Origin: Candidatus Nomurabacteria bacterium RIFOXYB1_FULL_39_16 | GTDB lineage: Bacteria; Patescibacteriota; Minisyncoccia; Phycocordibacterales; UBA9973 | Length of the DNA: 64,000 bases | Assembly (NCBI GenBank): GCA_001787205.1 | Contig: MFWB01000008.1 | Span: forward strand, 101,644 to 165,643 | Direction of reading: 5' to 3' | Shown here: positions 1 to 64,000 of the stretch, in pieces | Position numbering within the stretch: the stretch's first letter is position 1 | Layout: every line of letters starts with the position of its first letter | The notes under the pieces: model-generated | What the model was told of the DNA's origin: nothing | Database searches by the model: none | The model's input: the letters and a program-made list of their open reading frames with translations, nothing else | Translations under genes and position numbers: made by a program

Positions 1-104
1 TATTTTAGAGAAGGGTGATAAATTTAAAGATTTTAATGGAACTGAATATAAAATAGTAAAAGGTGAAGACGGAGAACTTTCTATTCATAAGCACCATTAA
101 ATAA

Positions 105-815
105 ATGAACGAAGAAAATCAAAAAGGCAAAGAACATCCACTTTCTATAGTAATAAACTCGGCTGTAATGATTTTTACCGACCTGGGATTTGAAGTTGTG
201 GTGGGTCCCGAACTGGAAGATGTTTGGCATAATTTTGATGCGTTAAATGTTCCCAAAGACCATCCGGCGCGAGATATGCAAGATACTTTTTATATAAAGG
301 GAGAAGAAGGAAAAGTGCTAAGAACTCACACTTCCAATGTACAGATCAGATATATGGAGGACTTTGCAAAATCGGGCAAAAAACCACCGTTTGCGATTAT
401 TTCAGTTGGTAAGTGTTTTCGCAATGAAGCAACTGATGCGACTCACGAAATGCAATTTTATCAGATTGAGGGACTAATGATTGGAGAAAATATCTCAATG
501 GCAAATCTAAAAGGAGTACTTTCTCATTTTTATAAAGAAGTGCTTGGGGAAGACACCAATCTTCGTTTCCGTCCGAGTTTTTTCCCCTTCGTTGAACCCG
601 CGATAGAATTTGATTTAACTTATAAAGGTAAATGGATTGAAATGGGTGGGGCGGGCATGGTGCATCCGAAAGTTTTAGAAAATTGCGGAATTGACTCAGA
701 AAAATACCAAGGTTTTGCCTTTGGTCCGGGGCTTGAAAGACTTATGGTCATAAAGTACGTAATGCCTGACATTCGGGATGCTTATCATGGCGATTTGAGG
801 TTTAATCAATTTTAA
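105..815 (+). CDS. pheS: Phenylalanyl-tRNA synthetase alpha subunit, short form (class II core only; no N-terminal tRNA-binding arm)
   Basis: Translation contains the class II PheS catalytic motifs (FRNEATDATHEMQFYQIEGL, GAGMVHP, FAFGPGLERL). An in-frame stop lies just upstream of the ATG. It is followed 5 nt later by pheT. Confidence 0.85.
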   Translation: MNEENQKGKEHPLSIVINSAVMIFTDLGFEVVVGPELEDVWHNFDALNVPKDHPARDMQDTFYIKGEEGKVLRTHTSNVQIRYMEDFAKSGKKPPFAIISVGKCFRNEATDATHEMQFYQIEGLMIGENISMANLKGVLSHFYKEVLGEDTNLRFRPSFFPFVEPAIEFDLTYKGKWIEMGGAGMVHPKVLENCGIDSEKYQGFAFGPGLERLMVIKYVMPDIRDAYHGDLRFNQF

Positions 816-819
816 ATAT

Positions 820-2652
820 ATGAAAGTTTCTTATAGTTGGCTACAAAATTATTTTGAAGAAAAATTACCGGAATCAGAAAAAATTTCTGAAGGTATTATT
901 TTTCATTCTTTTGAAATAGAGGAAACTGAAAAGATGGGAAACGATGTAGTTTTTGATATTAAAGTTCTTCCGGATAGAGCACATGACTGTCTTTCGCATT
1001 GGGGAATTGCCAAAGAAATTTCAGCTATTTTTGATTTAAAAATTAAAGATAAAAAATATAAAATTTTTGAACCAAAGCCAACTGAGCTTGAAATTAAAAT
1101 AGAAGATGAAAAATGTCTTCGCTATATGGGGCGAATGGTGAAAAATGTGGAAGTCAGCGAGAGCCCCGCTTGGCTTAAAGAAAAATTAAACGCGATAGGA
1201 CAGAAGTCTATAAATAATATCGTGGATGCCGCTAATTTTATGATGTTTGATTTAGGGCAGCCGATTCACTGTTTTGACCTAGACAAATTAGAAAGTGCAA
1301 AAATTATTGTCCGAAATGCAATTGCAGGAGAAGAAATTAATTTATTAGGAATTGAAAAAATTGGTAATTTGCAAAAGTCTAGATCGGTTTTATTGAGTCA
1401 AAACGATTTGGTTATCGCAGACGAAAAGGGCCCACTAGCTATTGCTGGGATAAAAGGAGGGACCAAGGCGGAAGTGGATAATAATACAAAAAATATAGTT
1501 ATAGAGGTGGCCAATTTCAATTCTGTTACCACTAGAAAAACCGCTAAAAAATTAAATATTTTGACAGATGCGGTAAAGAGATATGAAAACGAGATATCTC
1601 CAGAACTTTGTACAAAAGTTATGGATGCTATTACTGACTTGGTTTTTGAGTTAGGGGGAGGAGAAGTGGAAGACACTATTGATAAATATCCCAAGAAAGT
1701 TGAACAAAAAAAAGTTTCCGTTTCAATAAATTATATAAACAAGCGTTTGGGCGCGAGTTTCTCTAAGGCGGAAATGGAGAGTGTTTGGAAGAAATTGAAT
1801 TTTACATATATAGTCAAAGATGGTGACTTTGAAATTGAAATTCCTTATTTGAGAATTGACCTTACTGGGCCACACGATTTAGTAGAGGAAGTGATTAGGA
1901 TTTTGGGATATGACAGACTTGAAGAAAAATTACCTGAAATTAAATTAGAATCAAAAATGAATGAAACATATTCTAAAATGTTCTTGGCTCGCAACAAGCT
2001 TCTAGGAGAAGGATATTCCGAAGTGATGACTTATACTTTTCGTGATAAGGGAGAGGTGGAAGTCTTAGCCTCCGCTTCCGACAAAAAATTTCTCAGGACA
2101 AATTTGAGTGATGGTTTGAGGGAGAGCCTAAAATTAAACCAGCTTAATGCGCCACTTCTCGGAATGAAAGAAATAAAGATTTTTGAAATTGGAACAATAT
2201 TCAAAAAGGGCGGGGAGGAAATGTGCGTGGCTTACGGAGACAAAAAGGGAATAAAAGAAATGAAACTTAATGAGTATGCGGAATCGGCAAAGTTATTTTT
2301 GAATGGTCTGGCTGGGGTAGGGGACCCAGAGAACCGAGGACCTGAAAAAATGACTTTGCCGATGAAGTTCAAAATGTGGTCTCTGTTTCCATTCATCGCG
2401 CGAGATATTGCTGTATGGGTTCCAGAGAATATTTTGAGTGAAGAAGTAGAAAAGATTATAAAAGAAAATGCAGGAGATATGGTGGTACGAGGCCCGGAGC
2501 TTTTTGATGAGTTCAAAAAGGAAGGACAAATATCGTATGCCTTCAGGTTAGTTTTCCAATCTTTTGAAAGTACTCTTACGGATCAAGAGATAAATGATGT
2601 TATGACTAAAGTATCTGATAAATTAAAAGAAAGAGATTGGCAGGTTAGATAA
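820..2652 (+). CDS. pheT: Phenylalanyl-tRNA synthetase beta subunit (shortened, 610 aa)
   Basis: B3/4 and B5-like regions and a C-terminal FDX-like region are recognisable in translation. Position immediately after pheS fits the operon. Confidence 0.8.
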   Translation: MKVSYSWLQNYFEEKLPESEKISEGIIFHSFEIEETEKMGNDVVFDIKVLPDRAHDCLSHWGIAKEISAIFDLKIKDKKYKIFEPKPTELEIKIEDEKCLRYMGRMVKNVEVSESPAWLKEKLNAIGQKSINNIVDAANFMMFDLGQPIHCFDLDKLESAKIIVRNAIAGEEINLLGIEKIGNLQKSRSVLLSQNDLVIADEKGPLAIAGIKGGTKAEVDNNTKNIVIEVANFNSVTTRKTAKKLNILTDAVKRYENEISPELCTKVMDAITDLVFELGGGEVEDTIDKYPKKVEQKKVSVSINYINKRLGASFSKAEMESVWKKLNFTYIVKDGDFEIEIPYLRIDLTGPHDLVEEVIRILGYDRLEEKLPEIKLESKMNETYSKMFLARNKLLGEGYSEVMTYTFRDKGEVEVLASASDKKFLRTNLSDGLRESLKLNQLNAPLLGMKEIKIFEIGTIFKKGGEEMCVAYGDKKGIKEMKLNEYAESAKLFLNGLAGVGDPENRGPEKMTLPMKFKMWSLFPFIARDIAVWVPENILSEEVEKIIKENAGDMVVRGPELFDEFKKEGQISYAFRLVFQSFESTLTDQEINDVMTKVSDKLKERDWQVR

Positions 2653-2829
2653 ATTTACTTTTATCAAATATATGCTACAATACCCTCGTGAATAATTCAC
2701 AAACAAACAAGCCAAATTTCTTTATTATTAAACTTCTCTCTAAATTAGAAGGCTGATGTTTGCGCTGTAAAAACTCTCAAAACAAAATTACAACCCAAAC
2801 ACTAGCCTTCTAAAGAAAAGGCTATTTTG

Positions 2830-3145
2830 TTCCTTGCGTGCTCCCGGCATTACGGGGGAGAAAGAGAAGAGACGATCATGCCACAAACCGATAGTGCTCA
2901 CTGGCGGAGCAATCCCTGTCTCGTGGACAACTGCCCGACCCCTCCTCTCAAAAGTCGCAGGAAAGGACCACCCAGCTCTTTCCTCTCCCAATCCCCTCAA
3001 GATGAGAGGGAGCAGGAAATCGTCGTCGCCCCCCTTCCTGACGACGTTCACCGTAACTGCAACCACGTCGGCGAGTAGCCGGCTGCAACATCAGGGGAAT
3101 CAGGCCGTCGCGTTCGCGCGACGGCTTTCTCTATTTTTATCCCCA
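2830..3145 (+). other. GC-rich micro-island 1: compositionally foreign segment ending in an intrinsic terminator; may encode a ~66 aa peptide (ATG 2878..3078) or a small RNA
   Basis: GC content jumps sharply relative to the flanks. A perfect 9-bp GC stem (ggccgtcgcg ttcg cgcgacggc, about 3102-3124) is followed by a T-run. Overlapping ORFs sit in two frames. No tmRNA, SRP or 6S signature was recognised. Confidence 0.4.
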
Positions 3146-3193
3146 AAAACTCAATAAATTTTGACTAGTAAATGCAGTAAATATTTGCTATAA

Positions 3194-5287
<2,094 letters not shown>

Positions 5288-5289
5288 AG

Positions 5290-5745
5290 ATGGAACTTAG
5301 TAAAAAAACAAAAGAATACTGGGAAGACCGTGATTGGAAAGACTTGGAAAAAGTGGAAAGTGCGGCAGATTTGTACGCCATTGCCGAAAGAATTATTGCT
5401 CATATGGAAAAGCCATTAGTTCAAGTTTGTGGTCCGGTGGGAACCGGAGGGTTGGGCTCGGTAGAAAAAAATCTAGAAGTTTTCAACGATACGATAATAC
5501 AATTGCAGGGAAAGAGGCTGAATGTTTTTGATCAAATGCCTTTCGAAGATCAAATGCAAAATTTAAAAAAGAAATTTTCAACCGAAAAAGTTGTAAACGA
5601 TATTTTAAATGATTTTTATTTACCTATATTTAAATCCGGAGCTATTTCTGCATTTTATTTTATGCCCAATTGGCAAACATCTTTTGGTGCAAGATGGGAA
5701 CACGAAGAAGCTAAAAAACTCGGTATAAAAATAGTTTATTTGTAA
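5290..5745 (+). CDS. Hypothetical protein (151 aa)
   Basis: Clean ORF that starts 3 nt after the gyrB stop. No family recognised. Confidence 0.45.
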   Translation: MELSKKTKEYWEDRDWKDLEKVESAADLYAIAERIIAHMEKPLVQVCGPVGTGGLGSVEKNLEVFNDTIIQLQGKRLNVFDQMPFEDQMQNLKKKFSTEKVVNDILNDFYLPIFKSGAISAFYFMPNWQTSFGARWEHEEAKKLGIKIVYL

Positions 5746-5754
5746 ATAGAAAAA

Positions 5755-5949
5755 TTATTGAGCTATCTTTTTAGGAACAATAATAGCGGCGATGATATAC
5801 CCGATGATTGCTGGGATGAAGGCTGTCAGGATTGCTATCAATACATAAGCGAGACGTAGCAAGGTGGGGTCTACTTCAAAGTATTCTCCAGTTCCACCGA
5901 GTACCCCAGAAATGATTTTGTTTGTGTCACTTTTATATAATCTTTTCAT
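5755..5949 (-). CDS. PspC-domain small membrane protein
   Basis: ISGVLGGTGEYFEVDPTLLRLAYVL followed by a transmembrane helix matches the PspC domain pattern. Confidence 0.6.
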   Translation of the reverse strand: MKRLYKSDTNKIISGVLGGTGEYFEVDPTLLRLAYVLIAILTAFIPAIIGYIIAAIIVPKKIAQ

Positions 5950-5953
5950 AAAA

Positions 5954-7702
5954 TTATTTTTTATTTTTAATTTCTTCTAAAAACTTTGAGAGTAGTTCTT
6001 CTTTTGACATCTGTCCGAGTTGTCCGGCATCGCGAGATTCTAATGTAACTTTATTAGCTTCTATTTCCTTATCTCCAATGACTATCCAGTAGGGGAGCTT
6101 GTTATTTTTCGCATCACGAACTTTTCCACCCAAATTTGCTTCCTCGTCGTCTAATTCTACTCTGATATTATTTTCTTTTAACAAATTAAATATTTCTTTT
6201 GCGTATTCGTTATGATTTTCTCGCACAGGAATAACTTTCACTTGTACCGGTGAAAGCCAGAGAGGGAAGTTGCCGGCAAGGTGTTCAATTAAAACCGCGA
6301 GAAACCTTTCTATTGATCCCATGATAGCTGCATGAACCATCACAATACGTTCTTGTTCTCCTTTTTCATTAATACAATATAAATTAAATCTCTCTGGCAT
6401 ATTCATATCAAGCTGAATCGTGGCTACTTGATGGTCTCTTCCTATAGCATCTTTGGCTAAGAAGTCTATTTTGGGCCCATAAAATGCGGCTTCCCCAAGT
6501 GCTTCAATGGCTTTTTCTCCATTTTCTTCAATAATTTTTCTTAAAGCATTTTCTGAATTTTGCCACACCTCTTCTGTTCCCAAATAAGCTTGCATGTTTT
6601 TTGGGTCATGGAGAGATAAACGAGGTTTTAATATAAAACCGAAGGACCCATAAAATGTTTTTACTATTTTATAAATTTTTCTCATTTCTTCTCCGGATTG
6701 ATTTAATCTGCAAAATACATGTGCATCATCTTGCGTAATAGAACGCACCCTGGATAATCCTCCAAGTTCACCAGTTTGTTCATCACGATACACTTTTGTA
6801 GTTTCAGCATATGCTTGGGGAAGCTCCTTGTAACTCCATTGTTTACGGTTATAAATTTGCGTATGGTGTGGGCAGTTCATCGGCTTCATAGCAAATACAT
6901 GTTCTTCGCGAGTATTTATTTTAAATAAATCATCCTTAAATTTTTCCCAGTGTCCAGAAGTTTCATAAAGTTCTTTTTTGGTTATGTGTGGAATATCTAC
7001 TTTTACATATCCTGCAGCTTTGCGTAATTCCCACACAAAACCATCCAATAAATCTCTTAATATTGTTCCGTTGGGCGTAAAAAGAGGAAGACCGGCTCCC
7101 ACTAAATCAGAAAAAGTAAATAAATCTAATTCCTTTCCCAATTTCTTATGATCTCTTTTTTCTGCCTCCTCTCTTTGTTTAAGATAAGCATCCAATTCTT
7201 CTTTATTTTCAAAAGCGAGTCCATAAATACGCGTGAGCATTTTATTTTTCTCGTCTCCTCGCCAGTACGCTCCGGCGACACGGTCTAGTTTAAAGGAATC
7301 AGGATTTATTTCCTTGCTTGGATTTTCCAAGTGTCCTCCACGACACAAATCCGTGAATCCTCCGCAGGTGTATACAGTGATTTTTTCTCCACGGTCGGCT
7401 ATTTCATTTATTAATTCTACCTTGTATTCATTCTTGAAAAAGTTTGTAGCTTCTTCTTTAGAAATTTCTTTGTGTTCAAATTCCGTCCATTTGGGCAAAA
7501 TTTTACGCATTCTGTCTTCAATTTTCTTTAAATCGCTGTCCGCCACCTTTTCACCGCAAAAATCAATATCGTAATAAAAACCGTTATCTATTGAGGGGCC
7601 GAGGGTGAGTTTAATTTTATCAAATTTATAAATTTCTCCCACAGCCGCTGCGAGCAGGTGAGCCAAGGTATGCCTTAAATTGTTTAATTTGTCTTTTTCC
7701 AT
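5954..7702 (-). CDS. thrS: Threonyl-tRNA synthetase (582 aa, lacks N-terminal TGS domain)
   Basis: Second additional domain with an HxxxH-type editing motif (LRHTLAHLLAAAV), a class II catalytic core and a C-terminal anticodon-binding domain. Confidence 0.9.
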   Translation of the reverse strand: MEKDKLNNLRHTLAHLLAAAVGEIYKFDKIKLTLGPSIDNGFYYDIDFCGEKVADSDLKKIEDRMRKILPKWTEFEHKEISKEEATNFFKNEYKVELINEIADRGEKITVYTCGGFTDLCRGGHLENPSKEINPDSFKLDRVAGAYWRGDEKNKMLTRIYGLAFENKEELDAYLKQREEAEKRDHKKLGKELDLFTFSDLVGAGLPLFTPNGTILRDLLDGFVWELRKAAGYVKVDIPHITKKELYETSGHWEKFKDDLFKINTREEHVFAMKPMNCPHHTQIYNRKQWSYKELPQAYAETTKVYRDEQTGELGGLSRVRSITQDDAHVFCRLNQSGEEMRKIYKIVKTFYGSFGFILKPRLSLHDPKNMQAYLGTEEVWQNSENALRKIIEENGEKAIEALGEAAFYGPKIDFLAKDAIGRDHQVATIQLDMNMPERFNLYCINEKGEQERIVMVHAAIMGSIERFLAVLIEHLAGNFPLWLSPVQVKVIPVRENHNEYAKEIFNLLKENNIRVELDDEEANLGGKVRDAKNNKLPYWIVIGDKEIEANKVTLESRDAGQLGQMSKEELLSKFLEEIKNKK

Positions 7703-7733
7703 ATATTTTAAAAATTATTAATAAAATTAAAAT

Positions 7734-7990
7734 CGCCCCGACAAAAATGAATGATTTTTCATTTTTGTCGGGGCGAGTCTACTTCGCGGTTCCACCCAAC
7801 TTTGTTCTTTTTATTAAATATTTACAGATTAGCCGTTTTGGTTCTGTTTTAAACAGAATTATGGTTGGTAGCCACAACAATCTCTATATATCCTAATAAT
7901 ATCAAAGACAATTTTTTTGTCAAAGGTTTCGCATAGGTCCAAGTTCTCGTATAGTTTAATTGTATTATTTTCCCAATATCCCCATTTCAG
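7734..7990 (-). promoter_or_regulatory. T-box-like leader or attenuator upstream of thrS
   Basis: On the minus strand, GTTGGGTGGAACCGCG (7785-7800) matches the T-box consensus AGGGTGGNACCGCG. It is followed immediately by an 18-bp perfect hairpin (7734-7775) and a U-rich tract that ends about 10 nt before the thrS ATG. Confidence 0.55.
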
Positions 7991-8007
7991 CCATGGCGTA
8001 AATGGGG
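7980..8007. repeat. Palindromic element copy A (ccccatttcagccatggcgtaaatgggg)
   Basis: Near-perfect 28-bp palindrome. Copy B at 8411-8440 is a perfect 30-bp palindrome with the same arms. The two copies bracket the ORF 8023..8400. Confidence 0.8.
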
Positions 8008-8022
8008 TAACGGTAGTATTAT

Positions 8023-8400
8023 TTGTGTATGAGTCCTAGATTCTATAAAGGTATGCAAGTAAACGCTTTTGGCTTGCCAGTTTTTAAAAATGGTAGAAAA
8101 AGTCGCGCAAAGACAAAAAACAGGAAAAAATCTTTTTATTACACTACCTTCTCTTCACCTTTTGAGAAAAATTCTTCTAAAAATTTAATCGTTATGTATG
8201 ATGTTCCCCATGTACAGAAAAAAGAGCGTGACTGGTTTCGCAGGCATTTAATAAAATTTGAATATATTATGATTCAAAAAAGTGTGTGGGTCGGACCGTC
8301 GCCATTGCCCAAGGAGTTCTTGAATTATTTAGAAGAAATAAAGATAGGGGACAAGTTTAGAACGTTTAAATTGGCGAAGTCTTATACAGGGAAGCTTTAA
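8023..8400 (+). CDS. Cas2-like or VapD-fold small protein (N-terminal extension; the true start may be the internal ATG at 8053)
   Basis: LIVMYDV ... ERDWFRRHLIKFEY-IMIQKSVW ... FRTFKL matches the Cas2 pattern: beta1 YD(I/V), a basic helix, G-R-(V/I)-Q-x-S-V-F, and a C-terminal R-I-Y-K-L strand. Confidence 0.45.
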   Translation: MCMSPRFYKGMQVNAFGLPVFKNGRKSRAKTKNRKKSFYYTTFSSPFEKNSSKNLIVMYDVPHVQKKERDWFRRHLIKFEYIMIQKSVWVGPSPLPKEFLNYLEEIKIGDKFRTFKLAKSYTGKL

Positions 8401-8410
8401 TTTTGATAAA

Positions 8411-8440
8411 GCCCCATTTACGCCATGGCGTAAATGGGGC
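8411..8440. repeat. Palindromic element copy B (gccccatttacgccatggcgtaaatggggc)
   Basis: Perfect 30-bp palindrome centred on CATG. Confidence 0.8.
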
Positions 8441-8541
8441 TAATGAGGTTAATAGAGAAGATTTCATTTTTGTTTATAAACCAACGATTATTTTGCTCAG
8501 TATTTTGCATTTCATCTTTAATATGCTAGGATAAGTCTATT

Positions 8542-8772
8542 ATGGTAGTACGAATGAGACATACAAAATCGCATACGAAAAACAGGCGTTCTCACCATGC
8601 ATTGGAGAGTACGAGTTTTACAAAGTGCGAAAATTGCAAAGCTTTAAAGAGACGCCACACAGTCTGCATTTCTTGCGGTTTCTATCGGGGTAAGAAAGTC
8701 ATAGATTTGATTAAAAAGACTGAAAAAAAGCAGAAAAAGCAAAAGGCGAAAAAAGTGGAAGCAGGTAAATAG
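8542..8772 (+). CDS. rpmF: Ribosomal protein L32 with a Lys-rich C-terminal tail (likely start at 8554, MRHTK...)
   Basis: RRSHHALE ... CENC ... RRHTVCISCGFYRGKKV matches the L32 zinc-ribbon core. Confidence 0.8.
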   Translation: MVVRMRHTKSHTKNRRSHHALESTSFTKCENCKALKRRHTVCISCGFYRGKKVIDLIKKTEKKQKKQKAKKVEAGK

Positions 8773-8849
8773 CGATTAGGCCTTAGGCCCTAGGCACTAG
8801 CATTTTAGAAAAGCTAAAGCCTAAAGCCTAGAGCTTAGCGCCTAAACAA

Positions 8850-9776
8850 ATGGCAAATAGGCACCTTTCAAGATCAATAGTACTTCAGACGCTTTTTGAG
8901 TGGGATTTTAAATCTGACACAAAAAAAGAGGATATTTCCGTGGAAAGCGAGATTAAAGACGCGCTGAAAAGAAATCTAAAAGAGTTTGCCCCCGGTTTTG
9001 AAGACGATGCTTTCGTTTTTTCTCTGATGGACAAGGTGCTAAAAAAGCGCGCGACGATTGACGAGATTATAGAAAAAGCCGCGCCAGATTGGCCTATAGA
9101 TAAAATTTCCGTTATTGACAGGAATATCCTAAGAATAGGATTGACCGAGCTTCTTTTTGGCGACAGAAATGAAGTTCCTCCGAAGGTGGCCATCAATGAA
9201 GCGATAGAATTAGCAAAAACTTTCGGCGGAGAAAATTCGGGGAAATTCATCAATGGCGTCTTGGGCGCGGTTTATAAAGAAATAGGCGAACCTGGCAAAG
9301 AGCAAGTCAGTAAAACAAAAAAGCATGAAGAACCGGTGGACATCACAAAATTGCCGGTTGAGGCGTTGGGTGGCGCTTTGGTTTATACACAAAAAGAAGG
9401 AAATATTTTATTCGCCTTCGTGCATGATGTTTTCGGTTACTGGACTTTATCCAAGGGGAAAATTGAGCCGGGCGAAGACGTGAAAGATGGTACCAAGAGG
9501 GCCATTAAAAAAGAAATTGGACTTGATATTGAGATAGAGATGGAATTGGGGAAGAATGAATATGTGGCGACTCATCCAGAAAAAGGTAAAAGTTTAAAGA
9601 AAGTCGTTTACTTTTTGGCGAAAAGCGAAGACAAGGAGCTAGAGCTTGAAAAGTCCGGTGGATTGGATGGGGCTCGCTGGTTTGAACTGTCAGCCATTCC
9701 GGAGCTTCGCATTTACAATGACATTATTCCGCTTATCAGCAAGGCTATTGAAATATTAAGCGGTAAAAATTTATAA
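8850..9776 (+). CDS. NusB (N-terminal) fused to a Nudix hydrolase domain (C-terminal)
   Basis: Residues 1-140 match the NusB fold (SIVLQTLFEWDF ... DRNILRIGLTELLF ... KVAINEAIELAKTFGGENSGKFINGVLG). The C-terminus carries a Nudix box, GKIEPGEDVKDGTKRAIKKEIGL, which is degenerate: REuxEE becomes RAIKKE. Confidence 0.8.
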   Translation: MANRHLSRSIVLQTLFEWDFKSDTKKEDISVESEIKDALKRNLKEFAPGFEDDAFVFSLMDKVLKKRATIDEIIEKAAPDWPIDKISVIDRNILRIGLTELLFGDRNEVPPKVAINEAIELAKTFGGENSGKFINGVLGAVYKEIGEPGKEQVSKTKKHEEPVDITKLPVEALGGALVYTQKEGNILFAFVHDVFGYWTLSKGKIEPGEDVKDGTKRAIKKEIGLDIEIEMELGKNEYVATHPEKGKSLKKVVYFLAKSEDKELELEKSGGLDGARWFELSAIPELRIYNDIIPLISKAIEILSGKNL

Positions 9777-9793
9777 AATATAAAATAAAACTT

Positions 9794-10489
9794 ATGATTC
9801 AATTTTTAGATTTTGAGAAAAAAACCAAGGTAATTTTTAAAGACAAAAATTTATTAAAACAGGCTTTTATCCACCGTTCATATATAAATGAGAACGGTGC
9901 ATCCTCTCTTTCACACAATGAACGACTGGAATTTCTGGGCGATGCGGTGCTTGAACTCGTTGTAACCGATTTTCTTTATAAAAAATATCCAAACTATACG
10001 GAAGGCGAGCTTACGGCGGTGCGTTCCGCCTTGGTCAATGCCATCATCATTTCGGAAATTGCGGGAGATGTCGGGATGAACGATTATTTGCTTTTGTCTA
10101 AAGGAGAAGCGAAAGATTTCGGCAAGGCCAGGCAATATATCCTAGCGAATACCTTTGAAGCGTTCATCGGAGCGATGTATCTGGATCAGGGGTATGAAGT
10201 GGTGGATAAATTCATCGCGAAGACTCTTTTGCCCAAGACGGAAGAAATAGTAAAGAAAAAGCTTTGGCGTGATGCAAAGTCCCTGGTGCAAGAAAAAGCG
10301 CAAGAATTCGTGTCTGTCACTCCTTTATATAAAGTTTTACACGAATCAGGTCCGGACCACGACAAGCACTTTACCGTCGGCGTTTATTTCGGCGGGGAAT
10401 TAATCACTGAAGGCAAAGGCAAATCAAAACAAGAGGCCGAACAAAGCGCCGCCCTGGCAGCCCTAAAGCTGAAAAATTGGCTGGATTAA
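9794..10489 (+). CDS. rnc: Ribonuclease III
   Basis: RNase III signature ERLEFLGDAVLELVV plus a C-terminal dsRBD (FTVGVYFGGELITEGKGKSKQEAEQSAA). Confidence 0.95.
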   Translation: MIQFLDFEKKTKVIFKDKNLLKQAFIHRSYINENGASSLSHNERLEFLGDAVLELVVTDFLYKKYPNYTEGELTAVRSALVNAIIISEIAGDVGMNDYLLLSKGEAKDFGKARQYILANTFEAFIGAMYLDQGYEVVDKFIAKTLLPKTEEIVKKKLWRDAKSLVQEKAQEFVSVTPLYKVLHESGPDHDKHFTVGVYFGGELITEGKGKSKQEAEQSAALAALKLKNWLD

Positions 10490-10501
10490 ATATAAAATAT
10501 T

Positions 10502-12643
10502 ATGCGACTCAAATCACTTCTCTTGAATGGTTTCAAATCTTTCGCCCAGAAAACTGTTTTGGAGTTTGAGAGTCCTATCGTCTCCATCGTGGGGCCGAAC
10601 GGGTCCGGCAAGTCAAATGTCGTAGAGGCTATTCGTTTCGTCTTGGGTGAACAATCCATGAAATCTATGCGCGGGAAGGGAGGTTCTGACCTCGTTTTCA
10701 AGGGGTCTAAAGACTTACCGAAAGGTTCGCGCGCGGCAGTGACTATTTATTTTAATAACACGGACAAAGTTTTCAAATTATCCAATGATGGGGGAGAAGA
10801 TATAAATTTGGATTACGACGTCATTTCTATTTCTCGCGAAGTTTATTCGGATGGATTGAATAAATATATTTTAAACGGCACCGAAGTCAGGCTCAAAGAC
10901 ATCCACAACTTGCTGTCTTCGGTTAATATCGGTTCTTCCGGACATCATATAATTTCTCAAGGTGAAGCGGATAGAATTTTGAATGCCAGCGCCAGAGACA
11001 GAAAAGAAATGGTGGAAGACGCGCTAGGATTGCGGATTTATCAATACAAAATAAAAGAATCCGAAAGAAAACTGGAAAGAACGAACGAAAATATGAAGGA
11101 AGTGGTGATGTTGAGACGAGAAAATGCTCCGCATCTTAATTTTTTGAAGAAACAAGTTGAGAAATTTGAAAAGACCAAAGAAATGCAGGTGGAATTGGGA
11201 CTTCTTTATAGGGGATATCTCAACAAAGAGAGCGTTTATCTAGAACAAGAGAAAAATAATTTATCATCCGAAAGGAATAAACTTAAAAATGAACTCGATG
11301 TTGTGGCAGGCAAGATTTCTCTCACCGAAGATAACACTTCTGTTAGCGGTAATAAGAAAATAGAAGAATTAAGAATCGTTGAACAACAAATAAATAGAGT
11401 TCGTGGAACCAAGAACGAGCTTGAGCGTAAGCTTGGGCGCATTGAAGGAATTCTGGAGTCAAGAGAAAATAAAGTTAAAATTTCCGGTAGATGTCCTTTG
11501 TGTGGAAGTGAAATAAAAGATGGAGAAGCTGGACAGATAGAAAAACAGCATAATGAAGAAAAGGAATTGGAGGAATTGAAGATTTCTCAAACCAATGTTC
11601 TTTCGGAAATCCAAAAATTGCGAGAAGAGGAGGAAAAATTGGCTCAAAATGCGGAAATTTTGAAACAAGATTTGAATAAAGAGATGGAAGCGTTGCGCGA
11701 CCTTGAAAGAGAGAAGTTTGCTTTTAAGGTCAGGCACCAGGAAATAACTTCTGCGCTTGAGCTTGTGTTTATAAAAGAAACAAATTTGAAAAATAGGAGA
11801 GAAACTTTTGAAAATGAGTTAAAAGAGGGGACAGCCTTAATAGGCGCGGATATTTTGTCCTACAAAGAGTTTAAAATAGAAGAAGGGGAAGATAATCAGA
11901 CCCAAGAAGAACTGAAGAAAAAGATTGAACGCATAAAAATAAAATTAGAGGATGCGGGACTCGGCAATGGGGCGGAGCTCTTGAAGGAGTTCAAGGAGGT
12001 TTCCGACAGGGATGACTTCCTGGCTAGAGAGATGGAGGATTTGGAGAAGAGTATCGCTTCATTACAGAAGCTCATTGTGGATTTGAAAGAAAAAATTGAT
12101 ATAGAATTCAAAGAAGGGGTGAAAAAAATAAATGTTGAGTTCCAGGAATTCTTCTCTCTGATGTTTGGCGGTGGACACGGTTCGCTCGCTGTCGTAGAAA
12201 ATAAAAAAAGAAGAAATATTAAAGACTCTGAGGAATTAGAAGGTGAAGAATTAGAATCTGGAGTTGATGAAGAAGAAGCAGTGATAGAACAGGGGATAGA
12301 GATAAATGTTTCTCTTCCGCACAAAAAGGTGAAAGAACTTCATGCTTTCTCCGGAGGAGAGAGGTCTCTCACTTCCATCGCGCTTCTGTTCGCTATGTCG
12401 CAAGTCAACCCGCCTCCTTTCCTAGTGCTAGATGAGACGGATGCCGCCCTAGATGAAGCAAATTCGCGCAAATACGGAGATATGTTGGAGAAACTATCCA
12501 AGCATTCACAGCTCATCGTCGTCACCCACAATCGTGAGACGATGTCCCGTGCCGGTATACTCTACGGTGTCACGATAGGCTCAAACGAGGCTTCCAAGCT
12601 CCTATCCGTAAAATTTGAAGAAGCTACCCAGATTGCGAAATAA
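10502..12643 (+). CDS. SMC/Rad50-family ATPase, miniaturised (713 aa) with a CxxC zinc hook at the coiled-coil apex
   Basis: SMC-type head at the N-terminus (FKSF, GPNGSGKSN, AIRFVLGEQSMKSMRG). C-terminal signature and Walker B (LSGGERSLTSIALLFAM ... FLVLDETDAALD). In the middle sits RCPLCGSEI, a Rad50/SbcC-like hook, where an SMC hinge would be. The rnc-smc synteny is conserved. Confidence 0.8.
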   Translation: MRLKSLLLNGFKSFAQKTVLEFESPIVSIVGPNGSGKSNVVEAIRFVLGEQSMKSMRGKGGSDLVFKGSKDLPKGSRAAVTIYFNNTDKVFKLSNDGGEDINLDYDVISISREVYSDGLNKYILNGTEVRLKDIHNLLSSVNIGSSGHHIISQGEADRILNASARDRKEMVEDALGLRIYQYKIKESERKLERTNENMKEVVMLRRENAPHLNFLKKQVEKFEKTKEMQVELGLLYRGYLNKESVYLEQEKNNLSSERNKLKNELDVVAGKISLTEDNTSVSGNKKIEELRIVEQQINRVRGTKNELERKLGRIEGILESRENKVKISGRCPLCGSEIKDGEAGQIEKQHNEEKELEELKISQTNVLSEIQKLREEEEKLAQNAEILKQDLNKEMEALRDLEREKFAFKVRHQEITSALELVFIKETNLKNRRETFENELKEGTALIGADILSYKEFKIEEGEDNQTQEELKKKIERIKIKLEDAGLGNGAELLKEFKEVSDRDDFLAREMEDLEKSIASLQKLIVDLKEKIDIEFKEGVKKINVEFQEFFSLMFGGGHGSLAVVENKKRRNIKDSEELEGEELESGVDEEEAVIEQGIEINVSLPHKKVKELHAFSGGERSLTSIALLFAMSQVNPPPFLVLDETDAALDEANSRKYGDMLEKLSKHSQLIVVTHNRETMSRAGILYGVTIGSNEASKLLSVKFEEATQIAK

Positions 12644-12690
12644 AATTGATTTGTGTCTTTTTTATTATAAATTTTGTATAATATTCAATA

Positions 12691-13212
12691 ATGAAAAGCA
12701 ACAATAAAAAAGGCTTTACTCTGATAGAACTATTGGTTGTTGTTGCTATTATTGGCCTTTTAGCCTCAGTTGTTATATCATCATTGAATTCGGCCAGGAA
12801 AAAGGCGCGAGATGCGCAAAGAAAGTCCGATGTTCATCAACTTGTTATCGCTTTGGAATTATATTATGACGCATATGGTGTTTATCCCACCGCAACAGGG
12901 GCGACAGCTCCCGGCGCAGCCTGGGCAAACAGCGCTGATGGTTCTTGGACAACCCTTGCTACCGCGCTAAGCCCGTTTCTCCCCAGTTTGGCTAAAGACC
13001 CGTTGCAAACCACAAACCCGAGTGTATGGGCGTATAACGGATTTGCTTATTCTTATCTTCGTTGTAGCACCAATAACTCATATATGTTCATATATCACTT
13101 GGAAGAGGCTAAAGGTCCCGATTTCGGTACTTTTTGTAATTCTACATTTTATAAATATGGCGGAGCGGGAGCAAATACTTATGTAAAGACAATAGGAGGC
13201 AAGCCTTCCTAG
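12691..13212 (+). CDS. Type IV pilin or pseudopilin (prepilin-type N-terminal methylation motif)
   Basis: KGFTLIELLVVVAIIGLLAS class III signal, with paired cysteines near the C-terminus. Paralog of the gene at 39125..39646. Confidence 0.85.
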   Translation: MKSNNKKGFTLIELLVVVAIIGLLASVVISSLNSARKKARDAQRKSDVHQLVIALELYYDAYGVYPTATGATAPGAAWANSADGSWTTLATALSPFLPSLAKDPLQTTNPSVWAYNGFAYSYLRCSTNNSYMFIYHLEEAKGPDFGTFCNSTFYKYGGAGANTYVKTIGGKPS

Positions 13213-15146
13213 ACTTCTTTATTGGGTTTTATCTCCTCTAGTTTTATCTGTTCCTCTTTACCAGGAGTTATTTTTTCCAATTGAAAAACGGAATTTAATT
13301 GTGTAGCATTTTTCCGTACTGCCATAGAACCGTCTCTGTTTAATTTTATTTCCAAAATCATTCCTTGCATTGTGGGTTTACTCCAAGATTGATCAAAAAT
13401 GAAGTTGCCGAGCGAGTAAGCGATGAAACCGTTTTTATAAATTTCCGTGTCTTCCGTGACGTGTGGGTGGTGTCCTATCACTATCTTCGCTCCGTCATCT
13501 ATGGCTTTATGCGCCAGGTACTCTTGCCTTGCATTATGCTTTTCTTTATATTCGTCGCCGAAGTGGAAAGAAACTACCAAGTAGTCTACCTGTTTGGACG
13601 CGGTAAATATTATTTCATCAAAGCGAGGATTGTTTGTTAAGAGTAGGCCGGCTTTATCAACTCCTGCTTCCATCCAGTTTGGTCCGACGTCTGAGAAAGC
13701 CAGATAGCCTATTTTCATTCCATATTTTTCAATAATAACTGGAGTTTCGGATTCTTCTTTATTCTGTCCGCCACCCGTATAGAAAATCTCGTTTTCTTTC
13801 AAGCGGGCCAAGGTGTCGGCATAGGCGAGTCTGCCCCAGTCCCCGACGTGATTGTTGGCAACCGACAAGATGCTTATTCCCGCTCCTTTTAAAGCTGGAA
13901 TCACGGAAGGATCCATCCTAAAAGAATATAAATTTTTCTGGTCAGCCCCTTGGTCAGAAGCAGGACCTTCTAAGTTTGCGAAAGCTATGTCTGCTTTTTT
14001 AAATATTTCCGACAGTTTCTTTTCTTTTTCAAAAAGCGCGGAATAGTTGCCTCCGAAATTTCTAATAACCGAACTTTCCACCCCGCGATCAAGCATAATG
14101 TCTCCCGCGAAGGCGAGCATTACGAAATTAGGGTCTTTAATGTCCGGTGTTCCGACTTTCTCCTCCACCCAGTTTGTGTTTGCGTCGGCCTTACCACCGT
14201 AATATATATTTTTTCTCAAGTACTTTAAAATACTTTCCACATCTCTCTCCCTGTCGGAGCTTCCAAGCAAGGTAATGGCGATGGGGCGGTTGCTGTTTTG
14301 TCCCAAGGGGAGGGAGAAAAGAGAGACAACTGTTTGTTTGGCGGCATCGGTATATCCGCTTTTCCCTCCGATGTAACCGTCTTTACCCAAAAATTGGCTT
14401 ATGTTTGACCAGCTGTGTTTTTTATTTGAATAGCTTTGCTTGGTTGTGATTTCAAGCAGTTCGGGTTGTTGTTTCGTAATATATCCGGTCAGTTTAAACA
14501 TATCGGCAACAGTGGATTGATTGTTGGGGGATAGTCCGCTCGGGTCTTGGTAAACAGTCTCGGACATTTTCAATTTATCTGCCTTTTGATTCATTTTAGA
14601 AATGAAATCCTCTCTGCCGAAATATAAAGCGAGCGCTTCCGCCGCGTCATTGCTTGATTCTAAGAGAAGGGGATAGATTAAGTCGGAAACTTTTATTTTT
14701 TCTCCCAGTCGCAACTCGCCGTTTTTGCCGTAGGTGGCTAACGCCTCTTTGCTTATCGTTGTCGTGTTTTCGGGTTTGGTTATTTCTGTGGTGACTACCG
14801 CGGTCATTAGTTTAGAAACGGAAGCGATCGGTAATTTCTTGTCCTGATTTTTCGCTACGATAACTTCACCGGTATCTAAATCTCCGACTAGAAATGCTCT
14901 GGCGGAAACCTTCGGCCCCACGGAGGCTTCTTTGTTGGTGTAAAAGTACTGAAATCCTTCTTCCGAGGGCGCGGTAATTTCCATCACGGAAGCTTGACCC
15001 GCTTGCGCAGATAGACGGCCTTTTGATTCTATTAAATTTCCATTTTCAAATATTGAAAACAAAAAAGACGAAAAAAGTATTCCGGCTGCTACCGAAAATA
15101 TTACAAAAAATACTAATTTAATTTTTGCTTTGGCGACTGCTTTCAT
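13209..15146 (-). CDS. Fusion protein: serine-type D-Ala-D-Ala carboxypeptidase (S11) N-terminal domain plus a CapA/PGA_cap-like metallophosphatase C-terminal domain
   Basis: Signal peptide or TM at the N-terminus. SxxK (SVSKLM), SxN (ESSNDAA) and KSG motifs mark the peptidase. The C-terminal half carries CapA-like motifs (FAGDIMLDRG, VANNHVGDWG, GHHPHVTEDTE, SLGNFIFDQ). Confidence 0.75.
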   Translation of the reverse strand: MKAVAKAKIKLVFFVIFSVAAGILFSSFLFSIFENGNLIESKGRLSAQAGQASVMEITAPSEEGFQYFYTNKEASVGPKVSARAFLVGDLDTGEVIVAKNQDKKLPIASVSKLMTAVVTTEITKPENTTTISKEALATYGKNGELRLGEKIKVSDLIYPLLLESSNDAAEALALYFGREDFISKMNQKADKLKMSETVYQDPSGLSPNNQSTVADMFKLTGYITKQQPELLEITTKQSYSNKKHSWSNISQFLGKDGYIGGKSGYTDAAKQTVVSLFSLPLGQNSNRPIAITLLGSSDRERDVESILKYLRKNIYYGGKADANTNWVEEKVGTPDIKDPNFVMLAFAGDIMLDRGVESSVIRNFGGNYSALFEKEKKLSEIFKKADIAFANLEGPASDQGADQKNLYSFRMDPSVIPALKGAGISILSVANNHVGDWGRLAYADTLARLKENEIFYTGGGQNKEESETPVIIEKYGMKIGYLAFSDVGPNWMEAGVDKAGLLLTNNPRFDEIIFTASKQVDYLVVSFHFGDEYKEKHNARQEYLAHKAIDDGAKIVIGHHPHVTEDTEIYKNGFIAYSLGNFIFDQSWSKPTMQGMILEIKLNRDGSMAVRKNATQLNSVFQLEKITPGKEEQIKLEEIKPNKEV

Positions 15147-17134
15147 ACTAAGACATAATCAATTGTTTTTCTTTCTAAATCAACCCCTCTGACTTTTATT
15201 TTAATGCGGTGCCCAAGTCTATACACCTTTTTCTTTTTTTGTCCGACTAATTCCAATTTCTTTTCATTGAAGACATAAAAGTCGTCTTCCATATCCCGCA
15301 TCCGCACGAGTCCTTCACATTTTGTCTCTATTTCCTCAACATACATACCCCACTCTGTCATTCCACTGATTACTCCGTCAAAGATTTTTCCCAAACGATG
15401 ACCCATATATTCCACTTGTTTGTATTTTATAGAAGCTCGTTCGGCGTCAGAGGCGCGTTTCTCTTGTTCGGAAGCTACCAACGCCATTTTTTCGTATTCA
15501 ACCAATCTTTCTTTTCCTATTTTTTTCTTTGCCAAGTAATTAGATAGAAGTCTGTGAATCATAATGTCGGGGTAGCGCCTGATAGGAGAGGTGAAGTGAG
15601 TGTAATACTTAAAAGCAAGTCCGTAATGCCCGATATTTTTTGTTGAATAAATAGCTTTGGCCATAGACCGAATTACCGCTCGGTTTACAGTGTCTTCTTC
15701 ATTTTTTCCCTCTATACTATTTAATAGATTGTTTATCTCATGGCTGGGAATAATTCCATCTCTGAGAGATACTTTATGCCCCAATCCTCGCAGGAAAAAT
15801 GCCAAATCAGCCATCTTTTCCTTAGAGGGCTCATCATGAACTCTGTAAATAGACACCCCCTCGTTGTCCGCCGCGCTCTTTATTCCTTTGCTGTTCTTGG
15901 GTGACAGAACCTCTGCCACTTTTTTATTAGCCAGGAGCATAAATTCTTCAATTAATTTATTTGAATCTCCTCGCTCTTTTTTTATCACTTTTATCGGCGC
16001 CCCATCCTTGTCCAAGACGAACTTCACCTCTTCTTGTTCGAGCGATATTGCGCCCTGCGCGAATCTTTCTTTGGTTAATTTTTTCGCTAGGTTGTTTAAA
16101 ATGGCGAGCTCTTTGTGAAGGGGAGAGGTGGCCTTTTTAATTGATTCTTCCGCTTCTTCATAAGTAAATCTTTTTTGCGAATGTATTACCGTGGGGCCGA
16201 ACCACTCACTCTTTACCTTGGCATTTTTATCAATTACAAAGATAGCACTCATAGTGAGTCGGTCCTTGTGGGGGACAAGACTACACAAATCATTAGAAAG
16301 AACTTCTGGGAGCATCGGTATCGTCCTGTCCACCAGATATACCGAAGTTCCGCGTTCTCTGGCTTCAGCATCGAGCGCGCTACCGGGCTTCACATAATGT
16401 GATACGTCGGCGATGTGTATGCCAACCTCGTAGAGGTCCGTCTCCCCCTGCGAAGGGGGAGTGCCCGAAGGGCGAGGGGGTCTAATTACACAAAATGAAA
16501 TAGCGTCATCAAAGTCTTTTGCATCCGAGGGGTCAATAGTGAAGGTTAAAGTCTTTCTCATATCTCGGCGTCCTTCATAATCAGCGCTCTTTATTCCGTC
16601 TTGTTTTATTTTTCTCGCTTCAAGCTCCACCTTCTCTGGGAGTTCCGAGTCAAAGCCCTTCTCTATCGCTATCGCGTGCATCTCGGCGTTGTTGTCACCC
16701 GGTCTGCCTAATATTTTTATTATTTTACCCTCCGGCGCCTTGCGAGCGTCTTTCCAAGAAACTATTTCCACGAATATTTTCTGTCCTACCTTAGCGTTGT
16801 TAAGATACTCCTTCGGAATCAGAATATCGGTGTACATTTTCGTATCGTCAGGTTTCAGGAAAAATAGTTTGTTCTCTGTTTCCAGCACTCCAGTAAAACG
16901 AGTTTTCCCGCGAGAAATAATTTTTGAAACTTCGGCTGTCTGTCGTCCGTATTTTTTCGGGTGCAAAATTATCTCCACCATATCCCCGTGCAGAGCAGTA
17001 TGGAGATGTTTGAAGTCAATTTCCGGGTCTTGCCCCTTTTCTTTTACCCCTTCAATGGCCACATATCCCGTGCCTTTTGCAGAGATAGATATAATACCTT
17101 GCAATTTGTTTACCTTTCTTCCCTTATGTTTCAT
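15143..17134 (-). CDS. rnr: Ribonuclease R (RNB family 3'-5' exoribonuclease)
   Basis: Cold-shock/S1-like N-terminus, RNB catalytic motif FTIDPSDAKDFDDAIS, C-terminal S1 domain. A GC-rich 15-aa Pro/Gly insertion sits at about 16436-16485. Confidence 0.9.
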   Translation of the reverse strand: MKHKGRKVNKLQGIISISAKGTGYVAIEGVKEKGQDPEIDFKHLHTALHGDMVEIILHPKKYGRQTAEVSKIISRGKTRFTGVLETENKLFFLKPDDTKMYTDILIPKEYLNNAKVGQKIFVEIVSWKDARKAPEGKIIKILGRPGDNNAEMHAIAIEKGFDSELPEKVELEARKIKQDGIKSADYEGRRDMRKTLTFTIDPSDAKDFDDAISFCVIRPPRPSGTPPSQGETDLYEVGIHIADVSHYVKPGSALDAEARERGTSVYLVDRTIPMLPEVLSNDLCSLVPHKDRLTMSAIFVIDKNAKVKSEWFGPTVIHSQKRFTYEEAEESIKKATSPLHKELAILNNLAKKLTKERFAQGAISLEQEEVKFVLDKDGAPIKVIKKERGDSNKLIEEFMLLANKKVAEVLSPKNSKGIKSAADNEGVSIYRVHDEPSKEKMADLAFFLRGLGHKVSLRDGIIPSHEINNLLNSIEGKNEEDTVNRAVIRSMAKAIYSTKNIGHYGLAFKYYTHFTSPIRRYPDIMIHRLLSNYLAKKKIGKERLVEYEKMALVASEQEKRASDAERASIKYKQVEYMGHRLGKIFDGVISGMTEWGMYVEEIETKCEGLVRMRDMEDDFYVFNEKKLELVGQKKKKVYRLGHRIKIKVRGVDLERKTIDYVLV

Positions 17135-17201
17135 TTCTCTTAATATAACACAAATATTGAAAATACATTGCTTTTTTAAGTTTTTATGTTAAACTCTTTC
17201 T

Positions 17202-17510
17202 ATGTTAAAAATAAGACTTCAGAGAATTGGTAGGAAGAACGACCCGTCGTTTCGGGCTGTTTTAACTGACTCAAAAAATAGCACCAAGAGCGGAAAATTC
17301 TTGGAAATTTTAGGCACCTACAATCCGAAGGCCGGAGAGAAAAATTTACTCTCGGACAGGATAAAATATTGGATGAGCAAGGGAGCAAAATGTTCAGACA
17401 CGATGCACAATTTCTTAGTGCAGGATAAAGTCATTTCTGGCAAGAAAATAAACGTTTTACCTAAAAAGAAGCCCACAGTGAAGAGGAAGGAGTTGAAAGC
17501 GAAAAAGTAA
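17202..17510 (+). CDS. rpsP: Ribosomal protein S16 with a basic C-terminal extension
   Basis: MLKIRLQRIGRKNDPSFRAV is the typical S16 N-terminus. Confidence 0.9.
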   Translation: MLKIRLQRIGRKNDPSFRAVLTDSKNSTKSGKFLEILGTYNPKAGEKNLLSDRIKYWMSKGAKCSDTMHNFLVQDKVISGKKINVLPKKKPTVKRKELKAKK

Positions 17511-17594
17511 TATCCTATAATTACAGCAAAGCAGTGTCGGTCGTAAACTGCCAAGAAAATTTTAAATTAAAAATATAAATAATTCTGAAACACC

Positions 17595-17954
17595 ATGGAA
17601 GAACATGATAAGATATTTCTAGAATATGTGGTGAAGGCTCTCGTAGATAATCCGAACGATGTGAAAATTGATCGTACGGTGGACGAGATGGGTGTGCTCA
17701 TTACTCTTACCGTCAATCCTGCCGATATGGGCAAGATCATCGGAAGAATGGGTAACACTGCGAAAGCTATCCGCACCTTGCTCCGCATCATTGGTATGAA
17801 GAACAATGCTCGCGTTAATCTGAAGATCAATGAACCTGCAGGAAGTATGAGACCGGAGAGACCTATGATAGGTTCAACCGGTAGCGGGATGGGCGCTGCT
17901 CCAGCAACTCTAAAAACAGTTGATGAAGCAATGGAAGAATTGAAAGGAATCTAG
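17595..17954 (+). CDS. KH-domain RNA-binding protein (YlqC/KhpA-like)
   Basis: GKIIGRMGNTAKAIRTLL is a KH GXXG loop. The position after rpsP is conserved. Confidence 0.75.
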   Translation: MEEHDKIFLEYVVKALVDNPNDVKIDRTVDEMGVLITLTVNPADMGKIIGRMGNTAKAIRTLLRIIGMKNNARVNLKINEPAGSMRPERPMIGSTGSGMGAAPATLKTVDEAMEELKGI

Positions 17955-18082
17955 TTTCAATAAAAAACAAGCAAAAAACACTCTCGCAAGGGGGTGTTTT
18001 TTGATTTTGACTTTTGTCGCGAAATATGATGTACTGAGAAAAGAATTCACGAGCTCTTCGAGAAAAGAGAGGGAGGTGAGAC

Positions 18083-18304
18083 GTGAGAATGGACGGATTC
18101 AAGATCCCAATCTTGAAAACCAAGGCATCTCAGCGTGTGGAGGGCCTTGAGGTGTATAACGTTCTCGGATATTACCAAGTTGGAGAAGTCCTTCTTGAGA
18201 TTGACGAGAACGATCCCGAAGTTCAGCGGATAGTATCTGAGTTCCTCGCGAAAATTCTTCCACACGTCAAAACGACCAAGCCACAGGACTTGGTCACTAG
18301 CTAG
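18083..18304 (+). CDS. Small hypothetical protein (73 aa) in GC-rich micro-island 2
   Basis: GAGGGAGG Shine-Dalgarno 8 nt before the ATG. Local GC content is far above the flanks. Confidence 0.45.
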   Translation: MRMDGFKIPILKTKASQRVEGLEVYNVLGYYQVGEVLLEIDENDPEVQRIVSEFLAKILPHVKTTKPQDLVTS

Positions 18305-18315
18305 GAGGAGTACTC

Positions 18316-18663
18316 ATGAACCAGGTCGTGAACCCTGAGTGTGATACTCGGGTCATCTATCCTGGCGTCCTTCGGGGCGACAGGATGGAACCCAAGATTG
18401 TCACTATCACCCACAAGCCGAAGCTGACGTTGTCGGGGTGTCGGAAGTGTGGCAGCTTCCGTTACCTCGTAAACGCGCAGCTCGTGTGCTGTCAGACTCA
18501 GACGTCTTGCCCAGACTGTGGATGGACGACGACGGGGTGCGCCGTGTGGGTTGGGTCTCGCGCAGGTCAACCCGTCGAAAGGTCCATCTTCTCCGTGGAG
18601 ATACCCGAGGCCCTGAAGAGGAATATCAGGGAGCGGGAAGAGCAGAAACAGAAGGAGGGGTGA
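18316..18663 (+). CDS. Small Cys-rich (zinc-ribbon-like) protein, 115 aa, in GC-rich island 2
   Basis: AGGAGG immediately upstream. CRKCG ... CC ... CPDCG ... GC cysteine cluster. Confidence 0.5.
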   Translation: MNQVVNPECDTRVIYPGVLRGDRMEPKIVTITHKPKLTLSGCRKCGSFRYLVNAQLVCCQTQTSCPDCGWTTTGCAVWVGSRAGQPVERSIFSVEIPEALKRNIREREEQKQKEG

Positions 18664-18665
18664 GG

Positions 18666-18980
18666 ATGAAGTGTCCTCATGATGGATGTGGGAGTCTTGA
18701 CCTTATCCCCAACCATAAGAACGGGGCGGTCACATGTCTTACGTGTGGGTTCACGTCCTTCCATCCCAACCCCCAGCAGGAGACGATGATGTGCGAAGCT
18801 GCCGAAGTTAGGAACTCTGGAAACCTGTCAGTGGGCGTTCCGGAAGAGCCGACCGGATACGTCGACCTCCCGCCAGGGTTCGGGGCTCTCGGGTACGACG
18901 ACCCGGGGGCCAAGGTGAAAAAGAAGGAGCCCGAACCCCCGATCTTCTACGACGATCTACCCCGCGTTCTCGCGGGGTGA
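18666..18980 (+). CDS. Small zinc-ribbon protein (about 105 aa) in GC-rich island 2
   Basis: GAAGGAGGGG Shine-Dalgarno. KCPHDGCG ... CLTCGF. The track ORF 18438..18980 is the same frame extended upstream; the ATG at 18666 has the ribosome-binding site. Downstream terminator hairpin ggccggc ... gccggcc plus T-run at about 19018-19062. Confidence 0.45.
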   Translation: MKCPHDGCGSLDLIPNHKNGAVTCLTCGFTSFHPNPQQETMMCEAAEVRNSGNLSVGVPEEPTGYVDLPPGFGALGYDDPGAKVKKKEPEPPIFYDDLPRVLAG

Positions 18981-19091
18981 CAATCAGGGCCCGAGAGAGC
19001 CCCATATAATCTCTCGCACGGCCGGCTTCGCTTTCTGAGCGTCGCCGGCCTTCCCATTTTTAATAGAAAATTTTCGTGCCATAATACATAT

Positions 19092-19763
19092 ATGCATTTT
19101 CATATAATCACAATTTTTCCCGAGATGTTTGATTCTTACTTAAAAGAATCTATTCTTGGGCGCGCAACGAGAAACAAGATAATTTCTTTCAATTTTTATA
19201 ATCCTAGAGATTTTATTAAGGCACCCAAGAACAACTATAGACCAGTAGATGATAAGCCCTACGGCGGAGGTCCGGGAATGGTCATGCGAGCCGAACCAAT
19301 TTTGAAAGCGGTAGAAGCCTCCTTAAAAAAAATTAAGGGCAAGAAAGTGTTGATTATTAATTTTATTCCTAGCGCTCCAAAATTCACTACTCCTTTCGCT
19401 AAAATATTTTCTAAAAAATATACGGATATTATTTTAATCTGTGGGAGATATGAGGGGATAGATTCGCGGGTAGAAAAAGTAATTAAAAATTTAAAATTTA
19501 AAATTATAAATTTGTCCATTGGGGATTATGTCCTGACGGGTGGGGAATTGCCAGCGATGGTTTTAGTAGACTCCATCTCTCGCCAGATTCCCGGGGTTTT
19601 GGGCAAATATGAATCCCTAGAAGAAGAACGCGTCTCAAGCAGTGAAGTTTACACTCGTCCCGAGATTTTAAAATATGGCGGGAAAAACTACAAAGTACCG
19701 AAAGTCTTACTTTCCGGCAACCATAAGAAGATAGAAGAGTGGAAAAATTTGACAAAAAAGTAA
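19092..19763 (+). CDS. trmD: tRNA (guanine37-N1)-methyltransferase
   Basis: MHFHIITIFPEMFDSYL, SPOUT knot motifs and GDYVLTGGELPAMV. Confidence 0.9.
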   Translation: MHFHIITIFPEMFDSYLKESILGRATRNKIISFNFYNPRDFIKAPKNNYRPVDDKPYGGGPGMVMRAEPILKAVEASLKKIKGKKVLIINFIPSAPKFTTPFAKIFSKKYTDIILICGRYEGIDSRVEKVIKNLKFKIINLSIGDYVLTGGELPAMVLVDSISRQIPGVLGKYESLEEERVSSSEVYTRPEILKYGGKNYKVPKVLLSGNHKKIEEWKNLTKK

Positions 19764-19972
19764 AAAAGGAGTAAGGTGTTCTGGATTCATTGATTGAGTA
19801 TCGGATGCAATCCTGTGTATATTCTGTTTTTTGTTTTGGGGTATATTAATAGGGTTTTAGCTTAATCATCTAAATAAACCAAGAAGATTTATAGAGAAGC
19901 TAGAGAAAAGCATTTTTCGTCTGTTTTTCCCTGTCATCTCTTTGTTTTTTTCTTTTATTTGGAAAAATAACT

Positions 19973-22900
19973 ATGCAAAAAAGCACAAAGCGTCCGAAGA
20001 AGTTCTTTGGAAGATACAAGAAACCTCTTGTAGAATTTCCAAATTTAATAGAAGCTCAAGTCAAGAGTTTCAAATGGCTCGTAGAGACTGGTATTGGAGA
20101 AGTCTTTAAAGAATTCTCTCCGATTATAGATTACTCTGGAAAAAAGTTTCAATTGGAATTCACTTCTTTTTCTTTAAGTGAGTCCAAAGTAGACGAAAAT
20201 GATTCCAAAATAAACAAACTCTCTTACCAAGGGCTACTGAAAGCGCGGGTAAAATTGACGAACAAAATTTTAGGTACAGTTAAAGAACAAGAAATTTTCA
20301 TGTCGGAAGTTCCTCTAATGACTCCGCACGGTACTTTCATCATCAACGGAGTGGAGCGCGTCATCGTGCCACAGCTAGCGAGAAGTTTCGGAGTTTTCTT
20401 TACAGAGGCGGAGAGCAAGGGTACTAAATATTTCGGCGCGAAAGTTATTCCGGCTCGCGGAGTCTGGATTGAGATAGCTTCTGAAGCGGACGGCGCAATT
20501 TATATAAGAATAGACAAGAAAAGAAAGTTTCCAGCCACCGCGCTCTTGCGCGCTATGGGTTATGAGACGGATGAGGCGATTCTGAAAGCATTTGAAGCTG
20601 ATTCAACCATCAAGGAAACCATTAAAGCATCTCTGGCAAAAGACGGGATAAAAACTCAAAGTGACGCGTACGTTGAGATTTATAAGCGTCTTCGGGACGG
20701 GGATATGGCTACCGCCGATAACGCCAAGGAATTCATTAATTCTTTGTTTACCGCGGAACGCTATGACCTTTCCCCTGTAGGACGATTCAGATTTAATCAA
20801 CGTTTCGGTAAGCCTATGGACGAGACGGAGATGGCTCGTCGTACTATAAATAAAGAAGATTTAGTGACGGTAATTTCCAATATTATAACCTTAAACAATA
20901 CACCGCTTGCCAAGGCTGATGATATAGATCACCTGGGTCAGAGGCGCGTGCGTTTCGTCGGAGAAATACTTCAACAGAAAATTCGCACCGGTATGATGCA
21001 AATCAAGAGAAACATTCAAGACAGGATGTCTATTATTGATGTGGACACTGCGATGCCTATCGCCATCATCAACCAGCGTCCGCTTCAAGCTCGTATTAAA
21101 GAATTTTTCACTACGAACCAACTTTCACAATTTATGGCGCAAGAGAATGTACTCTACGAGATGGAGCACTTACGTACGCTCTCCGCACTCGGACCCGGAG
21201 GTCTCACTCGCGAGCGCGCAGGGCTGGAAGTTCGCGACGTGCATCCTTCACACTACGGCAGAGTCTGTCCTATTCACACCCCGGAAGGCCCGAACATCGG
21301 ACTTATCTTGCACCTTTCAACTTATGCGAAGATAAACGATTTTGGAATTATTGAAACTCCTTATGTAAAAGTTAAAAATGGCAAAATTACTGGCGAGGTG
21401 GTTTATTTAAACGCGCTTGAAGAAGAAAAGTACAACATTGCGCATGCCGGTATTCCTTACGACGAAGATGGGAAAATAACGAAAGATAAAGTGGAAGCCA
21501 GAATTAAGACAGAGCCCGGTATGGTTTCCAAAGACGAAGTTGATTTTATTGACGTGGCCCCCAACCAGGCATTCTCTATAGCGACATCAATGATTCCATT
21601 TCTGGAACACAACGATGCCAACCGCTCACTCATGGGAAGTAACATGCAGAAGCAGGCAGTGCCTTGCGTCTTGCCAGAAATGCCTATAGTGGCAACGGGT
21701 ATTGAAGAGTTGGCATCAAGAGATTCTGGTAGGCTAATTATCTCGGAAGAAGAAGGAGTCGTCTCTTATTTGGATGCTAAGAAAATTGTGGTTAAAGGAA
21801 AAAAGGAAGTCACTTACACTCTGGTTAATTTCTTAAGAAACAACAACTTTGCAGTGTTTCATCAACGTCCGCTAGTAAACGTTGGTGACAAGGTTAAAAA
21901 GGGCGAAGTTCTGGCGGATACTTCCAGTACCGTTAACGGACAGATTTCTCTCGGGCAGAATATTTTCGTGGCCTTTTTGTCTTGGTCTGGTTCAACTTAC
22001 GAAGACGCCATCATTGTCTCAGAACGTTTGGTAAAAAAGAGCAAATTCACATCCGTTTATGTTGAAGAATTTACTTGTGTAGTTCGCGATACCAAGCTCG
22101 GACCCGAAATCACCACTCGCGATATTCCAAATGTCGGAGAACTTAAATTAAAAGATTTGGATGAAGACGGTGTCGTTCGTATCGGGGCCGAGGTTCGTGA
22201 AAACGATATCCTAGTTGGTAAAATTACTCCTAAGGGTGAGACTGAGCTTACTCCGGAAGAAAGACTTTTGCGTTCAATTTTTGCCGAGAAAGCGCGCGAT
22301 GTGAAAGACACATCTTTGCGTATGGAACACGGTAAACGTGGACGCATCATCGGTGTTAAAATTTTCTCCCGTGATTTGGGTCATACACTAGAAGCCGGAA
22401 TCATCAAGAAAATCGTGATTGAAATCGCGCAAATCAGAAACATTTCAGTGGGAGACAAGCTTTCCGGCCGACACGGAAACAAGGGAGTTATTTCTATGAT
22501 TCTTCCAGAAGAGGATATGCCTTACACTGCAGATGGTACACCTATTGATATCATTCTTTCACCTCTCGGCGTTCCTTCTCGTATGAACCTGGGACAGATT
22601 TTGGAAATGCATCTCGGTATGGCGGCTAACAGTCTCGGTTATCAAGCCATTGTGCCTCCATTCTTGGGAGCCAAGAGCGAAGAAATCAAAGAAGAATTAA
22701 AAAAGGCAGGATTGCCGGAAAATGGTAAATTGAAACTTTTTGACGGACGCACTGGAGAAGCTTTCCAGCAAGATATCGCTGTGGGTTATATGTATATGCT
22801 CAAGCTTCACCATATGGTAGAAGACAAGATTCATATGCGTTCTATTGGACCGTACTCTCTCATTACTCAGCAACCGCTCGGAGGAAAGGCTCAAGGTGGA

Positions 22901-23140
22901 GGACAGAGATTCGGAGAAATGGAAGTCTGGGCGTTGGAGGGTTACGGCGCGGCTTACACGCTTCGCGAAATGCTTACCATCAAGTCCGACGATATATTGG
23001 GTAGATCCGCCACTTTTGACTCTATTATCAAAAACGAAACAATCAGGCCGCCAAATTCTCCTGCTTCCTTCAACGTACTCTTAAACTATCTGCGTGGGTT
23101 GGCGCTAGATGTGGATTTAAAAAAATCCGGAGATAAATAA
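19973..23140 (+). CDS. rpoB: DNA-directed RNA polymerase beta subunit (compact, 1055 aa)
   Basis: Conserved beta-subunit blocks throughout, for example GRHGNKGVIS and NMQKQAVP. Confidence 0.97.
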   Translation: MQKSTKRPKKFFGRYKKPLVEFPNLIEAQVKSFKWLVETGIGEVFKEFSPIIDYSGKKFQLEFTSFSLSESKVDENDSKINKLSYQGLLKARVKLTNKILGTVKEQEIFMSEVPLMTPHGTFIINGVERVIVPQLARSFGVFFTEAESKGTKYFGAKVIPARGVWIEIASEADGAIYIRIDKKRKFPATALLRAMGYETDEAILKAFEADSTIKETIKASLAKDGIKTQSDAYVEIYKRLRDGDMATADNAKEFINSLFTAERYDLSPVGRFRFNQRFGKPMDETEMARRTINKEDLVTVISNIITLNNTPLAKADDIDHLGQRRVRFVGEILQQKIRTGMMQIKRNIQDRMSIIDVDTAMPIAIINQRPLQARIKEFFTTNQLSQFMAQENVLYEMEHLRTLSALGPGGLTRERAGLEVRDVHPSHYGRVCPIHTPEGPNIGLILHLSTYAKINDFGIIETPYVKVKNGKITGEVVYLNALEEEKYNIAHAGIPYDEDGKITKDKVEARIKTEPGMVSKDEVDFIDVAPNQAFSIATSMIPFLEHNDANRSLMGSNMQKQAVPCVLPEMPIVATGIEELASRDSGRLIISEEEGVVSYLDAKKIVVKGKKEVTYTLVNFLRNNNFAVFHQRPLVNVGDKVKKGEVLADTSSTVNGQISLGQNIFVAFLSWSGSTYEDAIIVSERLVKKSKFTSVYVEEFTCVVRDTKLGPEITTRDIPNVGELKLKDLDEDGVVRIGAEVRENDILVGKITPKGETELTPEERLLRSIFAEKARDVKDTSLRMEHGKRGRIIGVKIFSRDLGHTLEAGIIKKIVIEIAQIRNISVGDKLSGRHGNKGVISMILPEEDMPYTADGTPIDIILSPLGVPSRMNLGQILEMHLGMAANSLGYQAIVPPFLGAKSEEIKEELKKAGLPENGKLKLFDGRTGEAFQQDIAVGYMYMLKLHHMVEDKIHMRSIGPYSLITQQPLGGKAQGGGQRFGEMEVWALEGYGAAYTLREMLTIKSDDILGRSATFDSIIKNETIRPPNSPASFNVLLNYLRGLALDVDLKKSGDK

Positions 23141-23149
23141 AAAAAACAT

Positions 23150-26100
23150 ATGAAAACCTTAAACACAACTGAATTTGATCAAATTGGGCTTAGGCTTGCA
23201 TCTCCGGAACAAATAAAAGAGTGGTCCTTTGGAGAAGTCACTAAACCGGAAACGATAAATTACCGCACGGGCAGATCCGAGCGCGGAGGTCTCTTTGATG
23301 AGAAAATTTTCGGTCCGGAAAAAGACTATGAATGTTACTGCGGAAAATATCGCCGAATTCGTTACAAGGACATCATCTGCGAGAAGTGTGGCGTGGAAGT
23401 TACTCGTTCAATAGTACGTAGAGAGCGCATGGGACACATAGAACTCTCTACTCCAGTTTCCCACATTTGGTTCTTGCGCGGAGTGCCTTCTCGGATGAGT
23501 ATTCTCCTCAATATTTCCGTTTCGGATTTAGAGAAAGTAATTTACTTTGCTGGATACATCATCACTAAAGTGCATGAAGACGAGAAGGAAATCATTCTTT
23601 CCGGTTTGGATAAAGAATATAAAATGAAGCTGAAAAATTCAGCCGACGAGGAGACCAGAGAGAAATTGAAAAATTTGCTTTCAGTTACCAAGAAAGAAAT
23701 AGGAGAAATTTATGAAGGAAAAGTTTTGAATGAAATTTCTTTCCATCATTATTCCTTAAAGTACGGAACTTGTTTTGAGGCGAATATCGGCGCTGAAGCC
23801 ATATATTCCATCTTTAAAAACCTGGATTTAAACAAACTCAAAGTTCTCACCGAAAAGATGCTGGAGAAGACGAGCGCGGCGGAGAAAGAAAAACTACAGA
23901 AGAGGCTGTCACTTATCCGAGCGATGACTTATGCGGATATTCGTCCAGAGTGGATGTTCCTTACGGTCATTCCGGTTATTCCTCCAGTGCTTCGCCCGAT
24001 GGTGGCGTTAGACGGGGGACGTCATGCCACCTCTGATTTGAACGACTTGTATCGTAGAGTGATAAACAGAAACAATCGTTTGAAAAAGTTGAAGGAAATC
24101 AATGCTCCGGACGTTATTTTAAGAAATGAAAAACGCATTATTCAGGAAGCTGTTGACGCCTTGATAGACAACTCCATAGCCAAGCAGAATGATTCTGCCG
24201 CAATGAGTCAGTCTCAGAAGCGTCCACTTAAATCTCTGTCTGATAACCTGAAATCCAAACAAGGACTTTTCCGCCAGAACTTGCTCGGTAAGCGTGTGGA
24301 CTATTCAGGCCGCAGTGTTATCGTTGTCGGTCCGGAATTAAAGCTAAATCAATGCGGATTACCGAAGCATATGGCGTTGGAACTTTTCCGACCGTTTGTA
24401 ATTTCCAAGATTCTCCAAGCGGAACTTGCATTCAATATTCGCGGGGCAAACAAGCTCATAGAAGAACGCTCTCCGGAAGTTTGGGCGATGTTGGAGGAAG
24501 TGATTTTAGGCAAATACGTGCTCTTGAACCGCGCTCCAACCCTGCACCGCTTGGGTATTCAGGCTTTCAATCCTATTTTGATTGAAGGAAATGCTATCCA
24601 AGTGCACCCTCTCGTTTGTCAGGCTTTCAACGCGGACTTCGACGGAGACCAGATGGCGGTATATGTGCCTCTATTGGAAGAGGCGCAATGGGAAGCGAAG
24701 GAATTAATGGCAGCCAATAAAAATTTGCTCAAGCCGCAAAACGGAGATCCTATCGTGCATCCAAGTAAAGATATAGTGCTCGGAAGTTACTGGATGACCA
24801 AGTCAATGGATGGGGAAGAGGGAGAAGGAAAGTATTTCTCCAATCCCAATACGGCCATTACCGCTTACGACTACGGCATCGTAACTCTACGAGCGAAAAT
24901 AAAAGTACTTGCAACCGATTCACACAAATACAGGAAATTTGACGGAGGAATTTTTGAAACTTCCGTGGGCAAACTGTTGTTTAACAGTATTCTTCCCAAC
25001 GATTTTGCTTATGTGAACGACGAAATGAATCAGAAGAGATTGTCTTCTCTTTTAGATGAGCTTATCGTGCATGTGGGTATTGACAATACTCCGGCGTTCT
25101 TGGACAAGATAAAGGAATTCGGGTTTAAATATTCAACCGTTTCTGGAACCACTTGGGGATTGGACAATGTTAGGCTTCCTGTAGAAAAACCAAAAATCAT
25201 AGAAGACGCCAGAAAACTTGAAGAAGAAGTTGTTTCCCAGTGGGAAGAAGGTCTCCTTTCTGAGGAGGAGAGATACCAAAAAATTATAGAAATATGGACC
25301 TATGCAAAGAAAGATTTAGAAAAAATATTACCGGCCACACTAGATAAAAAGGGTTCTGCTTATGATTTGTTTATTTCTGGAGCCAGAGGTTCTCTCGGCC
25401 AGCTTACACAAATGACTGGAATGAAGGGTCTGATTCAAAACAATGTTGGAAAGATTTTTGAATACCCAATTATTCCTTCATACCTTGAAGGTCTTTCTCC
25501 TATTGAATATTTCGTTATTACTCACGGCGCCCGTAAAGGAGCATCTGACACTGCGCTTAACACCGCCAAGGCCGGATACCTGACGCGCAGATTGGTGGAT
25601 GTGGCGCAAGACGTGGTGATAACAGAAGAAGATTGTGGTACGAAAGAAGGTAAGGTGGTTACCAGAGAAAATATTTCCGGAATTGAAATTCCTCTTTCCA
25701 AAAACATTCGCGGAAGAGTCTTAGCTTCCGACCTGAAAGATAAAGATGGAAAAGTGGTTTACAAAAAAGGATTCTTGGTTACCAAGGAAGAGGCTTACAA
25801 TATTGAAGGAGCGGGTTTCACTGAAGTATTCGTGCGTTCTCCTCTTACTTGTAAGACAGCCCACGGTCTGTGCGTTCAGTGCTATGGATTGGATCTTGGA
25901 AGAAACCATTTGGCGGAACAAGGTGAAGCTGTCGGCATCATAGCCGCTCAAGCTATCGGTGAGCCGGGAACTCAGCTGACGCTCCGTACATTCCACGCCG
26001 GAGGAGTAGCAGGAACCGACATTACCACAGGTCTTCCTCGTATTGAAGAAATCTTCGAAAGGAGAATTCCTAAAAATCCAGCCATTATTTCTGAGACGGA

Positions 26101-26758
26101 CGGAGAAGTGCTTGAAGTGAAAGTCAAAGAGAATAAAGAGAAGGTGATTAAAGTTCTATCTGATAGCCTTGCTGATGGCAAGAAAAATGAAATGGAATAC
26201 GCAGTAGCCTTCCGCCGAACACCTATCGTTAAAGCGGGGGATAAAGTAAAGAAAGGAGAGCTCTTGACCGACGGTTCGGCCGATATCGCCGAAATGTTCA
26301 GACTGGGAAGCAAAGAATTGGTTGAAGAATACATTATTGGTGAAATAAATAAAGTTTATGAGCTTCAGAGCGCTTCAATTTCTAGAAAGCATACGGAAAT
26401 TATTATCCGCCAAATGTTCTCTCGCCGAAAGATAAAGGATGCGGGAGAAACCAATTTCTCTGCCGGAGACATCGTGGAAAACACCGCCCTTATAGAAGAA
26501 AATATAAGAATAACCGGACTTGGTGGAAAAGAAGCAAAAGCGGAAATAGTGGTTCTCGGTATTACCGAAGTCTCACTCCGCACCAAGAGCTGGCTCTCGG
26601 CCGCCTCCTTCCAAAATACCAACCGTGTTCTCATTGAAAACGCCATCAAGGGCGGAGTAGATTCTCTCAGAGGCTTGAAAGAAAATGTCATCATTGGACG
26701 ATTGATTCCAGCCGGAACCGGGTTCAAAAATAAGTTTGCTGAGGCTAAAGAAGAATAG
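23150..26758 (+). CDS. rpoC: DNA-directed RNA polymerase beta' subunit
   Basis: Zinc finger CYCGKYRRIRYKDIICEKCGVEV, active-site NADFDGDQMAV and trigger loop. Confidence 0.97.
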   Translation: MKTLNTTEFDQIGLRLASPEQIKEWSFGEVTKPETINYRTGRSERGGLFDEKIFGPEKDYECYCGKYRRIRYKDIICEKCGVEVTRSIVRRERMGHIELSTPVSHIWFLRGVPSRMSILLNISVSDLEKVIYFAGYIITKVHEDEKEIILSGLDKEYKMKLKNSADEETREKLKNLLSVTKKEIGEIYEGKVLNEISFHHYSLKYGTCFEANIGAEAIYSIFKNLDLNKLKVLTEKMLEKTSAAEKEKLQKRLSLIRAMTYADIRPEWMFLTVIPVIPPVLRPMVALDGGRHATSDLNDLYRRVINRNNRLKKLKEINAPDVILRNEKRIIQEAVDALIDNSIAKQNDSAAMSQSQKRPLKSLSDNLKSKQGLFRQNLLGKRVDYSGRSVIVVGPELKLNQCGLPKHMALELFRPFVISKILQAELAFNIRGANKLIEERSPEVWAMLEEVILGKYVLLNRAPTLHRLGIQAFNPILIEGNAIQVHPLVCQAFNADFDGDQMAVYVPLLEEAQWEAKELMAANKNLLKPQNGDPIVHPSKDIVLGSYWMTKSMDGEEGEGKYFSNPNTAITAYDYGIVTLRAKIKVLATDSHKYRKFDGGIFETSVGKLLFNSILPNDFAYVNDEMNQKRLSSLLDELIVHVGIDNTPAFLDKIKEFGFKYSTVSGTTWGLDNVRLPVEKPKIIEDARKLEEEVVSQWEEGLLSEEERYQKIIEIWTYAKKDLEKILPATLDKKGSAYDLFISGARGSLGQLTQMTGMKGLIQNNVGKIFEYPIIPSYLEGLSPIEYFVITHGARKGASDTALNTAKAGYLTRRLVDVAQDVVITEEDCGTKEGKVVTRENISGIEIPLSKNIRGRVLASDLKDKDGKVVYKKGFLVTKEEAYNIEGAGFTEVFVRSPLTCKTAHGLCVQCYGLDLGRNHLAEQGEAVGIIAAQAIGEPGTQLTLRTFHAGGVAGTDITTGLPRIEEIFERRIPKNPAIISETDGEVLEVKVKENKEKVIKVLSDSLADGKKNEMEYAVAFRRTPIVKAGDKVKKGELLTDGSADIAEMFRLGSKELVEEYIIGEINKVYELQSASISRKHTEIIIRQMFSRRKIKDAGETNFSAGDIVENTALIEENIRITGLGGKEAKAEIVVLGITEVSLRTKSWLSAASFQNTNRVLIENAIKGGVDSLRGLKENVIIGRLIPAGTGFKNKFAEAKEE

Positions 26759-26765
26759 AATAATC

Positions 26766-28502
26766 ATGAACTCTCCCGTTCTAAAAATTAAGGAGAGGCT
26801 ATCAATTGAAGAAGTAGTCTCTTCTTATATAAAGCTTGAGAAGGCGGGCACAAATTTGAAAGCCAGGTGTCCTTTTCATAACGAAAAGACTCCTTCGTTT
26901 TTCGTCTCGGCTGACCGCGGAACCTATTACTGCTTTGGTTGTGGTGCCTCGGGGGATATTTTCACTTTTGTGGAAGAATTTGAAGGACTTGATTTTAAGG
27001 GCGCACTCCAAATGCTCGCGGATAGAGCGGGAGTGCAACTTGAACCTCTCAGTAAAGAAGCCAAAGAAAATAAGAGTGAAAAGGAAAAATTATATGAGGC
27101 AATGCAAGAAGCTTGTTTGTATTTTGAGAATAATTTAGAAAAAAACCAAGAAGCCCTGGAGTACTTGAAATCTCGCGGACTGAATGAAAAAAGCATAAAA
27201 GATTTTAGAATTGGATTTGCCCTATTAGACTGGCGACTACTCTATTCATATCTTAAAGACAAAGGTTTTTCCGATGTTGAGATAGAGCGCGCCGGTCTGG
27301 CAAAAAAGCCCGATGATGCCAACAAAGCGATGTATGACAGATTTCGCGGGCGGATAATGTTCCCGATTGCCGATTCAAGCGGGCGCATAGTCGCTTTTTC
27401 TGGGAGAATCTTTGTAGATGATGGCAAATCCGCTAAATACCTAAACAGTCCGGAGACTCCAATTTTCAGCAAAAATGCGGTGCTCTACGGCATTGATAAA
27501 GCCAAAGATTCAATCCGTAAAAACAATTTTTCTATTTTAGTGGAGGGTCAGATGGATTTGATTTTATCGCACCAGGCGGGGTACAGGAACACCATAGCCA
27601 CTTCTGGTACGGCTCTGTCCGATTCTACCGTTTCTAAAGAGAATGTTGTAAGCAACCTCGGGCTCGTACGTCGTTTATCATCGAACATCGTGCTTTCCTT
27701 TGATGCCGATAAAGCGGGGGCAAATGCCACTATCCGCGCTGGGAAAATAGCCCTTTCGCTCAATATGGATGTGAAGGTGGTGGAAATGCTGGAAGGTGTT
27801 GACCCAGCGGACTTAATTTCTAAAACGGGAATTCCTGCTTGGCGCGAAGCCATTAAAAATTCAAAACACATCATAGAGTTCTTGTTGAACAAAGTCTTGA
27901 AAAATTACGAAAACGATGGACGCAAAGCTGGCAGGGAAATAAAAGAAAAGATACTGCCCTTTGTAAACGCTGTGGGGAGCTCAATCGAAAAGATGTATTT
28001 CTTGAAAAAAATTAGCGACGCATCTTCCATACCGCTCGACGCCTTGCAAGATGATTTAAAGAAAATTGAACAAGAATTTAAATACGAAACGGAGGAAATA
28101 AAAGAAGCCGGAGAAATACTGACGAAAATATATAGAAAAGACCGCATAGAACGAAATCTTTTAGGTATTGCGCTTTGGCAGCAAACTCTGCCGGAGCCTG
28201 TAGTGGATTTTAAAACTATTTTTGAAAAGTTAGGCGATATCGGGGAGAAATATAAAGATACCAAGGAAGACCTTATTTTTGAAGCAGAGGTGTCGCATAC
28301 AGACAATGACAATTTAGAGAAGGATGTAGCGGAAATGTTTCTTAATTTTGAAGAAGAAAATATTAATGAAGAGTTAAATAAAAAAATGTCAGAATTAAAG
28401 CGGGAGCCAGAAGGAGAAAAGGGGAAGAAGATACTGCAAGAGATAAATGAATTGATTAAAAAAAAGGAAGAGATTAAAAATGGTCGTTTAAATAAAAAAT
28501 AA
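26766..28502 (+). CDS. dnaG: DNA primase
   Basis: CHC2 zinc finger ([13 protein letters not shown]) and TOPRIM (EGQMD ... SFDADKAG). The track ORF begins at 26736 and overlaps rpoC; the ATG at 26766 is preferred. Confidence 0.85.
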
Positions 28503-28512
28503 TCAATATTTT

Positions 28513-29724
28513 ATGAAAAAGAAAAAAATAAACAAAAAAAGAAAAGTTATTAAAAAAGTAAAAAAGGCTAAAGTAAAGAAAAATATCAAAAAACAGAAAA
28601 AGGCGGTAAAAAAGATCATAAAAAAAGACGGGGTCAAAAAAATGTCTTCTTTAGAGAAAAAAGCGGAAGTTTTAAATCATTTGGCGGAAGGAATAATTGA
28701 AAAGGGAAGAAAGCGCGGGTTTATCACTTATGACGAAATTTTAAAAACTTTTCCCGATATAGAAAATAATATTTTATTTTTAGATGAACTTTATGAAAAG
28801 TTTGCGACAGCTTCTATTGATGTGCTTGAAGGCGGAAATTTACTAAACCTGGATATTGATTTGAATGACAAAGATTTGAACAAGGGGAGTATGCACGACT
28901 CCATCCAGATGTATTTGAAAGAAATTGGACAGTATCCGCTTATCCACGCGAGCGATGAAAAGGTGCTTGCCAAGCGCATTGAACACGGAGACTTGGAAGC
29001 TAAAAACTTGCTCGCGCGCGCCAACTTACGTTTGGTGGTTTCTATTGCAAAAAAGTATGTCGGTAGGTCAGCCAACCTGACTCTGCTTGATTTGATTCAA
29101 GAAGGGAATCTGGGTCTATTTAAAGCTGTGGAGAAGTTTGATTGGACTAAAGGATATAAGTTTTCCACTTATGCCACCTGGTGGATTCGCCAATCCATAA
29201 CCCGCGCTTTGGCCGACCAATCCAGAACCATTCGCATTCCGGTGCATATGGTTGAGACGATTTCAAAATATAAACAAACTCACCGCAGATTGAGTCAGGA
29301 CTTGGGTAGGGAACCGCTTGCTGAGGAGATTGCGACGGAGATGGGTGTGCCGGTTGAAAAAATCCACGTTATTGAAAATATCAGTCAAGAGACCGTTTCC
29401 CTGGAACAGCCAGTCGGAGATGATGACGATAAGTCAACACTGGAAAACTTTATTCCCGACGATAAAATTCTGCGTCCAGACCAAGAATCTTCTCGTAGAA
29501 TTCTTTCCGACCAAATTCGGGAAGTTCTGAATGAATTAAATCCTAAAGAGCGCAGAATCTTGGAGATGCGTTACGGATTGCTAGACGGCATCCAGCATAC
29601 TCTGGAGAGAGTGGGGGAAGAGTTCGGTGTGACCCGTGAGCGCATCCGCCAGATTGAAGCGAAAGTCCACGAAAAGCTCCGCCAGCACGACAAGATTTCA
29701 AGATTGAAAAACTATTTCGATTAA
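28513..29724 (+). CDS. rpoD: RNA polymerase sigma-70 factor with a Lys-rich N-terminal region
   Basis: Regions 1.2 through 4 are present ([53 protein letters not shown]). dnaG-rpoD synteny. Confidence 0.92.
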
Positions 29725-29732
29725 TTGAAATA

Positions 29733-29766
29733 AAAAAGCTCTCGCATTATGCGAGGGCTTTTTTAT
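29733..29766. terminator. Bidirectional intrinsic terminator (rpoD on plus, dsbA-like gene on minus)
   Basis: aaaaaagctctcgca tta tgcgagggc ttttttat: GC stem flanked by A and T runs. Confidence 0.6.
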
Positions 29767-29785
29767 AAAGAGTGGTTTGAAATTA

Positions 29786-30481
29786 TTATAATTGTTCCGA
29801 TACGGGAACTTCTACAGGATCCATCAGTCCAAATACTAAATCAGTATATTTCCAAAATGCGTCATTGCCTTTTATCTGTGCGACACATTCAGCAGCCCCA
29901 GCTTTTGGCAGGGCGCCTGGGTGAACTACCCAGTGACGATAAACCCAAGCAACATTTCCATTTGATTCAGTCATTACTTCTTTCATTATTTCACTGAATT
30001 TTTTGCAGTAAGGACATTCAAGGTCGGAGTATTCTATAATTACAATTTCGGCGTCAGGATTGCCTAATATATGGTCTCCTTCTTCATACCCATTTATTTC
30101 ACCAGTATAAACGTCTGTCACTTTTCCTGTGAGTACTTCATCTATTAGTTTTTGTACATTTTCTTTTGGATAGGCTCCACGAATTTGAGCTTTCGTTCCA
30201 TTTTTACCAATGATGACACTGTATGGAGTACCCCTTTCATTGGCTGGGATACCTTTCATTGCTTTTTCCGCATTAGCATTTATTTTTTCCGACAACGTCT
30301 CTAGGTCGGTATTTTCCATACATTGTGTAAATTCTTTTTTATTTACTCCAACTTGCTCCGACAATGTTTTTTGAGGACTTTTCCCCATTGGGCCATTACC
30401 TCTTAATAAAATAGCTCCCGCTATCATTACTCCCACGATGATAATTGCGCTTATTATTGGTTTTTGGTTGTTATTTTGCAT
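29786..30481 (-). CDS. DsbA-like thiol:disulfide oxidoreductase (membrane-anchored)
   Basis: N-terminal TM segment, CPYC active site, thioredoxin fold length. Confidence 0.75.
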   Translation of the reverse strand: MQNNNQKPIISAIIIVGVMIAGAILLRGNGPMGKSPQKTLSEQVGVNKKEFTQCMENTDLETLSEKINANAEKAMKGIPANERGTPYSVIIGKNGTKAQIRGAYPKENVQKLIDEVLTGKVTDVYTGEINGYEEGDHILGNPDAEIVIIEYSDLECPYCKKFSEIMKEVMTESNGNVAWVYRHWVVHPGALPKAGAAECVAQIKGNDAFWKYTDLVFGLMDPVEVPVSEQL

Positions 30482-30580
30482 GTCTATATTGTTTATTTAT
30501 AATACGCTATTATATCATATTTCTCTAATATGATATAATAAGAGTATTAGTATAAAGGTCCTTTATTAATTAATTGCCTT

Positions 30581-30886
30581 ATGAAAATAGGGCTAAGTAA
30601 AAGTAAATATATGCACAATGCAAAATGTTGTGGTTGGGGTCACAAGCTCGCTAAAATTTTATTGGTAATCGGTGGACTTAACTGGGGATTGGTTGGCGTG
30701 GGAATGTTACTAAGCAGTAACTGGAATGTTATCAATCTGCTTTTGGGTTCTATCCCTACTTTAGAGGCAATCGTTTATATATTGGTTGGTGTTGTAGCGA
30801 TAATGAAACTTTTCAACTGCAAGTGTAAAACGTGCGCAGTGGGGAATTCTTCTGGCGCTAATCCTGGGACGGATCAAAATATGTAG
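30581..30886 (+). CDS. DUF378-family small membrane protein
   Basis: IGGLNWGLVGV motif, two TM helices, and a Cys-rich tail (CKCKTC). Confidence 0.55.
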   Translation: MKIGLSKSKYMHNAKCCGWGHKLAKILLVIGGLNWGLVGVGMLLSSNWNVINLLLGSIPTLEAIVYILVGVVAIMKLFNCKCKTCAVGNSSGANPGTDQNM

Positions 30887-30982
30887 TTTTTTAAATATAC
30901 TTTTGTTCTGAAAAAAGCTCTTCGAAAAGGAGCTTTTTTCGTTTACTTTTTACCCCTAAAATGCTATACTTAACACCAAGGT

Positions 30983-32227
30983 ATGACTTCAATTTTGAAT
31001 GTGATATTATATATCCTGACTTTTTTATCTGTCTACGTGCAGGTGTTTTTCTTCGTTACTTTTCTGGAAAATAGGAAAAAAATAATCATTCGTAATAGCA
31101 AGACTAAACTGATCTCTTATCCGTCCGTGACTATCGTCGTGCCTTGCTGGAACGAAGAGGGTACTGTGGCGAAAACAGTGCATTCTCTTTTGGATCTGGA
31201 TTATCCTCAAGACAAAGTAAAAATATTTCTCATCAACGACGGGTCCACTGATGATACTAAAAATGTCATAGACAAATTCGCGGAAATTCCCAATATAAAA
31301 GTTTTTCATAAAGAAAACGGAGGCAAGTTTACCGCCCTCAACCTCGGGTTGGAAAAGTCGGAAACTGATTTCTTCGGATGTCTGGATGCTGATTCTTTTG
31401 TGGACCCGGAAGCCCTCGTCCGCATTATGAGTTATTTTGAAAAAGATTCTCTGACTATGGCGGTTGCTCCAGCAGTGGTGGTGCACAATCCAAGAAGCAT
31501 TGTCCAGTTCGCGCAACAGACGGATTATAGTATGGGTCTCTTCTTTAAAAAAATGCTCGGTTTTTTGGGGGCTATCAACGTTACTCCTGGACCATTTACC
31601 ATTTTTCGTAAAAAAGTTTTCAACGACCTTGGACCCTACAAACATGCGCACAGCACAGAAGATATGGAGATTGCTTATAGAATGCAAAAGCACAACTATA
31701 AGATAGAAAACTGCAATGACGCGTTTGTTTATACCAACACTCCGGAAACGATTAAAAAGCTTTATAAACAAAGGCTGCGCTGGATTTATGGTTTTCTAAA
31801 CAATACTCTAGATTACCGAGGCGTTCTATTTAGGAGAAAATACGGCAATTTCGCGCTTTTTACCTTGCCTATGGGGGTCATTTCCATATTTTCCGTCAGT
31901 TATCTCTTCGGCAAGATAGTCTATGACGTGGGGCATTTCTTTTATTTTAAAGTTCTGCAATTTAAAGCAGTCGGTTTCAATTTTAAAGTAAGTAATTTTA
32001 ATTTTGATCCATTTTTCATAAATACAGAATCTTTTATTTTCTTGATAATTGTCGTCTATTCCTTGGTGATGTTCGCCATTCTCTTCGGCAGGAAAATGGC
32101 GAAGGAAAAAAATATTTTCTCTCTTAATATGCTTTACTTCTTTCCGATTTTCGGCATTGTCGCTCCGCTGTGGTTTCTGAAAGCGATTTATAATACGATT
32201 TTATCAAGGAAGCCATCTTGGAGATAA
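30983..32227 (+). CDS. Family 2 glycosyltransferase, processive type (QxxRW)
   Basis: N-terminal TM, DGSTDDT, DAD, and QRLRW followed by additional C-terminal TM helices. Confidence 0.8.
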   Translation: MTSILNVILYILTFLSVYVQVFFFVTFLENRKKIIIRNSKTKLISYPSVTIVVPCWNEEGTVAKTVHSLLDLDYPQDKVKIFLINDGSTDDTKNVIDKFAEIPNIKVFHKENGGKFTALNLGLEKSETDFFGCLDADSFVDPEALVRIMSYFEKDSLTMAVAPAVVVHNPRSIVQFAQQTDYSMGLFFKKMLGFLGAINVTPGPFTIFRKKVFNDLGPYKHAHSTEDMEIAYRMQKHNYKIENCNDAFVYTNTPETIKKLYKQRLRWIYGFLNNTLDYRGVLFRRKYGNFALFTLPMGVISIFSVSYLFGKIVYDVGHFFYFKVLQFKAVGFNFKVSNFNFDPFFINTESFIFLIIVVYSLVMFAILFGRKMAKEKNIFSLNMLYFFPIFGIVAPLWFLKAIYNTILSRKPSWR

Positions 32228-32304
32228 AATAGACCTGTCCCGTACTAAATTTTTGATTACGGGACATAAAGATAAAGATTATTAATTAAAATTTTAGTAC
32301 TGGG

Positions 32305-33009
32305 ATGAACAACAACATTGATTGGAAAAAATACTTAATTGTGCTCTTGATAACCACGGGCCTTTTCTTTACTGCCATTTACTTGAGTAATTATTTCGGC
32401 GATAAAAAAATCAATCAATTGAAAACCATTCAGGACCAGATAGCCATAGACATTCTTTCTTCGGAAACTCAATTTTCCTTGCTTTCAGAGCTTTCTTGCA
32501 AGAACATCTCTGATGCCGTATTTTCCAGTGAGTTAGCGGAACTAGGCAATAAGCTTGAGTGGAGTCAAGAGAATCTGGGTGCTACTTCCGAGGTGTCTTA
32601 TCTGAAAAAGTATTATTCATTGTTGCAAATTAAAGACTATCTTTTAGCTAAAAGAATTTCCGCTCGCTGTGGAGTGAAATCTGCGTTTATTCTTTATTTC
32701 TATACAACGGCTGTCAACTGCACTTTGTGTCAAGAGGAGAGTCTCGTGCTCTCCACCTTGCGCGCGAAATATCCGGAACTTCGCGTGTATTCTTTTGATT
32801 ACAGTACCGACCTCTCGGCCGTTACCTCTATGCTCCAAATTTATAAAATAAAAGATACAGCGCTACCTGCAATGGTGATAGATGATAGTGTATTTTCCGG
32901 GTTTCAAACCTTGGAAAATCTTGAGGCTTACATAAAAGGATCCTTTAAGCTTCAAGAATCGGCAACGCCGGCAGGGAACAGTAAAAGCAGTCCCGCAAAA
33001 AGTTTGTAA
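32305..33009 (+). CDS. Hypothetical membrane-anchored protein with a CxxC motif (NCTLCQ)
   Basis: N-terminal TM. Possibly a thioredoxin-like fold. No family assigned. Confidence 0.45.
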   Translation: MNNNIDWKKYLIVLLITTGLFFTAIYLSNYFGDKKINQLKTIQDQIAIDILSSETQFSLLSELSCKNISDAVFSSELAELGNKLEWSQENLGATSEVSYLKKYYSLLQIKDYLLAKRISARCGVKSAFILYFYTTAVNCTLCQEESLVLSTLRAKYPELRVYSFDYSTDLSAVTSMLQIYKIKDTALPAMVIDDSVFSGFQTLENLEAYIKGSFKLQESATPAGNSKSSPAKSL

Positions 33010-33086
33010 TTTAGAATACGGGTCGGGCAGGGCACATCGTTGTCCCGCCCGTTTTCTTTTTTATATAAAATTTAAACCGAGAGAAT

Positions 33087-33506
33087 TTAATTTTTAATAT
33101 ATTTTTTCATTCTCCACTTTCTACCTTTTCCTTTATTCATATTTTTATAAAAAGGAGTGAGCGCGTGACAATTGGGACAGAGTAACCTCAAATTATTTTC
33201 CAGATTGTTTTCAGAATTACCGTCTATGTGATCAACTTCAAGTGGTATCACTCCGGTTAGAGGATGTTTTTTGTGCCAGCCACAAAAGGAACACTTATTA
33301 GCATATTTTTCAAATAAATACTTTTTAAGCCAATTTGCCAAATTTCTTGCGGTTATTCCAATTTCACCACTTAATTTTCCCTTTTTCCATAAATCAACAT
33401 TTGTTCTGTATTCTAAATTACGCTGACACTTATTAGAGCAAAATTTTATTTTATGTCTAACTAAAAGTTTGGTTCCACATCCGGCGCAAAATCTTAAGTT
33501 TTTCAT
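33087..33506 (-). CDS. HNH endonuclease with an N-terminal zinc ribbon
   Basis: CAGCGTKL ... C ... C followed by the HNH core EVDHIDGNSENN ... NLRLLCPNCHA. Confidence 0.75.
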   Translation of the reverse strand: MKNLRFCAGCGTKLLVRHKIKFCSNKCQRNLEYRTNVDLWKKGKLSGEIGITARNLANWLKKYLFEKYANKCSFCGWHKKHPLTGVIPLEVDHIDGNSENNLENNLRLLCPNCHALTPFYKNMNKGKGRKWRMKKYIKN

Positions 33507-33695
33507 TCCTTAAGTATACCATAACCAATAGGTATATGGTGGTCTACATGGCATAAAATCAACTCAATCTTTTTAAAATAATATTTTGATTTTAGGAGAA
33601 TATATGCTATCGTGGAAAGACGGTAAGCCAGTATAGCTGTTTTAGTAGGTATCATTAGAGAAAAAAAGAAGTCGGTTTTTAAAAAATAAATAGTT

Positions 33696-33768
33696 GCCGG
33701 CATAGCTCAGTTGGTAGAGCATTCGCTTTGTAAGCGAAATGTCCGGGGTTCGATCCCTCGTGCCGGCT
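33696..33768 (+). tRNA. tRNA-Thr (anticodon UGU)
   Basis: gccggcatagctcagttggtagagc ... ttcgc-tttgtaa-gcgaa ... ggggttcgatccc ... tgccggc is a cloverleaf with anticodon TGT. CCA is not encoded. Confidence 0.9.
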
Positions 33769-33779
33769 CAATTTTTTTC

Positions 33780-34184
33780 TTACGAATTTCTTTCCTCCTC
33801 CTCTTCCGCTACTCTATGCTTTATTTCTCTGACTTTACGCTTATAGTCTGACACAGTCTTTAAAAATCTGGAAACCTCTTTCTTGCCTCTTTTTATTATG
33901 TGCTCTTTTCGTTTGTTTTCTATTTCTGTCAGTATTTTCTCGTATTTGTCTTTTATGAAGTTAGAAGAACGGACATAGAGTCTGATGGTTGCCACCAATG
34001 CCAAGTAGCTGTGTCTCTTGGCACCCCTTACGGTCAGGTGCTTCCATTCTTCTATGTAGGGGACTTCCAAGAAAATTTCCTTCCCTTGTTCTATTTGCGC
34101 ATCTTGAAGCACCAGCATTTTCCTGCCAATCATGAAGGCTATCCCGGATAGTGATATAAAAAATAAAGCTAAAAGAAAATACAT
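33780..34184 (-). CDS. Hypothetical membrane protein with a charged coiled C-terminus
   Basis: ORF with N-terminal TM. No family assigned. Confidence 0.4.
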   Translation of the reverse strand: MYFLLALFFISLSGIAFMIGRKMLVLQDAQIEQGKEIFLEVPYIEEWKHLTVRGAKRHSYLALVATIRLYVRSSNFIKDKYEKILTEIENKRKEHIIKRGKKEVSRFLKTVSDYKRKVREIKHRVAEEEEERNS

Positions 34185-34198
34185 ATTTTTTTTGTTTT

Positions 34199-34978
34199 TT
34201 ATATTGAGTAACGCTTTACTTCTTTGATTTTTGCTCCAGCTTTCTCTAAAAGTTTACCCACAGTCTGTTCTCCATCTTTAATGAATGACTGGTCCAAGAG
34301 AGTCTTTTCTTTGAAATAAGTCGCCATTTTCCCGAGCAACATTTTCTCTTTTATCTCTGCAGGCTTATCTACACCCGCAACCTCCTTTTCAAAGATTTCT
34401 CTCATTGTTTTTTTGACATCTTCGGTTATTTCCTCTTGTGAGATGTATTCCGGCCTCATGGCGGTCACATGCATAGCTATATCACGAGCGAGCTCTGTGG
34501 AGCCTCCTGTCAGGCTTACAATGACGCCTGTCTTGTTGTTGTGGACATAACTGCCGATAACTTCTCCAGATACTAGAAAGGCCTCTCCTAGCTGGATATT
34601 CTCTCCGGTTTTCTGGATTATCGGGTCTATCATATCTTTCGCTTCAGCCGTCATCTTCTCTATGCCTTCCAGGAAGGCTTTTTCTGTCAGTCCATCAAGC
34701 AGTTTGGTAAAATCTTCATTCCTAGCCACGAAATCAGTTTCACAATGCAAAGACACCAAGACTGCCTTTTTACCGTCTGTCTTAATGGAGACTCTTCCGT
34801 CTTTCACCTCACGGCTCACTTTTTTCAAAGCGATATCCGAACTGGTTTTCTTTAAAATTGCTAACGCTTTGTTCATATCGCCCTCTGCTTCTTCCAGGGC
34901 GCGCTTGCACTGCATCACAGAAATGCCGGTTGTATCGCGGAGCTCTTTAATTTGTTCTGTTGTTATTTGTGTTGACAT
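34199..34978 (-). CDS. tsf: Elongation factor Ts
   Basis: UBA-like N-terminus (ITTEQIKELRDTTGISVMQCKRALEEAEGDMNKA). The track ORF extends to 35137 and overlaps rpsB; the internal Met (MSTQITTEQ) is the likely start. The 34978 coordinate could be off by 1. Confidence 0.85.
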   Translation of the reverse strand: MSTQITTEQIKELRDTTGISVMQCKRALEEAEGDMNKALAILKKTSSDIALKKVSREVKDGRVSIKTDGKKAVLVSLHCETDFVARNEDFTKLLDGLTEKAFLEGIEKMTAEAKDMIDPIIQKTGENIQLGEAFLVSGEVIGSYVHNNKTGVIVSLTGGSTELARDIAMHVTAMRPEYISQEEITEDVKKTMREIFEKEVAGVDKPAEIKEKMLLGKMATYFKEKTLLDQSFIKDGEQTVGKLLEKAGAKIKEVKRYSI

Positions 34979-35024
34979 TGATTTTGCGAAATCACGTCGC
35001 GCAAGTCGATTAGGCGCGACGCTC

Positions 35025-35750
35025 TTATTTTTTCTCTGGTAAAGATGTTTGACCTTCTTTGTAAGCGTTACCGATGGCGGTAACGAAAAATTTAATGGAT
35101 GGGATGCCGGCGTCGTTTGCCACGATAGGGTAGTCAAGGCTTTTAATGTTTGAATCAGAATTTACTAAAGCGATTACCGGAATGCCGGATTTTCTAGCTT
35201 CAGTGGAGGCAATGTGTTCGCTTCTGGCATCTATGACGAATAATGCGTCCGGAGCTTTTTTCAAGCCAATCAATCCGGAATAGTACCTGGTGAGCTTCTC
35301 CATTTTCTTAGCCATTACCACACGTTCTTTCTTAGTGTATTTATCCAGTCCGCCAGTGGTGCTGTCTTTGCGATAATTTTCCAGTTCGGTTATTCTCTTT
35401 TTTATTTCAGTGAAATTAGAAAGCGTACCCCCGATCCATCTCTCCGTGACGTAAGGCATATTCAAGGATTCTGCCATATCTTTGGTGGTTACTTTCGCTT
35501 CCGGTTTGGTACCTACGAAAAGGACGGTTTTATTCTGGGCTCCGAGATTTTTTACAAATAGAAGAGCGGATTCCAACATTATGGTGGTCTTTTCCAGGTT
35601 GATTATATCCACTTTATTTTTGGTAGCGTATATGTACTTTGAGACAGAAGGGTGTCTTCTGGTCTTGCTGTAGCCGTAATGCGCCCCGGCCTTAAACATC
35701 TTTTCTACGATTGTATCGTTACTTTCCTGCGTGTTTTTTACTTTTTGCAT
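35025..35750 (-). CDS. rpsB: Ribosomal protein S2
   Basis: MFKAGAHYGYSKTRRHPSVSKYIY ... and the S2 fold. The track ORF starts at 35804; the likely start is MQKVKN or MFKAG. Confidence 0.88.
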   Translation of the reverse strand: MQKVKNTQESNDTIVEKMFKAGAHYGYSKTRRHPSVSKYIYATKNKVDIINLEKTTIMLESALLFVKNLGAQNKTVLFVGTKPEAKVTTKDMAESLNMPYVTERWIGGTLSNFTEIKKRITELENYRKDSTTGGLDKYTKKERVVMAKKMEKLTRYYSGLIGLKKAPDALFVIDARSEHIASTEARKSGIPVIALVNSDSNIKSLDYPIVANDAGIPSIKFFVTAIGNAYKEGQTSLPEKK

Positions 35751-35806
35751 ATGAATTAATATAGCAGAAGACCCATGCTTTTGCAACCGCGCCCACCAAC
35801 CCAAAA

Positions 35807-35827
35807 TTGCTAGGTCTTGCCTAGCAA
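35807..35827. repeat. REP-like palindromic element copy 1 (ttgctaggtcttgcctagcaa)
   Basis: 8-bp arms ttgctagg and cctagcaa around tcttg. Identical to copy 2 at 39701-39721 and an inverted match to copy 3 at 40399-40419. Confidence 0.8.
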
Positions 35828-35862
35828 TTTTGCAATTTAGTTTTCCCTTGCCAAAGTCCTGC

Positions 35863-35872
35863 GGGGGGGGGG
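35863..35872. repeat. Homopolymeric G10 tract upstream of the surface-protein gene
   Basis: gcgggggggggg read directly, about 67 bp upstream of the ATG at 35940, in otherwise AT-rich DNA. A TATTAT hexamer lies immediately downstream. Confidence 0.7.
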
Positions 35873-35939
35873 TATTATTAGTTGGATTGATATTATCAAC
35901 TCAACTTTTTTTCTTTTTAAATTAACAAGAATTTTAAGC

Positions 35940-38900
35940 ATGAATTACATATATCGCGCAATGGAGAACTTCCGTTTTAAATATCTTAGTGTTCTTGTTT
36001 TTATTGCCATCGGAGCATTCTTCTTCGGTTTTATTAAACCTGCAAGCGCAACTACTTTTTATGTTTCTCCTTCTGGATCAAACACATCCCCATATGATAC
36101 ATGGGCAAAGGCCGCCAATTTACCCTCCACAGTGATTACTGCCGGTAATTCATTAGCAGGACCTCACACAGCTTATATCGCTCCCGGTACATATGTTGGT
36201 AGTATTGCAATAACGGGGGTGAACTGGGCTGGGGGAACAATTTTTGGCACCTCTGCGCATGGTTCCACTAGTCCTGCAACTTTCGGCCAAGTAAATATAA
36301 GTCCAACTACGGGAGTAGCATTGACGTCTGGAAGAGCTGACCAAACAATTGAATATATATCAGCGACAAGTCCAGATAACGCTGTATTAAGTATAGGGTC
36401 TACTAATTTTTATGGAAAGGGTTTGTATTTACACGATGGAACAAATTTGGTTTTTCTTCCTTATTTGGCTACTAGTGCAACAATAGAATATTCAAAAATA
36501 TTAGGGAACAGTGATAATTTGGGTGTTGTGAGTTCTTCAAGTAATAACTTAACATTTAATTATTGTTTATTTGGAAATAGTGAAACTAATCTTTTTGGGA
36601 AAGGCACGGCTTCATCAAGGAATGGAATCGTACAATTAGGAAGTGGTATTTTGACTGTTAATAACAGTAGTCTTTTAGAGGCCAGGGCAAGCAATTTAGT
36701 GAATGAAGGTGCTGGATCTGTTGTTGCCAATAACAATATTATTGTTCCTGGTAGTGACTTCAATAACTACTATGGCATAAGTAGAATCAGTGGAACTATG
36801 AGTGTTAATAATAGTGCCCTTATAGGTAATATGCAGTATCCATCGTCTATACGAGGTGGAACAATAACAGAACAAAACAATTTAGATAACCCAAAAATAA
36901 ATTTTGTTCATTATCCAAGACAGGCGTTTGTTGTCCCGTCAGTGGATGACACATCGGGTGCTCCTTATGCAAAGGATTTGTCGGATGAATTATTAAGTCG
37001 TGGACAAGGAGGGACATTTTATGTAAATAATACTGGGCTTTCTACTTATCAAAGTACTATACAAGAAATCATAAATGACGGAGCTGTGGAGATTCAGGGA
37101 CACAGTAGGAGTCATGATAAAATGACTTATTCAGGTCCGCTTTATACCATAACTAAAGCGGGAGAAACAATAAATATAGACAGGAGTGGTGACACAATTA
37201 GTATTTCTAATACCGGAACAGTATCAGGGTTTAAATCAAAAACGTTACAAGTCATTTCAGCTGAGCTGGTCGCCATGGGAGCCACAGTCAGTGCATTAGC
37301 TTCTTCTGACATTACAGTTAATTCTTTGGGAGAAATTATTGCCGATAGTTCTGGCGCCCAAGCATCTCCTTACATTTCCCAAGTTCTGATTGACCCGACT
37401 GGGGATACTGGTTTCTATTACTCAGAAATAGTTTCTGCTGCAAGTGAATTAGCAACGGCGCTCGGGGTTCCCATAGATATTTTTGCTCCTCCCTATGGAA
37501 GCACAAATGATAATGTAAAAAATATTTGCCAGGCGAAAGGATTTAGAGCTTGCAGAGCTGGTAGTGATTGGGAACTGAAGAGTTTAGATTTACAAAGCTT
37601 AAGATATTTTTTAGTTTCAAACATTGTTGGAGTTGACGATGCAGAGACTGCTGCAAAAACTCGTTCTTTTGCTCATACGGCATTAAAAGTAGGAGGGTTA
37701 ATTAGTTTGTTGGGGCACAGTACATCTGAAGCGACCATTCAGCAATGGTCAGTTGTTTTAGATACTCTTAAAAATGAATTTCCCCAAATTCAAGTAACCA
37801 AGATGAGCACAGCTATAGATGAAATTAGAGACGGCGCTACTTGGGCCACTTCCGACAATAGAACGTATACTCGTTCTTGGAATGATTCTTCAGCTAACTA
37901 TAATCTCTCTTATAACTCTGAATTAATTGATGTCGGAATAGATGTTGGACTTACCGGCGATCTCGCAGGCAACCCTATTTACGGCACTCCTGACATCGGA
38001 GCATACGAATACCAACCACCACACGATATAACTTTAGCAACTCCAGACACTATAGACATAGGAGCGGGTGCGAGAATCTATGCTAACGGAAAATTTCGGG
38101 ATCTAGGAACAACGAATGCAACACCAGCCAGCTTAAAAATAACTCCAGCTAGTGGAAGTTTCACTGTTTATGGTGCAATCGATACAAAACCCGCTTGGCT
38201 TGATGTGACAAATATTTTAAACTGGACCAATACTCACAAAACCTGGACTGAGGGGAATGCCGTTGCGGGTCTAACCAACACGTTACATGTTGTAGGAGAT
38301 TTGAATGCCGACAAATATTATAATGTCAAATTAGATGATGTTTTAGGACAAAATATTACAGGAAATGATTGTACTGGAGGAATTTGTAAAGCGAACTCCT
38401 CGGGTGAAATTACCTTTACCTATACTGGCACTTATTCTGATCACATCTTTGATGTGACAGAAGAAGCGATCGCCCCCACCAACGTCGGCATCTCTTCTGT
38501 GGTAGTTGACTCAACCTCCAAATTAACCATTACAGCCCAAACAGCCGTGGATTCTGGCTCAGGTCTACACACTACTCCATATTGGTTTTCTGAAACATCA
38601 GGCAATGCAGGAAGTTCTTCTTCCTCTGATTGGCAAGCTTCAACCACATTCATTGACGATGACTTGTCTTGCAGTACGCAATATACATACAAGGTTAAAG
38701 TAAGAGATGCAAATGGAAACGAGTCCGCTTTCTCTGATCCAGTCTCTGTTTCAACTGACGGTTGTTCTAGCAGTGGTTCTCGCACTACCAGAAGAGTAAC
38801 CATTCCTTCCACTCCTGTTGCTCCTACCATTACCCCCAATCCTTTGCTAAGCTCTGAACCATCGGTCTACAATTTCGGTCCCGTAGTCCTTAAACAAAAG

Positions 38901-39095
38901 AGTAGGGGAGAAGCGGTAAAAGAATTACAGAGATTTTTAAATGCTAACCTAAACCTAGGTTTAATAGTAGATGGTATTTTCGGTCCGAAAACTCTGGCTG
39001 TGATAAAACAATGGCAAAAAGATAACGGACTAGTGGTAGATGGATTGGTGGGTCCGAAGACGAAAGTGAAGATGAATTTAGTTAATAAGAATTAG
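35940..39095 (+). CDS. Large secreted or cell-surface protein (1051 aa) with FN3-like and C-terminal peptidoglycan-binding (PG_binding_1-like) repeats
   Basis: Signal peptide. Ser/Thr/Asn/Gly-rich beta-helix-like body. YTYKVKVRDANGNESAFSDPVSV is FN3-like. Twin C-terminal repeats DGIFGPKTLAVIKQWQKDNGLVVDGLVGPKT. Confidence 0.7.
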   Translation: MNYIYRAMENFRFKYLSVLVFIAIGAFFFGFIKPASATTFYVSPSGSNTSPYDTWAKAANLPSTVITAGNSLAGPHTAYIAPGTYVGSIAITGVNWAGGTIFGTSAHGSTSPATFGQVNISPTTGVALTSGRADQTIEYISATSPDNAVLSIGSTNFYGKGLYLHDGTNLVFLPYLATSATIEYSKILGNSDNLGVVSSSSNNLTFNYCLFGNSETNLFGKGTASSRNGIVQLGSGILTVNNSSLLEARASNLVNEGAGSVVANNNIIVPGSDFNNYYGISRISGTMSVNNSALIGNMQYPSSIRGGTITEQNNLDNPKINFVHYPRQAFVVPSVDDTSGAPYAKDLSDELLSRGQGGTFYVNNTGLSTYQSTIQEIINDGAVEIQGHSRSHDKMTYSGPLYTITKAGETINIDRSGDTISISNTGTVSGFKSKTLQVISAELVAMGATVSALASSDITVNSLGEIIADSSGAQASPYISQVLIDPTGDTGFYYSEIVSAASELATALGVPIDIFAPPYGSTNDNVKNICQAKGFRACRAGSDWELKSLDLQSLRYFLVSNIVGVDDAETAAKTRSFAHTALKVGGLISLLGHSTSEATIQQWSVVLDTLKNEFPQIQVTKMSTAIDEIRDGATWATSDNRTYTRSWNDSSANYNLSYNSELIDVGIDVGLTGDLAGNPIYGTPDIGAYEYQPPHDITLATPDTIDIGAGARIYANGKFRDLGTTNATPASLKITPASGSFTVYGAIDTKPAWLDVTNILNWTNTHKTWTEGNAVAGLTNTLHVVGDLNADKYYNVKLDDVLGQNITGNDCTGGICKANSSGEITFTYTGTYSDHIFDVTEEAIAPTNVGISSVVVDSTSKLTITAQTAVDSGSGLHTTPYWFSETSGNAGSSSSSDWQASTTFIDDDLSCSTQYTYKVKVRDANGNESAFSDPVSVSTDGCSSSGSRTTRRVTIPSTPVAPTITPNPLLSSEPSVYNFGPVVLKQKSRGEAVKELQRFLNANLNLGLIVDGIFGPKTLAVIKQWQKDNGLVVDGLVGPKTKVKMNLVNKN

Positions 39096-39124
39096 TTGAT
39101 TTTGTGTTATAAGTCAGCACTTAA

Positions 39125-39646
39125 TTGATGATGAAAATAAAACAAAAAGGTTTTACCCTAATAGAGTTGTTGGTGGTCGTGGCAATCATCGGGCTTTTGT
39201 CGTCTATTGTTTTAACTTCTGTTAATTCCGCAAGGAAAAAAGCTCGTGATGCTAGAACCTTAGAGGATGTGCGTCAGATTACCCTTGCTCTTAATATGGT
39301 GCGTGATGCGAGTCCAACTTATAGCTGGCCGGGAGTATCAGGCTGGCAGTGTCTAAAAGCGAGTGGAAGCTGTTGGAGGAATTCATATGCGGGGAACAGT
39401 ACAATAGGAAATGCTCTTTTGCCTTTTATGCCCGAGATTCCCAAAACACAAAATCCGAATGCTGGTTATTATGCTTATGATTCATATTTGTATAATCGAG
39501 CTTTTCCTGGCGCGGCAGGCAGTCCTGCGGGGGCGTATATCATATATGCTCTTGAAGGGGGTGATTTTTCTACTAAATGCAATGGATTTTATGCTGGGCA
39601 ATTAGAGACAGGTTACTGGTATTGTTATTTTTGGATAGGGAATTAA
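39125..39646 (+). CDS. Type IV pilin or pseudopilin, paralog 2
   Basis: KGFTLIELLVVVAIIGLLSS prepilin motif and a Cys-rich C-terminus. Followed by a terminator hairpin (cctgacaa ... ttgtcagg plus T-run, about 39657-39693). Confidence 0.85.
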   Translation: MMMKIKQKGFTLIELLVVVAIIGLLSSIVLTSVNSARKKARDARTLEDVRQITLALNMVRDASPTYSWPGVSGWQCLKASGSCWRNSYAGNSTIGNALLPFMPEIPKTQNPNAGYYAYDSYLYNRAFPGAAGSPAGAYIIYALEGGDFSTKCNGFYAGQLETGYWYCYFWIGN

Positions 39647-39700
39647 TTTTTTAATCCTGACAAGGTTTAACTTTGTCAGGAAATATGTTTTTTACTGATA

Positions 39701-39721
39701 TTGCTAGGTCTTGCCTAGCAA
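39701..39721. repeat. REP-like palindromic element copy 2
   Basis: Identical to copy 1. Lies at the 3' flank of the RAYT-like gene. Confidence 0.8.
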
Positions 39722-40374
39722 GTTTTATAGTTCAGCCATTCAAAAATTTCTTTTTGAAATGATTTGTTGTTTGGGAAATACTCCGGGAAATTTTCTGCGT
39801 TTAATATTTTATTTTGGATTCTTTTTATGCCTAAATAATCAAAGTAGCTTGAGTATTTATAGTTTTGTAAATATTCTAAAGCTTCTTTTTTATTTTTAAT
39901 TCCAACCTCCCTCCAATTTTTCTGGATTAGTTTTATTGGGTTCAAATGAATATATGAGAATAAATATTTTAAATATCTATCATTACTCAAGTGTTGAGAT
40001 TTAAACTTACCCTCAAATAATCCACCGGTTCTTTTGTATTTTTTGTTGTAGTACATAGAATATGCAGTACCTAATTTTTGCATAAATTTACTGATACCTT
40101 TTTCCTCTGTTGGGGTGATAAGGATATGAAAATGATTTGGCATCAGACAATAAGCTCCGATGGATACAATTTTTTTACCCCCTTCAAAATCATACGGACT
40201 CTCATTTTTTGCTAGAGTAAAAATTCTAAAACTATTTGTGGAGTTACAGGCATATAAAAGACTTACAAAGCGAGAGTAGTCTTCGTTGTCGTGGAAAATT
40301 TTCTGTTTACTATTGCCACGGTTGTATATGTGGTAATACTCTCCATCGACTAAATTTGCTTCCCTAATAGACAT
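39715..40374 (-). CDS. IS200/IS605-like HUH tyrosine transposase, REP-associated (RAYT-like)
   Basis: HUH motif MPNHFHILI, a Tyr-rich catalytic helix (YSMYYNKKY) and the conserved IHLNPIK block. Flanked by inverted REP-like copies. The track ORF extends to 40575 and overlaps proS; the start MSIREANL at 40374 is preferred. Confidence 0.6.
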   Translation of the reverse strand: MSIREANLVDGEYYHIYNRGNSKQKIFHDNEDYSRFVSLLYACNSTNSFRIFTLAKNESPYDFEGGKKIVSIGAYCLMPNHFHILITPTEEKGISKFMQKLGTAYSMYYNKKYKRTGGLFEGKFKSQHLSNDRYLKYLFSYIHLNPIKLIQKNWREVGIKNKKEALEYLQNYKYSSYFDYLGIKRIQNKILNAENFPEYFPNNKSFQKEIFEWLNYKTC

Positions 40375-40398
40375 ATAGGCTATTATATACCGGGGAAA

Positions 40399-40419
40399 TT
40401 GCCAGGCAAGACCTAGCAA
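40399..40419. repeat. REP-like palindromic element copy 3 (inverted, 1 mismatch)
   Basis: ttgccaggcaagacctagcaa is the reverse complement of copies 1 and 2 with one substitution. Lies between the RAYT start and proS. Confidence 0.75.
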
Positions 40420-40464
40420 CTTTTTATCTTTGACCAAAAGACTTTTTTCGGGTAAGATGCAAGT

Positions 40465-41733
40465 ATGACTAACAGTATGAAGCAATCGCAACTTTTCACT
40501 AAAACCAGGAAAGAAGCGCCGGCAGACGAGACATCCAAGAATGCTGAGCTTTTGACTCGGGGCGGTTTTATTCATAAGGAAATGGCAGGAGTGTATTCTT
40601 TTTTACCACTCGGCTTGCGCGTTATAAACAAAGTAGAAAATATAATCAGGGAAGAAATGGATAAAATCGGGGGAACAGAAATGAGGACATCTGTGCTCCA
40701 AAATAAAGAAGTCTGGGAGAAGTCAGGTAGATGGGATGATGAAGTTGTAGACAATTGGTTTAAAACAAAATTAAAAAACGGAGGAGACGTCGGTTTGTCG
40801 TTTACGAATGAAGAAGCTTATTCAAATATTTTAAAACAATATGTGAGCTCGTATAAAGACTTGCCGATTTATCCGTACGATTTCAAAAGTATTTTCAGAA
40901 ACGAGACGAGAAGCAAATCCGGAATTATGAGAGGGAGAGAGTTTTACTGGAAAGCGCTCTATTCATTTTCTAAGAACGAAGAAGAACATAATGCTTTTTA
41001 TGAAAAGGCGAAAGTAGCTTACCAAAATATTTTTAAAAGAGCCGGAATTGGTCATCTGACTTATGTAACTTTCGCCTCGGGAGGAACTTTCTCTAAGTTT
41101 TCACACGAATTTCAAACCATAACTTCTGTCGGGGAGGACACTGTTTATTTGGATGAAGCTTCAAATGTCGCAATAAATGAAGAAGTTTACAATGACGAAG
41201 TTATCGCGGAACTCAAACTCAAAAAAGAAAATTTGATTGAAAAAAAGGCGATTGAGGTGGGAAACATTTTTTCGTTAGGAACGAAGTTTTCGGCTCCTTT
41301 TGACCTTAAATATAAAGACGAAAATGGGGAAGAGAAATTAGTGATAATGGGCAGTTATGGTATTGGTTTGGGGCGGTTGATGGGCACAGTAGTAGAGGTT
41401 CTCTCGGACGACAAGGGGATAGTTTGGCCCGAATCTATTGCTCCGTTTACTATTCATCTACTTGCCTTAGGCGACGATGAAGTGGTTATGAAAGAAGCGA
41501 ACAAAGTTTACGAGAGTCTATCTCAAGCGGGAGTGGAAGTTTTATTTGACGACCGCTCTGGGATGTCTGCCGGAGAAAAGTTTTCCGATGCGGATTTGCT
41601 TGGGATGCCTTACCGGGCCGTAGTTTCTCCAAGGAGCATCAAGGAAGGAGGGATAGAACTAAAAAAGCGCACAGAAGAAAAAGGTAAAATTGTTTCTGTC
41701 GATGAGTTGTTAACTTTATTTAAGCCTATTTAA
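40465..41733 (+). CDS. proS: Prolyl-tRNA synthetase, compact form without the editing insertion
   Basis: MKQSQLFTKTRKEAPADETSKNAELL ... and a class II core, plus a C-terminal anticodon-binding domain. 422 aa. Confidence 0.88.
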   Translation: MTNSMKQSQLFTKTRKEAPADETSKNAELLTRGGFIHKEMAGVYSFLPLGLRVINKVENIIREEMDKIGGTEMRTSVLQNKEVWEKSGRWDDEVVDNWFKTKLKNGGDVGLSFTNEEAYSNILKQYVSSYKDLPIYPYDFKSIFRNETRSKSGIMRGREFYWKALYSFSKNEEEHNAFYEKAKVAYQNIFKRAGIGHLTYVTFASGGTFSKFSHEFQTITSVGEDTVYLDEASNVAINEEVYNDEVIAELKLKKENLIEKKAIEVGNIFSLGTKFSAPFDLKYKDENGEEKLVIMGSYGIGLGRLMGTVVEVLSDDKGIVWPESIAPFTIHLLALGDDEVVMKEANKVYESLSQAGVEVLFDDRSGMSAGEKFSDADLLGMPYRAVVSPRSIKEGGIELKKRTEEKGKIVSVDELLTLFKPI

Positions 41734-41735
41734 AA

Positions 41736-42782
41736 ATGTTTGAAAAAATTTACAAATTAATTTCTAATGATATTGGCATAGACTTAGGTACTAGTAATAC
41801 CTTGGTATATTTGAAAGGTCACGGCATCGTAATCAACGAGCCTTCGGTCGTCGCGGTAAATATCAAAACCAACCAAATTCTGGCAGTGGGCACACAGGCT
41901 AAAGAAATGCTTGGTCGTACCCCAGGACATATTAAAGCCGTTCGCCCGTTGGTGGAGGGTGTTATCTCTGACTTTGAAGTCACAGAAGAAATGCTTTCTT
42001 ACTTGATAAACAAAGCGGACAAAATTTCTAAAAAGATTGCTCGACCGAGAGTCCTAGTTGGAGTACCTTCTGGCACCACGAACGTTGAGACACGCGCAGT
42101 GTACGATGCGGCTAGGTCAGCCGGTGCCAGAGAAGTTTTCTTAGTAGAGGAACCGATGGCGGCCGCTATTGGTATTCGTCTTCCGATAAATGACCCTGTC
42201 GGTTCTATGATTATAGATGTAGGTGGGGGGACTACTGATATCGCGGTTATTTCTCTGGGAGGAATCGTTAAATCAAAAAATTTGAAAATTGCCGGAGACC
42301 AACTGAATAATGACATCATTGGTTATATGCGTGATGAGTTTAAAATTCTCATCGGAGAGAGAACAGCGGAAATGGTAAAAATAGCCATCGGTTCTGCCAT
42401 TCCAGGTGAGTATATGGAGACAGAAGTGCACGGACGCGATATTTTGACGGGATTGCCCCGAGAAGTGGTGGTTACAGATTCCGATGTCAGAGAAGCGCTT
42501 GCAAGCTCCGTAAGGGGGTTGGTGGAAGGCGTAAAGGATATGTTGGAAACGACACCCCCGGAAATTTTATCCGATATTATGCACAGAGGTATTACTCTAT
42601 CGGGCGGTGGGGCTTTGCTCCCGGGACTTGACCAGCTTTTGCAAAAAGTTCTGAAAATTCCGGTTTATGTGGTAGAAGACCCTCTTTCGGCGGTAGCCCG
42701 CGGGACGGGAGTAATACTAGATGACATTCCGCTTTATAAAGATGTTTTGATTGGTAATCAAGATGAGTTACCTCCTAGATAA
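41736..42782 (+). CDS. mreB: Rod shape-determining protein MreB
   Basis: Actin-fold motifs IGIDLGTSNTLVY, VGVPSGTT and DVGGGTTDIAVIS. Confidence 0.95.
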   Translation: MFEKIYKLISNDIGIDLGTSNTLVYLKGHGIVINEPSVVAVNIKTNQILAVGTQAKEMLGRTPGHIKAVRPLVEGVISDFEVTEEMLSYLINKADKISKKIARPRVLVGVPSGTTNVETRAVYDAARSAGAREVFLVEEPMAAAIGIRLPINDPVGSMIIDVGGGTTDIAVISLGGIVKSKNLKIAGDQLNNDIIGYMRDEFKILIGERTAEMVKIAIGSAIPGEYMETEVHGRDILTGLPREVVVTDSDVREALASSVRGLVEGVKDMLETTPPEILSDIMHRGITLSGGGALLPGLDQLLQKVLKIPVYVVEDPLSAVARGTGVILDDIPLYKDVLIGNQDELPPR

Positions 42783-43575
42783 AAAAGAAAAAAGAAAAAG
42801 GTTTTTAAGAATTACGATTGGCGTGATTACTTTTCTCATACTATTTTATTTCCGGTCGGGTATTTTCGGCGGATTTTCTTCTGTTAGCCAGGGATTTTTC
42901 CGTCCTGTCTTGGTTCTGGGGAATGGCGTTGGGGGAAGGTTCAAGAATCTTGGCGCCTATTTTGCATGGAAGAATTCTCTCTCTTTGCAAAATGAAAGTT
43001 TGCAATCCCAATTAAAAGACGAAGAAACCCGAATCTTAAATTACAATGCCGTGTTGGCAGAAAATGAATCCTTAAAAGAAACTTTGGGGAGAATGAATAC
43101 AGAAAAAAGTCTGGTTTTGGCGGCGATTTTATCTAAGCCAAACCAAAGTCCCCACGATACGTTAGTGCTTGATGTGGGCACCGCGAGAGGGATAAAGGCG
43201 CGGGATATGGTTTTCGCTTTTGGCAACATCCCGATGGGACGCATCGCGGAAGTTTACGAGAATTCCTCCAAAGTGATTTTATTTTCAAATGCCGGAGAGA
43301 AAACGCAAGCAATAGTCACCACCGCCACGGCGGGGCAAGCAGACAAAAATATTTTTTTTGAATTAGTAGGACGAGGTGGAGGGAATTTTGAGATGATTTT
43401 ACCTAGAGACATTACTCTGCAAAAAGGAGATTTGGTGACAATTCCCGGGATTAACCCGTATACTTTAGCTGTCGTAGAGACAGTGATTTCTGACCCGCGC
43501 GATCCCTTTACCAAGGCCTTGCTTTCTAGTCCGGTGAATGTGCAAGAGTTGAAATTTGTAGAAGTGGAAATTTAA
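42751..43575 (+). CDS. mreC: Rod shape-determining protein MreC
   Basis: N-terminal TM, a coiled coil and a beta-rich C-terminal domain. Sits immediately after mreB. The start could be 42763. Confidence 0.7.
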   Translation: MVIKMSYLLDKKEKRKRFLRITIGVITFLILFYFRSGIFGGFSSVSQGFFRPVLVLGNGVGGRFKNLGAYFAWKNSLSLQNESLQSQLKDEETRILNYNAVLAENESLKETLGRMNTEKSLVLAAILSKPNQSPHDTLVLDVGTARGIKARDMVFAFGNIPMGRIAEVYENSSKVILFSNAGEKTQAIVTTATAGQADKNIFFELVGRGGGNFEMILPRDITLQKGDLVTIPGINPYTLAVVETVISDPRDPFTKALLSSPVNVQELKFVEVEI

Positions 43576-43576
43576 A

Positions 43577-44776
43577 GTGATTTTTAAAATTGAGAAAAAA
43601 TTAAAAGGAAGTTTGGGCAGAGTGGGAGTTTTGAGTACTCCTCATGGAGATATTTTGACTCCGGCTTTTGTGGCGGTGGGGACGAAAGCGACGGTAAAGT
43701 CTCTGAATCCTGAACAAGTAAAAGACGCTGGGACACAAGTAGTTCTTGGTAATACTTATCACTTATATCTACAACCAGGAGATGAGATAGTCCGTGAGGC
43801 GGGTGGTATTGGTAAATTTATGAATTGGTCGGGGCCTACTATGACCGACTCTGGAGGTTTCCAAGTCTTTTCTCTTGGTGCTGCTTATGGGAAAGATATT
43901 TCTAAAGTTACGAAAGTTACCGATCCATCCCTTTTAATACCCGAAAGATTTGACGATAGCGACGCGCCGAGACTGGCGAAAATAGGGCAAGACGGAGTTT
44001 CTTTCAAATCACATCTGGACGGATCCATCCACTATATTACTCCAGAGAAATCAATTCAGATTCAACACAATCTGGGTGCGGATATTATTTTCGCTTTTGA
44101 TGAATGTACCAGTCCCGCAGAGGATTTACGCTATCAAGAAGAAGCGCTGGAGCGGACGCATCGTTGGGCGGAGAGGAGTTTAGTAGAACACAAAAAATTA
44201 AATACAGAAAATAAAATTAGTTTATTTGGAATAGTGCAAGGGGGAAGAGAAGAGAGCTTGAGAAAGAAATCAGCGGAATTTATAAAAAGTTTAGATTTTG
44301 ATGGTTTTGGAATTGGGGGGAGTTTCGCGAAAGAAGATATGTCTTCCGCGGTAAAATGGGTGAATGAAATTTTGCCGGAAGAAAAGCCTCGCCACTTACT
44401 CGGGATAGGGGAGCCGGAAGATTTATTTATGGGGGTAGAAAACGGAGTGGACCTTTTTGACTGTGTGGCGCCGACAAGGCTCGGGAGAAACGGAACTATT
44501 TATACCAAGACGGGTAAAATAATAATTATGAATACGAAATTCCGAAACGATTTCAAGCCGATTGAAGAAGATTGTGAATGTTATACATGTAAAAATTATT
44601 CTCGCGCATATATCGCACATCTTTTTCATGGGAAAGAAATGTTGGCAGGCACACTGGCTTCAATTCATAACTTATATTTTATTGTTAATTTAGTTAAAAA
44701 AATAAGACAGTCAATAATGGATGACACATTCTATGAATATAAAAAAGAATTTTTGCTAAACTATAAATCCCGTTAG
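43577..44776 (+). CDS. tgt: Queuine tRNA-ribosyltransferase
   Basis: GNTYHL, FAFDEC, LLGIGEPEDL, and the zinc site CECYTCKNYSRAYIAHLF. Confidence 0.9.
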   Translation: MIFKIEKKLKGSLGRVGVLSTPHGDILTPAFVAVGTKATVKSLNPEQVKDAGTQVVLGNTYHLYLQPGDEIVREAGGIGKFMNWSGPTMTDSGGFQVFSLGAAYGKDISKVTKVTDPSLLIPERFDDSDAPRLAKIGQDGVSFKSHLDGSIHYITPEKSIQIQHNLGADIIFAFDECTSPAEDLRYQEEALERTHRWAERSLVEHKKLNTENKISLFGIVQGGREESLRKKSAEFIKSLDFDGFGIGGSFAKEDMSSAVKWVNEILPEEKPRHLLGIGEPEDLFMGVENGVDLFDCVAPTRLGRNGTIYTKTGKIIIMNTKFRNDFKPIEEDCECYTCKNYSRAYIAHLFHGKEMLAGTLASIHNLYFIVNLVKKIRQSIMDDTFYEYKKEFLLNYKSR

Positions 44777-44891
44777 AAGTACTCTTCTAATCGGGATGAA
44801 TTTAAAGATGAGTTTCTAAAAGGGTATGATAAATAATCATTGACTTTATTTTAAATATTGGTATAGTTTTGAACGGAAAGAGGAGGTTCTC

Positions 44892-45089
44892 ATGCCCAAA
44901 AGACTCGATGGTTCGTTGGTGGATGATTCACACATTCACCTTACCCCTGAAGACCTCAGGGTCATCCATCACCGGAGGGCGGTTCCGAAAAGGACCCTTC
45001 CGAAGGTTCCAACGGATGTCCCCGATCTCTCGTCTTTCGGCCCCAAGGTCGAGGACGAGTTCGGTTTCCCTGGTCCCGAGCGGGACTGA
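44892..45089 (+). CDS. Small hypothetical protein (65 aa) in GC-rich micro-island 3
   Basis: AGAGGAGG Shine-Dalgarno 6 nt upstream of the ATG. GC-rich segment about 44870-45135 in an AT-rich context. Antisense and overlapping ORFs there are probably GC-driven artefacts. Confidence 0.4.
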   Translation: MPKRLDGSLVDDSHIHLTPEDLRVIHHRRAVPKRTLPKVPTDVPDLSSFGPKVEDEFGFPGPERD

Positions 45090-45190
45090 TCTGCCACCGG
45101 GCGCGTTCGCCACCAGCGACGCGCCCAAATCCTTTTATACACTAAATTCATTGCATTTTTGAAGACACTTGTTATACTAATTTTACTTAG

Positions 45191-46585
45191 ATGCCACACA
45201 GAAAAATAAAAAAGCAGGGAAAGAATTGGAGAAAATTTTGGAAGCTCGGAGTAGATGGGTGGAATACCCAGTTTTTCGATGTGAACAAAGATGGAGAACT
45301 TGTGGCAAATGAAGGCAACCATGTTTACAACTTAAACGATCTTGCGGAAAAATATGGCACACCTCTACAAATTACTTTTCCTTTTATTATTGAAGATTTG
45401 TTAAAAGATTTGATTGGATATTTCCAAGCGTATATGAAAATATACGGATATAAAGGAAAGTTTTTTTATCATTATCCAATGAAGGTAAATCAGAATAAAG
45501 AGTTTGTTTTGCCTATTATTTCGGAAGGTGGCAATCTAGAAGTTACTTCTGCAAATGAACTTTGGATAGTTAAAAAACTTTGGGAAGATGAAAAGTTTAA
45601 CAGTAAGATTCGTGTGCTTTGTAATGGTCCAAAAACAGATCAATATCTTGATTTAATAGAAGAATTGCGCACTAAGGGTATGAATATTGTACCTATTATT
45701 GAATCCACAATGGAGATGGAAAGAATCTCTAAATATAAAGGAGATATAGGAGTAAGAGTAAATCTAGAAATAAAGACAGACACACACTGGGATAAGAAAT
45801 TTGATCTTTTTGGTCTATCTGAAAAAGATGTTTTAGATCTTTCAAAAATTAAGAATCTAAAAATCATGCATTATCATGCTGGGTCACAGATGAAATCTCA
45901 AAAAAGTATTCTTGATGCTATCAAATACGCTTTTAGTATCTATGTAAAATTACAAAAGATTCATCCTTCTTTGGACACTCTTGATATTGGCGGAGGCTTT
46001 GGTATTCCATACGAAAGAAAGAATTTTTATACAGCTAAATCTGTTTCAAGTAAAATAGTAAAAATGTTAAAAACTTTGTCAGACAAAGCAGGTGTAAAAC
46101 ATCCAAATTTAGCTATTGAATGGGGGAGATACATCGCTGCCCCAGCTCAACTTGTTATTTACAAAGTTATTTCTGAAAAAAGTATACCAAAAGCCAATGC
46201 CAGTTCGTGGTATGTTCTTGACGGTAGTTTTATGAATGATTTGAAAGATACTTGGGCTATTCACCAAAAATGGCATGTGATTCCAGTAAACAATATGCAC
46301 AATTCTTTGAAGGCTGTGTGGCTTGCTGGTAGTACTTGTGATTCTGATGATAAATATACCGATGGTGGTAATTATATTCTTATGCCAAGACTTCATGAGG
46401 ATAAAAATCAGTTTGTAGCAGTTATGGATACAGGCGCCTATCAAGAAGGATTAGCTTCACATCATTGTTTGCTTTCTGCGCCAATGAAAATTATTGTTCA
46501 AGATAGTACAGTAAAAATAATTCGTAAACACGAAACACCTGATACCATAGGCAAGCTCTTTGGTTGGAACGGGGATCATAAATAA
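45191..46585 (+). CDS. PLP-dependent decarboxylase, fold-type III (Orn/DAP/Arg decarboxylase family; arginine-decarboxylase-like)
   Basis: PLP-lysine region (YHYPMKVNQNKEFV), Gly-rich DIGGGFGIPYE and C-terminal GSTCDSDD. Confidence 0.6.
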   Translation: MPHRKIKKQGKNWRKFWKLGVDGWNTQFFDVNKDGELVANEGNHVYNLNDLAEKYGTPLQITFPFIIEDLLKDLIGYFQAYMKIYGYKGKFFYHYPMKVNQNKEFVLPIISEGGNLEVTSANELWIVKKLWEDEKFNSKIRVLCNGPKTDQYLDLIEELRTKGMNIVPIIESTMEMERISKYKGDIGVRVNLEIKTDTHWDKKFDLFGLSEKDVLDLSKIKNLKIMHYHAGSQMKSQKSILDAIKYAFSIYVKLQKIHPSLDTLDIGGGFGIPYERKNFYTAKSVSSKIVKMLKTLSDKAGVKHPNLAIEWGRYIAAPAQLVIYKVISEKSIPKANASSWYVLDGSFMNDLKDTWAIHQKWHVIPVNNMHNSLKAVWLAGSTCDSDDKYTDGGNYILMPRLHEDKNQFVAVMDTGAYQEGLASHHCLLSAPMKIIVQDSTVKIIRKHETPDTIGKLFGWNGDHK

Positions 46586-46588
46586 TCT

Positions 46589-47032
46589 ATGAAAAATTAC
46601 CTTTTGGGTTCTATTGCGCTCCTTATTTTATTTTTCTTGGGTTATCACTTTTGGACGGCCGTCAGTTTTGATAACATCAAAAATATAAAAATCGCGGGGC
46701 AGGAGATTGGAGTAGAGTTGGCCTCAACTACGACAGAGCAAAATAAAGGATTGAGTGGCAGAAGTGAGCTCCTGGAAAACTCGGGGATGCTTTTTGTTTT
46801 TGCGGAACCCGGGGAACACAGTTTCTGGATGAAGGATATGAATTTTCCGATTGACATCATCTGGCTCTCTTCAGATATGAAGGTCGTTTATATAAAAAAG
46901 AATGCGACTCCCGAGACATATCCGGAGGCTTTCACCCCCGACGTTGATGCGAAATATGTTTTAGAAATCTCTGCCGGTTTCTCCGACAAAAATGGTTTAA
47001 AGGCGGGAGATGATGCTCTATTTACTTACTAA
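46589..47032 (+). CDS. DUF192-family protein
   Basis: N-terminal TM, and the GLSGR ... MLFVF ... FWMKDMNFPIDIIWL pattern. Confidence 0.5.
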   Translation: MKNYLLGSIALLILFFLGYHFWTAVSFDNIKNIKIAGQEIGVELASTTTEQNKGLSGRSELLENSGMLFVFAEPGEHSFWMKDMNFPIDIIWLSSDMKVVYIKKNATPETYPEAFTPDVDAKYVLEISAGFSDKNGLKAGDDALFTY

Positions 47033-47057
47033 AAATTTATAGTATAATTGTCTTCAG

Positions 47058-47405
47058 TCCTGCGTTGGATAGCTACCCCGTGGTGAAAGCCATAGGGAGG
47101 AAAGTCCGAACACAGCGAGTCCCGTAAGGGATGGGAATGGTAGCGGGTAACCCCCGTGTGCAGCAATGTATAGGTGCGAGCAGAGACGCCGACGCCGAAA
47201 GGCTAGGGCCCCCTTGTTGGGGCAGTCTGATGGAGACATCAGGGTGAAACGGCTAAATCCTTACCTCTGTGCAAGATCGTGTTCCCCGACACCTGGTGTC
47301 GGGGGAAGAATCGCTTGACCCTGAGGGCAACCGAAGGGCTAGACAAATTGCTATCTCTCTTGCTTCGGCAAAAGACACAGAATTCGGCTTATAGGCGCAA
47401 GACAA
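47058..47405 (+). ncRNA. rnpB: RNase P RNA (bacterial type)
   Basis: GAGGAAAGTCCGAACACAG (P4 5' strand), GGTGAAACGGCTAAATCC and ACAGAATTCGGCTTATAG (P4 3' strand) match universally conserved RNase P blocks. GC-rich structured RNA. Boundaries are approximate. Confidence 0.85.
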
Positions 47406-47412
47406 AAACATG

Positions 47413-47441
47413 AAAAATCCTCTCGCAAGAGAGGATTTTTC
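47413..47441 (+). terminator. Intrinsic terminator after rnpB
   Basis: atcctctc gcaa gagaggat followed by ttttt. Confidence 0.8.
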
Positions 47442-47540
47442 TGCTATATAACCCTCCCACTTGCATTATTTTTAGAAGTATGCTATACTTGTGTTGTGAG
47501 TGTGAGGTTGTTTCTCACATTTTTATATAGACAACATAAG

Positions 47541-47575
47541 TGCCGCAAAAACGCCCTTCGGGGCGTTTTTGTTTT
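47541..47575. terminator. Intrinsic terminator (3' end of minus-strand gene 47594..47941; bidirectional)
   Basis: aaaacgccc ttcg gggcgtttt with flanking A and T runs. Confidence 0.7.
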
Positions 47576-47593
47576 GTGCTTTATTCAGTTTGA

Positions 47594-47941
47594 TTAGGCT
47601 GCCTTCTCTTGTTTTTTATCCTCTTTTTGGTAGTTTTTAAAACTATTCCATAAATCGATACTATCCGGAACGCGATTATTTTTTGCAAATAGTTCCATAG
47701 CCAGAATGGTTATATCACTTTTTATGTCTCTTTCCGCATTTTTTTCTTCGTTCTCACGAGCACTTATTTCAGATAATTCTTGGTGAGTCTCTCTGGTAAT
47801 TTCTCCTGTATAGTGATGACTTAATTGTTTTTTCTTTGCCGAATTGGCATGTAAACTAAATACCTCATCCACAACCCTGTTTATAGCTTTTTGTTCTTGC
47901 TCGGTGGGAGTTCTTTTAAATTTATTTTCAAATTTGTTCAT
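47594..47941 (-). CDS. Hypothetical charged protein (115 aa)
   Basis: ORF with a terminator at its 3' end. No family assigned. Confidence 0.4.
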   Translation of the reverse strand: MNKFENKFKRTPTEQEQKAINRVVDEVFSLHANSAKKKQLSHHYTGEITRETHQELSEISARENEEKNAERDIKSDITILAMELFAKNNRVPDSIDLWNSFKNYQKEDKKQEKAA

Positions 47942-47983
47942 ACATTTTAATAGCTTTTATAAAATAAACGACCTTTTTAGTTT

Positions 47984-48059
47984 TGGTGGACCCTAGGAGA
48001 CTCGAACTCCTTACCTCCTCTTTGCAAAAGAGGCGCTCTACCAGATGAGCTAAGGGCCC
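47984..48059 (-). tRNA. tRNA-Ala (anticodon UGC), CCA encoded
   Basis: Minus-strand read: gggcccttagctcatctggtagagcg cctct-tttgcaa-agagg ... ggagttcgagtctcc tagggtccacca. A G3:U70 pair is present and the anticodon is TGC. Confidence 0.9.
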
Positions 48060-48141
48060 AGATATTGATTTTTCGATAATCTCAAACCTTCTATTTACAC
48101 AAGGATATTCTATCTTATTTTACCAATAATGCAAATTTTTA

Positions 48142-49194
48142 GTGTACAATGGTCTTATGGTTTATAAATTTTTTACTAACTCGGAGAGGGCTTGGCGGGC
48201 TATGTTTGAGGCTATAAAAGATGCCGAAGAATCGGTTTATCTGGAAATGTATATTTTCACCAACGATATGATTCAATATGATTTCCTGCAACTATTGAAA
48301 AGAAAAGCAAAGAAGGGACTCCGGGTTAAAATAATCTTGGATTCTCTGGGTAGTAGGGAACTGAGCGACGACGCTATCGCAGAACTGCGAGAGGCCGGGG
48401 TAGAGCTGATTTTCTTGAGTCATTTCTTTCACCGTGCTCACCGGAAAATTCTAGTTGTGGACGAGAAGAGGGCTTTCGTTGGAGGAGTGAATATGAGCCA
48501 GAAATTCAGATTTTGGAATGACTTGGTGGCGGAAGTGAGGGGCAACAAGGGGCTCGTGCGCCACCTCATCCGGTCCTTCGCGAAAGTATACGAAGAGGGT
48601 GGAGGTAAAGATAAGGTTGTCCTGGCGAAAAATGAGCCGATTGTTCTCGACAAGACACGTACTTGGCTGGTGGAACATTTCCCGATTAAGAAAAAATTTA
48701 TTTTGAAAAAGATTTACAAGAAGCACCTCCGTGACGCGGAGAGGGAGATTATTCTTGTCACGCCATATTTTATACCCAAGCGCTGGTTATCTGGAGCGCT
48801 CCACCAGGCCGTCCTGCGGGGGGTGAGGGTGGATATATTGGTGCCGAGACACACGGACATTTTTTTCACCGAACGGGTGAACTATTTCTATATGTTCAAA
48901 CTCTCCAAGCTTGGTGTCAACTTTTATCTTGAATCGCATATGAATCACGCCAAGACCACCATCATAGATGGGAAAGAGGGAATAGTGGGCTCCAATAATT
49001 TGGATTTTTTGTCCTTTGAATTGAATTCCGAAGTGGGGATTTTCTTCAAAGATGCTAGCGCGGTGCGCAGGCTTTCGGATATTGTGAAAGAGTGGAAAAG
49101 GGGAGCGGTCCTCTTTGATTTTCGCCACCACAAGCCGAAAGTATTGGACTATATTTTGTCTCCCTTCATCAGTATTTTTACCAAAATTTTCTAA
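48142..49194 (+). CDS. Phospholipase D-family protein with two HKD motifs (ClsB/Nuc-like)
   Basis: HRKILVVDEKRAFVGGVNMS and HMNHAKTTIIDGKEGIVGSNNLD are two HxKx4D(x6)G(S/G)xN motifs. Confidence 0.7.
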   Translation: MYNGLMVYKFFTNSERAWRAMFEAIKDAEESVYLEMYIFTNDMIQYDFLQLLKRKAKKGLRVKIILDSLGSRELSDDAIAELREAGVELIFLSHFFHRAHRKILVVDEKRAFVGGVNMSQKFRFWNDLVAEVRGNKGLVRHLIRSFAKVYEEGGGKDKVVLAKNEPIVLDKTRTWLVEHFPIKKKFILKKIYKKHLRDAEREIILVTPYFIPKRWLSGALHQAVLRGVRVDILVPRHTDIFFTERVNYFYMFKLSKLGVNFYLESHMNHAKTTIIDGKEGIVGSNNLDFLSFELNSEVGIFFKDASAVRRLSDIVKEWKRGAVLFDFRHHKPKVLDYILSPFISIFTKIF

Positions 49195-49290
49195 AAAACA
49201 TTGCTCCGAACCTGGGATGATGTTCGTAAGGCCATTATAGACGAAAAATGACAACAAAGTCAATAAATTATTGTATTAATTGCTTTTTTA

Positions 49291-49614
49291 TTAAAATACC
49301 AAAATTTTATCTGAACTCTCAATCATCGCAAGTAAATCAGACATAGTGGAAATTGGACATACATTACTTTCTTCTTTTCCTCGCAACTTCATACAAGAAC
49401 CACAGGCATAGATATTGCCTTTTAAATTTTTAAACTCGGCTACTTTTACAGAAATATCAAAATCTTTAGTATCGGAGATGGTGTCTAATTCTGAACCCTC
49501 ACTCATTAAAAAAACTTCAGCTTGATGACCAGCCTTTAATGTTGTAATACCAAGACGAAATGTATTCCATACATGCTCTGGTTTATTTGATTGCAAGATA
49601 ATACCAAGTTTCAT
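49291..49614 (-). CDS. DsrE/DsrF-like small protein
   Basis: About 107 aa with a conserved Cys region (YACGSC), consistent with the DsrE/F fold. Confidence 0.4.
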   Translation of the reverse strand: MKLGIILQSNKPEHVWNTFRLGITTLKAGHQAEVFLMSEGSELDTISDTKDFDISVKVAEFKNLKGNIYACGSCMKLRGKEESNVCPISTMSDLLAMIESSDKILVF

Positions 49615-50132
49615 AAATTTATTATATCACAATTCTTTCTCATTATTTATTATTTTAGGCACAAACTCGACTTACCCCTTGATAAAGATTTAGATGTGTT
49701 TTTCTAGCTTCTCGTTATTTGAAACACCGTGATTTAGAATATTTATAATGCGTAGATAATAGGTGTTAAAATAATTTTTGTCCAAAAAAGATTTATATGC
49801 AATTAACAGTTGATTTAAATAGCGAACCCCCTTCATAAAGCATAACCCATGATACACCATTGCCTTACTTGATAATTCCTATATCAATCAGTGAAGCTCC
49901 GATACTGATCACAAGGCTGGGTGCAAGTCGAACAACATTTTCCCAGCGCTCTTTCATCAATACCTGAACCTCTCATTATTAGCCCTTACTCAAGGCCGTT
50001 TGCCTTATACACGGATATCAGTAGCGATATAAGGTTTCGTTGGAGTTTTTGATTTGAGATCCCCAAAAACAAAGATTTGTTAATGTTTTCCGTAACTTAA
50101 CCTAACTTAACGCAACATAACTTAACATAACT

Positions 50133-50351
50133 TTATTTTGAGAGAGAAGTGAATTGTCTTTCAACAACTAACTTTTCCACCTGTTGAATATATTTTAGCA
50201 TAAAAATAAACAAAAAACAAGCGAAGTTTTTTACATCAGAAATATATTGACGATTTGTATTAAATTTTTCCGCAGCTTTTTCGGATGCTTTACCTTCATT
50301 TTTATCTTTAAGGTAGTCAACTTTTTGACTACCTTTACTACCTTCTGACAT
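50133..50351 (-). CDS. Small hypothetical protein (72 aa)
   Basis: ORF in AT-rich spacer between island and flank. Confidence 0.25.
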   Translation of the reverse strand: MSEGSKGSQKVDYLKDKNEGKASEKAAEKFNTNRQYISDVKNFACFLFIFMLKYIQQVEKLVVERQFTSLSK

Positions 50352-50440
50352 ACGTTTTTTGGTTTCTTTTTCTAGTTCTACCTCTAGACGAATAGGCCAT
50401 GATTTAGCTTACCCAAAAAGTTGGGGAAGCTTTGTGGACC

Positions 50441-50719
50441 TTAAGGGAATATCCTTTTAAATAAATCTGGGTAACCCTCACTAAGTTCATTGCTTAAGCT
50501 TCTATAAAAATCATTCCATTCGTTTTCCGTCATTTTATTTGTAGACTTACCTGTTTTTACAGATATAGCAAAACCACTCCTACAATCAATTGAAATATTT
50601 AATTCCTTCTCTTTATTCATTCGTCTTACCATTGAGAAAAGACGACCTGCGTGGGTATGTGGCACTAAAGGATATTCTTGTTCTATTTTTTTAAGTTGTT
50701 CTTTAAGTTCTTCGTTCAT
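50441..50719 (-). CDS. Small hypothetical protein (92 aa), second gene of a two-gene cassette
   Basis: ORF begins 8 nt after the upstream ORF's stop. No family recognised. Confidence 0.35.
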   Translation of the reverse strand: MNEELKEQLKKIEQEYPLVPHTHAGRLFSMVRRMNKEKELNISIDCRSGFAISVKTGKSTNKMTENEWNDFYRSLSNELSEGYPDLFKRIFP

Positions 50720-50727
50720 AAATTTTT

Positions 50728-50997
50728 TTAATTAAAGTTTCTAATATAATTAGGATCATCTTTTTTACGTTGTATTTCCAAATGTAACCATAGTGCAGTA
50801 GAAAAATAATAAAGACGTGGATTTTTTATAACACGCTTAGCTTCAAGTGGTGTTATATGCATGATCACATTATCAACACGATAATAATATTTTCCTTCGT
50901 CTCTGATAACCTCAGCTTTATATCTAAAAAGGTCTCGACTATGAATCCTAGAAAGATTACCTTCAATTAACCTAATGTTTAAGTTAACTATATGCAT
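50728..50997 (-). CDS. Small hypothetical protein (89 aa), first gene of a two-gene cassette
   Basis: ORF only. Possible toxin-antitoxin-like pair, by size and arrangement alone. Confidence 0.35.
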   Translation of the reverse strand: MHIVNLNIRLIEGNLSRIHSRDLFRYKAEVIRDEGKYYYRVDNVIMHITPLEAKRVIKNPRLYYFSTALWLHLEIQRKKDDPNYIRNFN

Positions 50998-51244
50998 AAA
51001 AAAAATTCCTACATTAACTTAATAATGAAGGAAAGATTTCTTGTGTGGACTAAACACAAAACTCATCTTTCCTGACACTTGCGTGTCTGGTTGGATTTAG
51101 CACCTTACAATTGCAGGTTGCTGTGGGGTCATCGAGCCAATTCTCTACCACCACTCTTGATACAAACTATTCAATTGTACATACATTATAGCACTATTTT
51201 ATAAATTTTGCTAAATTTCCTAACACTTTATCTCCGCCCTCACA

Positions 51245-52597
51245 TTATTTTTTTATTCTTACTGTAACTAAATATTTAATAGGATCTATTGTTACACCTG
51301 GTATCTTGTTTGCGAATGGATTTGGCATTTTATATATAAATGGTGTTTCAGATAGATAATCAAAGACAATATATAAATGATAATTTTTGTCCTTCCTAGC
51401 AATTGTTATTTCATTTTCAGAGATAAAAAATCTAAAGGTAATAGCTGGAATATTTCTAACAGCTTTAACTTCTATGTGTTTTTCTGACCCATCAAAATCA
51501 AAAGATAATACATCATAGCCCAAAGTGTCATCCTTGAGAGAAACTTGTTCAACTTTATTTACCATCTTAGAATAATTTTTATTTAACTCTCCAATTTCAT
51601 GTTTTATAACAATTTTTTCAGCAAAATCTCCAGCTGTTCTGTTATTGCTATCTCGGAGTTCAAAATCAATTTTTTGTAGCCTAGGGGATATTTTTCTTCT
51701 TGTTTTTACACCTAGATCAGCATCTTCATCAATTTCCATTTCAATTATCTGAGGTTTTATATTTGAGATATCGGGAAGTTTTAACCCTCCAGTTATAGTA
51801 TTAACTATTTCTTCTTGTTCTTCTGTCGTTTTTTTCTCTAAGCTTTCGATAACCCTTAGATAGTTAGGGTTAATGGTATAAATCTGCCACCCATTGTTTG
51901 TATTTAAATAATTAAAATATCCACTATCACTAAAATCTCGTAGAGAAAAACTCTCTAAAATAATCTCAATGTCTTTTTTCGATAAATTAGATGTAATTTT
52001 TTCACCTTCCTTTTTAATATAAGAAGAAATTAGAAGCATGTCAAAAAATCTCTTAACGTTATCTGAGAAATCATCAATACTTAACTCTTTACTTTTTTTA
52101 TCTAAAATATCTGCATAAGTAGTTTTGTTTTTAGAATTTCTGTATTCATGTATTAAATCTACAACAAAAGAGATTTCATTTTTATCATTTATCCAGCACA
52201 CAAATAACTTATATTCATCAAAAGATATATATTCTAAAGAGTGCAAAAGAGTTAACAACACCTCCATCGGAGCAATTTTAATTGATAAATTATCGTTTAA
52301 TTTTGGACAATCCAAATATACTTTCATTATCTGCTCATCTAAAATCTTTTGTTTATAAAGAGAATTTAAAAAAGTTTCTCCAGCGTTTGAAATTTGTAAA
52401 TTGTCCCCACCAAGATTAACTATCAATCCAAGATATCTCAAAGTAATACTATTACGCGTCGTAAGTTCGTGAAAATCATTAGTCAAATCATTATAGATTT
52501 TATTTACGGCATCAATTGTATATTCTTTCTGTTTAGCTTTCTTCCAGAAATTCTTAGTTCCTTTGTTATTTAAATATTTTTTATATTCTTCAATCAT
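51245..52597 (-). CDS. Putative restriction endonuclease with a C-terminal DUF3883-like PD-(D/E)xK domain (450 aa)
   Basis: C-terminal block DFAEKIVIKHEIGE ... LGYDVLSFDFDGSEKHIEVKAV ... FFISENEITIARKDKNYHLYIVFDY matches the DUF3883 pattern (D ... E-V-K). The start overlaps the C5-MTase stop by 4 nt. Confidence 0.6.
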   Translation of the reverse strand: MIEEYKKYLNNKGTKNFWKKAKQKEYTIDAVNKIYNDLTNDFHELTTRNSITLRYLGLIVNLGGDNLQISNAGETFLNSLYKQKILDEQIMKVYLDCPKLNDNLSIKIAPMEVLLTLLHSLEYISFDEYKLFVCWINDKNEISFVVDLIHEYRNSKNKTTYADILDKKSKELSIDDFSDNVKRFFDMLLISSYIKKEGEKITSNLSKKDIEIILESFSLRDFSDSGYFNYLNTNNGWQIYTINPNYLRVIESLEKKTTEEQEEIVNTITGGLKLPDISNIKPQIIEMEIDEDADLGVKTRRKISPRLQKIDFELRDSNNRTAGDFAEKIVIKHEIGELNKNYSKMVNKVEQVSLKDDTLGYDVLSFDFDGSEKHIEVKAVRNIPAITFRFFISENEITIARKDKNYHLYIVFDYLSETPFIYKMPNPFANKIPGVTIDPIKYLVTVRIKK

Positions 52598-53706
52598 AGT
52601 TTTAAAACTTTGCGAATCTTTAACGCAATAGATTGTGCTAATAATGGAGGTACTGAATTTCCAATTTGTATACCAACTGAACCCCTACTACCGTAAAAAA
52701 TAAAATCATCATTAAAAGATTGTATCCGAGCTGCTTCACGAGGTGTTAGCGCTCGATGTTGTAGTGGATGAGTTACGCGACCCACAGAAGGAGTATCGAA
52801 CCTTGTGGTTATTGTATATGCAGGTTTATTCCTATTAATTCTTCCAAATGCTCCACTATGTATAGACTTTGTTTGTAGCGCTAATGGTAAACTTGATCTT
52901 CCTTCACCTTCTTTAATGCTTTTAAGTATCTTAATTATTCTAGGATCATGTTTAGTGGCTTGGTGGTTATATAGCTTTTTACTTTTTCCTCGTCTTTCTT
53001 TTTGATATTGAGTAAGATTTTTATTAAAAGCATACTCAGATTCAAACTGTCCTAAGCCTGCTGATACCTTTGGTAAATCTAAAATCGTTTCTGCAACAGT
53101 TACGTATGGTCTTTGTTTTTGAGGACCATGTGTCTTGTCTGGAAAAAAATCTTCGGGGTCTATCCCTATCCTATTACCTATAAATACTGCTCTTCTTCTT
53201 AATTGAGGAACACCATAATCTGCAGCAAGTAAAACATGGACCTTGGTTTCATATCCAATTTCTTTAAACTTTTTTATTATTTCATTTTTTACAGTTCCTC
53301 CGTGGATATTTAGCATCGCTGCTACATTTTCCATAACAAATATTTTAGGCTTGACGTCTTTTACTACCCGAATAAATTCCTTAAAAAGTTCATTACGTGG
53401 ATCATTTAAAAACGCACCATCATTACGTATTCTGCGACCTGCCATACTAAAACCCTGGCAAGGTGGCCCCCCAACAACAACACAAATATCTTTTTCTCCA
53501 TTCAATAATTCTTTCGAATCTACTTTGGTTATGTCTTCAACGATCATTTTTGTTCCAGGATGATTTTTTATGTAAGTATTAGCAATTTCTGCATTATATT
53601 CATTCGCAGACACTACATCAAAACCAGCTTTCTTAAAACCCACAGAAATACCACCCACTCCTGCGAACAGATCTATTATTTTTAGTTTACTTTTCTTGCC
53701 AGCCAT
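52594..53706 (-). CDS. DNA (cytosine-5)-methyltransferase
   Basis: Motif I DLFAGVGG, motif IV GGPPCQGFS, ENV, QLRRRAVFIG and C-terminal GNSVPP. Confidence 0.92.
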   Translation of the reverse strand: MAGKKSKLKIIDLFAGVGGISVGFKKAGFDVVSANEYNAEIANTYIKNHPGTKMIVEDITKVDSKELLNGEKDICVVVGGPPCQGFSMAGRRIRNDGAFLNDPRNELFKEFIRVVKDVKPKIFVMENVAAMLNIHGGTVKNEIIKKFKEIGYETKVHVLLAADYGVPQLRRRAVFIGNRIGIDPEDFFPDKTHGPQKQRPYVTVAETILDLPKVSAGLGQFESEYAFNKNLTQYQKERRGKSKKLYNHQATKHDPRIIKILKSIKEGEGRSSLPLALQTKSIHSGAFGRINRNKPAYTITTRFDTPSVGRVTHPLQHRALTPREAARIQSFNDDFIFYGSRGSVGIQIGNSVPPLLAQSIALKIRKVLKL

Positions 53707-55294
53707 ACTCTTGTGATTTATTTTTTTTATAATTAAAGTTGTTTTTTAATAAATTTTCTATATTTGTAACTTCACCTTCTTTATTAGAATACAAATTATT
53801 TTCAACAATAAAAGGTATCAGTTTCTCATACAAAGAATCAGAAGTCAGATAACCATTATTTTTTTCTATCCAAGATTGAACCTTTCTTGCAATATACTTC
53901 TCACCACCCTCGTTGTTTAATTTTTTTTCCTTTGCTTTTACTTTCGTGTTTTTTATAAAATTATAAACAAAATCACCCCTCAGTGTATTGTTTCTATTGA
54001 GTCCCTGTGTACCAGATGCAACAGCCTGTTCCTGATAAACAACGTTTACAAGATGAAAACCAGCACTAGTCACGGCATCCATTACAGCCTTCCAAATATT
54101 TAGATTTCTATTATGGAAAGTAAACGAGAGATATTTTTCATCTTTTAAAACTCTATATAATTCAGCATAGACTTTTTTCATTCTTGATGAATAATCTTCG
54201 TATTTTTTATTACGATATGGATCATAAATGATTTCACTTTCATAATTTACCTTATTCCTAAGCCACCCATTCCAAAACATACTTAACCCAAAATAAGCAA
54301 TGCTATCACCATAAGGTGGATCGGTAAATATATATGAAACGGATTCCGATTTAACGTTTTTTAGATTAGTAGCATCAATGTTAAAGATTTGAGCATCCTT
54401 TGAGTTAAATATTCCCGCTACTTCTTGTTTACCTTTTTTAATTTTATGGAATCGATGCTTAAAGCTATTAAAAATATTTTTTTCTGTATGAATTTTTGGA
54501 GCCCATAATTTACTAATAACCCACCCTGACTTGCCATTAACTGATTCGAGATTACCAGGTATCATTTTAGAAACGTTTGGCAACATAGAAGTAAAACATA
54601 AAAGTATTAGATTTTTAACTTTCTGGTCATTAATTTCATCTATATCTTTAATTATTGAACCGAGCACCACCAATGCACGATCTGTAAAAAATTCATTCAA
54701 CCTACTTTTTCCATTTCTCTTAACAAATTTTAAAATTTCATCTTTTGGATAGAAGATTTTATTTTCCTTATCTAATTTATGGAAAACCTCTGTTGCTTTT
54801 TTAAAAACTTTCTGGTCATACAAGTCTACATTCTTTATGAACTTACCACAGCTATGACATAATGCTCTAATTTTTGAAAATTCTTCGTGATCCCAAATCG
54901 AATTTTCAAAGGCTGTAATTCCTCCACACTTAGGACATTTAGTATTATATAATTCAATAAATTTTTTATGATTCTTTTCGTATATATAATCAAATACTTT
55001 TTCAAATTCTTCTAAGTTAACGTCATTTATCGTATTTTCAGTAATAAAACAAGCCATAGGATTTAAATCTATCCCTATCGCTTTACGATTATTTTTAATT
55101 GATTCAATTATCACGACCCCACTTCCCATAAATGGATCAAGAATCGTCTCTCCTGGCTTTGAAAAATTCAAAATATAGTCACTCACCACATTGTGTGGTT
55201 TTCTCCCCCAGTATTTATGCATCATGTAGTGAGTTGGGTGAGTTTTTGCGGTAATGTTTTTATTTATTTTATTCATACGAATTAAACGTAACAA
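53687..55294 (-). CDS. DNA amino-methyltransferase (N6-adenine or N4-cytosine; DPPY family) with an internal Cys4 zinc ribbon
   Basis: N-terminal SAM-binding block HPT ... ILDPFMGSGVVIIESIKNNRKAIGIDLNP. Catalytic TDPPYGD at about residue 325. CPKCGG ... CHSCGK in between. Overlaps the C5-MTase start by 20 nt. Confidence 0.85.
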   Translation of the reverse strand: MLRLIRMNKINKNITAKTHPTHYMMHKYWGRKPHNVVSDYILNFSKPGETILDPFMGSGVVIIESIKNNRKAIGIDLNPMACFITENTINDVNLEEFEKVFDYIYEKNHKKFIELYNTKCPKCGGITAFENSIWDHEEFSKIRALCHSCGKFIKNVDLYDQKVFKKATEVFHKLDKENKIFYPKDEILKFVKRNGKSRLNEFFTDRALVVLGSIIKDIDEINDQKVKNLILLCFTSMLPNVSKMIPGNLESVNGKSGWVISKLWAPKIHTEKNIFNSFKHRFHKIKKGKQEVAGIFNSKDAQIFNIDATNLKNVKSESVSYIFTDPPYGDSIAYFGLSMFWNGWLRNKVNYESEIIYDPYRNKKYEDYSSRMKKVYAELYRVLKDEKYLSFTFHNRNLNIWKAVMDAVTSAGFHLVNVVYQEQAVASGTQGLNRNNTLRGDFVYNFIKNTKVKAKEKKLNNEGGEKYIARKVQSWIEKNNGYLTSDSLYEKLIPFIVENNLYSNKEGEVTNIENLLKNNFNYKKNKSQEYGWQEK

Positions 55295-55337
55295 TATTTG
55301 TTATCACACAATAGATAAAAAATTGATTCAATATCAA

Positions 55338-57812
55338 TTACCGCTCTTGTTCATGATAACTTAAAATATCCTTATCTGAGTATAACATATTTAAGTACAA
55401 TTCTGGAGCATTTTCTGTATAAAGAATGAGTTTTCCTGAATAATAAAGCTCCTTAAACTTTTTCACCCTTCCCCTAACTTCAGTTATATATTCTGGCCTA
55501 ATTTTTATACCGTTTTTGTCTTTTTCGAGATATTTATTATAATGAACGATTCCATAAAATCTTGGGTCAATATGATTCTTTGTTTCAAGAAGTTTTTGGA
55601 CCTGATGTCTTTCTTCGTCTTCTCTAAATCGTAATATTCTTTCTACAACTTCCTTTGATTCAGTGTGCTCTTTTGTGATTGCTAAAAAAGTATTAAATTC
55701 AAATTTGCTAATAAATGAGTCCGAACCATAATCATCTAGTAATTGTATTAAAACATCATATATAAATAAAAATGGATATACTTTAAAATCTTTAAAAGAA
55801 ACACGTTTTGTTGATTCAATATATTTATTATAAGAACCATAAATTGGATTCCAATACAATATTTTTTCAAGTTGTAACGTAAGAATGTCTTGATAAATAT
55901 CCACATCTGAGAAATCTTTTGTCTTTTTACAAATTTCTTCAAATGAAATTGTCGGCTTGAGTGGAGATTCAGCTGATATAAAACCACTGATCTTGCTTAA
56001 CATTAAAGCACGAAAACCTGCTGTCATATTTTTACCAGGATATTTATTATTAACAATCTTTTGTATTTTTTCTATAAATTCTTTTTCACCTATATTTGGA
56101 TTATCTTTAATAATTTTAATACCCTCAAAATTAACTTGAAAATACTGATTCTGTTGCCCACGTTTCCAATATAAATTATCTTTTGTCCACTTATCTAAGT
56201 ATGTTGAATACTCTCTCCATTCTTTTGCAATTACATCATTTCTTATATCTTTCGAATATACAACTTCATTGCTTTTAAATATCTCAACAACTTCAGAATC
56301 AAAAATGACTTCACAACCATTTAAATCATAGACAAAAAGATCTTTCCCATCTTTGTGAATCTTTTTAAGTCCTCTAACCCCATTTTTTATATCAAGTCCT
56401 TCAAGAATTAAATTTGCAGTACGATAATTCCCTATGAAATCAAGAATCAAAACATTTTCTTTTTTAGGAGCAACACGTAAACCACGACCCATATGTTGAA
56501 TAAATATTGTTTTTGATTCTGTGGGCCTTAAAAATAATAAACAAGAAACATCGGGAATGTCGACACCTTCGTTGAACATATCTACAACAAAAGCCACCTG
56601 ACATTTGCCATCTCTAAAATGTTTTATTAATAAAGTTTTATCTTTATCTTCAACTCCTTCAAGCCCTAGGCTACGAGAATGTACGGCAATCGCATTAATA
56701 CCTGCAGCCTTAAATTTAGTAGCGCATCTTTCAGCATGTTCTATAGATGCACAAAAACCTATAGTTTTTCTATCACCAACAACTTCTTTGAATTTTTTTA
56801 AAATGGCTTGATCTCGTTCATCAATCAAAAGATGCTTATTAAGGTCCTTAGTATCATACTTAAATCCATTAAAATATATGTCGGAATAATCAATACTATC
56901 TTTAAATCCAAAATATTGGAAAGGTACTAAATAACCTTGCTCTATGGCCTGTTCCTGTCCCATCTCAAATACAACATTATTGTTATAAAATCCTAATATA
57001 TCTTTTCGATCCATTCGATCTGGTGTTGCTGTTAATCCTAGAAAAAATTTTGGTTTAAAATAGGAAAATATTAATCCATAAGTAGGTGCAGCAGTATGGT
57101 GTGTCTCGTCTATAATTATGTAATCAAAATAATCTGGAGAAAAACTTTCAATATGTTTCTTTTTACCCAATGTTTGTATAGACGCAAATAATATTTTTTT
57201 ATCTTTCTCTTTCTGTTTTCCATTATAAAAACCAAGGTCATTTTTTCTATCAGGAAACACTCGCTCGAATGATTCTTTGGTTTGCTTAAGAATTTCATTG
57301 ATATGGACAACAAAAAGTATCTTTGAGGCTTTAGTATCTTTTGCATCTAAAGCAGACAATATCGTTTTACCTAAACCTGTTGCAAGTATTGCGACAGCTC
57401 TATCTGATCCGTTTTCCCTTGTTTTATTAAGATTAACAAGTGCCTTTTCTTGAGCTTCGTGTGGTTTAATTTCTTTTCCTCTCTTTAAATAAAGATTAAA
57501 AAGCTCTTCGTCTGCTATAAATTGTCTTCGTAAAAAGTATTTTACTTTTTCTTTATCTTTTGCAATTAAGTCACTACCAATAGTTATTGTTTTAAGTAAT
57601 AATTGATTTGTGCTTATTAATTGACCAGTCCCTTCTTTACTTTCGTTGAAATTTATTAAATAACTGGCATAATCTGTTTTTATCTCTAACAATGCAACAT
57701 CACCGTCGGTGATGTTTGTAATGTGTTTTTTAAAATTTGTACTTAAATCGTCAAAAAGAATCTTGAGGAGATTTTTTAAATTTATATTTTTAATATCAAA
57801 AAGTGAATTCAT
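55338..57812 (-). CDS. SF2 DEAH-box helicase or translocase with a possible N-terminal PD-(D/E)xK-like module and a 330-aa C-terminal domain of unknown function
   Basis: Motif I ATGLGKT, II IIIDETHH, III GLTATP, V VDMFNEGVDIP, VI QHMGRGLR. N-terminal DGDVALLEIKT is a nuclease-like motif at low confidence. Confidence 0.85.
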   Translation of the reverse strand: MNSLFDIKNINLKNLLKILFDDLSTNFKKHITNITDGDVALLEIKTDYASYLINFNESKEGTGQLISTNQLLLKTITIGSDLIAKDKEKVKYFLRRQFIADEELFNLYLKRGKEIKPHEAQEKALVNLNKTRENGSDRAVAILATGLGKTILSALDAKDTKASKILFVVHINEILKQTKESFERVFPDRKNDLGFYNGKQKEKDKKILFASIQTLGKKKHIESFSPDYFDYIIIDETHHTAAPTYGLIFSYFKPKFFLGLTATPDRMDRKDILGFYNNNVVFEMGQEQAIEQGYLVPFQYFGFKDSIDYSDIYFNGFKYDTKDLNKHLLIDERDQAILKKFKEVVGDRKTIGFCASIEHAERCATKFKAAGINAIAVHSRSLGLEGVEDKDKTLLIKHFRDGKCQVAFVVDMFNEGVDIPDVSCLLFLRPTESKTIFIQHMGRGLRVAPKKENVLILDFIGNYRTANLILEGLDIKNGVRGLKKIHKDGKDLFVYDLNGCEVIFDSEVVEIFKSNEVVYSKDIRNDVIAKEWREYSTYLDKWTKDNLYWKRGQQNQYFQVNFEGIKIIKDNPNIGEKEFIEKIQKIVNNKYPGKNMTAGFRALMLSKISGFISAESPLKPTISFEEICKKTKDFSDVDIYQDILTLQLEKILYWNPIYGSYNKYIESTKRVSFKDFKVYPFLFIYDVLIQLLDDYGSDSFISKFEFNTFLAITKEHTESKEVVERILRFREDEERHQVQKLLETKNHIDPRFYGIVHYNKYLEKDKNGIKIRPEYITEVRGRVKKFKELYYSGKLILYTENAPELYLNMLYSDKDILSYHEQER

Positions 57813-57815
57813 GGA

Positions 57816-60002
57816 TTATTTATTATCCAGGGTCTCACTAGCAAAAATTGCAGTGTGCATATTTTTAGGAGTAAGAATTACTGGCCACCAGAATGGTGAA
57901 CCCATCCACCCTTGTTCTTCTTTGCCATTTACTCTAATTAACATTAATACTGGAATGTCATCTGCTATCCTTTTAGCAATAGTAAGAGCCACTTCTCCAG
58001 TACCAGATCCAGCATCATCTGTAAATCTGCCATCTGATTTACAACGAGATAAATTACTATCAGTTCTCACCACAACTCCAACTTTCCCGTTTTGTGAAAT
58101 ACTGGCCGAATTTTTTGATAAATGTTCTATACTTGCTTTGAAAGCCTTAACATCCCATTCATACCCATTTTGTTCAGAAATAAAAGTTTTTTTTATTTTA
58201 TCTAAAATAGAAAGGGATTGTTCAACTGAAATCAAAAAATAATCCGATGTTGATTCAGCTTGTAAGCCTAAAATTTCTTTATCTAAATCCTCTATATCTT
58301 TTTTTATGTTACTTTTATAACCTGTCTGGAAACCAATAGGTAAAAGTCTTTTGTGGGGTTTAAGAGTAGTTATGCTAGAAAGCATTATTTTATTAGGCGA
58401 ACAAGGTACCAGTTTATCACTCGTGTCTTTGCGTATAAAATAAATACCATTATTATGTGAACCATTTAGAAAAGCCTCCCTTAGTGCATTATCAAATTCA
58501 TGTATGCGTTTCATTACTTCATAAATACTACGAGTCGTATATAAACGAGTTACTGCTAAATCCTCTTTAGATCTAGCTCCATACATGCGACAGTGCTGTA
58601 AGACAGTGTCTTGCTGAAATTTTTTAGGATTTCTACCATAGTAAAAACCTATCATGTTTTTAATCGTAATCCCACGATCCAAAATTTGACCTCCTATAAA
58701 AATATTTAGTGGAGTTCTTAATCTAAGCTGTCCCTTACTATCCAAGAGCGCTTTTACATCTTTATCTGAATTAACTTTTTCTACTACAAGCATTCCTTTT
58801 GTTAAAACATCTGATACTTCATGCAATACAACAGAAAAAATTGGTAACTGCAATCCAGAAAGTTCCACGGAAGGTTTTAAATCATTGTATGCTTCCTCAA
58901 CTAGAACATTAAATAATGCTTGGTCCTCTTTTGCAATCCTAACTAGCTCTTCGTTAAGTTTATTTACAACTTCCTCTTGCCAATTATGAGAATTTCTAGA
59001 TTGTTCAGTGTGAATTAGAAAACTGTAATTTTCTTGCTTTTCTCCTTTATTTTCTTGTTGAATGCGACGGATACTACCACCAACAATAAAATTCATTATC
59101 GAATTTCTAATTGTTCTTGTAGATGGACTAGTAAAAACTTCTTCTATTTTAAATGACCTGCGATCTGCCCGCTTAAGAGTCTTTCTTACTTTCAAAATTT
59201 CCAACTCTTCAATTGGAACCTCTTTATAAACGTGAAACGCAGTCGTTCCTTCTTCCTCACTTTCAATAAAATAATAATCACCTCCTACATAATCTTTATG
59301 AATAGGGACCAACACAGTGAAAGCTGGTCGTTTCGGTAGAAAAAGCGATTCTGAGTCTTCACTATCATCTGATTGTAAATATAACGAATATGGAGTGGCT
59401 GTGACCTGTAATAAATCAGATCGTTTAACTGTGTTTCGTATATCGTCTATTTGTTGAGCAATTTTTCCTTGTTCAATTGAGCCACTTTCTTTTTCTTTAT
59501 GAAAGCTAATACTTGCAAAATCTGCTTCGTCGTCAATTATAAGAATCTTTTTATTTTTTAAATCGGGATAAGTAGTAGTAAGTGTGCTTAATACATGTCT
59601 AAGATTATTAGTTTCTTTCTTTGCAACAATAATCAACTTTTGACTTAACTCATATGGCACCATATTTTTGGGGAAAAGCATGATGTCATGTATTTGAACT
59701 TTACTATCCTCCTCAAATACTTGAAAATCTTCATGTAGTCGTTTTAGTGTCTGTTCAGTAAGTGGCTTAGTGCCTTTTGTAAGTATTATTGTAATATCGT
59801 AATCATTATCAAATGCCAAAGCCATTACACCTAAAAAAGCACGGGTTTTCCCACTCTGCACCTTCCCAAGCAAAATACCAGGCTTTTTCAAGTTTGTATC
59901 AGAATCAATCAGTTTAACAACAGTTTCTTCTATACAACTTTTTAAAGAGTCGTCATCTTTGCGGTTATTAGTTAGAGTATTATAAAAATATCCTTTTTCC
60001 AT
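57816..60002 (-). CDS. SF2-like P-loop ATPase (Z1-domain-like), 728 aa
   Basis: Walker A GKVQSGKT, DEAD-like IIDDEADFAS, TATP, and motif-VI-like QHCRMYGAR. The stop lies 4 nt before the helicase start. Confidence 0.7.
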   Translation of the reverse strand: MEKGYFYNTLTNNRKDDDSLKSCIEETVVKLIDSDTNLKKPGILLGKVQSGKTRAFLGVMALAFDNDYDITIILTKGTKPLTEQTLKRLHEDFQVFEEDSKVQIHDIMLFPKNMVPYELSQKLIIVAKKETNNLRHVLSTLTTTYPDLKNKKILIIDDEADFASISFHKEKESGSIEQGKIAQQIDDIRNTVKRSDLLQVTATPYSLYLQSDDSEDSESLFLPKRPAFTVLVPIHKDYVGGDYYFIESEEEGTTAFHVYKEVPIEELEILKVRKTLKRADRRSFKIEEVFTSPSTRTIRNSIMNFIVGGSIRRIQQENKGEKQENYSFLIHTEQSRNSHNWQEEVVNKLNEELVRIAKEDQALFNVLVEEAYNDLKPSVELSGLQLPIFSVVLHEVSDVLTKGMLVVEKVNSDKDVKALLDSKGQLRLRTPLNIFIGGQILDRGITIKNMIGFYYGRNPKKFQQDTVLQHCRMYGARSKEDLAVTRLYTTRSIYEVMKRIHEFDNALREAFLNGSHNNGIYFIRKDTSDKLVPCSPNKIMLSSITTLKPHKRLLPIGFQTGYKSNIKKDIEDLDKEILGLQAESTSDYFLISVEQSLSILDKIKKTFISEQNGYEWDVKAFKASIEHLSKNSASISQNGKVGVVVRTDSNLSRCKSDGRFTDDAGSGTGEVALTIAKRIADDIPVLMLIRVNGKEEQGWMGSPFWWPVILTPKNMHTAIFASETLDNK

Positions 60003-60206
60003 AATTTATATCATAATTAGTAAAACCTTATTATTCAAAAACTCTAAAAATCATAGCATTTTCAGCTTAATTTTGAAAGAGATTCTGGAATTGATTTTTT
60101 CAGCGTCTGCGGGGCGCAAACCGCAAGAACAAAAGCATTTGCACCCATAGGACAAACCACAAGGAAACGTATATCAAAACATATACATACTCACACAATA
60201 TAAAAA

Positions 60207-60384
60207 AGGATATTAGTTACTCTTCAAAATTCACACCCTCTCTCATCTTCTGCAAGATCAGCATTACTTCTGGGTTGTCTGGAATATCTATCTCACCGCA
60301 TTTAGGACACTTAGTCTCACAGCAAGGGCAATAGTTAAAACTACACTTCTTACAGTCCACAGGTTTTATTTCAATAGGAGGCAT
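60207..60384 (-). CDS. Small zinc-ribbon protein (about 55 aa; MPPIEIKPVDCKKCSFNYCPCCETKCPKCGEIDIP...). Coordinates approximate to within about 10 nt
   Basis: GGAGG 6 nt upstream of the ATG. Cysteine pattern CxxC ... CPCC ... CPKC. Sits directly upstream of the defence operon on the same strand. Confidence 0.35.
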
Positions 60385-60472
60385 ACGATTTATTATACTT
60401 ATTTTTTATAAACAGGGAAACAAAAAACGGTGAGCCCAGAGATTTGGACCCACCGCTTAATGTTTATATATT

Positions 60473-60709
60473 CTACCAAATTGAATTTTCCAGCTCCTTT
60501 ATCCAAATGGAGGCCTCATCCTCCGAGACATAAGGAATTTGGTTTATATTTACCTCTCTGCCTTCTCCGTCCTCCATATTTTCGCAAAGAAGACGATAGA
60601 TAGTTCTTTTCTGATAGCTTGTTGCCATCCCTGGCTCGTCACTATCCTCTAGAAAGAAGCTACTCCTTTGCCGAGGTGCTTCAAAGGCAGATATTGTGTT
60701 TGTAATCAT
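60473..60709 (-). CDS. Small acidic hypothetical protein (78 aa)
   Basis: ORF only. Confidence 0.3.
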   Translation of the reverse strand: MITNTISAFEAPRQRSSFFLEDSDEPGMATSYQKRTIYRLLCENMEDGEGREVNINQIPYVSEDEASIWIKELENSIW

Positions 60710-60730
60710 AATTTTAGATTAATTAATAAT

Positions 60731-61300
60731 TTACTTTACTGGCATTAATTTTTTGATTAGCTCAGAACAATCGAACTTCGACAAGTACGGAGATGCTAAA
60801 GCAGACAAGTATTCTTCTTTATCTTCTTCGTCACATTTTTCCACTAGCTTAGATAAAAAATTGCGTTGTTTTTCTGTAGCTGTCTGTGGTAAATCTTCTG
60901 TATAGGATGCTTGGAAATCTCGACCTTCCGTATCTCTGTCTTCGGTATCTTTTTGATTAGGCATGATCGATAATGCATCAAGAATTTTGGTGGACCTCAC
61001 CATGGCATCTATCAAGCTAGAATTTTTTGCGAATAAAACGGTTCTTTCCACAAATTTATTTAACCTATTCAGGACCGCTGACCCGTAACCAATAGAAAGT
61101 AATTGATTTTCTTTACTAAGAGTAGTCTTGAATGCCACAAAACCAGGAATATTTTTAAATAATTTCATAGTTTCAAAATCTTGTTCTGTTACTATGGTTA
61201 AATTAAAACTTCCTGCATTCTTTGCAATCTCTTCTTGAATCGGATCTATTCTTTCTCTTGTTTTATAAGGAGAAGGAATATTGTTTTTATATGTGTTCAT
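60731..61300 (-). CDS. Hypothetical protein (189 aa)
   Basis: ORF only. No family recognised. Confidence 0.4.
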   Translation of the reverse strand: MNTYKNNIPSPYKTRERIDPIQEEIAKNAGSFNLTIVTEQDFETMKLFKNIPGFVAFKTTLSKENQLLSIGYGSAVLNRLNKFVERTVLFAKNSSLIDAMVRSTKILDALSIMPNQKDTEDRDTEGRDFQASYTEDLPQTATEKQRNFLSKLVEKCDEEDKEEYLSALASPYLSKFDCSELIKKLMPVK

Positions 61301-61309
61301 AATGTTTAA

Positions 61310-61811
61310 TTAGATTTTACTTATAATGATTTTGTCTTTTAAGTATTCGACACTTACCTTACTTGAAATATCAAACTTTGAAATATTTTTAAGATAGAAA
61401 TTAGCCAGCATTAGCTTTGGTGCGGTGGGTCTGATATTTCTTGTTCCATATCTATTTTGGTAAGATATTGTATTTATTTTTTTCATTTTATCTTTTAGCC
61501 AATTCAGTGACCTGGCGATAATGGAAGAGATAAACACTTTTAATACGCTTAACAATTTTTGTTGGATCTTTTTTGTCACGTGTTTCTAATACCACAAAAG
61601 AACGGATAGCTTTTTCACCTTTCTTTGGAATCATCCCGAATTTCATGATCCAGTTTTTTGCTGTGAGTGTTGATCTCAGTGGATCAAAATTTTTTAATTC
61701 TTGCCTACCCCAACGAGAAATAATTTCGCTCTCAACGATCGAGCGAGTTTTTTCGCTTCCCGAAAAATTGCTTATCTCAGGGCCTTCTAATATTTCTTTT
61801 ATTGATTTCAT
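61310..61811 (-). pseudogene. Two overlapping same-strand ORFs (61488..61811 and 61310..61579): possible frameshifted gene or a genuine overlap
   Basis: The track shows a 92-nt overlap in different frames. Neither piece has a recognisable family. Confidence 0.25.
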
Positions 61812-62433
61812 AACGTTAAATATAATTAGTTAATAATCATGACGACCAACATGTGTGAAGCGTTGTAGTTATTTATAATTCGCTTCACTTAAATAGTTTT
61901 TATTTGTTATTATTTATATTTAAATAAGGGGTATGGGGTGGTGGTCTTGAATTGTTGCAGTGAGGTATTCTGGATCCAAGGTGATACATCCATACAGGGT
62001 TCCGCGAGCCTAAAACTAGAAAGGTACACAATTGACCACATTGAGGTTACTGGTACGAGTAACCAATTTCAAGATGTTATTTTAAAAGGGTTATTCGGGA
62101 TCGTGTTTTGCGCAAAGGCACATAGGGGTTGTCTTGAATCAAATCTAATATATAAATTCAATGTGAGTAAAAAATTTCTAATTTTCCACAGCTTTTTTGG
62201 GTTGTATAATTAGCTCAATGAGTGCTATCATATATGTACAATCCTAAACCAGAAATGGCATGGTATATAAGAAATCCCACGCGAGTAAAAACGGCTACAG
62301 AAGTCGCAACTACTCGCGTGGGTCTGTGCATCGAAAGGTGCATAGGATAGTCTCGAAAGAGATTATCGCGATCTTATGTAGCCTTTTTTGCTACCTCTTT
62401 GATTATATTATTAGTTAAAACCCACGCGAAAAT

Positions 62434-63333
62434 ATGAAAAATAAAATAGTTTTAGTGTTCTTGTTTTCTTTGTTAGTTCCTGTAAGTTTTTCTTCTGCAT
62501 ATATTCCACTTCCAAGTTCTACTGATCTTGGTGGTGCATCAAATCCAATTAATATACAAATATTACCTGATCTAAATTCTCAAAAACGTCAAGAAAATTT
62601 ATTGCGTGAATCACAACTGAAAGCTCAATACGGATATTCTGTTTATTCATCATGTAAACCATCAGCTTGTGGTAACTATAATGCAATTGATCCATTTTCC
62701 GAATCATCTTGTTTATCTATGTTAGAAGCGTGGCTGGGTGGTGGTCGCTGTTTAGCACAACGACAAAAATCTAATGAAAACATTCAATGCGTTACTGGGT
62801 ACACAAAAGTTTTAAGTAATGGTTGGTATGTGTGTAGTCCAGTTGTTGCACCTACTGCACCTATAAAAACAAATGATCAAGTTTGTATTGATAAATTTGG
62901 AGCACATATTAAGTGGGACGGTACGAAAGACTCTGAGGGGTTACTCAATTGTGGATGTGAGTCTGGTTATCAAGCAAACAGTGATGGATCTGAGTGTGTT
63001 CTTGTTTCAAATGTTCCAGTAAAAACGAATGATCAAATATGCCAAGATAATTTTGGATTAAAAAGTAACTGGGACGGTACTAAAAATAATGCGGGTGGTT
63101 TAAGTTGTGGCTGTCAAAATGGTTATCAATTTAATCAAGGACAAACTCAATGTATTTCTATTCCTAAAGCAGAGACAAAGACAATAGCTCCTGTAATCAA
63201 AAAAGTTTTAGAAGTAAAAGAGAACACTACTATCAATAAGCCAGATCCTATAGATAAAGTGGTTGTCACCAATACGGAAGAAGTAAAACCTAAAAGCTTT
63301 TGGGCCAAGATTAAGAATTGGTTAGGCTTTTAA
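62434..63333 (+). CDS. Secreted Cys-rich protein with two tandem about 50-aa modules
   Basis: Signal peptide. Repeats VKTNDQ(V/I)C(I/Q)D(K/N)FG ... WDGTK ... L(N/S)CGC(E/Q)(S/N)GYQ(A/F)N ... (E/Q)C. C-terminal Lys/Thr-rich tail. Confidence 0.6.
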   Translation: MKNKIVLVFLFSLLVPVSFSSAYIPLPSSTDLGGASNPINIQILPDLNSQKRQENLLRESQLKAQYGYSVYSSCKPSACGNYNAIDPFSESSCLSMLEAWLGGGRCLAQRQKSNENIQCVTGYTKVLSNGWYVCSPVVAPTAPIKTNDQVCIDKFGAHIKWDGTKDSEGLLNCGCESGYQANSDGSECVLVSNVPVKTNDQICQDNFGLKSNWDGTKNNAGGLSCGCQNGYQFNQGQTQCISIPKAETKTIAPVIKKVLEVKENTTINKPDPIDKVVVTNTEEVKPKSFWAKIKNWLGF

Positions 63334-63514
63334 ATATATGAAAACAACAACGATAATCATAACCTTACTTATTATTTTAGTTATCTATTTAGGATTACGT
63401 ACACCAAAATATGTTAGTCCAGAAGAAAAAGCTACTTGTTTAAAAGAAACTGGAAATATATATTGTAATGGACCTATGGGAGATTAAGAGTAAATAATAT
63501 GATAAAATATAATA

Positions 63515-64000
63515 AATGAAAAAACTTTTTAACAAAATAAACAACTTATGGTTAAGCTTTAGGAAATGGAGTGACGTTAATATCTTTGGCTACCTAATTG
63601 GTGCCATAGTAAAACTTATATTAATAATTGCATTTGCAGTATTGTTATATTTAGCCTTTGAATCAATTTGGCCTAATAATGAAAAATCTTCTTTGAGCGA
63701 TTCTAGTAACGAACAAAATGATTGTAATGTTATAGGTATAAACCTCCATGGTGAACTCAAAACTTACTTACCTAATCATGCAGAAAATGATTCGTTTTTC
63801 AATTATGATTCTGTTTCTAGTGAAGATATAACAGGTAAGATTAAATTAGCCAATGAAGATTCAAACATAAAAGCTATTATTGTAGAAGTCGATAGTTTTG
63901 GTGGATCCATTGTTGGTGGAGAGGAAATTGATAATGCGGTAAAGAATAGTGACAAACCCGTAATAGCTCTTATACGAGATATAGGTGCCTCAGCATCACT
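63515..64000 (+). CDS. sppA: Signal peptide peptidase SppA (S49 family), 5' partial; continues beyond the window
   Basis: N-terminal TM, then IAVIEVDSFGGSIVGGEEI ... KPVIALI matches the ClpP/crotonase-fold S49 pattern. No stop before 64000. Confidence 0.7.

Follow-up and report, generated by a model that had tools for sequence, protein, structure and literature searches.

A low-copy DNA hairpin and a Y1 tyrosine endonuclease gene as a probable REPtron-like locus in Candidatus Nomurabacteria

The 64-kb stretch of DNA analysed here (the window) contains a gene for a Y1 HUH tyrosine endonuclease that is bracketed by copies of a 21-nt hairpin. We consider it probable that this is a REPtron-like locus of CPR bacteria (of Nomurabacteria/Paceibacteria type), made up of a domesticated, single-locus class 2 Y1 gene and its cognate DNA hairpin; with few copies and a non-canonical make-up, the system is a cousin of REP/RAYT as known from E. 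coli and Pseudomonas. The case is built on the anatomy of the locus, its catalytic motifs and fold, the dispersal, covariation and genic copies of the hairpin in relatives, and synteny.

The hairpin and the Y1 gene in the window

The 21-mer TTGCTAGGTCTTGCCTAGCAA occurs exactly at 35807-35827 (copy 1) and 39701-39721 (copy 2), both on the plus strand, and a search of the window for TTGCTAGG-N5-CCTAGCAA with at most 2 mismatches gave 3 matches, 2 of them exact. The third (copy 3, 40399-40419, minus strand) reads TTGCCAGGCAAGACCTAGCAA on the plus strand. Apart from one base this equals the element's reverse complement, and the altered base gives a G·T wobble in the minus-strand stem and C·A in the plus-strand stem. 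The sequence-only reading had counted three 21-bp elements, and it was right: two are exact and one is an inverted copy with one mismatch. Shuffled sequences lead us to expect 0.02 matches versus the 3 observed, and none of 100 shuffles gave as many as 3. Neither a looser core (GCTAGG-N5-CCTAGC, at most 2 mismatches) nor a six-frame peptide search revealed further copies in the 64 kb. None of the three copies is more than 4.6 kb away from the Y1 gene, and the evidence for dispersal comes from relatives and not from the source genome.

Copy 1, with an 8-bp stem and the loop TCTTG, lies between the divergent genes rpsB (minus strand, ATG at 35752) and a gene for a 1051-aa surface protein (plus strand, from 35940), 35 nt from a run of ten Gs (35863-35872, plus strand), just where it had been placed earlier. 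Its perfect palindrome reaches 35803-35831 through flanking AAAA/TTTT, and because of these flanks it folds as single-stranded DNA with 13 bp (-13.1 kcal/mol, z -7.1); the values for copies 2 and 3 (minus strand) are -7.7 and -5.8 kcal/mol. The G10 tract does not belong to the hairpin system; it falls within the 19-nt spacer of a predicted surface-protein promoter (TTGCCA at 35848-35853, TATTAT at 35873-35878), and is G9 in L050, whose contig is 99.8% identical, and G11 in L003.

The Y1 gene (RAYT/TnpAREP-like; 39715-40374, minus strand, ATG at 40374) encodes 219 aa and is closely bracketed by the other two copies. The open reading frame runs at its 3' end into copy 2, its stop codon TAG being the TAG within the copy 2 stem, and copy 3 lies 24 nt upstream of the ATG. 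The hairpin-tnpA-hairpin unit spans 719 bp (39701-40419). The loops are in opposite orientation: on the plus strand, TCTTG in copy 2 and CAAGA in copy 3; on the Y1 sense strand, CAAGA in copy 2 and TCTTG in copy 3. The best promoter-like match in the region (TTGCCT-16 nt-TATAAT, 40382-40409, minus strand, 10/12 matches) puts the predicted Y1 -35 hexamer within copy 3, and its -10 box ends 7 nt ahead of the ATG. A -10-like box is also found 12-16 nt past the upstream hairpin in L003, L019, L006, L027, L077, L012 and L007.

The open reading frame is intact, has more than 7,900 homologues, and matches the Pfam family Y1_Tnp as proposed (PF01797; E = 5e-11, 43 bits, cut-off 23). The motifs first noticed as HFHIL and IHLNPIK are present as PNHFHILI and SYIHLNPIK. 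The HUH motif is H81-F82-H83, preceded by N80 (NHFH), and the catalytic tyrosine is Y141 in YIHLNP; alignment shows N80, H81, F82, H83 and Y141 to be invariant across 27 homologues, so that the reading is not refuted by a missing catalytic Tyr. Foldseek searches with a confident AlphaFold2 model (pLDDT 80.5) gave the REP-bound E. coli TnpAREP as the best TM match (4er8_A, probability 1.00, TMt 0.59), followed by the TnpA proteins of IS608, ISDra2 and IS200, likewise with probability 1.00, and a profile search matched the same PDB entries weakly. The label 'RAYT-type HUH transposase' is largely supported by fold, motifs and flanking hairpin, but the NCBIfam equivalog for RAYT proteins (REP_Tyr_transpos) scores 48.4 bits, below its cut-off of 80. 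The protein continues at its C-terminus in a helical stretch of about 70 aa that no Pfam family matches. The description 'IS200-like' is misleading, because the tyrosine motif is the Y---NP of class 2 RAYT-type proteins and not the Y---Q of IS200 transposases (PMC6006769).

The hairpin in related genomes

In a scan of 185,579 species genomes, 19 CPR assemblies proved to contain the exact 21-mer, each between 1 and 6 times, and a further 47 metagenome loci carry the hairpin, whose sequence is present at 81 independent public loci. The 21-mer is thus not unique to the three sites in the window, although the other copies shown are those of relatives, and the RAYT reading is not refuted on this count. 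The hairpin is identical across genomes whose RpsB proteins are only about 36-42% identical. Its stem pairs covary, and the structure is under selection: in 77 unique copies, position ±1 is a Watson-Crick pair in 59 (24 expected; AT 27, GC 16, CG 15), 68 have A at position -2 and 60 have T at position +2, and the outer stem pairs change from TT/AA to CT/AG (L082) or CC/GG (L085, L087, L088).

The hairpin flanks a Y1 homologue in at least 12 related lineages besides the window (L003/L061, L006/L048, L007/L041/L072, L019, L027/L074, L054, L056, L057, L077 and L082-84; in L012/L042/L063 it is on the upstream side only). The upstream hairpin is oriented like copy 3 in 12 of 13 lineages, and in L027, L054 and L056 the open reading frame ends in ...C* inside the hairpin, as it does with copy 2. 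The sequence-only reading took inverted flanking copies as the signature of a REP-associated transposase. They are indeed inverted here, but the inversion varies among orthologous loci: the flanking copies are direct in L003/L061 (95% Y1 protein identity), L006 and L019, and inverted in the opposite order in L007. There are signs of turnover: although Y1 is 95% identical in L003, the downstream hairpin there has another orientation and position than in the window, the Y1 cassette is on the opposite side of proS in L006, and half-hairpin remnants adjoin full copies. DNA homology to L003 resumes at 39724, 3 nt beyond copy 2. The position and orientation of copy 1 are kept in L003, L050 and L058. 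We found no basis for calling this a REPIN arrangement: there is no REP doublet in the window and just one inverted doublet (L079) among 77 copies, and the hairpin has no 5' TA tag, GTAG or GT[AG]G guide tetranucleotide.

Sixteen copies are located inside genes, at about 12 sites (two in KsgA, two in LigA, and others in Fpg, TruB, PurD, RsmI, GatB, MnmA, DUF192 and a surface protein), all in the frame that reads ARQDLA. In each orientation only one of three phases avoids the TAG codons of the hairpin, and this single TAG-free phase lets it persist within essential genes as the peptide ARQDLA; if the inserted unit is 21 nt, it equals 7 codons and cannot shift the reading frame. Among 120 RsmI orthologues most have an empty loop, 8 have exactly ARQDLA and about 11 have decayed forms; two are longer by 7 aa (21 nt), and in the only pair for which both a filled and an empty RsmI loop are sequenced, the difference is 21 nt. 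Filled and empty protein loops differ in length by +2, +3, +7 or 0 residues, which may reflect insertion and trimming, or replacement.

Domestication, mechanism and alternatives

Y1 behaves as a single-locus, vertically kept gene. The window, L003, L019 and L082 all have the order rpsB-Y1-proS, and the housekeeping neighbours have diverged further than Y1 itself: between the window and L082 identity is 84.7% for Y1, 67.4% for ProS and 36.4% for RpsB. P0004, a Y1 homologue with 85% identity, is found on 24 contigs in one gene context throughout. From this single context, the synteny and the conservation, Y1 is likely to be domesticated and not selfish.

Its likely mechanism can be sketched from E. 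coli TnpAREP and from IS608/ISDra2, which have been solved. Hairpin binding, cleavage and strand transfer are inferred, as are promoter use and any benefit to the host. By analogy, Y1 would bind the folded hairpin while the DNA is single-stranded, the putative substrate being the single-stranded 25-mer ANTTGCTAGGTCTTGCCTAGCAAN'T, and would nick it at the foot of the stem, with a metal bound by H81 and H83 and with Y141 forming a 5'-phosphotyrosyl intermediate. Rejoining of the strand elsewhere would make, move, flip or delete hairpin units of 21-25 nt, with a fixed core (GCTAGG-TCTTG-CCTAGC) and outer stem pairs that would change only in compensating fashion. Since the upstream hairpin carries the predicted -35 box of Y1, it would allow autoregulation; the downstream hairpin adjoins or provides the Y1 stop codon.

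IS200/IS605 elements are present in multiple, nearly identical copies per genome, carry a left and a right end that differ from each other on one strand, and insert beside a fixed tetra- or pentanucleotide target. It is possible, but unlikely, that the locus is an active miniature element of this type, with the 719-bp unit moving as a whole and the solitary hairpins being solo ends or MITE-like derivatives. In favour of this, the compact unit has nothing in it beyond the gene and the two terminal hairpins, and its Y1 fold is common to the TnpA proteins of IS608 and ISDra2; the cassette is upstream of proS in the window and downstream of it in L006 and L048, neighbouring genes differ in relatives with Y1 at 62-67% identity, and L077 has a frameshifted copy. 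Against movement of this kind, both ends have the same hairpin in variable relative orientation instead of distinct LE and RE on one strand, the window has no second Y1 copy, and a search of 2.9 million viral contigs found no Y1 relative. The constant context of P0004 on 24 of 24 contigs, the conserved order around Y1 even where RpsB is down to 36% identity, and a tyrosine motif that is Y---NP and not the Y---Q of IS200 (PMC6006769) point the same way.

A yet smaller probability attaches to the idea that the hairpin is mainly a host cis-element (for instance a bidirectional intrinsic terminator, a stabiliser of mRNA 3' ends, or a module acting as promoter or operator), with a secondary link to Y1 and no mobilisation by it. 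A terminator scan picks copies 1 and 2, many intergenic copies are 0-15 nt past a stop codon (L002, L009, L015, L019, L027, L037, L047, L049, L076), the 5' flanks are A-rich and the 3' flanks T-rich, intergenic copies between same-direction genes have an orientation bias of 17:4 relative to transcription, and the predicted -35 box of Y1 is within the hairpin. However, copy 1 is upstream of two divergent promoters with no gene before it, the T-tail is mostly just 2-4 T, the hairpin matches no Rfam family, and the copies at about 12 coding sites, being the identical 21-mer, cannot be terminators. Such a role would also leave the close bracketing of Y1 in at least 12 lineages unexplained, and it is compatible with mobilisation by Y1 instead of exclusive of it–classical REPs, for example, are cis-regulatory and mobilised at once. 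Finally, we rejected a chance or assembly artefact, in which three unrelated palindromes lie by a decayed transposase. Nothing favours it except that the window has so few copies, and it is refuted by the match statistics (3 against 0.02 expected), by the 81 public loci, by the independent contig L050, which repeats copy 1, and by an intact reading frame with abundant homologues and invariant catalytic residues.

Comparison with known systems

The preferred reading, a domesticated Y1 gene with its cognate hairpin, has its closest parallel in the REPtrons of E. coli (YafM, PDB 4ER8), Pseudomonas, Stenotrophomonas and Marinomonas. Both have a single-locus Y1 HUH gene with the class 2 motif Y---NP, directly flanked by a short palindrome that is also present elsewhere in the genome (here, in relatives), and 4ER8 is the closest solved fold to the Y1 model. 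Housekeeping-like conservation and vertical inheritance are common to both (PMC5581495), and perfect-palindrome REPs processed by their TnpAREP form a known group (PMC8266576). The REPtron differs in having a 5' GT[AG]G tag, in its typical doublets (REPINs or BIMEs), of which there are almost none here, and in the orientation of its flanking copies, which varies among orthologous loci only in the system described here. Copy number is two orders lower here (1-6 exact copies per genome versus hundreds (>100) for classical REPs), known REPs are species- or genus-specific whereas this 21-mer spans genomes with RpsB about 36-42% identical, and the Y1 protein is below the NCBIfam equivalog cut-off and has an extension of about 70 aa.

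Judged by its motifs alone, the Y1 protein would fit TnpAY1 subclass 2.1, which corresponds to Bertels group 1 and to the proteins named 'TIRYT' by De Nocera et al. (2013). That subclass shares with it the motifs NH[YF]H and Y[IV]HLNP, a length of about 220-240 aa, a C-terminal extension and a low copy number (Quentin et al. 2018; PMC6006769). No REP-like hairpins are reported for subclass 2.1, which has terminal inverted repeats with GGGGWSAS, or nothing (PMC6006769), whereas a true stem-loop flanks the gene here, and its tail is an HTH related to Bac_DnaA_C, unlike the tail here, which lacks a Pfam match. IS200/IS605 elements such as IS608 and ISDra2 also combine a Y1 HUH fold with a DNA hairpin on either side of the gene, and similar single-stranded-DNA chemistry is expected, with an orientation bias from lagging-strand targeting; they differ in their tyrosine motif (Y---Q versus Y---NP).

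The genic copies resemble Rickettsia palindromic elements (RPE) and other intragenic REPs, which also lie in-frame in housekeeping genes and whose extra peptide is tolerated in surface loops. Intragenic in-frame REPs are on record in genes including ligase and truB, as are REPs within short palindromes, and RPE-1 insertions are longer than the hairpin (PMC3733652). Compared with RPE, the unit described here is 21 nt long (7 codons), encodes one peptide, ARQDLA, and comes with an enzyme that is a candidate for its cognate partner.

The Y1 gene and its flanking hairpins

The window contains three copies of a 21-mer, TTGCTAGG-TCTTG-CCTAGCAA, which consists of an 8-bp stem and a 5-nt loop. Copy 1 (35807-35827) is an exact match located between the divergent genes rpsB and a gene for a 1051-aa surface protein with polysaccharide-deacetylase and peptidoglycan-binding domains. 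Copy 2 (39701-39721), also exact, overlaps the 3′ end of a minus-strand gene of 219 codons (39715-40374) that we call Y1, so the Y1 stop codon is the TAG in the copy 2 stem. Copy 3 (40399-40419) is inverted, differs from the 21-mer at one base, and precedes the Y1 ATG by 24 nt. Only 0.02 matches to the 21-mer are expected in the window from dinucleotide shuffles, so the repeat and its bracketing of the Y1 gene, which had been proposed from the sequence alone, are real. Relaxing the search to the core GCTAGG-N5-CCTAGC, or to the peptides that the repeat encodes, brought up no further copy in the 64 kb; all three copies are therefore within 4.6 kb, near Y1. When folded as single-stranded DNA, copies 1, 2 and 3 have energies of -13.1, -7.7 and -5.8 kcal/mol, and the altered base of copy 3 leaves its stem with a G·T pair when the Y1 sense strand folds and with a C·A mismatch when the other strand does. 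A scan of region 35000-41000 against Rfam gave zero matches at E ≤ 1, and the hairpin appears to belong to no described RNA family.

Y1 matches the Pfam domain Y1_Tnp (PF01797) over residues 69-143, above the cut-off (43.1 bits against 23; E = 5.3e-11). Its catalytic tyrosine, Y141, is present, and both Y141 and the HUH residues N80-H81-F82-H83 are invariant in alignments of 25 and of 27 homologs. In the latter alignment, H143, L144 and N145 of the tyrosine motif YIHLNP are invariant and P146 is nearly so. The sole NCBIfam match is to the RAYT equivalog NF047646 (REP_Tyr_transpos), at 48.4 bits, below the cut-off of 80. Y1 has more than 7,900 homologs; the best 120 of them are 67-100% identical to it, and those with a named source come from Nomurabacteria or Paceibacterota, except for one labeled 'archaeon'. 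An AlphaFold2 model of the protein is confident (pLDDT 80.5), and Foldseek matches it to PDB entries 4er8_A, 2vjv_A, 2xm3, 2a6m and 2f4f with a probability of 1.00. The top TM-score is to 4ER8 (TMt 0.59), the E. coli REP-associated tyrosine transposase in complex with a REP hairpin, followed by the IS608, ISDra2 and IS200 transposases; the Foldseek E-values, from 3e-4 to 2e-2, are modest, and similar scores go to Thg1 palm-fold proteins. A PDB search with the single Y1 sequence found nothing relevant, and a profile search gave weak matches only, to ISDra2 TnpA and 4ER8 (E 0.1-0.3). The model places helices in the last ~70 residues, a tail for which a Pfam search (72 aa) gave no match even at E 10. 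Some relatives contain a divergent second Y1 paralog (L082:112-798, L031:3638-4342, L083 and L084; L numbers denote public sequence loci), which is ~33-35% identical, 228-234 aa long, and lacks the HLNP portion of the tyrosine motif. In L082 this paralog is directly after mreC, where the window has tgt and no paralog.

We found the same pairing of gene and repeat in relatives: Y1 is bracketed by hairpins in the window and in at least 12 related lineages. Its orthologs (62-95% identical) are bracketed in every lineage in which both gene ends are on the contig except one (L012/L042/L063), which has the upstream copy only. The upstream hairpin points the same way in 12 of the 13 lineages, and a -10-like box comes 12-16 nt after it. 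In the window, TTGCCT-16-TATAAT ranks first among promoter-like sites of the region, and its -35 hexamer is within copy 3. The downstream hairpin is 0-9 nt from the Y1 stop codon or supplies it, and can be in either orientation. Inverted flanking copies, which the sequence-only reading regarded as a signature, are seen in the window and at six loci of other lineages (L027, L054, L056, L077, L082 and L007), but the copies are direct in L003/L061, L006/L048 and L019. Between the window and L003, the orientation and position of the downstream copy have both changed, even though the Y1 proteins are 95% identical (flanking DNA, 88-92%), which indicates that the copies turn over faster than the gene. 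Besides flanking Y1, the hairpins may also supply it with promoter and stop elements. At L077:99-784 the Y1 ortholog is split over two frames, by a frameshift or an assembly error, yet it is hairpin-bracketed; it may be a pseudogene.

Several neighboring features of the window are variable or palindromic. Upstream of the 1051-aa surface-protein gene, a -35-like TTGCCA and a -10-like TATTAT (35848-35878) have a G10 tract (35863-35872) in their spacer. The tract is G9 in L050, which is 99.8% identical, and G11 in L003; by its sequence this looks like a slipped-strand, phase-variable promoter. The surface-protein gene and a pilin-like gene with an N_methyl motif (39125-39646) occupy a hypervariable surface-protein slot (35911-39723) that has no DNA homology to L003 or L058, with both flanks 88-92% identical to those loci. 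The right edge of the slot is hairpin copy 2, and its left edge is in a 5′-UTR hairpin that differs among relatives. A separate 28-bp palindrome, CCCCATTTACGCCATGGCGTAAATGGGG, has a perfect copy at 8412-8439 and an imperfect one at 7980-8007 (regions 8412-8445 and 7974-8007). Its copies flank a gene for a 125-aa protein (8023-8400) with PaaX_M/Cas2-like domains (E 3e-12 and 5e-7), making this the second palindrome-bracketed gene of the window.

A dispersed, low-copy hairpin family

We scanned 185,579 species, each represented by one genome, and found the 21-mer in 34 stretches. Nineteen CPR assemblies account for 32 of these and contain 1-6 exact copies apiece. The copies in these related assemblies are on different contigs, and there the family is dispersed but low-copy. 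The other two stretches, L010 (Chitinivibrionales) and L030 (Streptosporangiaceae), are not from CPR and have only a C/G double variant of the degenerate pattern; we excluded them, as they probably match by chance. Metagenomes contributed 47 more loci, and after removal of duplicates 77 distinct CPR copies remained, on which the hairpin statistics are based.

These copies have a 25-nt consensus, A-N-TTGCTAGGTCTTGCCTAGCAA-N'-T, with A at position -2 in 68 of 77 and T at position +2 in 60 of 77. The bases at position ±1 form a Watson-Crick pair in 59 copies, compared to 24 expected (0 of 2,000 shuffles exceeded 36), and in 14 copies the stem is extended by at least 5 bp of unrelated sequence (1.3 expected). 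The outermost pairs of the 21-mer covary, being CT/AG in L082 and CC/GG in L085, L087 and L088. Because the outer pairs vary only with compensation, the invariant part is GCTAGG-TCTTG-CCTAGC on a paired but variable lower stem, a pattern with the apparent signature of a structure-specific ligand. Alternatively, the pairing at ±1 and ±2 could come from the target site, if the element inserts at a short palindromic tetranucleotide and is not itself 25 nt long.

There is no REP doublet in the window, and only one inverted doublet among the 77 unique copies (L079:1483-1532, with an 8-nt spacer), so the description of the locus as a REPIN arrangement does not hold. Half-hairpin remnants adjoin full copies at L027:5569, L028:174, L043:256, L051:367, L053:150 and L075:12519 (for example, CCTAGCAAGTTT repeated); these and the L079 doublet may be traces that successive rounds of cutting and joining have left. 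A viral collection gave a single match to the 17-nt core, with the CC/GG-stem variant aaaCCGCTAGGTCTTGCCTAGCGGtag, on a putatively viral contig (L088:154-170, IMG/VR contig 3300004805_000359). We found no Y1 relatives among its viral contigs, and no evidence in this collection for a phage vector.

Sixteen of the 77 copies, all in relatives and none in the window, are well within long open reading frames: those for KsgA (two sites), Fpg, LigA (two sites), TruB, PurD, RsmI, GatB, MnmA, a DUF192 protein and a surface protein of 2,203 aa, with the gene families confirmed. A TAG interrupts all but two of the six frames of the 21-mer; the two encode ARSCLA and ARQDLA, and every genic copy (~12 independent sites) reads ARQDLA. 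In most of 120 RsmI orthologs (81-88% identical), the loop is 9 residues long and bears no sign of a hairpin; 8 have an exact ARQDLA at several registers, ~11 have decayed forms (ARQGLA, ARQNLA, TRQDL), and 2 are longer by 7 residues. At the DNA level, L085 and L087 have a CC/GG-variant hairpin in RsmI and exceed the empty locus L086 by 21 nt; since 21 nt is 7 codons, insertion of such a unit would leave the reading frame unshifted. Other filled and empty loop pairs differ by 0, +2 or +3 residues, so trimming or replacement also occurs. A search for exact insertion boundaries or a target site in LigA, TruB, KsgA, Fpg and RsmI gave a clean result only for L085/L087 against L086, the other loops being too variable. 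At positions where other proteins have ARQDLA, we found GQRKSLAK (L008:2559-3443, KsgA) and CVRQDLTQ (L052, LigA site B), which look like old, decayed hairpin insertions that are now ordinary loop sequence. For annotation and alignment, both the ARQDLA-type segments found in CPR proteins and the 21-mer palindromes located where genes end should be treated as repeat-derived.

Many intergenic copies in relatives are 0-15 nt past a stop codon. Between same-direction gene pairs (excluding the copies that flank Y1), the CAAGA loop is on the sense strand in 17 copies and on the opposite strand in 4, a count that includes some orthologous sites. Since intergenic and genic copies share this orientation bias, selection on the peptide alone cannot account for it; the bias may come from strand-specific insertion (compare IS608 and the lagging-strand template) or from a role at the RNA level. 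GC skew in the window is confounded by gene orientation, and no relation between hairpin orientation and replication direction could be read from it.

Selfish element or host system

The Y1 homolog P0004, 85% identical to the window's protein, was read on 24 contigs and has a single gene context, proS - Y1 - small ORF - rpsB - tsf. The order rpsB...Y1-proS is also present in the window, L003, L019 and L082 (four lineages), and in L006 the Y1 cassette is on the opposite side of proS. In the comparison with L082, Y1 is 84.7% identical, ProS 67.4% and RpsB 36.4%, so by protein identity Y1 is more conserved than the neighboring housekeeping genes. A single locus, vertical descent and housekeeping-like conservation are what set RAYTs apart from insertion sequences (Bertels et al., PMC5581495), and because Y1 has these properties, an active IS200-like element is the weaker reading. 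The low copy number of a hairpin that is identical across diverged species, the highly conserved enzyme and the tolerance of genic copies in one frame together argue for function over parasitism.

By homology, Y1 would cleave the folded single-stranded hairpin and rejoin it via a phosphotyrosyl intermediate, and this activity, which we consider the most likely mechanism, would spread and reshuffle the 21-25-nt unit. A broader interpretation, which we think improbable as a whole, sees in Y1 and the hairpin no decaying parasite but a system that hosts across a large CPR clade have conserved, one that acts on single-stranded DNA and is dedicated to frame-safe editing and diversification or to regulation. 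On this interpretation, the invariant core would have been kept down to ~36% RpsB identity, and Y1 would be under stronger purifying selection than the neighboring ribosomal and tRNA-synthetase genes. The hairpin would be written strand-specifically, 21 nt at a time, into gene 3′ ends and, always in the ARQDLA frame, into loops on the surface of essential nucleic-acid enzymes. More speculatively still, Y1 might exchange hairpin-bounded segments beside its gene in an integron-like manner, with the surface-protein slot, a Nudix-like gene in L027 and a 227-aa gene in L019 as candidates. The right edge of the slot is at copy 2, but its left edge is 83 nt from copy 1, in the unrelated 5′-UTR hairpin, and the 'cargo' genes of relatives (one for a surface protein, one Nudix-like and one of unknown kind) are unrelated. 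Cassette exchange is thus not supported and is a low-probability reading.

REP/RAYT is the best-studied domesticated bacterial transposase, and what is known of it comes nearly all from Proteobacteria; to our knowledge its benefit to the host is still unknown. CPR genomes are tiny, with each kilobase under pressure. The locus would carry the REP/RAYT paradigm over to these genomes, and a perfect 21-25-nt hairpin with a 219-aa enzyme is a very simple substrate for probing RAYT-type function. A full-text search of a limited literature collection found nothing tying Patescibacteria or Parcubacteria to REP or RAYT.

Comparison with known systems

The class-2 tyrosine motif is Y---NP, and that of IS200 is Y---Q (PMC6006769, Table 1). 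Y1 has YIHLNP, so the label 'IS200-like' was mistaken. IS200/IS605 elements also have many near-identical copies at unrelated sites and distinct one-strand LE and RE hairpins, whereas Y1 has one gene context and the same hairpin at both ends, in variable orientation; on these counts the locus is unlike an IS200/IS605 element. Within class 2, the motifs and length of Y1 fit TnpAY1 subclass 2.1/TIRYT, whose NH[YF]H, Y[IV]HLNP and ~238 aa correspond to its NHFH, YIHLNP and 219 aa. Members of that subclass have a C-terminal HTH domain (Bac_DnaA_C, HTH_23 or HTH_28), and they either lack REPs or carry GGGGWSAS in terminal inverted repeats (Quentin et al., PMC6006769), but Y1 is flanked by stem-loops without GGGGWSAS repeats, and its tail has no Pfam match.

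Palindromes within genes have parallels. The Rickettsia RPEs are classic in-frame palindromes. REPs, too, have been described in frame within genes, those for DNA ligase and TruB among them, and nested in short palindromes (PMC3733652). Perfect-palindrome REPs that their own TnpAREP processes are likewise on record (PMC8266576).

The likeness to RAYT/TnpAREP systems consists of the class-2 motif, a gene immediately flanked by palindromic repeat copies, and the single-copy, vertical, housekeeping-like conservation of Y1 in four lineages. With the Y1_Tnp domain and the fold, these features largely uphold that part of the sequence-only reading which saw a RAYT-type Y1 with REP-like palindromes; the missing GTAG tag and the equivalog score do not agree with it. 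Y1 is under the NCBIfam equivalog cut-off, and the flank consensus of the 77 copies has no 5′ GT[AG]G at the foot of the stem, although TnpAY1 subclasses 2.6 and 3 likewise lack it (PMC6006769). A REPIN is an inverted REP pair with a short spacer that replicates as a unit, an arrangement nearly absent here (one, in L079). Classical REPs have more than 100 copies and are mostly extragenic, compared to 1-6 exact copies per related assembly, and known REPs are lineage-specific, whereas here one hairpin sequence is common to deeply diverged genomes.
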